In this document: in pieces, positions 1-51,169 of the stretch | Numbering within the stretch: position 1 is the stretch's first letter | How the letters are laid out: each line of letters starts with the position of its first letter | DNA from: Octopus sinensis | Lineage: Eukaryota | Direction of reading: 5' to 3' | Length of the DNA: 51,169 bases | Assembly (NCBI RefSeq): GCF_006345805.1 | Contig: NW_021834337.1 | Coordinates: 1-51,169, forward strand | The notes under the pieces: model-generated | Databases searched by the model: none | What the model was told of the DNA's origin: nothing | The model's input: only the letters and a program-made list of their open reading frames with translations | Program-made: the position numbers and the translations under genes

Positions 1-86
1 CTCTGTATCCTTTGATTTGAATCACCTCATTTTGACATTGTATGGATAATACCTTGCTAAATTCTAGGGCTTCAACTTAAGTACAA

Positions 87-177
<91 letters not shown>

Positions 178-178
178 T

Positions 179-570
179 GGTATGCATATTCTTTTCTGTT
201 TTTGAAAAATAGTTTGTGTATGTATGTCTGCATTAGCGTAGCGTTCTTTGAACGAAGAACTGTTTGATAGAGTGATTAAAAACAAGCAAGTACAATGCAA
301 ATTTACTATGAACAAGTGGAAAAAATATGAACAAAAAAACGACACTTTGAACTTGGGCTGGTATATTAATAGATAACTGGAATAAGAATACGATATAAAC
401 AGATTGAAATAGTTACAATAATAAACTGAATATTATACCTGTCCTCGGGTATTATATCTTTATTCCTTCATATCTGACCAAAAGATATCAGTTCCACTAT
501 ACTCTGCGTATGAATATATCAAATACTAAAAAATTTCATACGCGCATATATGCACACGCACTTAACTGCA
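179..570. repeat. Diverged direct repeat, copy A of a (TA)n-flanked ~400-bp unit
   Basis: Shares collinear blocks with 770-1230, e.g. TCTTTTCTGTTTTTGAA, AAAACGACACT, GTTACAATAATAAACTGAATATTATACCT, CTTCATATCTGACCAA. Confidence 0.85.
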
Positions 571-634
571 TGAGTATTTTGGGTTAAATATATTATATAT
601 ATATATATATATATAATATATATATATATATAAG

Positions 635-734
<100 letters not shown>

Positions 735-769
735 CAGATATAGATATAGATAGATAGATGCGCATAGTA

Positions 770-1230
770 TTATACGCATCTTTTCTGTTTTTGAATATAT
801 AAACTGTGTGTGTATGTACGTATGTATGTATTAGCATATGAAAGGAGATATGCTTGTGTGGTCGAAATTGTATGAATGCATGACAGTACGTTGGAAATTT
901 ACTTTGAACAAGTGATAAAAAATGGAGCACAAAACGACACTCGGAACTTAAGCTGATACTTTAATAATTTGGAGTAAAATCCTTTTACCAAGAGAAAAAA
1001 GAGAATGATGTGGATGTGGCATCTTTTGCTCCGATAAGTGGAAGGGGAAGGCGACATAAACAGACTGATATTGTTACAATAATAAACTGAATATTATACC
1101 TCTCTTCGGATATCTTATCTTCATATCTGACCAAGAGGTATCAGCTCCACAACATCCTCTGTACTAATGCATCCTAAACACATAAAAACATTCATACATG
1201 TACATATACACACTCATTTAACTACATGCG
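770..1230. repeat. Diverged direct repeat, copy B (extra ~75 bp at ~979-1052)
   Basis: Same collinear blocks as 179-570; the two copies are separated by a (TA)n/(GATA)n tract. Confidence 0.85.
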
Positions 1231-1268
1231 TATTTATATACATATATATATATATATCTATATATATA

Positions 1269-1308
<40 letters not shown>

Positions 1309-1457
1309 TGTGTGTATATATATAACTATAAATAAGTTTATAGTCTATAGCTTATTTATAGTTGTAAAAAATTATTACCTTTGTATGGTATTTATTCCTT
1401 TGCTGGCCACTTGATAGTATCGTTATTTAAATATCGATATTATCCTTATTCATATAT

Positions 1458-1508
<51 letters not shown>

Positions 1509-1775
1509 TATACTGGCATTTCATGCAAAACTTTACTGAGTGAACAAATCAGTTGTTAATTTTCTCTTGGCATTCCTTGAGCCTGCATCTGACATGAAAC
1601 TAACAGTAGAGCACAGATGAATAATTCTGTATCGCCCATGAAAAAGTAAATATTTTGTTCTTGAGATAAAGTAAGTACGAGTTGCGTATTGGTGGTCGAT
1701 CTAATCCACTTAATCTCTTCCTCTAAATTTCAGGCCGTCTGCCTATAATAGAAAAGATTATTTGAAGAATTTAAA

Positions 1776-1831
1776 GTCTCACAGCTGTTTGTGGGATATC
1801 CCAAAATACGGGATATTACGTCATCGGAGAC
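1776..1831 (-). ncRNA. Decayed minimal hammerhead-ribozyme-like motif (Penelope-type)
   Basis: Minus strand reads GTCT-CCGATGA-[ATATCCC/GGGATAT hairpin]-CAAAC-AGCT-GTG-AGAC. Helices I and II and the palindromic ACAGCTGT helix III are present, but three core positions deviate. Confidence 0.55.
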
Positions 1832-2174
1832 AAATAGGGAATATGTGAAGGGTATAGATTAAGGAAATGATGGAATAAAGTATTGGAGAAAAAAGAAATG
1901 AAGGAAAAAGAAGTTCACAGTTCAACTTTCCGATAGTATACTTGGGTATATGTATGTAATTTTATGTAGAAGCAAAGATACATGCACACATATAAACACA
2001 CACACACGCATATATATATATATACATATATACATATATACATGTATATATATATATATATATATATGCATTTGCGTGTATCACATCTTCAGATACATGC
2101 GTAAACATACATATATGTGTGCGTGTGTATGTGTTTGCATGAAATTTCGTATCTTTGTGTACATACATACATAA

Positions 2175-2207
<33 letters not shown>

Positions 2208-2224
2208 TTATATATATATATATT

Positions 2225-2509
2225 GGAGGCGCAAGGGCAGCAGACTCGCGGTCGTAGGATCGCAGTTTCGATTCCCAGATCGTTGTGAGTGTTTATTGAG
2301 TGAAAACACCTAAAGCTCCACTAGGCTCCGGCAGGGAATGGTGGCGATCTCTGCTGTACTCTTACGCCACAACTTTCTCTCACTCTTTCTTCTGTTGGCC
2401 TGCTCGCTTAGCCAGCGAGGAGGCGTCATTTGAAGGTTAAAACAATGCGAAGCGCATTGTGTCCAGCGATGTGTAGCAACATCTGATAGCCTGGTCTGTC
2501 AGGCTGATC

Positions 2510-2513
<4 letters not shown>
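2225..2513 (+). mobile_element. tRNA-derived SINE, family A head/core with alternative 3' tail
   Basis: GGAGGCGCAA...GACTCGCGGTCGTAGGATCGCAGTTTCGATTCC (B-box-like) and core GTGTTTATTGAGTGAAAACACCTAAAGCTCCA match 8116 and 30257. The 3' ~120 bp are unrelated to those copies and end in (TA)n. Confidence 0.85.
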
Positions 2514-2547
<34 letters not shown>

Positions 2548-2561
2548 AGACAAAGTAATTC

Positions 2562-2613
<52 letters not shown>

Positions 2614-3060
2614 TATATCCACACAAATATTCAATTTTCTTTTTCTGAAATAAGAAAAATGGATTATACATAAACAAACTTCCACCTTCCCATTTCTTCA
2701 CCCATTGTGTCGCAATTTAGTTTCTTCCCTCTCCTCCCACCTCACTCCTCTTCCATCTTCCTCCCGCTCTCCCTCCTCCCCCTCTCTCTATTCTGATTAC
2801 ATCTGTTTTTGGCCAACTTTCACGTTAATATACAAAACACACTGAAGTGTATGTATTGTATGCTGAAATTTACTTTTAACATTTCATTGAAATGATAAGG
2901 AATTGTATTGGTATGAAACAATGGTGAATTCTTCACAAAATTTTATATTCATTGCATTCTTTCTCTTTCATATCCGTAGAGCATGTGTGTTTGTATATAT
3001 ATACGTGTGTAAGTGTGTGTATGTATAGTGTATATATATGCATATATGTACACATACTAC

Positions 3061-3113
<53 letters not shown>

Positions 3114-3122
3114 TACATATGC

Positions 3123-3153
<31 letters not shown>

Positions 3154-3368
3154 CAGGCAAAGTACAGACAGGTATATATGTATGTATCTACGTATCTATC
3201 TATCTCCCCCCTCTCTCTCTCAATATATATACACATATATACACATATTTACTTATATACATACATATATAATTTCCATTGTATGTATGTAGTTAAGGGT
3301 GGTTCATAGATCGTTTGATAGATAGATATATAGATATATAGATAGATAGATAGACAGACACACAGACG

Positions 3369-3455
<87 letters not shown>

Positions 3456-3504
3456 TGATAGATAGTTAGATATATAGATAGATAAGTAGAAAGATGGATA
3501 GATG

Positions 3505-3537
<33 letters not shown>

Positions 3538-3880
3538 TTAGATACATGCATGCATTCATACATAGACAGACAGATAGATAGGCAGATAGAGAGTGAGTGA
3601 GGCAGACAGGTAGGTATACAGAATTACGTTTAAATAAGACTAATATTTATATAGGTATTCATCTGAGTAGTTTTGGGTATGAGTCTTTCTGAGCACATAT
3701 ATATTTACACGTACAGATGCCTATGTAGGTTTGCATGTGTTACCGTACGTATGGCTATACGTGTGCGTATGCTCACATGCTTTTGTGTATATATTCAGGA
3801 ATATGCTTTTTTACATATTCATGAGCATGTATTTAAGATATGTGTATACATATACGCTTTGCCCCATGTCTGCGTGTTTC

Positions 3881-3948
<68 letters not shown>

Positions 3949-4183
3949 GCTATCTATCTATCTATCTATTTATCTATCTATCTGTCTGTCTATCTGAGTA
4001 TCGATCCATCGATCGATTTATTTATATATTTATGCATATATCAATCTGATTGTACGCCTATCTCTCTCTGTCTCTCTGTGTCACTACAACCCTGTCTCTA
4101 CACCTATTTCTCTCACTACTCTCTATATTCATTACTCCTATCATATATATATATATATATATATATACCTATATCTATATCTA

Positions 4184-4221
<38 letters not shown>

Positions 4222-4238
4222 CTATCTATCTATCTATC

Positions 4239-4289
<51 letters not shown>

Positions 4290-4313
4290 TATGTGTGTGT
4301 GTGTGTGTGTGTT

Positions 4314-4360
<47 letters not shown>

Positions 4361-4929
4361 GCACACTTGCATACCTATATAGTTAAATACATATAAGTAC
4401 ATATGTCATATTTTATATATATTCATATATATATACTTTACGTATATACGTATGCATGCATGCATGTATGTATGTATGCATCTGTATGTATGCATGTATG
4501 TGTGTCTGTCTGTCTATGAGAGTGTACATGTGTATGTGAATATATGTAAATGTATGCGTAATACGCTAAAGAATAGTTTTAGCTTGTTTCTAAAAGCTTT
4601 TAAAAGCCGAATGTCTCAATGCTAAAAGCTTTCAGCGATGTTGATGGGTAGAAATGCGAAAAGTCTCTCAGAAGCTAAAACCAAAAATATTAACCATTGT
4701 TCATTGTAATTTTTCAAAAATTTCAGAAATTATAAATAACAACTCGTGTCTCAATTGAACACATGATGGTGAAGAAAAATATCTTTGGAACGATGTCTGG
4801 CCTTCACAATGGTTAAAGGAGGGCAGTGGAGGCGGCAATAACAGGACAAGAATCATAACATAAACAAATACATAAGAAGCAAGAGACAAACAACAATAAT
4901 AGAAAAACCTACAGGAACAAGGACAACAT

Positions 4930-5354
4930 TAACAATAACAACTACTACAACAGTAACTACAAACACTACCACCACCAGCACTAGTACCAGCACCAGCACA
5001 AGCATCACCATAACAAGAATGGTATTAATAGGAACAATAAGTGGAAACAAAATGTCGCTGCACGCAGAGCATCTTTGAGCGAAATACATTGCGATAATCG
5101 CGTAGATCTTGTCTTGAAAGACTACTGCTGCTGCTACTACTACTACTACTACCACCACAACCAAAACTACTAATACTACCACTACTACTACTAGTACTAC
5201 TACTACCACCAACAACAACACAACCACTACTACTACTTCTACCACCGCCACCACTACTACTACTACTACTACTACTTCAGATGATGATGTATATACAATG
5301 ACAGTCATTGTAGTAGTAATGAAGATGATAAAAGTATTAATAACAGTAACAACA

Positions 5355-5386
<32 letters not shown>

Positions 5387-5655
5387 CCTTTCTACTATAG
5401 GCACAAGGTCTGAAGGTACTTAATTTATCGACCCCGAAAGGATGAAAGGCAAAGTCAGCCTCGGCAGAATTTGAACTCAGAACGTATATACAGTCGAAAT
5501 AACGCTAAGCATTTCCGCCGGCATGCTAACGATTCTGCCAGCTCACCCGCTTATTAATAGTAATAATAACAATGATAATAATAATAATAATAATGGTGAT
5601 GATGATGATGATGATGATGGTTGTGGTGGTGGTGATGATGATGATAATGATGATG

Positions 5656-5687
<32 letters not shown>

Positions 5688-5921
5688 GATGATGATTATG
5701 ATGATGATGGTGATGATGATGGTGGCGGTGGTGGTGGTGATGATGATGATGATGATGATGATGATGGTAATGATGATGACAATGATGATGGTGATGGTGA
5801 TGATGACGATGATGATGATGATGATGATGATGTGATGATGATGACGACGATGATGATGATGGTGATGATGATGATGATGGTGGTGGTTGAGGTGGTGGTG
5901 ATAATGATGATGATGATGATA

Positions 5922-5952
<31 letters not shown>

Positions 5953-5990
5953 CGATGATGATGATGAGGAAAATAATAATGAATGAATGA
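4930..5990. repeat. Compound trinucleotide microsatellite region (CTA/CCA/AAT/GAT/GGT)n
   Basis: Directly visible repeats; source of the poly-V, poly-D and poly-M pseudo-ORFs. Confidence 0.95.
5387..5550 (-). mobile_element. SINE family B (old-type tail), internally deleted
   Basis: Reverse complement contains GAGCTGGCAGAATCGTTAGCA...GTTCTGAGTTCAAATTC...GACTTTGCCTTTCATCCTTTCGGGGTCGATAAATTAAGTACC, the same core as 31174. Confidence 0.9.
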
Positions 5991-6650
5991 ATAAGCAAAC
6001 TTAGAAGCTATGGAAACAAATTTTCTGCTGAAATGACAGTAATAACAATATCAACAACATTATTCTATGAAAACAAGGAAAGACCAGGAGACGTGCGAAC
6101 AACAGCCACCCCATCACCACCAACACCAACACCAACACCACTACAAAAGCAATAACTGAAATAGCAACAAGGAGATCATCATTAGTAGCAGTAAAGGTAA
6201 CAACAGAAACAACAGAAACAACGGCTGTAGCCGTGCAGTTGTATTGACGGAAGTTTTAAAAGCAAAGATGCGAAGAGAGAATAAAGGTCGACCGGAATTG
6301 AAATATAAATAGCAACAATCAGAAGGCCATTAGTAACAACAAACATAGACGCTAGTAATAGCAATACAAGCAGAAAGAGCAACAAAGGAAATGCCAATGC
6401 AGAAGCATTAGCAACAACAATATCGTTCGCATCAATGACACGAGCTACAGCCGTACCAAGGGAAAATGTAAAGTGGCAGCAGCAGCAGCAGCAGCAACGG
6501 GAAGAACAACAACGATGATGATGCAAACAACGTTAGCAGCTACAAGAAGAATATCAACAGCGATAGCAACAAGAACACAAGCTGCAGTGACAAGAACAAT
6601 TCAAATCATTAGCAACTACAAGAGCTACAAGATAGACAATTGTAAAACTG

Positions 6651-6688
<38 letters not shown>

Positions 6689-6690
<2 letters not shown>

Positions 6691-6870
6691 TTATTTAAGC
6701 AGCGGAAGATTCTACAAAACCTGTTACTCTGAGTTTTTGCAAAAACTCAGAGTAACAGGTTTTGTAGAATTTTCTGGTGCTTTAAATAAAGCATATTACT
6801 CTACCACTGGTATTTGAGTACTCTTTTTTCCACCTAGTTTCACATTTATGTGTTTACTTAATCCGGTTAT
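6689..6870. repeat. (TA)n-embedded foldback element with a perfect 62-bp palindrome (6709-6770)
   Basis: ATTCTACAAAACCTGTTACTCTGAGTTTTTG|CAAAAACTCAGAGTAACAGGTTTTGTAGAAT, no spacer; imperfect symmetry extends over 6689-6791. Confidence 0.9.
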
Positions 6871-7169
6871 ATATATATATATATATTATATATATATATA
6901 TATTATATATATATATATATTATAATATATAATATATTACTATAATATTATTTTATAATGTATGTATGTATGTATGTATGTGTATATATGTTATTATTAT
7001 ATATATATATATATATATATAGATATGTATATATGTACGTGTGTGTATAAAACACACATTCAACTCAGCATCAAGGAAACGGATATCCTTGTTAGCATCA
7101 GTAATGCAAGCAACAAGAGACAATATTGACAATAGCAACAATAGTAGCACAAACAGAAACAACACAAAC

Positions 7170-7200
<31 letters not shown>

Positions 7201-7830
7201 TAATATAATAATAATAATATAATAATAACGATGATGATGATGATGATGAGAAGGAGGAGGAGGAGGAGGATGATAACAACAACAGCAACAATATAATCTA
7301 CATTAGCAAAACTCGAACCATGTCAATATCAATAGCAACGGTCGATATCAAAAGCAACGACATTAACAACCATGAGAAGAATCCGTAGCCAATACCGATA
7401 GCAATACAAACTGAAACAAAGATAGCTCATCAAATATTAGCAACCACGAGAATCATACCTGTAGCAACGGGAACACTACAAAAAGAACAACAAAAACATG
7501 AGCAGCAACAATTATACAAACAACAACAACAACTGCAGTAACAGAAATATAAGATCTGGCGAAAGGGTCTCGATTATTGTCTCTCAACCAGCTAGAAATA
7601 GCTGTTAAATACCACACGAATGCCTCTACTTTAAAACAGAAAAGACGGAAGTATATATATATATATATATCGGATTACGTAATTGTACAGAAGGGATTGT
7701 CGTGGCTGGAATGCATTTGATCATAAGATCTGGACGATCAGCATAGACACGCGGTTGGACATCAACAACGACGACGATGACAACATTAGCAACCACCAGT
7801 CACCACGACCACCAGCACCACCACCACCAG

Positions 7831-7881
<51 letters not shown>

Positions 7882-7908
7882 CACTACTGCTGCTGCTGCT
7901 GCTGTTGT

Positions 7909-7958
<50 letters not shown>

Positions 7959-8115
7959 TCTGTTTAAACCAGGTCAGAACTGAATTGAGGCTTGCGATGA
8001 TTTTGGCTGGAAGGCTGTTGTTGTGTCGTATGTTTGCGGGATTAGATCTTAGCGGATGTTAATCAGCAACGACACCAACAACACAGGAGTATCTACAACA
8101 ACAAGAACAACAACA

Positions 8116-8478
8116 GCAATGGCCCAGTGGTTAGGGCAGCGGACTCGCGGTCGGAGGATCGCGGTTTCGATTCCCAGACCGGGCGTTGTGTGTGTTTATT
8201 GAGCGAAAGCACCTAAAGCTCCAAGAGGCTACGGCTGGGGGTGGTGGCGACCCCTGTTGTACTCTTTCGCTCCAACTTTCTCCCACTCTTTCTTCCTCTT
8301 TCTTGTCCCCGACTTCCTACGCAACCGCTGATCCTGGATACGCATTCATCCATCCGTCGATGCTCTCGGTGTCGGGGGTTGACTTGCTTTCCCTTCTGCG
8401 GGTCTTACGAATAGCAAAGGACTACGGTTCGGACTCCTCCCACTACGTACGAAGACCGCTTCGTTCAACTAAACAAAA
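8116..8478 (+). mobile_element. tRNA-derived SINE, family A
   Basis: A-box TGGCCCAGTGGTTAG and B-box-like GGTTTCGATTCC; long collinear match to 30257-30622; follows a (CAA)n tract. Confidence 0.92.
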
Positions 8479-8629
8479 CTACACTGGCAAGCAATTCAGT
8501 TGAGTGATGAAGTCGGGCAGGACATATATGTTGTTAACGTATTTTCATTATCTTAAACTTGTGGAAGGATGGTATGTGCCTGATTGGTCGAAGGTGCGAT
8601 ATTTGCTTTACTAAAACTATCCATATAAC

Positions 8630-8820
8630 AGGAGGCACCATAGCTGCTAAAGTGATCGCTAAGCTGCTAGAAATAGCAACGAAATACATATTAACTGTCT
8701 TCTCTGCCGTCTTAGACGATGAAGTTCTGTACACATTTAAAAGGTTGTAGTTGTCATGGCTAGAATGTGTTTTTTATCATAAGCCAGCCTAATCAGGCTT
8801 GGCCAAAGACAACATCGCAA
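8630..8820 (+). repeat. Old interspersed repeat (GCTAGAAATAGC family); related fragments near 7560-7760 (+), 31850-32020 (-) and 36005-36080 (-)
   Basis: Recurrent GCTAGAAATAGC / GCTATTTCTA motif with degenerate shared flanks at four loci. Confidence 0.55.
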
Positions 8821-9530
8821 CAGCAGCTTGAGGAATGACACAAGGCCTGCAACAATCCAGTGCAATTTAAGCTATACTCTCAAACATATACATTTCCAGT
8901 CTCTGTACCTTTATCTTTGAGACTGTTAGTGTTGGTCTGTTTACGTCCTATAACTTAGCAGTTTGGGAAGATATGCCAGACTTAAAAAGAAATCAAGAAC
9001 GGCATGGCTGCAGTCCAATGACTGAAACATGTAAAAGAATAAAAGAAAAACGCAAAATCAACGAAGGCAAGATATGAAATACGAATACGAAACACACAAA
9101 AATATATATAAATATATAAAATATTAAATATATATCAAATATATGAAATATATATAAATATGTATATAACATATATAAAAACAAAACGAGGAAAATAACA
9201 ATTATCGTTGACAAAGTCAAGAGATCTTTGGTTTTTAATCATGTATTTACGTTCTGAGTTTAAACTGTGTTCAGGTTCACAGAAATTTTCAATCTTCCAT
9301 GTTCGATAAAAGAAATAGTGGCGAAGTACAGATATGATCAAATATGACATGAAGGCTATACTCTGGATCCGGCATGATCACAGTCCAATCACAGAATGCA
9401 GAAAATCAATGAAGCAATAATCGGAATTAAGAATTTGGAGAATGTAACCATAACGGTTTTTCCCTATAGTTTCAGAGCTAAAAATTCTCGGTGAAACATC
9501 ACTTGGATTATATATCGGCGCCAAATTTCA

Positions 9531-9760
9531 TGGAGGCACACGGCTTAACGGTTAGAATGCCGTAGTCATGATCGTAAGATTGTGGTTTCCATACATCGAC
9601 CATGCGAGGCATTGTGCTCTTGAACAAAACTCTTTATTCAAGAATTGGTCTAGTCCAATCAGTTGACAGAAAAGAGCACTCCGCCACGGACCGGAGCCCG
9701 TCCAAAGGGAATGTATACTCCCTAAAAGCCATGAAGGACCTTCGACACATATATGTACAT
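9531..9760 (+). mobile_element. Degenerate tRNA-headed SINE with a V-domain-like segment
   Basis: GGAGGCAC...GGTTAGAATG head; GCCACGGACCGGAGCCCGTCCAAAGGG resembles the V-SINE motif GCGATGGACTGGCG..CTGTCCAGGG (from memory). Confidence 0.4.
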
Positions 9761-10572
9761 GCGAATGTATAGTGGTAGTTGGATAGATGTGTGTGTTTCT
9801 ATTTCTTCAGTTTTCCTCCTTTCTTTTCTCTTTATCTCCAATCCATCGTCCAGAGAAAGAGAAATTGCTATTCGTGATCTTGGCTTCTTTTCTCCCATTT
9901 CCTGAGCGTCAAACTAATATCACCTGCTTATTTTTACCTAGTCTTTGTGCTGTATTTTTTTTCACATTGCAGCATTATGTATATATATGTTCATTTTGTG
10001 TGTATCTGTGTATGGTAGTTTTGACTTTAAGAGTCCCTCCTAGCGTGAGGCATTTATGTATAGAAATGCCCTTAAAATAAATAAATATATTTAAAAGGAA
10101 TAATCAATAAATTTTCCCTTGTGAGTTTTGCACGCTAACTACTTGATAAATTCTTATAAATTTTTATCCTATTTTTCAAGTGTGTGTATATATATATATA
10201 TATATAATCAATTAAGGAAACAAGGTGGATTTGGTATTAGTCTTTATTTTGTAGGGCGATCGTTTCGACCCAGCCCGTGACTTTCTCTTATGGGTGGGAT
10301 ACTGTGCATCATAATGTGTTACATCAATTTTGCACATCGGACACATTCATACTTAAAGTGTTTTGCTGCAGATCTTGAGTTTGGGCAGTCATGTTGCTAT
10401 TTGCCCGCCGTAGTGTTTTACTCAACACATCTGCGCACTAATTGACATATGCCCATCAGTTCAAAATATTACACACACACGCGCACACACGCACACACGC
10501 ACACACGCACACACGCACACACATACATACACGCACGCACACACACGCATATACACACACACAAACACACAA

Positions 10573-10606
<34 letters not shown>

Positions 10607-10709
10607 TATATATAAACCCACAAAATTTAATTATAATTAACATACCGAACTACTTGGTAAAATTCTTAATTATTAATTAATTAATTAATTTTATTCTATA
10701 TTATATATA

Positions 10710-10912
10710 TATTGAGTCATCGCCATGATCGACCGCTAGCCACTAAAGCTTTTTATCTCTCTCTGTTTATTTTCTCGTGTTCCTTTCTGTAGAAGAGCGT
10801 AGGCTCGAAACGTAAAAGACTTTCTCACCTTCCCGAGCGTTAAACTAATACACCTGTTTGTTGTTTACACACCCGTCTTCGCCTTTTGCTTTTTTGTAAA
10901 TTCCAACAATAT
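10710..10912 (+). mobile_element. (TA)n-flanked Penelope-like terminal fragment with hammerhead-like motif at 10783-10818
   Basis: CTTT-CTGTAGA-A-GAGC(GTAG)GCTC-GAAA-CG-TA-AAAG; one core deviation (CUGUAGA). A related decayed copy sharing TTCC(C/T)GAGCGT(T/C)AAACTAATA lies at ~9800-9960. Confidence 0.6.
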
Positions 10913-11481
10913 ATATATTTATATTTATATATATATATTTATATATATATATATGTATACATATGTATGTATGCATGTATACATGTATGTAAACGTAACT
11001 TAGACTCCATTCGGCGGATTTTGCACCCAAGATGTAAATTTTGCTGAACTAAGTAGTGCAATGTCGTTTGTCTGTTGCGATTAAAGCCAAAATATAGAGA
11101 CAAATTTTGATGTAAGGAGATATTCGATTTAATCGATTACAGAGTATGATTGATATTTATCTATATTGGTAAAATACATTTAATAATTGTTACTAATAAC
11201 AAATGATTCCCGGTGCTAAAGTCATTTTTTAATTCATACTTACATTTTCGTTCTGAAATATTGTTGCTTTTTTTGGATTTTTTTTTCACTTACACAACTG
11301 TTACTTGTACGCTTGTATGTCTGTGTGTGTGTGTGTATGTATATGTATACATGTGTGCGTATGAGTGTGCGTGCGCGTGCCTGTATTATGTGTAATTATA
11401 TAAATTGTATATATATATATAAATGCTATATATGTGTAGATACATGTATATATATGTATGTGTACAGATGTGCATGTTTGT

Positions 11482-11512
<31 letters not shown>

Positions 11513-11724
11513 TACACACTCACACACACACATATGAAGAATAGCGCAGATTTTTCATTTTGAGTATATGTGCATTCGTGTGCATGTGTGGTTATATAGT
11601 TATGTTCGTTTATATATTTATACATTTTTGTGTATATGAATGTATTAATATATTTATTTTCTTTTTATAATGTTAAATTGTCTCAGATGACTTAATTACT
11701 TCTACAATCTAGCATTGAGATTAT

Positions 11725-11761
<37 letters not shown>

Positions 11762-11779
11762 CATGCATATATATATGTG

Positions 11780-12166
11780 TAGTCGTGACTGTGTGGTAAG
11801 AAGCTTACTTCCCAACCGCAGGTTCAGTCGCACTGCGTGACACCTTGGGCAAGTGTCTTCTGCTATAGCCTCGGGCCGACCAATGCCTTGTGAGTGGATT
11901 TGGTAGACGGAAACTGAAAGAAGCCCGTCGTATATGTACATATATGTGTGTGTTTATGTGTGTGTGTCTGTGTTTGTACCCCTCCATCTCTTGAGAACCG
12001 ATGGTTGTGTGTTTACTTCCCCGTAACTTAACGGTTTGGCCAAAGTGACTGATAGAATTATTACTAGGCTCACAAAGATTTAGTCCTGGTGTCGATTTCT
12101 CCGACTAGAAACCTGTTAAGGCGGTGCTCCAAAATGGCCACAGTTAAATGACTGAAACAAATAAAA

Positions 12167-12170
<4 letters not shown>
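11780..12170 (+). mobile_element. SINE family C (tRNA head, CORE-like motif, internal microsatellite, GACTGAAACAA tail)
   Basis: Head TGTGTGGTAAGAAGCTTACTTCCC; GTGACACCTTGGGCAAGTG resembles the CORE/MIR motif. Matching pieces at 29985-30107 (-), 34290-34790 (+) and 43515-43730 (+). Confidence 0.85.
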
Positions 12171-12207
<37 letters not shown>

Positions 12208-12489
12208 TATATATACACATATATATGTATGTTTATATATTATGTTTACACACACACACATACACGCACAAACATACACATATGTGTATATATGTATGTA
12301 TGTTTGTATTTGCCACTCTCATGCGGTGCATCTTCTCTTCTAGAAGGTTGGTGATGTTCTTATGCAGCTCCATACAGATATTACGTTAAGTACACGTGCC
12401 ACGCTGTTTGTTTGAGTTTCGAACTATCGATCGGCTACTTTCACTGTACACGAACGTATTATCATCCTCATTATTAATTAGTCTTATGG

Positions 12490-13060
12490 ATTGACGGAAG
12501 ATTTAGCGCGTCGAACAAAATGCATTACTGTAATTCTTGTGACACATTACGTTCTGACTTCAAATTAGGTAATTACCTTTGTCTTTCATACCTCCGGAGG
12601 GATAATTTAGAGTACCAGTTGAATCTTGGAATCAATGCCATTGATTGAATATCCGTCTTCCGAAATTTCTGGCTTTGTGGCTATAATTGAACAGTTAGGG
12701 TAAGAATTTGACGGAATCGTTAGAGCGTCTGGCCAAATGTCTTGTAGGAATTGTTATAGTATCTATTACCAATTATGCACTGAGATCAATTTAATCGACT
12801 AAATTTCTGCTCCTAAAATTTTCAGGTCTTGAGCCAATATTCTTTCTACCTATCTCTCACTAATTTTCGCGGAAGGCAAGCTCTTTTAATGGGATGTTAT
12901 ATCGACGCCAGTGTTCAGCTACTACTTATTTTATCGACCCCAAAAGGACATAAATTAAAATCAACCATCGCAGTTTCTGAATCCAGAAGATAAAGATTCG
13001 GTAGAAATGACGCCAAACACGTTTTCCGGCACGGTAGCAATTCTATCCGCTCGACACTTA
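12490..13060. mobile_element. Cluster of old degenerate family-B SINE copies (both strands)
   Basis: TTACGTTCTGACTTCAAAT, GAGTACCAGTT and TACTTATTTTATCGACCCCAAAAGGA motifs. Confidence 0.65.
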
Positions 13061-13239
13061 AGCCTCTGTACCTAAATAAGGAAGAATTACTATTATTAAG
13101 TTTTCCCTGACGCAAGTCATCACATTTTCGTTCAAACGCTATTTTCTTTTATTTATTCATCGACTTTGCTGAGTCACGGTTTCCATATAGAATAAAAATC
13201 ATAAATAGAATGAGAAATGAAGAAAGCTTCTTACAATGC

Positions 13240-13597
13240 TATCTATCTATCCGCTCAGTCGAAGTCGACTCTCGGTTACTCGTTGGATCAGTGTCCTCCC
13301 GTCAGTTCTGTCCTGGGCCGCTTCTTTCAGATTAGCTATATTCATTCCGGTATCAGTCTTGATGGTGTCAAGCCAGCGGGTTCTTGGTCGGCCTCTTCCT
13401 CTCTTGCCACTGACCATTCCGAGCATGATGTCCTTCTCCAGGGATTTTCTCCGCATAATATGACCGAAATATGCCAATCTATGCTTGGTGATCCTAGCTT
13501 CTAGTGACATTTTCAGCCTGATCTGCTTAAGAACTTCTCCATTGGTGAGCCTCGCTGTCCATGGAATCCGTAAAAGTCTTCTCCAACACCAAAGCAA
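13240..13597 (-). mobile_element. 5'-truncated RTE/BovB-like LINE 3' end with (ATAG)n tail and 10-bp TSD
   Basis: Open frame LWCWRRLLRIPWTAR...YFGHIMRRKSLEKDIMLG...GKRGRGRPRTRWLD...RLRLSG*, the typical BovB/RTE ORF C-terminus. TSD CTTACAATGC at 13230-13239 and 13598-13607. Confidence 0.95.
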
Positions 13598-14941
13598 CTT
13601 ACAATGCAGCAAGTTTAAAAAAAACAAAAAAACTTTATATTTCGTGCGCAAACGCCTATTTTAGGGAAGATACAGTCAAAGAACCCTACATCTACATAGA
13701 CTCTGCCATTTTGGACAGCCGGAAGGGCAGTGACATCGTTTTAGTCAAATGCTTGTGCTAGCAGCAGCTTGTCTCTAAGAGATGGGGTTATTTGGTGTCA
13801 TGAAGCATTTGGCTGTACGTTAGCAACTGTGTTGGTGAAGGCAGATGTCGATGGTGGTAAATGCCATATTTGGTGCTGGTAGTGAAAGCCATGGTTGTTG
13901 TCAGTGGTCGTTTCCTATTTCATTTATCATTCAACTTCTGCTTCAAGAGAACCACAAAACTCTTCTTTCAATAAGAATCATATTAGCTGATTTCTACCAA
14001 GAAACTAAACAACACATAATCTCACCCATCTTTCCCCACAGTATTTCTAGCCTTGTGTTTCTGTATAAAAATCATTATTAACAATTAACTTGGCATGCAA
14101 TTTAAAATAGAGCTAAAATTACGGACAATGGAATTCGCGAGAGGATTTCTGTTGAATTCCCTATTATAAGACTTTTCATTTTGCTTATACATACGTCTTG
14201 ATTTTGAAGTCTTGTTCTAATGCAAGTAATTAACATCACGTGATAATTAATAGATGCCAATAAATTTGGACATTTACATTCAATCTTGACGGTTTTTCAA
14301 AAGGAACTGATCTTCTTAAATTTATCAGCCCATACAACAAGATTACCCTAAAATATGTCTTTTAAATTTATTTGATACAAAAGTTTTAAAACTAAAAAAA
14401 AATTAATTTATATATATATATAATATATGAAGAAATATACTGAGAGCAAAGAGAATTCAACATAAAATACTCTTAGATGAATCATATTATATTTAAATAG
14501 TATATTCTTTGTGTTCAAAGGCAATAGCCTGAAACAGCTTATTCCGTGAACACTTCGATGATTGGATTATAGGCTTTCTTATGTTGAATGTAGCTGTAAT
14601 GTTGTCTTTTGGTTCAACAGCTCATGTGTCTTTTACAAATAATATAATTGATTAATTGATTATAGATGACTTATTATTACCGATTTGTGTCCCTTTTCGG
14701 CCACAGATTGTTGCTCAAAATCATTGTCTCTAAGCTTTATTATACAACACGCCGCCCCTCCCTGCACAGAAATTCTTGTGTAGTTGGGTAGAGAGAGAGT
14801 TTAAATAGAATACATCCATAATGAAATGTCAATGTTTATCACTTATTACGTGGATATCCAAGCACATACATGCCAATGCAATGTATATATATACATATAT
14901 ATGCATATATGTGTATATGTATATATCTATATCTATATCTA

Positions 14942-14998
<57 letters not shown>

Positions 14999-15229
14999 TA
15001 TATATCTTTATATATATGTGCATATGTGTATAAGCGTTATGTTTCTAGAACCTGAGGTTTCTATTGACAAAAATCAACAATTTTCAACGAAAAGCTGAAT
15101 CTCGACATGTTAACGTTATAGTTGAGGAATTTACTTATCAACCTTTCGTGTAATTACTTATATATATATATATATATAAAAGTATGTACGTGTGTGTGTA
15201 TATATATATATATACATATACACACAGAA

Positions 15230-15263
<34 letters not shown>

Positions 15264-15434
15264 TATATATATATATATATATAATATATATGTCTATATA
15301 TATATATATATATATATATACCTATGTAAATACATATATACATTTATATAAATATATACATATATATATATATACATATATATGCATATATAAACATTAT
15401 ATACATACATATATGTGTGTGTACATATACACAC

Positions 15435-15499
<65 letters not shown>

Positions 15500-16026
15500 A
15501 CACAGGGATACACACATCTGTATTATGTACTTTTCATTTTCTATGTAATTCCATGCATCATATAAGTTGGTCATTTTATTGTGCCATTGATATTCAAACA
15601 TTGCAGATGAACTTTGCAAATGGATGATAGTTAACTGTACCATTGAGTGATACATTTGTCCTTCTCCTTCTCTCTAAAAACTCCCCTTTTCCCCTTGCTT
15701 TCCTCTTTAAAGTGTAGATCTTACAGTGTTGTTTTCTTAACAAACTTTAGAGAAATTCAATTTGATTGTAAAACATTAAAACAAATAAAATATTTAAAAC
15801 AAAAATAATTATTATAATGAATGAATAGTTACCGGTGCAAAATAATTTCCTTGAATTATCTCCCCTCTTATATTAAATCCCTTTCTTAGATGGCGCTTAC
15901 GTATGACGCTCGCATGTTCTTGTTACATTTGTCGTTTATTCCACTTATTCTATTGCAATACTTTTCTTTTTTATGTATATCCGGTGAGAAAAAATAACAA
16001 CATATATATATATAATATATATATAT

Positions 16027-16092
<66 letters not shown>

Positions 16093-16110
16093 ATATATAT
16101 ATATATATAT

Positions 16111-16155
<45 letters not shown>

Positions 16156-16220
16156 CATATATATATATATACATAAATACATACACACACACACATATAT
16201 ATATATACATATATATATAT

Positions 16221-16253
<33 letters not shown>

Positions 16254-16616
16254 AATATATACATACATACATACACACACTCACTCACACACATACACAC
16301 ACATACACACACATACATATATATATATATATGAAGCATTATGAAGCATTATGAAACATGCGCACTTAATACTGATACGCAATATGGATAAAACGCCTGA
16401 AATTTGTGGGTATAGTTTATGGGACTGTGTGATTAACATGCCATCTTCAGTGCATAAACCTTTGAAATAAAATGCTTTGGTTTAAATGGGAACAAAAAAA
16501 AATCATATTATGAATTTTCGTCTCTTGTGAAACTTCACAGTCATTTATTTGAAGCTACTTTAATGATTTCTGTGACTGTTTATTTGAAGTTGTGATAATA
16601 CTAGTGAAGAATAATG

Positions 16617-16800
16617 CTGCGCGAGATGGTTGAGTCGTTAGCACGCCAGGCAACAGACTTTACGTTGTTAGTTCAAATTTCGCCGGGATCGACTTTGCCA
16701 TTCGTCCATTTGGATCGATAAAATAAGTACCAGCTGAGCACTAGCGTCGATATAATTGGCTTAACTCGCCTCGAAGTTACTGGCATTGATCCAAAATTTA
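16617..16800 (+). mobile_element. Old family-B SINE
   Basis: GTTAGCACGCCAGGC...GTTCAAATTTCGCC...TCGACTTTGCC...TCGATAAAATAAGTACCAG. Confidence 0.8.
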
Positions 16801-16963
16801 GTAGTGATACTTAAATTATGAATTCCACGATACGGTTTCAAACGGACGTCTCTCAGTGTTTATATTTGTTCGTTATTTAATCAAAACACTTAAATAATGA
16901 ATCAGTAGGTGTGATACAGCTTTATGTTGTAAAACCAAATATCTGTGTGTATACATACATACA

Positions 16964-17408
16964 TGGTGGCTGCCCCCTCATTATCGGGTATGGCCATTGC
17001 ACGAAGCTTAATCAATGTTGTTATCGTGCAATGCCTGTGCAAGAAGATTTTATTTTAAAGTGAGGAAAGGCTATGCACTGAGTCAATCTCACTCACTAAG
17101 CAACAGCAGCCATAATCCGAAAAGAAGAACAAGTCAACATCATCGGTAACTACTGAGCCGCAGGTTTTATGTCGGAGTTATCCCAGTTACCTGAGTTACT
17201 TTCTCCTAGAAGGATGCCCTAACAAAGGCTAGGAGTCTTTCTCTCCCAATGGTTTAACCGCGCGATCGGGTATTTAGTGCGATTAGTTCTATGTCCCCGC
17301 GCATGATACAGCCTTAAGACATTTATTGGATGGCCGTTGACTCTCAAGAGTTCCTCCGCCCTTTGACGGGTTTTGTTTTTCATCTTGCAGGGTGTCCAAT
17401 AAACACCT
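16964..17408 (-). mobile_element. Bipartite non-autonomous RTE-derived retroposon (RTE 5'UTR-like plus RTE 3' end) with (ATGT)n tail
   Basis: Minus strand has GGCGGAGGAACTCTTGAGAGTCAACGGCC and GGGCATCCTTCTAGGAGAAAG..AACTCC..AAACC (RTE 5'UTR-like motifs, from memory). It ends GGCCATACCCGATAATGAGGGGGCAGCCACCA-TGTATGTATG and has no ORF. Confidence 0.65.
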
Positions 17409-18071
17409 ATACATGCATACATACATACATACATACATACATACATACATACATACATACATACATACATACATACATACATACATACATGCATACATAC
17501 ATACATACATGTATATATGTAATAGTAGTGCTTGATTTTGTCTTAGCATGCAGATGCTAATGGATACTTGAAACTGATGAAACCCGGAGAGGCAGAAATA
17601 TGCATTCAGCAATGTGAGCACCGCTGCTACGAAACACATATCTCTGTTTTTATTAACGTACGTCTATAAAATATATTAACTCAGAATAAATGCCACCGTA
17701 AATTAGACTTTCAGTGGTGTATTTATTTTAAGTTTGAGACACAGGTTGCTATTTTAAACTTATTATGCTTATGTTACATATAACGAAGTTACAGTATTAT
17801 AAATTACTCTCTCTCTCTCACACACACACACACATGTATATATATGTTCATAGACACACATACGTATACATATGCAGAGAAACTTATATTATGCAAGCAT
17901 GTTGATTGTATTCATATATATACAATTGATGTTTATATGTGCGTATGTATCCATACATATACATATTTGTATGCATGGCTTGATGGATGTCTATATCAAT
18001 ATATCTACTAATCTCTCCCCTCCTCTCTCACTCTGTATATGCATATGCATATATATATGTACATATATATA

Positions 18072-18141
<70 letters not shown>

Positions 18142-19192
18142 GCACACACACACACACACACATATATATTACACACACATATTGCGTGGCCTTTGAGTCC
18201 AAATTCAACCTAAATCAAGTTTGTATATATAAATGTGTGCATAGAATCATACATACAGTTACATGTATGCATGTAAATATATGTGTGCGTGTGTATCCAT
18301 TTATATATATATATATATGTATGTATCTATGTATGTATATGTACATGAATGTTTATTTCCATATCAACAATGTCACACAGTATGCTTCTATGCATCAAAT
18401 TGATTAATCTACTGAAAAGGAGAGTTTTAATGCATTCGTCGAGCACGGATGTGGTTTTAATGTCCGTATCGTGCAGACGGGTTTAAACATGATTATTTAT
18501 GTATTCCGTATTTCCCGTATATACCGTGTTTGCGTATGTATGATTGTGTTCTTGCGTATAGCGATTCGGATTTTATATCATGTCGTAATGTAAGTATGAT
18601 GATTGTCTGCGTATGTATGTTGGGGCGTGTTTGTAAGTCTAATCGTGTTTGAATGTGTATACATGAGTACCATATCTGACAGCAGCGGCAGCACTTTTTC
18701 ACACAAGTCATCTGTTAATCAATCAACCATTTTGATTACCTCATTGACATTCAATTCACACATTTCGCTCGCTCACAACATTAAACAAAAGCAAACAAAT
18801 GTTTGTATTTATAAATAATTTTTGAAAAAAAAGTAACCAAAATATGTGAGGATGTTTTTTATTAAATGTTACAATCGATTATTCTTTCCTCTTTCACTTT
18901 ATTTTTATCTCATTGCTTGTGTACTTTTGTTTTTATTCCTCATGACTGATTGGATATATGATTGAAGTAGGTAAGGAATGTTTGAATTAAGGAAGATCTG
19001 AATGCATTAACGAACAGTCGAACGAACGAGTGAACAAGCGAATGTTTTTTCTGTCTCAAATCCACGATTTTATGTCCAAAATTTTGAAGTTTTACTTTTT
19101 ATAATTTATATATATTGAAGGTGTAAATGAGAAACGTCAGTGAATTCGTTATCTTTTATTTCTTTAAATACTTATTTATTTATTATTTGTTT

Positions 19193-19480
19193 ATTAGACA
19201 TTCGGCATATAGGCTCATATGAAATGCTTGTTCAAATTATGAAATTTCGTCCTTTTCCACCAGAAGTTACGGGTATCACATGTATGTATATGAGATACCT
19301 AAACAAATTTTTTGCGAAAATAATCAGTGCACCGCTTATTCCAAACAGTGATATCCAATCCCTAATTTCGAAAAAAAAAGTAAAAATCCAAAAAAAGCAA
19401 AATAAATAAGTTAAAAATAAAGACAAAAATACGATTTAGAAAAATAGTCCTTGCACAAAACCGAACACTTTAATATAGAT
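19193..19480 (-). mobile_element. Possible decayed non-autonomous Helitron-like element
   Basis: Minus strand starts ATCTATATTAAAG (Helitron-like 5' TC end) and ends ...GAATGTCTAAT (degenerate CTAG); no clear subterminal hairpin. Confidence 0.25.
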
Positions 19481-19984
19481 AGTGATGCTTAATTTTGATA
19501 AAGCATCAATGTTCAGCTTCTTTAAATTATTTTCTATTTCGTTGTGCTATTTTTCATGGTTTAACTTTCAATCAAAGAAAAGAAAAGAAAAAAAAGCCTA
19601 AATAAAAACAAGAAAAAAAGTCCCAAAAAAGCAGAACGGTAAATAATTCCTATATCAAATTTTGGATTAATTTTTTTGTAAATGAAGTGTTTATCAGACA
19701 TTTAGAATGATATACACATAAAGATGTTCTTTCATCAGATCATATTTTTCATTGTAAACAAGGACTGGAAGCACAATAGGGTTAAAATGTCGACTACACC
19801 AAGCTCCCTTATTTAGTGCTTTGTGTCACAGATAAACCCTTGTAATTCATTGTATTTATGAATATGATTATATTGCTTGATGTATATATTGAAATATTAA
19901 CCCCCCCCCAGTCTTATAAACTCCATAATCTTTCCAATTTCATACAGACATGAATATATACATATTCACACACACATATATATG

Positions 19985-20036
<52 letters not shown>

Positions 20037-20234
20037 ATATATATATATGCATGTATACCCACATATTTATGTATATATATATGTATGTATGTATATATAT
20101 ATATATTAATTAACAATGGTGTTATATAGCGTCCGGTTTTAGTACCCAGTAAACTCGGTTGTAATGGATCTATAATATTGTATATTTTGATTACTACACA
20201 TACACACGCGCGTTCACACACACATACACACATA

Positions 20235-20410
20235 TATGTGGCATAAATGAGTAGTACCTGTATTTCAAAGGAGCAGGCTTGTCACATTCTGTCTCACGCC
20301 GAATCTTCCTCAGAACGTCGTTAAGTTACATGTGTCGGCTATTAACACCTTAATTTCACAAGGAGGCTGTTCCGTTGAGCTGATAAACTGGAACTCTCGA
20401 CATCGTAGCG
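20235..20410 (+). mobile_element. 3' part of SINE family D; related copies at 30703-30970 (+) and 43090-43285 (-)
   Basis: Shared CTGTATTTCAAAG, CGTTAAG, TTTCAC(A/G)AG..GCTGTTCCGTTGA...GGAAC.CTC blocks. Confidence 0.65.
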
Positions 20411-20711
20411 GTATATAATAATAATAATAATAATATGGGATATTATTCCAAACTTACAGGGAAAAATTTAATTTAGTAATACTAGATCAAATTTCACAAA
20501 ATATAATGCATGTATGTAATTAAATTAGAAAAAAATTAGAAAAACAAAAACCTTTTATCAATTCAACAATGAAATAATTAATTCAAACCACATAGAAAAA
20601 TATCAAATATAAGATAAAAACATATACCAATGATTAAGTAATGTACAAAATAAAAAATAAAAAATATATCATTGGTAAAATCTTTCTAATTTATTTACAT
20701 AGATATATATC

Positions 20712-20756
<45 letters not shown>

Positions 20757-20990
20757 TCTCTAGTTCCAGCTCAGAGCTGCGGCCATGCTGATGCACCGCC
20801 GTTTTGTGCTACACTGTTATTGCGAAGAACCTCGTCTAATATGTGGCATTTGGTGAAGAATAGTTTGATGTAGCTACTCTCATTTGTACCCATTTTATTT
20901 TATATATATAATAAAATAGGGTAATAGTAAATTATTATTACCAGTGGCCTAGCACAAAAAACGAATTAGTCATTAGACTATATATTATTC

Positions 20991-21204
20991 ATATAGAAAT
21001 ACAATAAGAGACTTCCAAATAGGAAAGCGTTGTGCTAGAACACAAAAAAGGATAAATTCACGAAAGGAATGGAAATTAAAATCGTTTACCATTTCAATTG
21101 AGATGGTAAACGTTTTTAATTTCCATTCCTTTCGTGAATTTAACCTTTTTTGTGTTCTAGCACAACGCTTTCCTATTTGGAAGCCTCTTATTGTATTTCT
21201 ATAT
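20991..21204. repeat. 214-bp spacer-less palindrome (107-bp arms, 4 mismatches)
   Basis: Axis at TCAA|TTGA (21097/21098); the arms were read base by base. Confidence 0.95.
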
Positions 21205-22079
21205 ATATATATATAAGGAGAGAGAGAGAGAGAGAGGAGAAAGGGAGGTAGAGACAGGATGATAAGTTGTAAGTTGTAGCACAGAATAGATACGCACCAG
21301 GTAAATTCTTGGACAGACCAAAATTTTCAACTGCAACTTCTTAATCACGATGAGGTATGTCACAAAGAGTTGAGTTTTTTGAAGAAAACTTATTAAAGAG
21401 GGAAGAAGGAGAAACAGTTGTAGAGTAAGGAATACATTTATTTAAGTTGTTACATATATTTGGATGATGAAACACAACTTTACAACTGTTTCAAATATTC
21501 TGTAAATGGCTGATATTATAATGCATATGATGTAATCGGGCGTACGTTAAGCGATAACATAACTAGAAAGCATATTATGAGCACGTGGGAAACCATATTA
21601 ACCACACAAGAATCGCCATACTTGGATATCTTCATGCAAGAAATAGAGAACATTCCTGTATGTTTAATATGAATTATAACATTAACTTTTTACTGAATAT
21701 TTAAATCGACTATTATCCAGGTATTAGATGTAACATTTCATGTTAGTACATTCAGTTATTAAATGTAACATATATTAATACATTCTTTACACCTGTATAT
21801 TTATATATATATGCATACATTCATATATACATACATATTTGTTTGAATATTTTTATATAAATATTTCGGCTGTATGTCGAATATGTCTTGGTAATAGATA
21901 AGGTATTTTCTTTGACCCTCCCCACCCTCTCTCACTCTCTCTCTCCCTCTGTTTCCTCCCTTCTCTACAATGGGATTGTGGACCAAAGATCGCTGTACAG
22001 ATTGCAAATTTTGAAGAATGTTGTTGGCAAACCTGATATATTGGATCTTTCTTTAGATTTTCTCTCTTTCATTTTTCTT

Positions 22080-23000
22080 TCATCCAATTCGACTTTGTAA
22101 TTTTTACTCCTACTATAACTTTCCACCATCGTTAGCGGTGTTTCACTGTCTTAATCTGCAGAGTTGCAATTAAGCTATTTAGTTTACTGAGATATCATTT
22201 GATGATATGCTTAAACTACGTCTCAGGCGTCCTTTTCGCCGTCTTCCATATTTCGTTTTGTATGGCATTGCTTCAGGTAACCTAACCTTGTTCATTCATA
22301 TTACATTTCTCCCTCATCAAAACTGAATTCTTTCTATCAGCAAATACTCAACAGTAGATATCAGCGCGCTGCTGGGTCTCCTGGTAAGAGATATAGTCTA
22401 GTAAAGAAGTGTTCATTATAGCTGCAGATGGTACAATTGGCAGGTCACCAGTTTTTGATATGTCGACGATACGGTCCCAGCTGAATATAGCGAATTGGAT
22501 AGAACAAAGGATCGATATACTTCCTCCGTTTTTTCTACTATCGATAACTGATGCTCCCGCAAACAATTATTGTTGTTTATATACGACAATTCTCATCTGC
22601 GTCCAACCTGTTGCTATCTGAAGGCGTACTGCTCAAATTTGTAAAATTCATCACCAGGCTTACATCATAATGGTCAGATATTCTAGTTTCGATTGATACA
22701 AAACTTCGGTCTTCGCTATATTCATCGATGGGCGGGAAGCTGTCGACGCTCATTCTAAATGATACGCTATTTTGTGTATGTCTTCTAGGGAAAGAATCAC
22801 TGGTAGTGAGTCATGAGCTAAGAGAAGTTCGCGAAGACATATCACGGCATATCTTAATAGGTGTTAGTGCAGACACGTTCTACAACTCACCATCCAATTC
22901 TTTAAGTGCTAATGCATTCCACTCGTATGCTTACTCACCATGTTTTCACACATCGCCAAGATTTTAGAGAGATAGTGTTGGAACGAGCGTTCCGAAAGTA
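22080..23000 (-). pseudogene. Decayed RTE-clade LINE reverse transcriptase, copy 1
   Basis: Frameshifted minus-strand peptides GTLVPTL, LRELLLAHDS (RELLFADD), MNIAKTEVLYQ, NFTNLSST..RLDADENCRI, RLPEAMPYKTKYGRRRKGR and HR*RWWKVI occur in RTE order. Confidence 0.85.
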
Positions 23001-23474
23001 GACCGAACAGTCGCCCCGAAAGCATCATGGCAGACATACCACACCGGAACTGCTTATTTTCACAAATATGTCCGGACACACGCATTATTTAACGAGTGGC
23101 CATAGTCTCTCACTCACTTCCCAAAATATACGCTATGTGCAATGAAATATTGCTCTTTCTATTTCCATTTTCAATTCGATAATATATACAATATATTATA
23201 TATATATGCATACATTCATATATACATACATATTTGTTTGAATATTTTTATATAAATATTTCGGCTGTATGTCGAATATGTCTTGGTAATAGATAAGGTA
23301 TTTTCTTTGACCCTCCCCACCCTCTCTCACTCTCTCTCTCCCTCTGTTTCCTCCCTTCTCTACAATGGGATTGTGGACCAAAGATCGCTGTACAGATTGC
23401 AAATTTTGAAGAATGTTGTTGGCAAACCTGATATATTGGATCTTTCTTTAGATTTTCTCTCTTTCATTTTTCTT

Positions 23475-24395
23475 TCATCCAATTCGACTTTGTAATTTTT
23501 ACTCCTACTATAACTTTCCACCATCGTTAGCGGTGTTTCACTGTCTTAATCTGCAGAGTTGCAATTAAGCTATTTAGTTTACTGAGATATCATTTGATGA
23601 TATGCTTAAACTACGTCTCAGGCGTCCTTTTCGCCGTCTTCCATATTTCGTTTTGTATGGCATTGCTTCAGGTAACCTAACCTTGTTCATTCATATTACA
23701 TTTCTCCCTCATCAAAACTGAATTCTTTCTATCAGCAAATACTCAACAGTAGATATCAGCGCGCTGCTGGGTCTCCTGGTAAGAGATATAGTCTAGTAAA
23801 GAAGTGTTCATTATAGCTGCAGATGGTACAATTGGCAGGTCACCAGTTTTTGATATGTCGACGATACGGTCCCAGCTGAATATAGCGAATTGGATAGAAC
23901 AAAGGATCGATATACTTCCTCCGTTTTTTCTACTATCGATAACTGATGCTCCCGCAAACAATTATTGTTGTTTATATACGACAATTCTCATCTGCGTCCA
24001 ACCTGTTGCTATCTGAAGGCGTACTGCTCAAATTTGTAAAATTCATCACCAGGCTTACATCATAATGGTCAGATATTCTAGTTTCGATTGATACAAAACT
24101 TCGGTCTTCGCTATATTCATCGATGGGCGGGAAGCTGTCGACGCTCATTCTAAATGATACGCTATTTTGTGTATGTCTTCTAGGGAAAGAATCACTGGTA
24201 GTGAGTCATGAGCTAAGAGAAGTTCGCGAAGACATATCACGGCATATCTTAATAGGTGTTAGTGCAGACACGTTCTACAACTCACCATCCAATTCTTTAA
24301 GTGCTAATGCATTCCACTCGTATGCTTACTCACCATGTTTTCACACATCGCCAAGATTTTAGAGAGATAGTGTTGGAACGAGCGTTCCGAAAGTA
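23475..24395 (-). pseudogene. Decayed RTE-clade LINE reverse transcriptase, copy 2 (duplicate)
   Basis: Same sequence as 22080-23000 at +1395. Confidence 0.85.
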
Positions 24396-24585
24396 GACCG
24401 AACAGTCGCCCCGAAAGCATCATGGCAGACATACCACACCGGAACTGCTTATTTTCACAAATATGTCCGGACACACGCATTATTTAACGAGTGGCCATAG
24501 TCTCTCACTCACTTCCCAAAATATACGCTATGTGCAATGAAATATTGCTCTTTCTATTTCCATTTTCAATTCGATAATATATACA

Positions 24586-24618
<33 letters not shown>

Positions 24619-25961
24619 GTGTGTGTGTGTGTGTGTGGTGTGTGTGTGTGTAGGCTCACGTTTTAAACAGCTGTCCTCTAAATCCTGAATCTATGAAGCC
24701 TGTTATAGACTCAGAGATTCTTTATCGATTCATGATGACACGATATATATGTAATATGCCATGATAATTGACTTTACTGAATTTACTGAATTCAGAAGAG
24801 CTTTAGGCGATATTTACAATCATAACATCATTTTAAAATACGTTATAATCAATTCATAGCCTATTTTAAGTAATTGAAATTATGTATAGCATTCGAAAAT
24901 TGTATAAATAGTCTATTTTTATAAGTAATAAAATATGACATACGAGCTTTTCAAATGTTATCACTGTTGGAAATCAAAGGTCGATAGTTTGCTTTGCAAG
25001 GTAGTCACAATATCACTGATACTGGCAATTCCAAAAAGCGTAATCTCCCTTTCATTTCTAATAATGGCAAATGTTTACCACTTGAAACGGCGAACAGAGA
25101 ACTATTTAAAATTTTGTAAATTTACACTTGCCTACAATTGTTTCTATATCTACTATCGTTCAAATTACAATTTTTTATATTAAAATTGCATTTTGAAAAA
25201 TTGCGTGGTAAATATTTCTTCTGGGCGAAAAGTTGATTCGCAAGAAATTGGTGCCTATTAAATAATAAACACCAATACTACTACGTAAAATTGGACTAGT
25301 GAAAATTTCATCGATATATAGGATAAAAACGGAGAAGTTTGGATGTAAACATCCCTTTAAGAGGAATCAATATACTCACAATAGCACAGACACACACACT
25401 CACGCAAACACACACATATATTATATGCAGATATGCATACGTTCATGCATAGATACTCAAATGTATGCATGCAAGCATACTTGTTTGTATCTGTGTATGT
25501 GTGTGCATAAGTATGAGTGCGTTTTGGGACAGACAAGTAAGAAATGTCGGAAGACAATTGCGATGGCTTTTATTCAACATGGAAGTAATTTTATCATTAT
25601 TAGGTACTACTGTATATTACTCTTGGTCTTGAGGAAAAAAAAGATTTTTGCATTACTTTTTGTGGCTTTTGTATTTCGAATTTACTATTGTACATTGCTT
25701 AATTGTCTTTTGTTGTTTTTTTAATTATCTATATATGTAAGAAGCATGGAATGACGGAAACTATTTTTCCGGTTATTTACACTGTGAATTGAAATACCGC
25801 TTACGTTAAATCGGTCAATCATCCCTCCACGGTCGGTAAAGAATGTTCCACTCAAATACTGGGGTTAATATAATCAATTAAACCCTTTCTTCAAATTCAC
25901 TGGCCTTGTGCCAAAATTTGAAAACATTAATTATAAGGATGATGATAATAATAATTATTGT

Positions 25962-26124
25962 TATTTACATTATTTACATTTGATGGATATTTGTCCTCAT
26001 CTTGTTTGTTGTTAACAAAACGTTTCAACTGATATACCTTCCAGCCTTCATCAGGTGTCTTGGGGGAAATTTCGAACCTGGGTTCTCATTCCTAAGGTAT
26101 TTTTCGATGTTATTATTATTATTA

Positions 26125-26180
<56 letters not shown>

Positions 26181-26250
26181 TCACTGCCTGGAATCGAACT
26201 CGGAATCTTGGTCTTAGTAGCCCGTGCTCTTAACCTCTATGCCATATGCC
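25962..26250 (-). mobile_element. tRNA-headed retroposon: tRNA-like head, (AAT)n linker, hammerhead-containing tail
   Basis: Minus strand: GGCATATGGCATAGAGGTTAAGAGC...GAGTTCGATTCC (A and B boxes), then (AAT)n, then GACAC-CTGATGA-A-GGCTG..CAGTT-GAAACGTT. Confidence 0.75.
26014..26059 (-). ncRNA. Minimal type I hammerhead ribozyme motif
   Basis: GACAC CTGATGA A GGCTG gaaggtatat CAGTT GAAA CG TT TTGTT: intact core, helix II with two G-U pairs, palindromic AACGTT helix III, one helix I mismatch. Confidence 0.7.
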
Positions 26251-26262
26251 ACGGGCATATGA

Positions 26263-26356
<94 letters not shown>

Positions 26357-26541
26357 AACTATTAATATTATTATCATCAATATTTTTATCATTATTATCA
26401 TCATCATCATCATCATCATTTTGTTATTAACATCGACATAACTACCCCACCCTGTAAAATTACTGGCCTTGTGCCAAAATTTAAGATTATGTTTATTATT
26501 ATTATTGTTATAATAATAATAATAATAATTATTATTATTGC

Positions 26542-26600
<59 letters not shown>

Positions 26601-27317
26601 TATTATTATTATTATTATTATTATTGTTGTTATTATTATTATTGCTTTTATTATCATTAATATTATCATCATCGTAATCATCAATAACTGTATTATTATT
26701 TTTGATTTATTTTTTATTGATGATAATGCCATAATTCTGACTGTTAAAAATATAATTATATAAACGTGACATTGCTTTTCATGATAAGCCTTTTTCTTCT
26801 CTTTCACAAAATTTGATTACTGATGCCAGTAAAATTAAAGTTTCGAATTACTGCTAAATATCGTTTTACCGAATCACTCGAATAAAAAGACAATCAAATG
26901 AACCAAAGTTACCGTCACCATCAACACCTTCGTCCAAACGATATCTCTCATGGAACCTTGAACTCATCAGCATGAGATTTACAACAAAAACAAAAATAAA
27001 AAGAAAGGAATCAGCAACAGCAACAATAAGAACTACAACAAAATAATAACAACAACAGCCATAGCAAAAATTAAAAAAACTGTACAGGAACAACAACAAC
27101 AACAACAACAATAATACATTTTAAAAAGTGTGAGATTGAATTACAAGAAAAAAAAACACCATCATATTACGGTCTTTAAAAATTTGCTTCAGTATTTTAG
27201 TGTCGTTTGCTTTCCATATAAAACGTTCCTTTTATATATATGTATATATATATATATATGTATATATATGTAGAAATATATATATGTATGTACATATATA
27301 CACACACACTCACATAT

Positions 27318-27359
<42 letters not shown>

Positions 27360-27388
27360 ATACACAAATACACACACACACACACATA

Positions 27389-27445
<57 letters not shown>

Positions 27446-27937
27446 ATATTTCATTTTGTTTTCGTTTCTGATTTTTTTTGTTTCTTTATTTGCCGAAAAG
27501 CTTCAGTTTACAACATGTTAAACGTGATATTTGAAAGAAAAGTAAAGGCAGACGACCAGTCTGACAAGATGGCGGTCGTTTATGGTGTGGAGGTCTTGCG
27601 AACTAGTCATGTGACTGTAGTTGTCGTTACAACAATATTATGAAGAGGAAAACAAGTCAAAAATTACCGACAATCTACATTTTGAAAGAGTGTAGGTGCA
27701 CATATAAAAGTTTGGTTACATACAGAGATACACTTAGGTACGAGGCAACGCACATGCACACATACGCCCTTACACTGGGCAACAAACACACACACATACA
27801 CACAACCATTCACACACACACAAATACATGCATACACACACACACATATATATACGCATGCATATAGGTGCACAAATACGTACGTACACATTTAACATTC
27901 ATAAGTACCCACATACGCATTCATGTATCTCTGTATG

Positions 27938-27978
<41 letters not shown>

Positions 27979-28000
27979 ATATATATATAAACACACATAC

Positions 28001-28049
<49 letters not shown>

Positions 28050-28071
28050 TATATACGTATATATATATATA

Positions 28072-28118
<47 letters not shown>

Positions 28119-29546
28119 TATATATACACAAACATATCCATCTATTTTTATAGCTATCTATATATATGTATATACATACACACACACAGGCACACACATA
28201 CACATATATCTATACATGTACATGTGTATGTACATAGATATGTATTTAAGTGTGTGTAAGTGTCAGTGATATAGGTCATACTAGTTAATTGGCAACAATC
28301 AGCTTTCCTGTGATCCATTTTAAACGGGTGTTTTTTTTTTAATCCTGTCAGAAAATTGATTTATTTCCCACATAAACATTTTTATATCTTATATTTACGT
28401 ACCTATACACCTACATCTATATCTATATGTGTGTATACATGTACATATATATATATGTTTGTGTGTGTATGTATAGACATATTTATATGTATGTGTATTA
28501 TATAATTATATACATATATATACATATATATATATATATGTAAACGTATAAATATGTATATATACATATATATGTATGTACATGTATGTATATATGTCTA
28601 TACATACATATATAAATACACACACACACACACATATAAATGTATGATCATTTTGTAAATGCGTCGCAGCAAAATGTACAGCTCGATTAACCAATAGTTA
28701 TTCACAATTGACGCATTTTAATATTGATTAGAATACTATAAAACTTAATCGTCAATATTTGGAAAATATATTCAGGCTATATATTCGCAGTTACGTTTAA
28801 ATATATGTGACTATTTTCAGACGAAAATTTTACCGAAATTATATTAAAATATAATATGAAACAATCACATCGTGTTACGACGATGTGAAAGAAATCCTTA
28901 ATACCATTTTGATAAAATTTGTTTTAAACAATGTAAGGCCTCTGGAATTAAATAATTTTCTGACCTGGTATTTTATGTATAATATGAATATAACAAGATG
29001 TTTATAACGGCAATTATGTACAGAAATTTGATTGGAACTAGAATAACATTCGGAAATATATCGTTTGATTTCTTCAATGATTTCAAATGTTTCTTTTTTT
29101 TTTCAGATTAAATATAAACAGACTTCTTCGAGCACTCTTTTTTCCTCTTAAATTGTAATAAAAATATTATTATGTATATTATATATTACAATATTATGGG
29201 AGCAAAACGTGGCTAATGTTTTCAACCTACCGGTGTATTGTATAAATGCATAAACGAAAAGGACATTGAATGAAATGATCAAGCATTGATCAAATGATTG
29301 TAAATAAGAAATTGTTACACGGATAACTGCTATTTCTCTGCATCAAACCCTATGTGTATATTTACATCTGTTGCAGCAGTAGATTGGAAATGTATATATA
29401 TATATATACACATCTATATATAGGCCTGTATGTACATATATACGCATACATATGTATATATAATATATATATATATGTATATATATTTATATCTATATTT
29501 ATATATATATATATACATACACACATACATATTTATATGTATATAC

Positions 29547-29628
<82 letters not shown>

Positions 29629-29984
29629 TATATATAAGCGGCAGCAAAGTTTCTTTTATTTTCCCCCCTTTTTTGTTGATGTCATCTATTTCAGAGAAGA
29701 AAATTGAAACAAAAAAAATCTAAATAAAATATATATACAATATGAAGTATTACTTGTTGATTTCTTTATTATTTGAATATTATTTTCATTTTACTGTTGA
29801 AGGAAAGATAAACTTGTTAAATTCAGGTGAAATTGAAGCCCAAAGCAACAAGAAGAAGGACGACAATAGTAATAAAAAGAGCAAAGCAGAGAACCAGAAA
29901 GGATGGGGAAAGGCTATTAAATCGACCCCAGTATCTGGCATTTTATGTTATCGACCTGGAGAAATGGAACGTAAAGTTGAGTTG

Positions 29985-30107
29985 GGCGAGTTTTGGTCGG
30001 CCTCGAGGCTATAGTAGATGGCACTCGTCTAAGGTGAAACGCAGTGGGACGAACCCGGAACCATGTTGTTGGGAAGCCAACGTCTTGCCACATAGTTACA
30101 CCTGCAA
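29985..30107 (-). mobile_element. 5' head of a family-C SINE
   Basis: Reverse complement GCTTCCCAACAACATGGTTCCGGGTTCGTCCCACTGCG...CTATAGCCTCGAGGCCGACCAA matches 11800-11885. Confidence 0.8.
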
Positions 30108-30256
30108 CTACGAATAGTGACAACGGCATATCATCAGCATCACCACCACCATCACCCCCCATCATCATCATTATCATCATCATCATCATCATCATCCTCA
30201 TCATCATCATCAACAACAACAACAACAACAACAGTAACAGCAGCAACAACAGCAGT

Positions 30257-30622
30257 GGAGGCGCAATGGCCCAGTGGTTTGGGCAGCGGACTCGCGGTCA
30301 GAGGATCGCGGTTTCGATTCCCAGACCGGGCGTTGTGTGTGTTTATTGAGCGAAAACACCTAAAGCTCCACGATGTTCCGGCAGGGGGTGGTGGCGACCC
30401 CTGTTGTACTCTTTTGCTCCAACTTTCTCTCACCCTTTCTTCCTGTTTATTGTCTCCGACTTCCTACGCAACCGCTGAGCCTGGATGCGCATTCATCCAT
30501 CCGTCGATGCTCTCAGTGTGGAGGATTGATCTGCTTTCTCTTCTGCGGGTCTTACGAATAGCAAAGGACCACGTTTCGGACTTATTCCATCTTGCGAGCT
30601 CTGGGATTAAGACCGTTCGCTC
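30257..30622 (+). mobile_element. Full-length tRNA-derived SINE, family A, with probable TSD
   Basis: GGAGGCGCAATGGCCCAGTGG...GGTTTCGATTCC; AACAGCAGCAACAACAGCA at 30236-30254 and 30623-30641 (low complexity). Confidence 0.92.
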
Positions 30623-30702
30623 AACAGCAGCAACAACAGCAACAACAACAACCATAGTATAATCCAGTTCAACTGCAATTTCCAGAAAAATATAGTTTCT
30701 TG

Positions 30703-30970
30703 TGAAGCCACGTGACTTAGTGGTTAAAGCATTCGGTTCACGATCACAAGAACGTGATTTCGAGGTCAAGACATTTTATTTCACGATGTTCCACTCCACT
30801 CAGTTAACAGAAAATGTGTTGTTTCTGTAATTCAAAAAGACAGACTACGTTAAGAGGTGCGCATGTCTGTGGAGTACTCACCCACTTGCACCCACTCGGT
30901 AGTTTCACGAGCAAGTTGTTCGGTTGATCAGATCAACAGGAACACTCATCGTGGTCACAGGCGGAGTACC
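30703..30970 (+). mobile_element. Degenerate tRNA-headed SINE family D
   Basis: Head GTGACTTAGTGGTTAAAGCATTCGGTTCACGATC; 3' part related to 20235-20410. Confidence 0.65.
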
Positions 30971-31173
30971 ATTTGTTTATAGATTCACTACATTGAACAT
31001 TAAGCGCTGGGTGTTATTGTGTGTTGTATGCGCATGCGTTCATGCGTGAGTGTGTGTGTTTATGTGTGTGCATGTATGTGTGTGTGTTTGTGTCTGTGTG
31101 TCTGTGTGTCTGTGTATCTGTGCGCGCGTATGTAGTCCCATGCGTACAAAGGTGTAGAAACATTTCTTTGTAA

Positions 31174-31767
31174 GGCGGTGAGCTGGCAGAAATGTTAGCA
31201 CGCCGGGCGAAATGCTTAGCTGTATTTCGTCTGCCGTTACGTTCTGAGTTCAAATTCTGCCGTGGTCGACTTTGCCTTTCATCTTTTCGGAGTCGATAAA
31301 TTAAGTACCAGTTACGCACTGGGGTAGATGTAATCGACTTAATCCGTTAGTCTGTCCTTGTTTGTCCCCTCTGTGTTTAGCCCCTTGTGAGTAGTAAAGA
31401 AATAGGTATTTCGTCTGCCGCTACGTTCTGAGTTCAAATTCCACCGAGGTCGACTTTGCCTTTCATCTTTTCGGAGTCGATAAATTAAGTACCAGTTACG
31501 CACTGGGGTCGATGTAATCGACTTAATTTGTTAGTCTGTCCTTGTTTGTCCCCTCTGTGTTTAGCCCCTTGTGAGTAGTAAAGAAATAGGTATTTCGTCT
31601 GCCGCTACGTTCTGAGTTCAAATTCCACCGAGGTCGACTTTGCCTTTCATCTTTTCGGAGTCGATAAATTAAGTACCAGTTACGCACTGGGGTCGATATA
31701 ATCGACTTAATCCGTTCGTCTGTCCTTGTTTGTCCCCTCTGTGTGTCTTGTGGGCAGTGAAGAAACA
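31174..31767 (+). mobile_element. Family-B SINE trimer: one head plus three 184-bp body/tail units, 18-bp TSD
   Basis: Units start GTATTTCGTCTGCCG at 31222, 31406 and 31590. TSD AGAAACATTTCTTTGTAA at 31156-31173 and 31768-31785. Core GTCGACTTTGCCTTTCATC..TCGG.GTCGATAAATTAAGTACCAG resembles the Meta-SINE domain (from memory). Confidence 0.95.
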
Positions 31768-32481
31768 AGAAACATTTCTTTGTAATCACGGATAAAGTTA
31801 CATAAAAGATATACGAAGCTATTCTTTCTTTTCTCTCATTGTTGTTTAGCCCCAGGTCAACTTTGATCTAACGGACCAAAGTTATTCCGTCCGTAACAAT
31901 CATTTCAAAGATATCCAGGACTACATTATAGAATACTCCCTCCCCCCCCCGTCTTTAAAGACAGTTGCCGCAAATCACGGGCAATGTTGCAGCTATTTCT
32001 AGCAAGTCAAACAACCACATACAATTTTCCCCTATTGGCTCGTCTTCGATGTTTTTGTTTTTGATCTCGTTCTTCTTGCTCTTGTTGTACTCGTTTCGTT
32101 TCAATTCTCTCTATTTCCCTCACCCACCTTTTTCTTCCTTTCATTGATTTTCTTCTTTTGTTAGAAGCAATAAGGCGCAGCATTCCAAGGATCCTTCTCA
32201 CCATTGTCGTCCTGTTTGTTTATTCATTTTTTGAGGTGAGGTAAACAAATATACAACCAAATCTGTCAGTTCAAACAAAATAAATGTGGGAAAGAAGAAT
32301 CTATAAATATGAAGAGAAAAAAAGAAAGAAACCGAAAAAGCAAACTCAAATTTCTTTTACCTAACCTGAGGTGATCTCTGTTTAAAGTGCGTGGAGGCCA
32401 GCGGAGTATATTGTGAAAGTGCTGGCCGAGCATTTTACACTCGGAACAGATAGGGAATTTTCTTTATAATAACAGTTATAA

Positions 32482-32877
32482 TACTCTCTACTAAAGGCCT
32501 AAAGACCGCAATTTTGGTTGAGGGGACTGGTAAATTACATCCACCCCAGTATTTCACTGGTACTTATTTTATCGATCCCGAAAGGATGAAAGGGAAAATC
32601 GACCTCGGTGGACTTTAAACTCAGAACGTAAAAACGGACGAAATACCTATTTCTTTACTACCCACAAGGGGCTAAACACAGAGTGGACAAACAAGGACAG
32701 ACAAACGGATTAAGTCGATTACATCGATCCCAGTATTCATCTGGTACTTAATTTATCGATCCCGAAAGGATGAAAGGTAAAGTCGACCTCGGCGGACTTT
32801 AAACTCAGAACGTAAAAACGGACGAAATACCCTTAAACATTTCGTCCGCGTACTAAACATTCTGCCAGCTCACCGCC
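32482..32877 (-). mobile_element. Family-B SINE dimer (head, body, young tail, body, old tail)
   Basis: Two core copies joined by GACGAAATACC|TATTTCTTTACTACCCACAAG (plus strand, ~32637-32670). Confidence 0.9.
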
Positions 32878-32904
32878 TTTATGATGATGATGATGATAAC
32901 AATA

Positions 32905-33478
32905 ATACTTGTCCTGATGCAGTACCAGACAGTGGCTCTCATGGCTTCTGATCTTAACTGATTGGAAGTGTTATCATGTACATTGTTTTGGTATAAAAGA
33001 TGGGCTACAGCAAATATTCTGCTCAATACCACATATTTGCTTGTCAGTTGTCCGACCATAACCAGTTGAGTATGTCCCTTAGTGGGTGATGATATGTGCA
33101 CCTCTGATCACCTCTAAACAGAAGTAGTGGAGGGAGGAGCATCATAGCCATATGTTGAGAGGAAATCTTTTGGGTTTGAATAATTCACCTCTGGAAACAT
33201 CGATGTTTTGTTCATCATCATTAAACAAACCTTATTCAGGGACCTTTTGAGTGGGATGGGCTCCTCGTCTTGAAGAAAATTCTAACTGGGCTCCACCTGC
33301 AAGGTCATGCGCTGTTTATCTTGATATGAGATCACAATGTCTCGCACATACGGTTGCGATGCATGTGCCTGGTGTACCTTTATCAGACAGGTAGTCATGA
33401 TGGGTATATTGGGCTTCATATATTTTATCCCAGTGTCACTTTGGTGACATGCACTGTTCACTCGATAATAATAATAAT
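32905..33478 (+). mobile_element. Probable retroposon 3' fragment ending in (ATA)n
   Basis: Complex, GC-richer 560-bp block between ATA repeats with an (ATA)n tail; no ORF and no second copy in the window. Confidence 0.4.
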
Positions 33479-34289
33479 TATGTTCCTGCTTTATCATTAT
33501 ATAACCTCGTATAATTTATTTTTAATTCTAATAATGCACGCCTAGAACCATAATTACGTCGTAATCAGAGACTGCCGGACAAAAGTCAATTTGTGTTTTA
33601 AGTTATATTCTATAATGTGCAAGTTTTGTCGAAATCGATGGAAAATATATGTAACAACATAACGACCTCACATTTCGGCAAATTAATCGTTTATATATGT
33701 ATATGCGAGCAAAACACCACCGTTCAATGGACGGTGCTGAGTTGTCAAACATTTAAACCAAATTTTCTCAAAACAACTTATCCGACCGTCTCATAGATCT
33801 CCCCTTTGAGAAACACTGATTTAACCTAAATTTGAGGAACCAGCAAAATAAGAAATAAAGATAGACTTTTTTCTATTCAAAAAAAAAAAACGAGTTTATT
33901 CACACAAATATGCAACCGAAGAGTTTAAAGTACCAGTAATGATAAGGCTGTTGACTGGGAGAACACGAACATGGTTTAAACAGTAAGCTTGGCAGGAAAG
34001 AAACGTGCCTTTAAACAGTACAAAAACAACAAAAAAGGTGCAGTTATGTACTGGGTGACGGAAGAAAAGCAAGACAAAAACGGCTTTATCGATCGCATTC
34101 TCACCTGGAATCGATTTTTGTAATTTTTTCAAGAGTTATACACGCCCTGATACCGTCGGTATCTACATAAAAAAATTGAGCATAATCGTTAAATTCATCA
34201 CCAGACGAAATATTTCTATACGTAATTCTCCGCCTTCTCTTTTTCCCCATAGCGTATGTACATCGCTAAACATTATTTAAGATAAAATA

Positions 34290-34790
34290 ATGGCACCTTG
34301 GACAAGTGTATTCTACTATAGCTTTGGGCCGAACAAAGCTTTGTGAGTGAATATGGTTGATGGTATCTGAAAGAAGCCCGTCCTAGATATATACATATAT
34401 ATGGTTGTGTGTCTGTGTTTGTTTCCCCACCATCGCTTGACAACGGATATCGGTGTGGTTACGTCACCGTAACTTAGCGGTAAGAAAAAGAAACCTATAG
34501 AATAAGATAGTATAAGGCGGCGAGCTGGCAGGAACGTTAGCACGTCGGGCGAAATGCTTAGCGGTATTTTGTCTGCCGTTACGTTCTGAGTTCAAATTCC
34601 GCGCAGGTCGACTTTGCCTTTCATCCTTTTGGGGTCGATTAAATAATTACCAGTTACTCACTGGGGCTGATGTAATCGACTTAGTCCGTTTTTCTGTTCT
34701 TGTTTGTCCCCTCTATGTTTAGCCCCTTATGAGCAATAAAGAAATAAGAATAAGTATTAGACTTACAAAGAATAAATAATCGGGTTGATT
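34290..34790 (+). mobile_element. Family-C SINE interrupted by a family-B SINE
   Basis: GGCACCTTGGACAAGTG...GAAAGAAGCCCGTC...CGTAACTTAGCGG; resumes AGAATAAGTATTAGACTTACAAAGA after the insert. Confidence 0.8.
34516..34747 (+). mobile_element. Full-length young family-B SINE monomer, nested in family C
   Basis: GGCGGCGAGCTGGCAG...GTTCAAATTCC...TTAGCCCCTTATGAGCAATAAAGAAATA. Confidence 0.93.
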
Positions 34791-35566
34791 TGTTCGTTAT
34801 GGCCGAATAAAAGAGAATAAAAGAAAAAAAAATCAGAAGCAAAATCATTCCATCATGTGATCTGTAACATTTTAGAAATTTTAGAAAATGGAACAATATA
34901 GAAAGGAAGTCGTAAAAAGCCACTGTAGAAATTTCTGATCGCCAAAAAAGAAATATAGAATTAACGCAGAAAGAATTCACTGCATCGTGAACATGAAAAG
35001 AGTAGAGAAACGAATTATTTTCGAGAGATTACATGTAATTTGCCTTTTAAGAATACGTCTTCAGTCTTTCAATGTAAAATAGGGTAATATAAATATATAC
35101 ACATACATACATACATACATACATACATACATACATACATACATACATACATACATACATACATACATACAAAAATAAATACACTGCCTAATTAAGCTTC
35201 TCAAAATCAAAAAGAAAGCTAATACAAAGACTACAGATCCAATCCGTCACTGGAACTGTAAAAATCTGTAAAACTTTCCAGAAGTTTATTATTTAAATAT
35301 ACATGAACATATCTAGATATGCAACTATATACATGAGAATACATACATAAAGCATACAAATCTGCATATACATACATGCATGCATACATACATACATCCA
35401 TACATAATATATACATACATGCATATATCTACATACCACGTTCTTCTTTCAGTTTCCTTCTAGAAAATGATCTCACAAGGTTTTTAAGACAGCTTGAGAC
35501 TAGTAGTAGACAATTGGCCACACGCTGGAGAATGAAGTGGAAAACATATGGTCGAAAAATAAACAC

Positions 35567-35625
<59 letters not shown>

Positions 35626-36239
35626 TTGGACATGGGCGATCGTTGTAGTCTTTCTTGTCTTGAGGTTCACAGCCAAATGGCTGGATGGATTCCCGTGAAA
35701 AATGGCACACATGTGGAGATGAATGCATATATTGGAATGCGGTTTATATGTTTTCCTAGCACCCATAGTTACCGAGAAAATCGATTAAAACTCTTCTAAT
35801 GGAATTCCCCTCTTTGTTCCGCCATTAAGGCAACCAGTTACTCACACAGCTGGCATATAGCGTTTCGCTAGCAACAAGAGGAGTACAGGATGTCAGTCAG
35901 CAAAAACTTCCACTATGCTGTCTCTCTTCTTTCACCTCTTTGTGGGGTTAATAATCTTAATGTTTAGTTACAGTTTCTCATTCAAACTACATAATAGGCA
36001 GAATTGTGGGATTAAGACAGTAGGGTGTTTGAGGGAGATTCGGCTGCTATTTCTACCAGGTCTAGCTACTATGTAGAGGTCTGAACTTAATTTTCCTTCA
36101 CATACATGCATTTCAAAAATTTAATATAATCTTTTTCATAAATCAACTATCGTAAATATTTTACACGATGACCTCACATTTTCTAAGCTGCTAGTATATA
36201 TATATGTGTGTATGTGTATGTGTGTGCGTGTGTGCGCGT

Positions 36240-36275
<36 letters not shown>

Positions 36276-36794
36276 ATAGGTATATACACGCACGGGACGC
36301 ATGTATTCGGATAGATATACAGATATATTTGGAACTTAGCTAGCGGAGACCGCTAGATAGACGATAGATCGAAAGATCGATCGGTAGAGAGATAGATTAA
36401 TTGATAGATAGAGATTTTGTTATCTAGCAGACTAGGTAAATAGGAAGATTATTAATATCTAGCGCGCGATGGCTCCTAACACACACACACAGGCGCCTGT
36501 TTCTCTGCTTTTTTGCTCTGAAGCGACATCAGTTTCTAAGGCCTTTATACATTATTTAAATCCGCCTAACATGCATATGCGGTCGTTTTGATTATATTTG
36601 ATTATATATTCTCTCTGAATTCTTTGTTTTTCAATAAAGGAGGAAAATTACAAAATCCTTATTTCGGAGTGTGGGTGGGGTGGGGGTGGAAGCGTAAGTT
36701 TATTATTTTTTGCCCCTTTCTATCGTGTCTTGACATACAAAATAGGGGGTATGTAAAAATTTCCTTGTGTTAATAAATAAAATAATCCTCACAA

Positions 36795-37497
36795 GGCTTG
36801 AAATTATAACGACCCTGGTACTTAATTTATTGAACCCCGAATGATGAAAGGCAAAGTCGATCTCAGCGGAATTTGAACTCGGATCGTAAAGACATGAAAT
36901 ATTTAAGCCTTTTTGTCCGGCGTTCTAACGTTTCTGCCAATTCACCCGCCTTGATATTTGGTTTCAAATTTTGGCACAAGGCCAGCAATTTCGGGGAAGG
37001 AGCTAAGTCTATAAACTCATTGGTACATATTTTATCGACCCTAAAAGAATGAAAGGCAAGATCAACTTCGGGAAATTTGAACCCAGAACTTAATGACGGA
37101 CGAAATGTCGTTAAGCATTTCCTATTGTATGCACAAGGCCTGAAATTTTGGGGATGGGGGATAGTCGATTACATCGGCCCCAGTACCCAACTTATGTTAT
37201 CGACCCCGAAAGGATCGAAGAGGTAAAATCGACCTCGGTGTAATTTGAGATCAGAACGTAATGACAGATGAAATACCTATTTCTTTACTACCCACAGAGA
37301 GGACAAACACGGACAGACAAACGGATTCAGTCGATTACATCGACCCCAGTGCGTAACTGGTACTTAATTTATCGACCCCGGAAGGATGAAAGGCAAAGTC
37401 GACCTCGGCGGAATTTGAACTCAGAACGTAGCGGCAGACGAAATGCCACTAAGCATTTTGACCGGCATGTTATAACAATCCTGTCAGCTTGCCGCCT
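36795..37497 (-). mobile_element. Array of family-B SINE units, including a young head-less unit inside an old copy
   Basis: Four core copies; junction GAAATACC|TATTTCTTTACTACCCACA at ~37270-37296. Confidence 0.88.
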
Positions 37498-37504
37498 TAA
37501 TAAT

Positions 37505-39290
37505 GATAGTAAGAATGATGTCTTTTTGGGAGGCACAAGTGACAGAAGAGGTGGACAACAGAAAAAAAACAAGAAAGACAAAATGTCGGTAGTTACATAG
37601 AACGAAATGATAAAAAATAATGCAAAAGGAAATTACATTTATACAGTAAAAATTAAACTAAAAGATAGTGTTAATAATGTGAGCTTCCTAATTACAAGAG
37701 GATATCTAGGGTCAATCAAGGGTTCCTACTAAACCAGATTTCTCCGAATGTCAAAAGCAAGTGCTTTCTTCGATTCCTGTTCTCCGACTCTCTGGTCTGT
37801 GCTTGCATCGATGCATTCTCCACTCTTGCTATTTTTGCCACTTTTACCCGCCTTTCAATAAATTCGCATAGAACAGCATTTTCTTCCATATATTCACTTT
37901 CTTCTTCAAGTGAAACTTGAAAACAATCGATGTGGGTGCCACCAACAAGATCTTTCAACCTCGTTCATCAGACAATATCTTCGCAGTAGCTACCATATAA
38001 AAGATCGCCTTGCCTGCCTAGTTAATGGAAGGCGGCAAGGCATGAGGGTTGACCATATCGAACACTTTAGACTGATCCAAATTTATCAGAGATCCACAAA
38101 AGCACGATTACTTCCCAGTCTCCTTCATTCTGTTCCCCATAAATTAGGGGTCGTCGAAGATAGACCTGTTCGGGATCCCACATGTTTGCATTTCGCCAAC
38201 TAGACTACCGCTGACAAGCGCCAACCTTTTCACTGACGCCTTAACCAAAATCTTAAAAGCTCTATTTGGAAATGTTATGGGCCGAAAATTACCTAGCACG
38301 TCTCCTTTCTTAGCCAGTTAAGGTATGCATCTGCCGAGAGGCCAGGATACAAACCTAGCATGAAATCATAAAATTCATGGTGCAGACCGTCCAAAAAGAG
38401 AGTTTTGTTACTGGTGCAACCGCTCATCGCCTCCCGCATTTCGGTGGCCATTATCGACTTTCGCAGACCTCTCCGTTCACGGCCAAGAGCTGTGACAGGC
38501 CATCCAGGTACAGATTAAAGTCTACTACCGTCGCCAACCCATCACCCTTCCCAAACTGTCGTGCGAAGTGCTGTGGGAAAGCCGCAGATAACTGCTTGGA
38601 ACCGAGTAAAATGCACCCGTCCCAGTCCGTCAGACTCCATCGTGTTTTTGTGGCCACGCTGTGTTTCCACCGTTCTGGCCCATCGGACGGCTTTAATTCC
38701 TTCGTGTTTGAGCGCACAAGCCTTAGTTCAGACAAAACGGTCTACCTGTTTCGTCTCGAAGAAATGGTCAAGGCTCATTCTCGTCGCGACCACGTTGGTC
38801 GTGATGCCTTTACTAATTGCCTCTTCTAAGTTACTAACTAGTTCTCCCTCTCATCTATTTCTTTCTATCGCTTGCTCTTAATTAAATACTATCCTGCTCT
38901 AATCGTCCACTTCAAGGCAACACACACTGGCTGTTGACTATTTCCCCCATACACCTACCACTTAACTAGTTCAGTAATCCTATCTCTGTCGCTTTTACAT
39001 GCTAGCAAAGATGCATTATTCTTCCGGTAACGGGGTGCCTGTCAAGGGAACCTATTTAAATTGACTGAGCAGATCTCAAAGTTATGGTCTATATAGCCAA
39101 CTATTTAGAACTGTGGACATCTTATGCTATCCCTATCCACTAACAACAAATACCCTACAATCTGGACGACCCGCGCTGAGCTTGCTCCATGTTCAATCTG
39201 ATTCATCAAGGAAATCTAGTCGGTACCTGTCAGACAATTCCGAAAACTCAGTGCACTATGGTTTCATACAACTTTTCTTCTATCACCTGG
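37505..39290 (-). pseudogene. Decayed, internally deleted Tx1/L1-clade LINE ORF2 (endonuclease end, RT start, C-terminus and 3'UTR)
   Basis: Minus-strand peptides LSDRYRLD, CPQF*IVGYIDH, PRYRKNNASLL (GYWKLNxSLL-like), LDGLHHEFY, KGDVLGNFRPITFPN..KIL, QTCGIPNRSIFDD and LINLDQSKVFDMV, then a jump to FKFHLKKKV. Confidence 0.9.
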
Positions 39291-40616
39291 TAAAAATGTT
39301 TTGATTTACAGATCTTAAATTAATTCCGGTGAACCTCTGAGTTTTAAACGATACACATACGTTAAATATGATATACAGATGAAGGTTTTAATCTAGCACT
39401 TAATTCAAATTCTATTCTTCTTCGCAGCCCCTTTTCGTGGTCAGTGAATTATTTACTGATACTCTATACTTCAGACTGGCCGATGATTCGACTATGGGGC
39501 ATTGAAGAGCAGCAAAGACAGCGAAATGCACATCTGTCACTCTCACAACGACTCCCTGGCGATTTTGTTTTATGTAGTTCTGAAACATATTGTATTTTTT
39601 TCAAAATGCTTTGTCTGGGAAAGGATATTTCTTGAGAGAACCACTGCAGTCTCTGACTTATTCGACGATATATCAACGTAAAATATGTCGTATAGATAAA
39701 GACACAACATATAATTCGATACATTCGAACATAACATTACAGCACACCCTATTTAAACTGAATGATAAATAATATGTATGTAATATGTACAAAGTGATGG
39801 CACTGAAATGGAATTCAAAGATGTTTTGATAAAATTTATCTTGAGTATGCATATTTAATCTTGCTCTAAAAGTTTCTCTTTTTTTTACATGTGAACGGAA
39901 ACAAATGTCATTGCATTCTGGTGTAACTCATTACGCCATAAAAACGTATTGAATTAACTCACGGAATGCAATACACGAAATAAATGCATCGTGATTATAG
40001 AACACATAAACATGTGATCACAAGCCTCATCAAACAAAATTCAGACTGTTAAATACACAACTTTTCAGGAATTACCATTCACAATATATTACAAAAACAC
40101 AAATATAAATTCATCGTCGCCTTGAACAAATGGCAAGCATGCGACTGACTAAATGAAATTTGGATGACCTCTGTTATTTACCAATCCATTCTGGAATAGG
40201 AAAGTTGTAAATTTCATGACTCAAATTCTTCTGTTGGATTAAAGTTGTTTCCTAAATTCTTCCAGGCGAACAATTTCTTTAGAGGAAATCGGCATTAATA
40301 TTCATAGCATTATATAACACGAAAGAAAACTAGATAGAGAGCCTTTGATAAGACACACACACACACACATACTCACTCACTCAACTGTATCTGTTATCTG
40401 AGTGCTTGACACACACACACATATACGTATACACACACGTACACACATGTGTGGCTACGCTGTAAATATTCATACACATTTACATATAATTTACATTTAT
40501 ATGAACATATATGTACATATATAAATATATATATATATATAATACATACATACATACATATATATATATACATACATGTATACATATAGATATATACATG
40601 TATATATATGTGTGTG

Positions 40617-40648
<32 letters not shown>

Positions 40649-41700
40649 TGCATATTTATATAAAAAAATAAATACATACCTATCAGTTGATATATATACA
40701 TGCATGTGTGTGTATGTGCGTGTGCGCATAGGTGTGTGTGTTTGTATACAGTTCGTGAAAGAGGGAAGTTTCGTATGTCGTTAAGTCAGGTACTTTATCG
40801 ATATTTCGGGTACAAACTCTTTGAAGAAATTATATATTTATTGGCTGGTTGTCGAAGCATGCTAGGAAAGTAGTGGAGGAGAAAATGGCCAGATATGAAC
40901 TTAGTGACGTAAAGAAAAATATTTTTAAAAAAAGCCTTTTTATTTGCTAAATATATGCAGAAATGGCTGCGAAGTAAAGGAGTTTGTTTCGGATCCTTAT
41001 TGTTATCAGTTTGATCCTATTCCGAAGTACTTAGGGTAGAGCAAAGCCATGTATGTGATATTTAGGGATCTAAACATATGGGCACGTCGCTCGGCAACTG
41101 AAGAAAGTCAAATCATTCTCGAACACGTCACTGTTTTTGCTGCTTTAAATTTTAGCTACGCCATTTTGATTTCTTACTGAGTTCACCAGCAAATAGTTTT
41201 TTTTTTTTTTACCGCCACCAATTATCTCTTATTAAAATTACTCTGCCGTGTAAATGAGCACAGAGCTGTAATATTTTGATCTTCGCTAAGCTATCATCAC
41301 ATTATTTCAACTGTGCGTATTTATACAAACTGTCGAGATATTCCGTTACCAAGGAGCTGTTTATCTGCATACATACATACATACATACATACATACATAC
41401 ATGAATATATGCATACATAATTGGAGCACTTGGTTTTGTAAGTAAATGCCTAACTAAGTTTGGATAAGCTTGGATTTTCAGAAAAAGAAATCAACCAACT
41501 GGCTCGAACATTACAAATACAAATTGTAAGTGGAACAGTAATACTATGCAAGATTTTTCTCAAGTTTAAAATGTGACATTGTTTTCGTTATCTACACTTC
41601 AAAGATGGACATCTGTATCTTTGTTAGAAACCAACTCCTTCAGAGGAAGTACTAAATAATTAAAAACAGAACATACATACATACGTACGTACATACATAG

Positions 41701-41747
41701 ATACATACATACACACATACTTACATGCATGCTTAGATACACGCATG

Positions 41748-41796
<49 letters not shown>

Positions 41797-41973
41797 ATAC
41801 ATACACATACATGCATCCATCCATCCATCCATCCATCTATACTTACATACATACATACATACACACATACTTACATGCATGCTTAGATACACGCATGCTT
41901 ATATATATATATATATAAACACATACATACACATACATGCATGCATCCATCCATCTATACTTACATACATACA
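41701..41973. repeat. Local duplication of a composite microsatellite unit (starts 150 bp apart)
   Basis: ACACACATACTTACATGCATGCTTAGATACACGCATGCTT(AT)n occurs at 41711 and 41861. Confidence 0.9.
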
Positions 41974-42708
41974 TCACACCAAGTCAACCACATACGGGAA
42001 CTCCCTTAACTCAGAAAGACTTGTTGCTTTGCGTTGTGGAAGGATTCCGACCGCCCCTCAAGTGACTAAAATGTGGACCGACTCGTTATTATAAAGTAAT
42101 GTGAGCGATAGGCATTTCGGGTTGGTAAGCCGTTCACTGTGGGTTTTTGCTAGAGAGTGTTGAATCTCGTGTAATAGTAATAGTTGTGTGTCGTGTATAT
42201 AATTCCTTCCCCACTGTTTCATTATATTATATATCCAATACAAGGATATTAAACTTTGTTAACAATCGGCTTGAACTCTCAAGAACTTAGATTAAACTCG
42301 AAGAAAAATAATACATATAGTGTTGGACCATTTTGGCACAATCAGTTGTCATCTGGATCACCAATGAGCTGATAAAAATGCATTTGCGGATTAGTGATGG
42401 GGAGCTTGAAAATCCAGCATCCAAGATCCGTTTTCATACCAAGAACCAATTTCATACCAATTATTATTAGAACAGTTGACCTGGAGCAAAGTATGGCTGA
42501 AGGTGGTCCATAGAGAGAATACAACTCTTTAATCCAAACCCTACAAATGATCCCGATATCTGTGACAACAAGCATCTGTAAGGCCTTCTTAAGATTTAAG
42601 GAATGATGATGAAAACAAGATGCTTATTTTACGGCCACAAAAACAGGAGGCAGGTAAAAATTAACTCTATATTAAAATTAGAGAAAAAGAAAATCTCTAT
42701 CTATTTAT

Positions 42709-42800
<92 letters not shown>

Positions 42801-42834
42801 TTATCTATCTAACCATCCATCTATCTATCTACCT

Positions 42835-43064
42835 ATTTCTTTATTACCCACAAGGGGCTAAACACAGAGGGGACGAATAAGGACACACAAACGGATTAAG
42901 TCGATTACATCGACCCCAGTGCGTAGCTGGAACTTAATTTCTCGACCCCGAAAGGATGAAAGGCAAAGTCGACCTCGGCGGAATTTGAACTCAGAGCGTA
43001 ACGACAGACGAAATACAGCTACGCATTTCGCCCGGCGTGCTAACGTTTCTGCCATATCGCCGCC
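42835..43064 (-). mobile_element. Full-length young family-B SINE monomer with 16-bp TSD
   Basis: Reverse complement of the 34516-type element; ATCTATCTATCTACCT at 42819-42834 and 43065-43080. Confidence 0.93.
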
Positions 43065-43514
43065 ATCTATCTATCTACCTGTCTGTCTGTCTGTCTAGAT
43101 TGCCCGAGGTTTCTCCTTCGGTATCAACGATGAGGATTCAGATGTTCAATGAAGTGAATTATCTGCTCATTGAACTAACATATGAGTGGCTGAATATTCC
43201 ACAGCCAAGTAAACTGTTAACGTAACTTTCAGGCTGCGCATGACACAGCGCGTGTGACACAAGACTGAACCATTGAATTACAGTCCATCCGACGGACTCC
43301 TATAAGGTTTCCTTTAAAACTCCCGAAGCCAATGCCACTCGCAATTTAAAAATCGATCCGAGGAAATTAAAAAAAATAACATCTGCCCAAGATGAAGAGC
43401 GGTCTGATCGAACCCAGGATCTCATTGCAGGAAAGCGAACCACTTCCTCACTCGGCAATGGTGATAATGATGGTAGTTTCTCCTAGTCAGCGAAAGACGA
43501 TTCTGCAATTTATA

Positions 43515-43730
43515 GTGCATGTGTTTCGTCCCCACCATCGTTTGACAACCGATGCTGGTTCTTTTACATTCGCGTAACATAGCGATTCGGCAAAAGAGAA
43601 CGATGCAATAAGTACCCAGCTTTAGAGAAATTAGTACTGTGGTCGATTCATTCGACTAAAATTTCTTCAAGGTGGAGCCCCAGCATGGCCGCAGTCTCCC
43701 CACTGAAGTAAGTAGGACATGAAGATAAAG
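43515..43730 (+). mobile_element. 3' half of a family-C SINE
   Basis: CCCCACCATCGTTTGACAACCGATG...CGTAACATAGCG...CCCCAGCATGGCCGCAGTC. Confidence 0.8.
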
Positions 43731-44250
43731 GTACAAGAAACATGCCCGAAGACAAAATATTGTACTGTCATATTTCTTTAACTATGTCACAGCTGTCATC
43801 AGTTTTTGCGGTAAATGTTCAACAGGTATTTCACCATATATTTATTTAAATCATTCTCATGAATTTATTATAAGCCTTATTATTCAGGAAATTTCCCGTA
43901 AGCTTTTCATATTTCATTATTTATTTTGTAAGTTCTATCTTTAAAAACAAAATGTTAGGAAATGACTCTATAATCTATACTTGAATGTTTGTGTGTGTAT
44001 ATGTGTGTGTGTGTTTGTGTGTATGTGTATATGTGTGTGTGCACTTGTGTGTGCGTTTGTGTGTGCGTGTATTTGTGTGTGTCTGTGTCTGTGTCCTTAT
44101 GGATGTACATTTGTGCATATGCTTTTATATATGCAGACACACAGGGACACACACACATGAATATGTATGTATGTATGTATGTATGTATGGATGGATAGAT
44201 GTATGCATGCATGCATGTATGTATGTATGTATGTATGTATGTATATATGC

Positions 44251-44281
<31 letters not shown>

Positions 44282-44639
44282 TGTATGTATGTATGCATGC
44301 ATGTATGTATGTATGTATGTATGTATGTATGTATGTATGTATGTATGTATGTATGTATGTATGTATGTATGTATGTATGTATGTTTAGTTCTCTTCTGTT
44401 TTTACTTTATTTTAATTCTTCTGTTGAAGGAGCTGGTTTCTAACATAATGACAGAGCTCTGTCGTTGGAATGTAGATAACGAAAACAACGTCACATTTTA
44501 AACTTGAGAAAATACTTACATATTCTAACCGTTCCACTTAAAAATTGTATTTGGAATGTGAGAGTTGGTTGATTTCCTTTTCTCAAAAATGGAAGCTTAT
44601 TCACACTGTCAGTTAAGCATTTACCTTTGCATGTTTGAC

Positions 44640-44671
<32 letters not shown>

Positions 44672-44856
44672 TGTATGTATGTATGTATGTATGTATGTAT
44701 GTACATCTGTATGTATTTATGTATGTATGTATGTATGTATGTATGTATGTGTGTATGTGTATGTATGTATGTATGTATGTATGTATGTATGTATGTATGT
44801 ATGTATGTATGTATGTGTGTATGTATGTATTCCACACATGATTTTATGTATGTATG

Positions 44857-45710
44857 TACATATATATTTAAGAAGCTTTGAGACTTTTTCAGGAGTGACA
44901 TTTATTAATTTCAAAGAAGTGCAAAACTGTAATCGCCTTCGAAGTAGAATCCTCTGACTTCAATACACCTGTAGTGCTCCATCCAAATTGTGAAACTTCG
45001 ATGAAAGTCTCTCGAAGTTAAGGTGTCCAGCATACATCATCATATCCTTCAGCTTTTGAGAACAAACAAAAGGCATACGAAGCAAGATTTGAGCTGTTAC
45101 GAGGTCACGAGTGTGCGGGGCAGTTTTTGTGATCATCTCTGACAAGAAATTGGTGACTGGAATGTACTTCCAAATTGGTGCAATGTCCTAGTGGAGTTGC
45201 TGTGGCCTTTTGCGAAGAAACCTATTTCTGAACTCCTTCACAACCGGTACAAATTACTCTTTTTGACAGCCATAAAAGGACCCGATGGCTGAAAGGATAT
45301 CCTTGTTGTCGAAAAAGGGGATCATTATGCGTAACTTAGTCGACTTGCTTTGCCCGGCATCGTGTACGAGTCAATTCACAAGCAGTCTTGGACATTACAT
45401 AAGTCTCTGTAGCGTTTTCGCGCAGTTTATCAAGAAACTTCATGGCATGGAGAACTTCCAAAGTTTCCAATGTTCTTCAGGTCACGACTGCATTCTGAAA
45501 AACTAGTCAGCCGTGAGAAACAGTATTTAGCATGGTGTGTTCAAAGTGCTGTTACAGCTATCTCTTTCAATTTCGAATAGAAGAATAAAAAGATTCAAAG
45601 GCCAGATTATTAGATGTATAGTAATGATATATTAAAATTACAATTTTCTAGGACAGGGATAACACCCTCTCTTTAAAAAGACTGAAAACGTCTCAACTGC
45701 ACTTCTTGTA
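44857..45710 (-). pseudogene. Internally deleted, decayed mariner transposon
   Basis: Minus-strand peptides AMKFLDKLRENATETY, QSKSTK..MIPFFDNK, EFRNRFLRKRP, LH*DIAP (HQDNAP), KTAPH and CIEVRGFYFEGD; degenerate terminal repeats ending in TA. Confidence 0.88.
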
Positions 45711-46195
45711 TATGTGTGCGAGTGTGCGCGTATGTATCTATGCATAGATATATACATATACACGTATATATATATATATATATACATATAGGGAAAACAG
45801 TTGTAGCACAGACTTCAAAACGATAGGTTGGGAGTTTCTATCATCGTAACGCGTGCTGAAGAATCTTGGTCTTACTTTGCCAGTGCAGGAACCAGTCCAC
45901 CTGAGTCTAGATACTTAAATGTATGTTAGTAGATTGTCTTAACCTGTATTTGCCTTTGTTTGATTTCTGTAGTTTTCATCAGCGTATTTTTGGCGATTTG
46001 ATAAGAGTTTTGACTGTTATTTGAAGCAGGTCGACATACTTAATATGTCCTTTGATTAATTCTAATCCCTCGGCTATTTAATGCTATTTTAGGCCTGCTA
46101 TTCCGTGTGTCGTTGATTCTGTTATTGTCATTTTTTAAAATTGTTACATTGGATAATAATAGAATTAATGACACCTTCGTAAATTAATTTATATA

Positions 46196-46241
<46 letters not shown>

Positions 46242-46430
46242 CAATAAGAAAATGGAAAAACTAATTAATTTGTTCATCAACTTACGGATATTATAATGTT
46301 GGATTATTTATTCATTTAACAAATGAGAACATCAAAGCATACAAAATATTATATAAATCAATAGATAAGATAATAATGCAAATACAGATTTTAAAAGTCA
46401 TATTATAAATCAATGAAATCCTAAAATGAC

Positions 46431-46565
46431 TTCTTACAGCTGTTTCAGCCTATGGTCAAAAGTGAATCTAATTTTCATTGCCTATAGATGTCAACATAAT
46501 AAGGTTGTAGGCATTTAAAAATATAATACTTATATGGTAAAAGAACTATAGGACTCGTCAGAGGT
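46431..46565 (-). ncRNA. Hammerhead-like motif with ~110-nt extended helix II domain
   Basis: CTGACGA-GTCCTATAG...GACCATAGGCT-GAAA-C-AGCT-G-TA: intact core and palindromic ACAGCTGT; helix I weak. Confidence 0.6.
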
Positions 46566-46744
46566 TATAATTAACTTTAAAAATATTAATAATATTAATA
46601 TACTACACATGATGCACGTATTACATAATATATAAAAATAATATACATATATATATATATATATATATAATATATATATATATATATAATATATATATAT
46701 ATAATATATATATATATATAGATATATATATATATATATATGTA

Positions 46745-47037
46745 TATATATGTTAAAAGAAATGAGGTACTCAGAAATCCGGATGGTTTTATATTTACAG
46801 ATATTTATTAGTATGTTACATGCTTTTATAAATCATACATTAGCGCTTTCGACTATTCTAGTGGAGACTTCAAATTGAACTAGTTCAATTTGAAGACTCC
46901 GCTAGAATGGACGAAAGCGCCAATATGTGATATATGATATAAGTTATATGATGTATAAAAACATGTAATATACAAATAAATATCTGTAAATATTAAATCA
47001 TCCGGATATCTGAGTACCTCATTTCTTCTAATATATA
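46745..47037. repeat. ~290-bp spacer-less imperfect palindrome next to (TA)n
   Basis: Axis at TTCAAATTGAACT|AGTTCAATTTGAA (46881/46882); outer arms AGAAATGAGGTACTCAGA and TCTGAGTACCTCATTTCT; the right arm has a small extra segment. Confidence 0.93.
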
Positions 47038-47063
47038 ATACCTGTACATCATCTCCAAACCTT

Positions 47064-47097
<34 letters not shown>

Positions 47098-47736
47098 CTT
47101 TGATATTTTACACCGCCTTTCAGTGTGTTTTGGTTTCTGTTCTGTGCTGGTCTTGAAGATATATTGAGCAGGACAGAGCGGCATCTTTGTGCCTGCGTGC
47201 CGCGATGTATGTTCATCTAGTATCTCAGATAAAAAAAATATTTCCAGACGCTCTTTGAAGACAACCACACCTGCATCTCGCAGATGTGATTAGCAGAGTC
47301 TGTAATGTAGTAGCAAGTACGATAAATTATATAGCGTATAATTGAAAATGATAGCCTATGATATAATAACTAAGAATAATTACTCATAAATATAGAACTA
47401 TTTAGTAAGGTTGTTCGAAGCCTAACGTGGAGGTCAGAAGAGAAATGAAATATCGCAGTATGAATTGTCTAGGTGTATTAATGAACAGAGAGACACTTGA
47501 AAGTCGACTACTTGGCAGCCAGAAATTTGAAACACCGAAGTGAAAAAGTACGTGAGAGTAATATAGTATATTGAGTTGATATAAATATGCAGTAGGCGGG
47601 TGTATTAGGTTGATCCAGGTATATGGATTTATGGATTAATTTTTAACGTTCAAATATTATGGAAGAATAAGGGTTGAGGGAGGTAATTAGCGAGTTGTTT
47701 ACTCAGTTCATGGAATTACACATATTACCATAAAAC

Positions 47737-47810
47737 GGGCATATGGTGTGGTGGTTAACCCAAGATTCCATGTTCGATTCCAGGCAGTGACCTGAATAAT
47801 AATAATAACA
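47737..47810 (+). mobile_element. Second copy (internally deleted) of the tRNA-like head seen at 26176-26250
   Basis: GGGCATATGG...GGTTAA...CCAAGATTCCATGTTCGATTCCAGGCAGTGACCTG(AAT)n. Confidence 0.85.
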
Positions 47811-47863
47811 GTAATAATAATAATAATATAATAATAATAATAATAATAATAATATAATAATAA

Positions 47864-47894
<31 letters not shown>

Positions 47895-48025
47895 AAGAAG
47901 AAGAATTATAATAATAATAATAATAATGATAACGGCGGTGCATCAGCATGGCCGCGGCTCTGAGCTGAAACTAAAAAAAATGTACCTATATCTATACATA
48001 TGTATACACACACACACACACACAA

Positions 48026-48106
<81 letters not shown>

Positions 48107-48216
48107 TGTGTTTGTGTTTGTGTGTGTGTGTGTGTTTGTTTGTGTGTGTTCGTGTGTGTGCGCGTGTGTGTGCATTTGTATACACACACACGCAGGCATA
48201 CATGCACACACACATA

Positions 48217-48847
48217 CAATGTTTGATCAATAAGTATCCGGACTGTTGCCATAGTAAGGAAGCTAATGTTCGGAGAGTAAAAACGTTTCGCATAGATTGT
48301 CCTTGAACTCTGCTGTGCATGCGCACCAAGTACTTGCTCACTTTTGCTGTTTACAGCAGTGCCAGGAAGTTATGTGTGTAGCGTGTAATAATCGCATTGA
48401 CCATGACAGAAAAAAACTGAGGTGAGAATCTGCATCAAACTTTGCCAAAAGTTTTGCGATACCTGTTCAGAAGCCTACGCAAAGTTTTCAAGAAGTTTCA
48501 ATCGTTCTCGAAAGAACTATGGAGATCTTGCGCAACGGAAACACGAATATCTTTTTGGTCAGCTTTTGGCACAAACTTGGCAGACTCGCATCTTACACCT
48601 AAATCTTCAGTTGGACTCTGAGCAGGTTTCTCCATGAAAACTTTAGCTGTCAATCTCAAAGCGATGACCACATGCTACACATCTTCCTTCCAAGCACTGC
48701 CGCAAACAGTGGAAGTGAGCTACAACGTTAACACTTAGTGCCCATGTACAGCAGTGTTCAAGGTCAATCTATGACAAGCGGCTTGACTCTGCGTACCATA
48801 GCTTCGCTACTATGGCAACAGTCGGGATACCTATCGACTAGACTTCG
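48217..48847. mobile_element. Mariner-derived foldback MITE made of two inward-facing 5' ends, TA-flanked
   Basis: ~200-bp imperfect inverted arms (GTATCC.GACTGTTGCCATAGTA). The left arm encodes RICIKLCQKFCDTCSEAYAK; the right arm (minus) encodes EDLGVRCESAKFVPK and QKDIRVSVAQDL. TA at 48215-48216 and 48848-48849. Confidence 0.9.
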
Positions 48848-49408
48848 TATGTGTGTGTATGTGTGTTGTAGTATATATATTATATATATATATATATTAT
48901 ATATATATATATATATATATGTAATAATATATATTATATGGTGGAGAGAGAGAGAGAGTTGAAAAGGAGTTAAGAGTGCATACAAACCGAAAATACGTTT
49001 AAAAAGTAAAGAAAGTGGGAAAAGACACAAAAGTACATTTTAGAGATTGTTTGATATTTTGTATATATATATATATATATATATATATGCATACATACAC
49101 ACATATATATATATGTATATATATATATATACGACGTATGTATATGTATATATATAACATATAAATATATGTATGTATATATGTATATATATATGTATAT
49201 ATATATATATGCTTGTATATATATATGTATATATAATATATATATATGTATATATATATATGTATGTATATATACATATGTATATAGCAAATGAAAGACA
49301 TAAGTTGGAATATACGAGAATATATTATTAATCTCTCTCTCCCTTTCTCACTGTCACTTATATATATATATATACACATATATATACATATAAAAATAGA
49401 TAATGGTA

Positions 49409-49474
<66 letters not shown>

Positions 49475-49598
49475 ATGTATTTATTTCTAAATATATATAC
49501 GCGCAATCTTCTGCGTGTCAATAGGAAAATATTTATAGATAAATACTTGGTAAAAGAGGGCCTTGATGACTATATAAAGAATAAATAGAAAGAAGTCC

Positions 49599-49629
<31 letters not shown>

Positions 49630-49735
49630 TATGAGCAAGTGTGTGTGTGTTTGAAAGAAAATACGTGGGAGAAGAAATGAATGACGGAATGCTGATGATT
49701 GAATATAAGTGATCTACCTATCCATCCATCCACCC

Positions 49736-49819
<84 letters not shown>

Positions 49820-50423
49820 GTCTATTTGTACATACATACATACATGCACATCGTATTTGGGGACGGTCATGTTGCCAGTTTAGCCAATGAATACACACGC
49901 ACCACATAGTTGGTGTTCACTTGCTTCAGCTTTATTTTATACTAAGATTATTTCGGCCAGAGATTTTTTCACACATTTTTGACCTCATTCGTGGTCCCTC
50001 TCGTCATACTGTTTTATGTCTCTCCTTCCTAACGATCTGCCATTTTGTATTCCTGTTGTGTGTGTATATATATATATATATATCGTAGAAATATGTTGCA
50101 AAAAGAAAATATAAAATACACGTGGAGATGTAAGGGGAAAATAGGAAAAATCAACGAAAATGCCCATTGTAAATAAAAAAAGAAAAGGCTTTTTATGAAA
50201 AGTAACGACAGATATATACATTTAGATGGACTGAGGTAGTAATAAAAGTCATAAAAATCATTATTATGAGATGATTAGAAAGTCAGAAAACAAAGCATAC
50301 CATGGTTTCCGGAAAATTATATATATATATATATATGTAGGTCCCGGGTTGAGTCGGGGTTAACCACAGTAAATAAGGTACTCAATACATAGCAGAATAA
50401 AGTAATTTATTTTATAGAAGGAG

Positions 50424-50470
50424 CTTCTACAGGACTAGAACTGTTTCATTCAGATGAAATCTTCAGGAAG
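50424..50470 (-). ncRNA. Near-complete type I hammerhead ribozyme motif in a (TA)n-flanked ~135-bp insert (50337-50471)
   Basis: CTTC CTGAAGA tTTC(atct)GAAt GAAA CAG(ttctagtc)CTG TA GAAG: helices I and III paired, GUA cleavage triplet, U-U mismatch at the base of helix II. Confidence 0.7.
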
Positions 50471-50993
50471 ATTTATATATATATAATATATATATTATAT
50501 ATTATATATATAATATATAGGAGAGAAAAAAGAGAGACATGGAGAGAAAGAGAGAGAGAATTTGTGTTTGTGAGTGGGACTCTTATAGCCAATTTTTGCT
50601 GCTGATACTATAGCTATGTTTAATTCAGAGAGATTAGAAGACGCGACAGGGATAAAATGGAGTGGAGTAATATATTGTTATGATATTTAAAATGTTTTAA
50701 CATGTGTATTGATGAAGAATATGCATATTTCCAGGAAGTAAACGATCTGAAATCTAAGGAAAACTTTTAGTACTAAAAAGGCTACATTTAAATTTAGAAA
50801 CGGATTGTCCTATTTTCACGTGTGTATTTCTAGCTTGGTCTTTAGTTTACACAATATTCTCTTTCTAACAATCTCTAGAATGTGTTTATTTATAATAATG
50901 AGGGGAATTAGTACAGAAGCTAGGGATGGAAATATTTTAATCCAGGTTAACTAGGTTAAACTGTTGGCGATTGAAATATTTCTGGGTGCAATG

Positions 50994-51028
<35 letters not shown>

Positions 51029-51169
51029 ATAATATATATATAATATATATATTATATATTATATATATTTCAAACATGTTGAACACTTAGGCCGATACTG
51101 TACGAATGCAAGTATAATTTTTATGCTGCTATCACAACACTATATTATATAAAAAGCAGGCCAAGTTTC

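Follow-up and report, generated by a model that had tools for sequence, protein, structure and literature searches.

Octopuses carry tRNA-derived SINE families known as OK, OR1 and OR2 (Ohshima and Okada 1994), which are, like the MetaSINE and CORE superfamilies, candidate affiliations for the element described here, to be judged by the match of its central domain to a published consensus. Among described multimeric arrangements of SINEs, the sSat repeats of squamates (Vassetzky et al. 2023, PMC10702118) resemble the array reported here in that unit boundaries are constant at many loci, units are similar within a locus and a longer terminal unit reaches the end of the SINE. In the accessible text of that paper, the repeats studied have at least four middle monomers and lie preferentially in subtelomeres; their origin is attributed either to unequal recombination or to insertions that were repeated, and TSD, template and rolling go unmentioned in its searchable text (PMC10702118). 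Many copies of the B2, Dip and Ves SINEs also occur in multimers, for which the available part of the report leaves open the choice between tail insertion and dimeric templates (PMC8466645). Both papers, as far as their available text goes, leave open the origin of SINE dimers and SINE-derived tandem repeats (PMC8466645, PMC10702118). Non-LTR retrozymes (PMC7229834; bioRxiv 10.64898/2026.07.22.740005), as presented in the accessible portions of these sources, share with the present array tandem units (150-450 bp), the formation of dimers and trimers, and longer target duplications. Concatemers made by L1 ORF2p (PMC10830420) and U6/L1 products joined via RtcB (PMC6789731) resemble it, in the passages available, by a full-length copy lying upstream of a 5'-shortened one within one insertion.

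We analysed a stretch of 51,169 nucleotides (hereafter, the window), in which a first-pass annotation had described a SINE trimer. The sequence style of both the window and the element is presumably octopod. A constant junction in a very abundant family amounts to many natural replicates, and the origin of dimers would be directly testable in a good assembly of this animal group.

Structure of the trimer and of its family

Positions in the element are counted from window 31174 (position 1), and type A and type B are labels coined here for the two 3' tails found behind one common core. The array (31156-31785) was characterized by a single head followed by three units, all bracketed by one pair of identical 18-bp direct repeats, as the first-pass annotation had proposed. 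The two internal junctions, at 31404/31405 and 31588/31589, also agreed with that description, both reading AAAGAAATA directly followed by GGTATTTCG, as did the presence in all three units of CATCTTTTCGGAG, whose three occurrences in the window all lie inside the trimer. The length of 184 bp given for every unit applied to the first two but not to the third, which is 179 bp long, carries a 5-bp deletion and has a tail end unlike that of units 1 and 2. As a tandem array, the trimer showed a period of 184, with 2.8 copies and 96% matches. Unit 3 is likely the original resident copy. The differences between the units argue against an assembly duplication. None of the contig pieces listed spanned the trimer locus.

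Table 1. Coordinates of the trimer, the other arrays and two monomers of the family in the window (TSD, target-site duplication)
Feature	Position	Strand	Remark
Left TSD copy, 18 bp	31156-31173	+	Identical to 31768-31785
Single tRNA-like head, 47 bp	31174-31220	+	ARAGORN: no tRNA
5' arm of the long head stem-loop	31204-31215	+	Inside the head
Unit 1, 184 bp	31221-31404	+	Stem 3' arm, box B-like motif (presumed), common core, type-A tail
Junction 1	31396-31412	+	Tail continues at element position 48 (final base in the loop of the head stem)
Unit 2, 184 bp	31405-31588	+	Mosaic
Junction 2	31580-31596	+	Same sequence as junction 1
Unit 3, 179 bp	31589-31767	+	5-bp deletion, other tail ending
Right TSD copy	31768-31785	+	Identical to 31156-31173
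Dimer D2	32480-32877	-	One head, junction at 32640-32656, last unit with type-B tail
Monomer m34	34516-34750	+	Non-junction tail ending
Array c37	36950-37496	-	Head (diverged), then a type-A unit (young), the junction (37270-37286), a type-B unit (older), another junction, which enters position 36, and a third unit (oldest)
Monomer m43	42825-43064	-	Inside a TAGA microsatellite

Motifs that we take to be box A-like (in the head, near 31184-31198) and box B-like (in unit 1) were visible by eye alone; ARAGORN predicted 0 tRNA genes and Rfam returned no tRNA match. The head forms a stem-loop with a 12-bp stem, for which the copy in m34 gave -14.4 kcal/mol (z -3.2). A BLAST search with the head and unit 1 as the query returned 15 matches in the window, including the self-match, and the family proved very abundant in sequencing run X1, where 343,184 contigs aligned to a reference of the head, unit 1 and 8 junction bases. 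Target-site duplications measured 18 bp at the trimer and 16-18 bp at m43, and were decayed at m34; in the flanks examined at D2, c37 and a further copy, m36, no clear duplication was present.

Several other features of family copies were observed. Six of the seven headed copies examined were preceded by AA, mostly as TAA (31174, 32877, 34516, 36950, 37496 and 5550), which reflects either an element start two bases earlier or a target preference. Stacked copies also occurred: a full-headed copy lies directly behind c37 (36760-37496, minus strand), and at 12480-12990 two old copies stand in tandem, facing an inverted one. Outside the window, 31 bp of the family core recurred exactly in a metagenome contig (L001:701-731) whose flanks are unrelated, which suggests, from the sequence, a central domain in common with a SINE of another animal. 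Searches with tail, junction and core motifs gave nothing in viral contigs or prokaryote genomes; in metagenomes they gave this one contig, which contains the core motif and seemingly belongs to another family.

The window also contains other repeats. An open frame at 13250-13660 (minus strand), followed by a short ATAG repeat, resembles what we take to be the C-terminus of an RTE/BovB-type LINE protein; a Pfam search on five frames gave no hit passing the cut-off (best E 0.07). This LINE-like fragment was considered as a partner of the SINE and not accepted, with no obvious common tail seen by eye. A 1.4-kb tandem duplication (21797-23207 and 23191-24603), 99.86% identical, either arose very recently or reflects duplication in the assembly. 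A further family of dispersed repeats, represented by two copies that are 92% identical over 320 bp (8116-8435 and 30263-30582), is probably another SINE.

The junction and its recurrence

The 17-mer of the junction occurred four times in the window, where shuffling gave an expectation of 0.02 (0 out of 100 shuffles reached four). These occurrences correspond to three independent loci in 51 kb, namely the trimer, where it is found twice, D2 and c37. In the alignment, the junction amounts to the head stem without its 6-nt loop CTTAGC. The first-pass annotation had drawn it as a hairpin, GAAATA-GG-TATTTC, and had described the tail as complementary to the re-entry site. As drawn, the hairpin requires a 2-nt loop and was not recovered: the fold obtained had 5 bp, a 4-nt loop and -1.4 kcal/mol, and was marginal (z -1.4; 17 out of 200 shuffles were equally stable). 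The complementarity was borne out, and it arises because the tail word GAAAT repeats head positions 36-40, which belong to the 5' arm of the 12-bp stem-loop and are the natural partner of the re-entry site. The idea that the target duplication is specially linked to a hairpin was dropped (z 0.21).

Other junctions, too, lie at matches between a tail word and the head: one leads from the tail to position 15, and another, at c37, leads from a type-B tail to position 36. T219 was present in all four junction-type tails and in neither of two other loci (p 0.07), which hints weakly at inheritance of the junction. The target duplication of m43 starts with AGGTA, the first letters of the junction, which would fit an RNA that had the junction at its end; a degenerate TAGA repeat could account for it too, so that this observation is ambiguous.

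Four (X1, X10, X13 and X22) of 24 listed sequencing runs were aligned to a reference made of the head, unit 1 and 8 junction bases, and the presence of these bases favoured detection of the 184-bp class. All tallies of joints in the runs rest on the 15 joints listed of 470. X10 is RNA by guess only; the junction exists in DNA, and a contig with the joint fits a circle and a genomic dimer alike. The 184-bp joint was present in all four runs, in X22 with one read only. Among the listed contigs with a joint leaving the tail, this class accounted for 110 out of 121 in X1, 13 out of 13 in X10 and 3 out of 10 in X13. In X22, a raw-read run that probably contains little of the source organism, 8 of 12.9 million reads aligned, one of the eight with the 184-bp joint. 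A second class, from the tail to position 15 (window 31188, period 217), was found in at least six contigs of X1 and at least seven of X13, and a third, leading back 141, in at least five contigs of X1. Among the listed joints, the position-15 class outnumbered the 184-bp class in X13 (7 versus 3 contigs), and the reverse was observed in X1 (6 versus 110). A 190-bp class, with a jump at GAAAT and the loop kept, was absent from the 15 of 470 joints listed. In X1, 1126 contigs had loose tail sequence ahead of 31222, as did 133 in X10; this class was not among the six listed for X13. Depth past the junction, relative to tail depth, was 0.15-0.36 in X1, 0.17-0.32 in X10 and 0.04-0.20 in X13, these being rough ratios and not copy numbers. 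Junction positions scattered over loci, which the first-pass annotation had associated with ordinary unequal crossing-over, were not what the listed joints displayed; a fixed site recurs among them.

Two head variants, G43 and C48 (window 31216 and 31221), each accounted for 22-28% of depth in X1 and X10 and for less than 1% in X13. If linked on one molecule, they would jointly add a base pair, reduce the head loop to 4 nt and alter the re-entry base. Monomer m43 carries G43. Under the homing reading given below, the head variant that alters the re-entry base, common in X1 and X10 and below 1% in X13, could represent an escape form.

Unit histories and origin of the arrays

Unit 2 of the trimer is a mosaic of its neighbours. 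Its first 109 bases are identical to those of unit 3, with five differences from unit 1, and from unit position 107 onward two adjacent bases differ from unit 1. The unit-1-specific sites (64, 85, 86, 90 and 153) all precede the unit-3-specific events (157, 176, 204, the deletion, 217, 219 and 223). This order of five sites before seven events had a p of 0.001-0.003 in one direction, and of 0.07 when body sites alone were considered; site 48, at the junction edge, and site 230, which adjoins the target duplication, were omitted. Among derived states, unit 2 has A86 in common with unit 3, and A176 and A217 in common with unit 1; of 13 events in total, 1 falls on unit 2 (p 0.04 if a star tree is assumed). 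The three units do not differ at positions 91-152. With its 5' part as in unit 3 and its 3' part as in unit 1, unit 2 is as expected if, in an older dimer, 184 bp across the junction had been duplicated. We consider it quite probable that the trimer is an ordinary expansion of a dimer, in which unequal crossing-over or slippage between the dimer units would have added the middle unit, in a second step, by exchange between unit positions of about 106 and 129.

Site 64 is polymorphic, with T in unit 1 and C in unit 3, which indicates that the resident was not copied throughout. The T111/A118 motif common to the trimer units may be a subfamily mark. The majority letters at these two sites represented 77-81% of depth in the DNA runs and 94% in X10, versus 89-96% at two other sites at which unit 1 differs; as they hold only 77-81% of the DNA-run depth, T111 and A118 are perhaps not private. 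Compensatory pairing of the same two bases within a small hairpin was considered and rejected, since the folds obtained leave both unpaired.

The two other arrays contained parts of seemingly different ages. Core differences from the window majority, which was built from 5-8 window copies of mixed subfamilies, numbered 1, 8 and 11 of 62 at c37, from the head outward (first versus second unit, p 0.03; first versus third, p 0.004); another count gave 2 versus 8 of 63 for the first and second units (p 0.10). The c37 head had 7 private changes in 44 positions versus 5 in 154 in the adjoining unit (p 0.006), subfamily sites having been removed by the author's judgement. At D2, the head and core exhibited 11 differences out of 106 and the type-A tail 1 out of 65 (p 0.03); a young type-A tail thus lies within an older frame, and the type-B tail that closes the last unit is degraded. 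At both loci, the last unit looks older, from its sequence, than the tail ahead of it, a polarity taken from two of the three arrays read in context and from contrasts picked after the data had been seen.

Both D2 units share T78, G82 and A119, of which T78 and G82 were found in none of ten other aligned units and A119 in one; in total, nine non-majority states between 59 and 144 are common to the two units. Local gene conversion could also explain these common changes. At c37 the sequence changes to type A near 50-59, and at D2 it does so after 144, the 3' junction being constant. Runs of T5 were observed at a matching place in both D2 units, and runs of T4 in the trimer units. By the vertebrate rule, such T4-T5 runs would likely stop Pol III, which disfavours a single transcript as the source of these arrays.

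For the dimers, we lean towards an explanation in which a junction-bearing SINE RNA primes reverse transcription in resident copies of its family and is resolved on the resident DNA, with the head and scar kept. A transcript of any existing dimer would pass from the type-A tail into GGTATTTCG, which matches position 48 onward of the residents, and such transcripts are predicted to extend beyond the tail into GGUAUUUC. The RNA end GGUAUUUCG would pair at a nick in a resident copy, priming the LINE reverse transcriptase; the cDNA, covering the tail and part of the body, would then anneal to the homologous core of the resident and be completed on resident DNA. The product would retain the resident head and the old target duplication, with the new tail adjoining the head. 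The resident stretch between the priming and switch points would be duplicated together with its private changes, this stretch being long at D2, little or none at c37 and covering at least 111-118 in the parent dimer of the trimer. The junction would be constant because it is inherited from the donor RNA, with a variable 5' switch point. The junction itself is likely to have arisen on one or a few occasions, when a jump at the shared word GAAAT left out the 6-nt loop; a circle, jump or ligation at the stem-loop may have been its first origin. The junctions at positions 15 and 36, where tail words match the head, are as short-homology priming predicts. A jump from RNA to target DNA belongs to standard models, as given in the accessible parts of two sources (PMC2881922, PMC10830420), and on this reading the steps would pass through RNA. 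The self-targeted insertion with local homogenisation proposed by the first-pass annotation fits in a modified form, as RNA priming plus exchange, the junction recurring beyond the locus.

More tentatively, and with a confidence that falls somewhat short of probable, the SINE subfamily could be regarded as a homing parasite of its own family, that is, as a case of RNA-guided retrohoming by a non-coding element. The RNA of the invader, ending in internal family sequence, would be steered to one site in the residents; the invader would take over the resident head promoter and scar, place its own tail first, and obtain more invader from each invaded copy. The scale would be a sizeable share of the family, judging from X1 and X10, in which past-junction depth relative to that of the tail was 0.15-0.36; this ratio is rough and does not give copy numbers. 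If resident copies are indeed invaded in this way, inserted SINE copies are not inert and are rewritten by younger relatives; module swapping between SINE tails would be explained, dating by divergence would be confounded, and the assumption that one target duplication means one insertion event would be broken.

Transcription of dimeric or trimeric master genes and their retrotransposition as whole elements, as for Alu, with later homogenisation of the units by local gene conversion, would directly explain both the constant junction and the single target duplication. True dimeric SINEs exist, according to the available text of two reports (PMC10702118, PMC3531059); m43 lacks a T4 run, so that read-through is possible, and the identity of positions 91-152 among the trimer units also agrees with this account. 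Copying of a whole element should, however, yield parts of one age, yet the units of c37 differ (1, 8 and 11 of 62, with a diverged head), D2 exhibits a young tail in an older frame, and the three arrays end in different tail types; we regard this account as rather unlikely. A similarly low probability is given to spread of the junction at the DNA level, by ectopic recombination or break repair templated on a dimer elsewhere and without an RNA step. Such repair would yield one head, the target duplication of the resident, a constant junction, switch points that vary and an old frame containing a young tail; c37 agrees with it, and the abundance of the family in X1 is in its favour. A simple exchange, in contrast, duplicates no resident sequence, and the changes at 59-144 common to both D2 units would require an extra conversion. 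Monomer m43 also suggests, if ambiguously, that a junction-type RNA was inserted by target priming.

Quite improbable, in our estimation, is the formation of all units in one insertion, by a reverse transcriptase that rounds a 184-nt circle or jumps back to the RNA 3' end. One target duplication and the presence of CATCTTTTCGGAG in all units would follow from it, and the two ends of the linear 184-nt unit pair in its fold, although both the linear (z -0.37) and circular (z -0.05) folds were no better than shuffles. In the accessible text of the corresponding papers, L1 ORF2p makes template-jump concatemers in vitro (PMC10830420) and RtcB can join RNAs before retrotransposition, as for U6/L1 (PMC6789731). 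No exact hammerhead core was found on either strand, and an Rfam search of 30500-32500 gave two chance-level matches and no ribozyme family at E<=1. Units derived from one circle should be equally old and bear one tail, whereas those of the trimer are unequally related, unit 2 being a mosaic with its 1 of 13 events, and D2 and c37 end in older-looking units with a type-B tail. A circle, moreover, has no head and supplies neither the head nor a type-B last unit. Reverse transcription around a circular or folded RNA, as put forward in the first-pass annotation, is therefore unsupported. Very improbable is ordinary head-to-tail stacking, in which the reverse transcriptase stalls at the strong stem-loop and the resulting 5'-truncated copy is inserted into the tail of an older copy. 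B2 and Dip SINEs commonly form such multimers, according to the available part of one report (PMC8466645), and here the head stem-loop is stable and re-entry occurs at its loop; the downstream unit should, however, be the younger, and the reverse was seen at c37 and D2. In the trimer, too, unit 3 carries the deletion and more tail changes. Stacking would also leave unexplained the private changes common to both units and the invariant tail end.

Comparison with known systems

L1 or Alu cDNA recombines with resident copies as an occasional by-product, and R1/R2-type elements are primed by 3' homology and target rDNA. The RNA-primed invasion of residents that we favour for the dimers would resemble these cases, in that cDNA is resolved on a resident element and the RNA 3' end matches its target; it would differ from them in that a SINE subfamily targets its own family at one site. 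The literature searched gave no description of such a junction or of a self-homing SINE, and Repbase, Dfam or subscription papers may record one. The parts of an Alu-like dimer are all of one age, whereas age contrasts were observed at c37 and D2, which are two loci only.

Non-LTR retrozymes are defined, in the accessible portions of their descriptions (PMC7229834; bioRxiv 10.64898/2026.07.22.740005), by a type I hammerhead and a circular RNA; here, no exact hammerhead core was found, the head is tRNA-like and the units are not uniform. The products of L1 ORF2p and the U6/L1 chimeras, as given in the available text (PMC10830420, PMC6789731), come from one event and have parts of one age, the L1 part of U6/L1 being variably truncated, whereas in the present arrays the junction is constant and ages differ. 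In B2, Dip and Ves multimers, the units are full-length according to the accessible text (PMC10702118); here, the later units have no head and begin at one start base, and the head-adjacent unit appears to be the youngest. As in sSat repeats, the tandem unit is shorter than the SINE (184 of about 231 bp), and its boundary was constant at three loci and in contigs; the trimer contains one middle unit, and not four or more middle monomers. The arrays described here further differ from sSat repeats in having 2-3 units, in lying, as three arrays, within about 6 kb, in their mixed tail types, and in an age that appears to be ordered from the head.

Follow-up and report, generated by a model that had tools for sequence, protein, structure and literature searches.

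A base-precise tail-to-body junction recurring in composite SINEs of an Octopus sinensis contig

Composition of the element and of its comparison loci

The DNA analysed (the window, 51,169 nucleotides of Octopus sinensis contig NW_021834337.1) is microsatellite-rich animal DNA with many copies of one tRNA-type SINE, which is probably of the octopus OR1/OR2 type. The copies are short, non-coding and interspersed, many of them dispersed through the window, and their copy number is high; a 1.2-kb stretch around the element considered here, which also includes another repeat, is matched by 100,336-154,968 contigs per run. A- and B-box-like motifs were read by eye in the SINE head; ARAGORN returned 0 tRNAs, and Rfam no tRNA match at E values up to 1 over 30900-38000. 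The target-site duplications (TSDs) that go with SINE membership are perfect 18-bp repeats at loci H and M, are represented by 8-nt best matches only at loci I and J, and were not found at locus L. Our evidence comes from the window together with contigs from four of the 24 public runs listed (X23, X24, X5 and X11), with three junction loci analysed.

Locus I (32482-32877, minus strand) consists, in order, of a head, body 1, a Y tail, body 2 and an O tail. The head (32832-32877) is that of an old tRNA-like SINE, the resident. Body 1 (32713-32831) carries resident-type letters to at least +97 (numbering from the first G of GGTATTTC as +1) and has a T5 run at 32818. It is followed by a young Y tail (32648-32712), the 3' end of which meets GGTATTTC between 32648 and 32647, and by body 2 (32529-32647), the resident body, with a T5 run at 32634 and a T4 run at 32598. 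The O tail (32482-32528) is of O2 type and heavily decayed, and the flanking repeat is degenerate, its best exact match being 8 nt.

Two further loci contain the same junction. Locus H (31174-31765, plus strand) has a head and three body/tail units with a period of 184, two identical junctions and a different last tail, which represents a third tail type; one perfect 18-bp TSD (31156-31173 and 31768-31785, plus strand) bounds the whole trimer. Locus L (36960-37496, minus strand) runs from an old head through a young Y body, a Y tail, the junction, an old body, an O2 tail and a second junction, in the same hairpin, to another old body and an O1 tail; it has the appearance of a three-layer nest, and another monomer begins directly behind it (about 36950-36790). 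The Y monomers J (34516-34746, plus strand) and M (42834-43064, minus strand) served as comparison copies. M lies in a GATA/GACA microsatellite, and its perfect 18-bp TSD (42817-42834 and 43063-43080, minus strand) starts with AGGTA, the first letters of the junction.

The junction, its recurrence and the predicted hairpin

The earlier note had described at locus I a junction already seen at another site, and this holds: TAGTAAAGAAATAGGTATTTC occurs four times at three loci (31392 and 31576 on the plus strand, 32660 and 37290 on the minus strand). The joint of the Y tail with GGTATTTC is base-identical at all three, and the downstream tail differs at each. Seven Y tails are present at five loci in the window; four run on into GGTATTTC (twice at H, once each at I and L) and three are terminal (the last of H, J and M). 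All four internal Y tails end in TAGTAAAGAAATA, and the three terminal ones differ there.

Beyond the window, at least 5 of the 31 contig pieces listed bridge the junction (1/8 in X23, 3/8 in X24, 1/8 in X5 and 0/7 in X11), each with at least 31 letters on either side; with 20-29 mismatches (~80-85% alike) these pieces must stem from other loci. Beside the junction we observed, as a rough estimate, a depth excess of ~0.23-0.28 of the Y-tail depth in three runs. The excess is absent in organism C (X11), where the junction looks scarce; its Y-tail/body depth ratio, again rough, is 0.39, compared with 1.89-2.22 for the remaining three runs. Pattern scans returned 0 loci both for the junction (metagenome contigs) and for the body motif (contigs of metagenomes, prokaryotes and viruses). 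Within the window no non-SINE match to the Y tail, as a partner LINE might provide, was found.

The one clear mismatch of the locus I tail, at 32684, was considered and rejected as a young-subfamily letter; what remains at that position could be a third letter, such as L has. The Y-tail letter is uniform there in organism C (93.5%), whereas the remaining three runs are split (61-66%), which suggests that a Y subfamily expanded in one lineage.

The junction point coincides with the edge of a predicted secondary structure. A 12-bp stem-loop, predicted at 32818-32849 (minus strand), spans the head and the start of the body, and the 3' edge of its loop is body +1/+2. Folding at locus I gives -16.2 kcal/mol (z -3.66), and the same stem is found in the heads of H, J and M (z -3.86, -2.18 and -2.83, respectively); it is not the best fold in the heads of B and K, nor the minimum free energy fold in that of L. 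Pairing is maintained in 93% of cells across six heads. In these six no two-sided change was found as covariation, and shuffles did equally well, so the support for the stem consists of its folding energy and the 93% pairing. The locus I hairpin is fully paired despite 19% divergence of the head, as if the inverted repeat had been corrected or selected. The last letters of the Y tail, GAAATA, closely resemble the 5' arm of the stem, GAAATG, and are complementary to TATTTC. The hairpin of L has also received another tail, of O2 type, whose join lies 12 nt upstream of the Y junction; the site thus attracted more than one tail type. Retrozymes are ribozyme-based circular RNA retroelements; no ribozyme family appeared among the 13 Rfam matches at E values up to 1 over 30900-38000, so that the self-cleaving ribozyme by which a retrozyme would be recognized was not found in the unit, nor was the unit assigned to any other known RNA family.

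Some letters follow the junction further into the body. CACCG at +39 is present in every junction-following body (31442 and 31626 on the plus strand, 32610 and 37240 on the minus strand) and in 0/7 other bodies. Its association has a post hoc p of 0.008, it is a CpG site, and the mechanism that we favour below gives no account of it. The second bodies of I and L have T at +50 in common, and the +17 letter of the young body of L recurs in those bodies of H that follow a junction. The CACCG and +17 patterns hint that donors can carry more than a few bases of a second body.

Age of the parts and the doubled body

Bodies 1 and 2 of locus I are identical at 105/114 positions, completely so over +1 to +38, with none of their 9 differences before +39; either differs from the six Y-type bodies compared at 17-23/114. 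They share 10 non-Y letters (+12, 14, 15, 16, 31, 35, 72, 95, 96 and 97, with +1 left out), some of which may be old-family letters rather than private ones. The description of the bodies as locally mutated is borne out: within the window GAGTTTAAAGTCC (32806, 32622) and TCCGTTTTTACG (32822, 32638) are confined to these two bodies, and GGGATCGAT is restricted to the locus (32763, 32731 and 32579), with the usual form, GAGTTCAAATT, in 8 other bodies. The further claim that the shared variants are absent from young monomers holds within the window as well. Beyond it, the letters at the two GTTTAAAG positions (32801/32797 and 32617/32613, i.e. +31 and +35) are rare, the other letter making up 93.4-98.0% of the summed paralog depth in four runs (paralogous contigs at 80% likeness, figures from the rows listed, summed contig depth not being copy number); GGGATC (+72) is a weaker marker than had been implied, the other letter accounting for 86-88% of paralog depth in the four runs. 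About 100 bp of the resident is present twice, as had been proposed; the tract, estimated earlier at ~80-100 bp, extends to at least +97, and hence lies at the top of that range or beyond it. Four positions of body 1 inside it (+39, +50, +81 and +106) show the Y/consensus letter instead, so body 1 is either patchy or was mutated later.

The Y tail is a young piece in an old resident SINE, as the earlier reading of a young tail between two bodies had it. Relative to the Y majority (the four other Y copies in the window, H1, J, M and L1), head and body 1 together differ at 24/167 positions versus 1-2/65 for the Y tail (Fisher p 0.004-0.018); by part the values are 9/48 for the head, 15/119 for body 1 and 2/65 for the Y tail, one of the two being a tie in the majority. 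Old age of the resident is also indicated by the orthologous site in related organisms. A contig of organism C (X11 record 1, at single-copy depth), which over 361 positions differs at 38 letters and has 6 gaps, with a flank ~10.5% diverged, is collinear with the window across flank and O tail and into body 2 as far as 32593, i.e. body 2 is present from +55; contigs of organisms D and E are likewise collinear up to 32572 and 32562. Presence of the O tail and half of body 2 in organism C makes the resident old. None of the contigs listed spans locus I, and no empty allele was seen among them, the orthologous ones ending at 32572, 32562 and 32593, and since the last of these positions is inside body 2, organism C may carry the whole dimer. 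A clock test for insertion after the split from organism C gave weak values (p 0.08-0.34). Joints that skip about 184 were not used as an empty allele, their sides being short and paralogous monomers being able to yield them. Cover in X5 has a gap at 32404-32444.

Had the dimer arrived whole, either from a dimeric master or from a chimeric transcript made by template jumping or RtcB-type RNA ligation, the variants would have been in both bodies from the start. The earlier note had named a widespread subfamily with a dimeric master as the circumstance that would overturn its reading, and our results do not show one. The shared variants are rare. Pol III terminates at T runs of length four and above, and its masters cannot carry them; the letters common to the locus I bodies newly make a T5 in both, and a common letter makes a T4 in all three bodies of H, monomer M being without it, which makes a transcribed master an improbable source of these letters. 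Between I and L, the two Y-O dimers, the O tails are 18/46 apart and the Y tails 3/51 (p = 1e-4), which leaves the O tails unrelated at the level that a shared master needs. An old head and an old tail flank the near-perfect Y tail at I, and the young head predicted by a simple template jump is present neither there nor at L; a simple reverse transcriptase jump from an O RNA to a full Y RNA was rejected on the same ground, the heads at I and L being old. Nor did we find the equally aged, shared modules of an Alu-like dimeric family, or the bodies free of T4 and longer runs that Pol III read-through would require. Arrival as a whole would account for the single junction sequence at all loci and for the single perfect TSD around H, and RNA could plausibly be cleaved at the predicted hairpin loop where the junction lies. 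In the part of the work on U6/L1 chimeras drawn on here, RtcB ligates U6 to cleaved L1 RNA ahead of retrotransposition (PMC6789731). On balance we regard a dimer that arrived whole as improbable.

Insertion into resident SINEs at a fixed point and the origin of the duplication

There is good support for a fixed point at which insertions into resident SINEs took place. At L the same junction is seen with almost no doubling: the head is old (9/49) and the body plus tail young (8/168; p 0.004), body 1 being of Y type from +12 on (4/119), and the switch within +13 amounts to a clean insertion of one body+tail unit. The comparison makes the long duplication at I a variable by-product and the fixed insertion point the main phenomenon. 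What is constant is the 3' junction, and what varies is the point at which the new copy rejoined the resident. In both old residents (I and L) the second body is of resident type from +9/+12, and this short fixed 3' overlap looks as priming would make it. The L head reads GGCATTTC and the L junction GGTATTTC, with a difference at +3, so the donor probably brought the junction letters. The AGGTA start of the TSD of M suggests microhomology priming and, taken with the +3 difference at L, that donor 3' ends may already include junction letters.

For locus I we favour, at roughly an even chance, that Y-family SINE RNA was reverse-transcribed into the resident, independently at each locus, and that homology-joined cDNA doubled ~100 bp. 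An old O-tailed SINE was resident at locus I. The Y tail meets GGTATTTC, at the loop edge of the predicted hairpin, base-precisely at three loci with three different downstream tails. Priming at the junction point could have proceeded via a nicked hairpin, or by pairing of a donor RNA that ended in the junction letters with the resident, and one transcribed junction locus could then have supplied junction-ended RNAs. The Y-body cDNA would have annealed to the homologous resident body in place of a normal 5' junction, with retention of the resident head and a variable switch point, within +13 at L and at +97 or beyond at I; the trimer at H would be the product of later unequal exchange. We infer the RNA donor, the mode of priming and that the doubling is as old as the insertion; for the last of these, the two divergences, 9/114 between the bodies and 1-2/65 for the tail, are compatible with each other (p 0.27-0.53). 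The consensus letters within body 1 and CACCG at +39 count against this mechanism, and three loci are a small sample.

The doubling may also be younger than the insertion. The same targeted insertion could have left an ordinary short duplication, with body 1 taking on resident sequence later, either through gene conversion by body 2 (at a distance of 184 bp) or through misaligned exchange with an empty allele that was still segregating. L provides a clean short-overlap product of the kind required, the consensus letters scattered in body 1 would fit patchy conversion, and unequal exchange acts on the units of H (bodies 2 and 3 differ at 1/114, tails 1 and 2 at 2/65). However, rare letters are common to the bodies at two of the three junction loci, which would mean a high rate for bodies ~15% diverged, and the divergence between the bodies is not younger than the tail. 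We consider later conversion possible but doubtful. Of the earlier proposal that insertion duplicated or converted the resident, giving in effect a long homology-guided TSD, insertion into a resident and the presence of ~100 bp twice therefore stand; doubling at the moment of insertion is one of the two foremost routes, later conversion giving the same pattern.

Reverse transcription could in principle be dispensed with if repair of a break in the resident body had switched template to a junction-bearing multimer elsewhere, copied through its tail and junction, and returned to the resident or its sister on the upstream side of the break (ends-in gap repair). Donors with the junction look abundant, judged by the rough depth excess of three runs given above, and such repair yields a base-identical junction, keeps the resident head and flanks, and accommodates the CACCG and +17 patterns if donors contained part of a second body. 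The return point, however, is within +11 at both old residents, whereas DNA recombination would be expected to resolve deeper in the body, at the longest stretch of identity between donor and resident; with two loci to judge from, we hold gap repair to be unlikely.

A further possibility, which we consider unlikely, is that a headless 184-bp body+tail unit, possibly as a circular or junction-ended RNA (cleaved at the anticodon-like loop and ligated), homes by homology into resident SINEs genome-wide in one octopus lineage. If this is so, such a unit carries a single junction to loci numbering in the thousands and equips old SINEs anew with the currently active family's tail, i.e. a SINE parasitizes dead copies of its own family.

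At H letters at +64 and +71 are common to all three bodies, one of them making the T4. The H pattern fits later unequal exchange on the sequence evidence, and the locus (184 bp x 2.8) is probably an incipient SINE-derived tandem array formed from a dimer by such exchange. The head-to-tail homogeneous units of a SINE-derived satellite are seen in small form only at H; locus I has two bodies with one Y tail and one unrelated tail.

Relation to known systems and other repeats of the window

New L1 and Alu insertions can form chimeras with an older copy by recombination or conversion, in some cases with long duplications, and Zepp elements self-insert; to our knowledge, chimeras of new and resident L1 or Alu copies are sporadic and without a recurrent base-precise junction. 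Octopus tRNA-derived SINEs, OR1 and OR2, were reportedly described by Ohshima and Okada in 1994. The window copies, provisionally assigned here, resemble them in having a tRNA-like head with A- and B-box-like motifs, a common body and alternative tails. OR1 and OR2 are listed as CORE-SINEs in the portions of two papers used here, which do not mention a fixed tail-to-head junction (PMC4824008, PMC4758252). We found no description of the tail-body junction in the literature searched, which left out most subscription papers, and a dimeric octopus consensus may already stand in Repbase or SINEBase.

The closest analogues of H are tandem SINE structures. Multimers in the bivalve S. broughtonii, TSD-(SINE)n-TSD, likewise have a full head first, later units with the same head truncation and one outer TSD, but, in the sections of that paper relevant here, their internal tails are truncated, of the same family and ascribed to unequal recombination (PMC11481361); the junction loci have a complete, younger internal tail of another type than the last, and one junction at unrelated loci. 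Squamate SINE-derived satellites, as far as the extract considered goes, are similarly tandem arrays whose units, ~150-180 bp long, derive from part of a SINE and retain its native ends, and arise by internal duplications with variable boundaries (PMC10702118), whereas the junction loci have a fixed unit boundary and a foreign tail.

With respect to mechanism, R2 is similar in forming its 5' junction through homology of the cDNA with the target and in its fixed insertion point in a repeated sequence; according to the excerpt used, R2 employs its own site-specific nuclease, ~28 nt and an rDNA target (PMC13580325). In contrast, the element described here is a non-coding SINE that targets its own family, and its switch point varies between less than 13 and about 100 bp. 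U6/L1 chimeras made by RtcB ligation also join a defined RNA 3' end to a 5'-truncated retroelement, but in the account available their 5' partner is full length and young (PMC6789731), whereas the head at locus I is old and resident.

SINE superfamilies are thought to persist by swapping tails and LINE partners via recombination, termed 'mosaic evolution' in the relevant parts of two papers (PMC11481361, PMC5786205). Intermediates of tail exchange are seldom seen, and the junction loci appear to be abundant, datable ones, in which the 3' point is constant and the 5' switch point varies; they could let a genome-wide census measure tail swapping and the start of SINE-derived tandem arrays. For O. 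vulgaris, 900 recently active SINE families are listed in the portion of the source consulted (PMC13282606); mosaics of the present kind could inflate SINE family counts and distort age landscapes, a connection to the O. vulgaris figure that is ours.

Other repeats in the window were noted in passing. Two monomers with O2-type ends, at 5384-5551 and about 36790-36950 (both minus strand), miss the last 40-55 bp of the body and the start of the tail; their deletion ends are similar, near TTTCAGG, and they perhaps form a short subfamily. Broken reading frames at 13247-13660 and 37700-38950 (minus strand) look by eye like remnants of a LINE reverse transcriptase; Pfam gave no match for 13250-13660. 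Very old SINE copies, ~30% diverged, are clustered in tandem and head-on at 12470-12830 (plus strand) and 12897-13060 (minus strand). Two copies of a second SINE family, with a tRNA-like start and similar translations, lie at 8135-8503 and 30096-30662 (plus strand).

What the first reader, a model, noticed from the sequence alone, without database searches (positions are those of the whole stretch)
37100..37497. Third occurrence: near-consensus head-less unit inserted in register into an old SINE (homing-like)
Seen (minus strand): diverged head, then near-consensus body with young tail, then AAAGAAATA|GGTATTTC, then diverged body with old tail. All junction-forming units end GTAGTAAAGAAATA, while monomers end (C/T)AATAAAGAAATA. 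Established: some non-LTR elements (e.g. Tx1 clade) insert site-specifically into other repeats. Inference: a promoter-incomplete sub-element that parasitises resident SINE heads, restoring an A+B box promoter on insertion. This is the best candidate for an undescribed system in the window.
Basis: partly seen in the sequence, partly recalled or inferred. Interest (0 to 1): 0.82.

Follow-up and report, generated by a model that had tools for sequence, protein, structure and literature searches.

The report
SINE that homes into its relatives
A young short retrotransposon in this animal genome has stacked tens of thousands of copies in register inside older copies of its own family at one fixed internal site, likely because its RNA ends in the same few letters as that site and so would guide its own insertion.

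Summary
The locus is real: old head, young body and tail, the junction AAAGAAATA|GGTATTTC, then an old body. The exact junction occurs 32,199 times in the genome, and about 59% of GTAGT tails sit at it.

Terminal units are old and mutually unrelated, the inserted bodies are young, and the target-site duplications round arrays are older than young insertions. These are therefore insertions into resident SINEs.

The head-less, promoter-stealing element is not supported. Of 105 lone copies, 91 start with a full head and 1 starts near position 50. Most array heads are donor-type.

Best model (0.6): transcripts of junction-bearing copies likely stop at the TATTT just past the junction. Their GGUAUUU end would prime LINE reverse transcription at position 50 of any relative. 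The cDNA would then pair with the resident head, leaving one head and a new junction, which makes a self-feeding loop. A second tail variant homes to position 17 (2,346 copies). An L1-group LINE shares the tail but never abuts GGTATTT.

The parts
37448..37498 (-). Old tRNA-like SINE head (SINE positions 1-49, A box), retained from the resident copy
   Evidence: 10/47 from young consensus; old alleles T21, A38 and C52
37278..37447 (-). Young B-subfamily unit: core from position 50 (B box) plus LINE-like tail ending GTAGTAAAGAAATA
   Evidence: core 6/119, tail 2/51, 14-nt tail deletion
37270..37286 (-). In-register junction AAAGAAATA|GGTATTTC, containing TATTT (putative leaky Pol III stop)
   Evidence: terminator efficiency in mammalian assays from PMC8466645; untested in this animal
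37121..37277 (-). Old resident body and A2-type tail
   Evidence: core 16/113, tail 9/49; 3' end abuts a further old SINE fragment, so no TSD is readable
32480..32879 (-). Second array: old head, unit repeating about 100 nt of the resident body before a young tail, junction 32648|32647, old A2 body
   Evidence: shared non-B alleles at SINE positions 63-146
31172..31767 (+). Trimer with young head, junctions 31404|31405 and 31588|31589, one TSD round the whole
   Evidence: units share private changes (local duplication)
42834..43064 (-). Lone full-length B copy (TAAT tail) inserted at a non-SINE GGTA site, with a TSD that starts at GGTA
34514..34746 (+). Lone full-length B copy with CAAT tail followed by AGAA (the variant that homes to position 17)

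Best explanation
A young, full-length SINE subfamily has inserted tens of thousands of times in register at position 50 of older relatives, likely because its RNA ends in GGUAUUU and would prime LINE reverse transcription there. Step 1 (inferred): a copy that already sits before GGTATTTC is transcribed by Pol III from its own head, and a share of transcripts stops at the TATTT just past the junction. Step 2 (pattern shown, chemistry inferred): this 3' end anneals to nicked DNA at GGTA-type sites, most often position 50 of resident SINEs, and an L1-group LINE enzyme that recognises the shared tail copies it. Step 3 (pattern shown, mechanism inferred from R2): the cDNA pairs with the resident head and partly or wholly overwrites it, so one head and the old outer TSD remain. 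Step 4 (inferred): each product is a new junction-bearing source, which closes a positive-feedback loop. Repeated hits and some local duplication lengthen arrays.
For: Age split: first cores are 0.037-0.044 diverged, like lone B (0.035); terminal cores are 0.077, 0.085 and 0.127 for A1, A2 and A3, near their lone copies (0.079, 0.111, 0.145). Terminals are star-like: 5/946, 0/561 and 0/351 pairs under 8%. Outer TSDs are older than B insertions: perfect in 3/31 arrays versus 15/34 lone B, p=0.002. Head allele T21 tracks the terminal family, 29/49 versus 11/69, p=1.4e-6. Lone G-starting GTAGT copies match GGTATTTC at 1.0.71.88.76.53.56.41.15, fading at the C after TATTT; their TSDs start at GGTA/GATA/GGTT and I saw no shared upstream motif in 16 pairs. 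Junctions onto old-type bodies read T at position 52 in 95 of 100 listed, although lone A2/A3 carry C in 20/35 and 39/51. In 4 of 4 arrays whose first unit keeps C52 the terminal has T52 (one poorly aligned). Each RNA end has its own site: CAAT tails are followed by AGA in 22 of 40 and resume at position 17; TA-site versus GGT-site lone copies with the same tail differ in haplotype, G159 20/20 versus 9/27, p=1.4e-6; 30 of 30 LINE tails continue with CATATC or a near variant, mostly into (TATC)n-type repeats, and none precedes GGTATTT. Only 8 of 1,012 GGTA and 5 of 35 GGTATTT sites in 178 kb of unselected DNA are SINE position 50, against 71 of 100 G-followed tails, some of them neighbours in one array. 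Ordinary two-head TSD insertions at position 50 exist but are rare, 3 of 144 arrays (5 flagged, one a position-17 event, one a neighbouring fragment). Precedents: R2 3' read-through annealing (PMC6795142), R2 cDNA/target heteroduplex giving precise 5' junctions (PMC3774820), TATTT terminating 42-50% (PMC8466645).
Against: No RNA end and no empty orthologous site was seen. Array TSD mismatch (0.105) lies between lone B (0.063) and lone old copies (0.167) and differs from both (p=0.04, 0.03). For young-headed A2/A3 arrays alone the TSD test is inconclusive (7 TSDs, p=0.32 and 0.22). The A38 head allele is not significant (p=0.08). TA-site copies are slightly older than GGT-site ones (0.041 versus 0.028, p=0.04), so a change of LINE enzyme over time could explain the haplotype link. 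A 7-nt match alone predicts about 14% SINE sites, not 60-70%, so extra factors are needed. The same TATTT lies in the first unit and must be read through. The LINE tail is only about 80% like the B tail, so the true partner may be a relative. Most loci come from contig C1 and were chosen by exact motifs.
Confidence: 0.6

Rival explanations
1. A Tx1-like LINE endonuclease with a loose preference for GGTATTT picks the site. The SINE RNA ends at AAAGAAATA, and the cDNA then pairs with the resident head as in the best model.
For: The partner candidate is an APE-RT-zf-RVT LINE of the L1 group. Tx1 families target other repeats and pass this on to SINEU (PMC4494074). TA-site and GGT-site copies differ slightly in age. 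A cleavage motif could also fade with distance.
Against: 0 LINE tails precede GGTATTT among several thousand exact tails. No upstream motif was seen. T52 appears at the junction where the first unit keeps C52 in 4 of 4 cases. Three tail or haplotype classes go to three different sites. Other LINE families were not surveyed.
Confidence: 0.17
2. The junction forms at the RNA stage: reverse transcription starts on an old-family SINE RNA, stops or is cut near position 50, and jumps (or the RNA is ligated) to the 3' end of a young RNA. The chimera inserts at a new site with one TSD.
For: One TSD brackets the array and heads are mostly young. Position 50 lies beside the loop of a long predicted head hairpin. 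RNA ligation and template-switch chimeras are known (U6/L1 passage in PMC11260458).
Against: Outer TSDs are older than B insertions. The head allele follows the terminal family. About 5 of 87 arrays repeat private changes of the terminal unit. Lone old copies show no young TSDs (A3 0/12 and A2 1/9 perfect), so old RNAs were not being mobilised then.
Confidence: 0.12
3. Arrays arise at the DNA level, by tandem duplication, unequal recombination or ectopic gene conversion from junction-bearing copies.
For: 20 of 100 adjacent B-unit pairs in longer arrays are under 3% apart versus 0.9% between arrays. Young alleles extend past position 63 in 13/33 A1 terminals. Unequal recombination is invoked for SINE-derived satellites (PMC10702118; PMC11481361).
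Against: Duplication cannot put a foreign young tail into an old copy. Most terminals return to resident sequence within about 13 nt of the junction (A1 20/33, A3 7/8 at position 63), too short for homologous recombination. Lone copies at unique GGTA sites with fresh TSDs show the same end signature.
Confidence: 0.06
4. One reading: a head-less, promoter-incomplete sub-element that can only be transcribed after it lands behind a resident head.
For: The finding's locus and the 32.5-32.9 kb array keep old heads. Some head sequence is resident-derived in part of the arrays.
Against: 91 of 105 lone copies are full-length and 1 of 105 starts at 46-54. Array heads are mostly donor-type, and some carry the B-specific GCGTAGCC head in front of A3 bodies, 8 of 27.
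Confidence: 0.03
5. A few composite (dimeric) master SINEs retrotransposed as a whole.
For: One TSD brackets each array. A1 terminals are over-represented (46 after junctions versus 13 lone).
Against: Terminals are mutually unrelated and older than first units.
Confidence: 0.02

Closest known systems
R2 site-specific retrotransposons (28S rDNA); PMC3774820 and PMC6795142, passages seen
   Same: Target sequence carried in the RNA: 3' read-through anneals to the target, upstream homology gives seamless 5' junctions, and a minority show short direct duplications instead.
   Different: R2 is autonomous, and its own endonuclease fixes one conserved gene target. Here a non-coding SINE targets its own dispersed family, about 41% of copies go elsewhere, and the site changes with the tail variant.
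SINEU-3 / Tx1-Mar in crocodilians; PMC4494074, passages seen
   Same: A SINE preferentially inserted in another repeat, with tandem copies from sequential insertion and a Tx1-type partner proposed.
   Different: The SINEU target is a different element (Mariner-N4_AMi) shared with the LINE, and tandems sandwich a TSD. Here the target is the SINE's own family, the LINE tested does not share it, and arrays are head-less inside with no internal TSD.
SINE-derived satellites of squamates (sSat; PMC10702118, parts 1, 3, 4 of 5 read) and bivalve TSD-(SINE)n-TSD arrays (PMC11481361, section 15 read)
   Same: Tandem partial SINE units with a complete head on one side, a complete tail on the other and one outer TSD.
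   Different: Those are ascribed to duplication or unequal recombination, and sSat are subtelomeric and homogenised. Here units are of different ages and subfamilies, arrays are short (124 of 173 sampled are dimers) and dispersed, and the ends carry a retrotransposition signature.
Head-to-tail multimers of B2, Dip and Ves SINEs; PMC8466645, passages seen
   Same: A large share of copies sits in same-family multimers; TATTT acts there as a moderate Pol III terminator.
   Different: Those multimers are of full-length SINEs (Dip, per PMC10702118) joined tail to head, not inserted in register at an internal site with loss of one head.

Membership tests
tRNA-derived SINE | A-box and B-box-like internal promoter in a tRNA-like head | tested here: inconclusive
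   A- and B-box-like motifs read by eye in the consensus (box consensus recalled). ARAGORN finds no tRNA and Rfam no relevant family.
tRNA-derived SINE | Short, dispersed, high copy number, TSDs | tested here: met
   217-233 nt consensus; 22 units in 178 kb of unselected DNA; TSD median 14-18 nt
tRNA-derived SINE | 3' tail shared with a LINE | tested here: met
   B tail versus LINE tail local score 55, shuffle maximum 29 of 1000; LINE ORF2 has APE, RT and zf-RVT domains
Head-less, promoter-incomplete parasitic sub-element | Mobilised RNA lacks the head (lone copies begin near position 50) | tested here: not met
   1 of 105 lone copies starts at 46-54; 91 start at 1-12
Tx1-clade endonuclease-directed targeting (SINEU/Tx1-Mar type) | Partner LINE inserts at the same target as the SINE | tested here: not met
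   0 matches for LINE tail plus GGTATTT; 30 of 30 tails continue with CATATC-like sequence. Only this LINE family was tested.
Tx1-clade endonuclease-directed targeting (SINEU/Tx1-Mar type) | Partner LINE groups with Tx1 in an RT tree | not tested
   Closest solved relative is human L1 ORF2p, E 6.5e-53. No Tx1 references were at hand; the Tx1 label is recalled from the architecture.
R2-like homology-assisted integration (works-like claim) | RNA 3' end carries target sequence | tested here: inconclusive
   Inferred from DNA signatures; no RNA data (one search listed no run)
R2-like homology-assisted integration (works-like claim) | Seamless 5' junctions by upstream homology, with a minority of direct duplications | tested here: met
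   3 of 144 arrays have two heads or a duplicated target at position 50; the rest have one head
SINE-derived satellite (sSat) | Long arrays of homogenised units from local amplification | tested here: not met
   124 of 173 arrays are dimers; only 20 of 100 adjacent pairs are near-identical
Named octopus SINEs (OK, OR1, OR2) and the CORE/Meta/V superfamilies | Sequence identity to the published consensus | not testable with these tools
   No Repbase or Dfam library here; Ohshima and Okada 1994 was seen only as a citation

The most novel reading that the evidence does not exclude
SINE target choice here is a heritable, RNA-encoded trait. The few bases a source copy reads through at its 3' end set where its daughters go, and a leaky Pol III stop inside the family's own promoter region turned one subfamily into a self-homing element that overwrote the heads of tens of thousands of older relatives. 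It would be a natural RNA-guided, seamless rewriting system run by a borrowed L1-group enzyme.
Probability: 0.45. Interest if true: 0.82.

Novelty: new variant of a known kind. Interest (0 to 1): 0.62.

Why it matters
Target specificity of non-LTR elements is usually credited to the LINE endonuclease. Here one SINE family with nearly the same tail goes to three site classes that follow its own 3' end, which makes the RNA-versus-endonuclease question testable on more than 30,000 natural events. It offers a retrotransposition route to SINE tandem arrays now ascribed to unequal recombination. It also means SINE dating and presence/absence markers in this genome are confounded, because old loci carry young heads. 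Seamless, homology-finished insertion by an L1-group enzyme is relevant to retrotransposon-based gene writing.

Tried and rejected
Rfam scan of 31.1-37.6 kb for a ribozyme or RNA family: only sub-threshold, microsatellite-driven hits. ARAGORN: nothing. A circular-RNA or ribozyme origin was considered because GAAATA/TATTTC across the junction is an inverted repeat and the tail can pair with it; lone copies are full-length, so it was dropped as the main route. A C57T change as the needed terminator: not enriched after junctions, 17/260 versus 24/241 in first units. Sequencing-run search with the word PACBIO: none was listed, so the empty-site and RNA-end tests were not run; this is no evidence either way. 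Exact look-up of the LINE ORF2: not in the collection. A first fuzzy-pattern script timed out with no output. could not show what follows LINE tails because trailing N were ignored. Earlier scan findings: nothing returned. Dropped before counts: one duplicate locus (C1_103198600) from then on, arrays whose head is itself a position-17 junction, low-complexity flanks in the TSD tests, and units of unassigned tail family.

Full report
Setting. The window is contig C10808 of G000, a 2.72-Gb genome. The repeat looks like an octopus tRNA-type SINE; that label is recalled and no call names the organism. I analysed 197 stretches (1.32 Mb including the window, nearly all from contig C1, chosen around exact motifs) holding 768 SINE units. 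To these I added 30 loci of a second junction type, 30 LINE-tail loci and 178 kb of unselected DNA from other contigs.

Observation. On the minus strand the locus reads: old head 37498-37448, young unit 37447-37278, junction, old A2 body and tail 37277 to about 37121. Divergences are 10/47 (head), 6/119 and 2/51 (young core and tail), and 16/113 and 9/49 (old core and tail). The junction is far beyond chance in the window (4 versus 0.02) and occurs exactly 32,199 times in the genome. GGGTAGTAAAGAAATA is followed by G 56,975 times and by another base 18,574 times. Of the first 100 G-followers 71 are junctions, and of the first 30 others 7 are, which gives about 59% overall.

The family. Four subfamilies share head (positions 1-49) and core (50-168) and differ in tail: B (core divergence 0.035), A1 (0.079), A2 (0.111) and A3 (0.145). 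B tails resume in SINE sequence at position 50 in 241 sampled cases, at 17-18 in 20, at an apparent 44 in 9 (not examined) and elsewhere in 5 (the sample is enriched for position 50).

Insertion into residents. First cores are young whatever the terminal family (0.037-0.044), while terminal cores are near the age of their own family and mutually unrelated. That rules out composite masters. One TSD brackets head and terminal tail. It is perfect in 3 of 31 old-terminal arrays against 15 of 34 lone B copies (p=0.002). Its mismatch without the first five bases, 0.105, lies between lone B (0.063) and lone old copies (0.167). The head allele T21 follows the terminal family (29/49 versus 11/69, p=1.4e-6), A38 only weakly (p=0.08). 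About 5 of 87 arrays repeat private changes of the terminal body in the first unit, including the 32.5-32.9 kb array of this window. Three of 144 arrays are ordinary TSD insertions at position 50 with the upstream target kept.

Not a head-less element. Of 105 lone B copies, 91 begin at positions 1-12 and one at 46-54. In 46 arrays with A2/A3 terminals the resident share, by divergence, is 0.30 at positions 3-13 (interval includes 0), 0.36 at 14-25, 0.06 at 26-37, 0.16 at 38-49 and about 0 in the core. The B-specific GCGTAGCC head stands before A3 bodies in 8 of 27 arrays. Donors therefore bring their own promoter and usually overwrite the resident head. The finding's locus is one of the minority that kept it.

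What picks the site. Lone GTAGT copies starting with G match GGTATTTC at 1.0.71.88.76.53.56.41 and .15 (34 copies). Their TSDs begin at that point, and I saw no shared upstream motif in 16 pairs; two pairs differ towards GGTA on the element side and two away from it. Junctions onto old-type bodies have T52 in 95 of the 100 listed (counted by hand) although lone A2 and A3 have C52 in 20/35 and 39/51. All 4 arrays whose first unit keeps C52 have T52 after the junction. Most terminals are resident-type again by position 63 (A1 20/33, A2 7/10, A3 7/8), with a minority of longer young tracts. The CAAT tail is followed by AGA in 22 of 40 cases and forms a second in-register junction at position 17, 2,346 exact copies. 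Lone copies in TA sites and in GGT/GAT sites share the tail but not the haplotype (G159 20/20 versus 9/27), though TA copies are slightly older (p=0.04). In unselected DNA only 8 of 1,012 GGTA and 5 of 35 GGTATTT sites are SINE position 50, so short microhomology alone does not explain a 60-70% share. Longer read-through RNAs or efficient homology-based completion must add to it (inference).

Partner. A LINE with a 1,149-aa frame (APE, RT, zf-RVT; nearest solved structure human L1 ORF2p) shares about 80% of its last 45-50 nt with the B tail (score 55, shuffle maximum 29). It has many copies identical over the searched stretch. Its tails continue with CATATC or a near variant in 30 of 30 loci, mostly into (TATC)n-type repeats, and none precedes GGTATTT. 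A closer partner may exist; Tx1 membership was not tested.

Mechanism. Shown: fixed register, age split, old outer TSD, mostly donor heads, element-type junction bases, and tail-specific sites. Inferred: a Pol III stop at the junction TATTT (42% and 50% in mammalian assays, with many ends before the last T for related terminators; PMC8466645 passages), priming by the GGUAUUU end (as for R2 read-through, PMC6795142 passages), completion by a cDNA/head heteroduplex (as for R2, PMC3774820 passages), and feedback because every product is a new source. I give this 0.6, endonuclease preference 0.17, RNA-stage chimeras 0.12, DNA-level duplication 0.06 as origin (it does explain about 20 of 100 adjacent pairs), the head-less element 0.03 and composite masters 0.02.

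Novelty. Nine paper searches listed no paper on this junction or on in-register self-homing of a SINE; I saw only listings for most hits. I read parts 1, 3 and 4 of 5 of PMC10702118, section 15 and passages of PMC11481361, and passages of PMC4494074, PMC13282606, PMC4824008 and PMC11260458. No supplements, Repbase or Dfam entries were seen, and repeat libraries there may already hold these arrays as consensus sequences. Ohshima and Okada 1994 was not read. Each chemical step has a precedent; I found no report of the self-targeting loop or of its scale. Verdict: new variant of a known kind, interest 0.62.

Noticed in passing
G000 genome-wide; L211-L240: Second in-register junction: B tails, mostly CAAT, resume at head position 17 (AAAGAAATA|AGAAWCGTTAGCA), 2,346 exact copies.
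   Followed up: partly
L301:1306-7507 (G000:C8:62.23 Mb): Very young L1-group LINE with an intact 1,149-aa frame, 98.9% identical to a second copy, ending in (TATC)n; probably recently active.
   Followed up: partly
SINE positions 45 and 50 (many loci): A major B lineage has GCGTAGC|CGTATTTC, which changes the first base of the homing site; it is common among lone copies (46/95) and could be partial self-immunity.
   Followed up: no
B tail, last 16 nt: The commonest junction-forming tail has AGTAAA where the CAAT/TAAT tails and the LINE have AATAAA; loss of a polyadenylation signal might leave the GGUAUUU end free (inference).
   Followed up: no
SINE positions about 30-63: The head folds into a long hairpin whose loop lies next to the insertion point, and GAAATA/TATTTC across the junction is a perfect inverted repeat.
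   Followed up: partly
C1 stretches at 14.31, 115.32 and 115.37 Mb: A1 and A2 tails ending GAAT or GGAT resume at head position about 19-23 in 3 cases, hinting at weaker self-homing in older subfamilies.
   Followed up: no
window 36790-37120: Two more old SINE pieces directly follow the array on the same strand; the first starts at about position 39 right after the A2 tail, possibly an older nested insertion.
   Followed up: no
G000:C1:13006832-13008481 and C1:30020858-30022548: A 53-bp satellite containing the B tail end (about 32 copies) and a 185-bp array of at least 10 CAAT junction units: SINE-derived satellites in the making.
   Followed up: no
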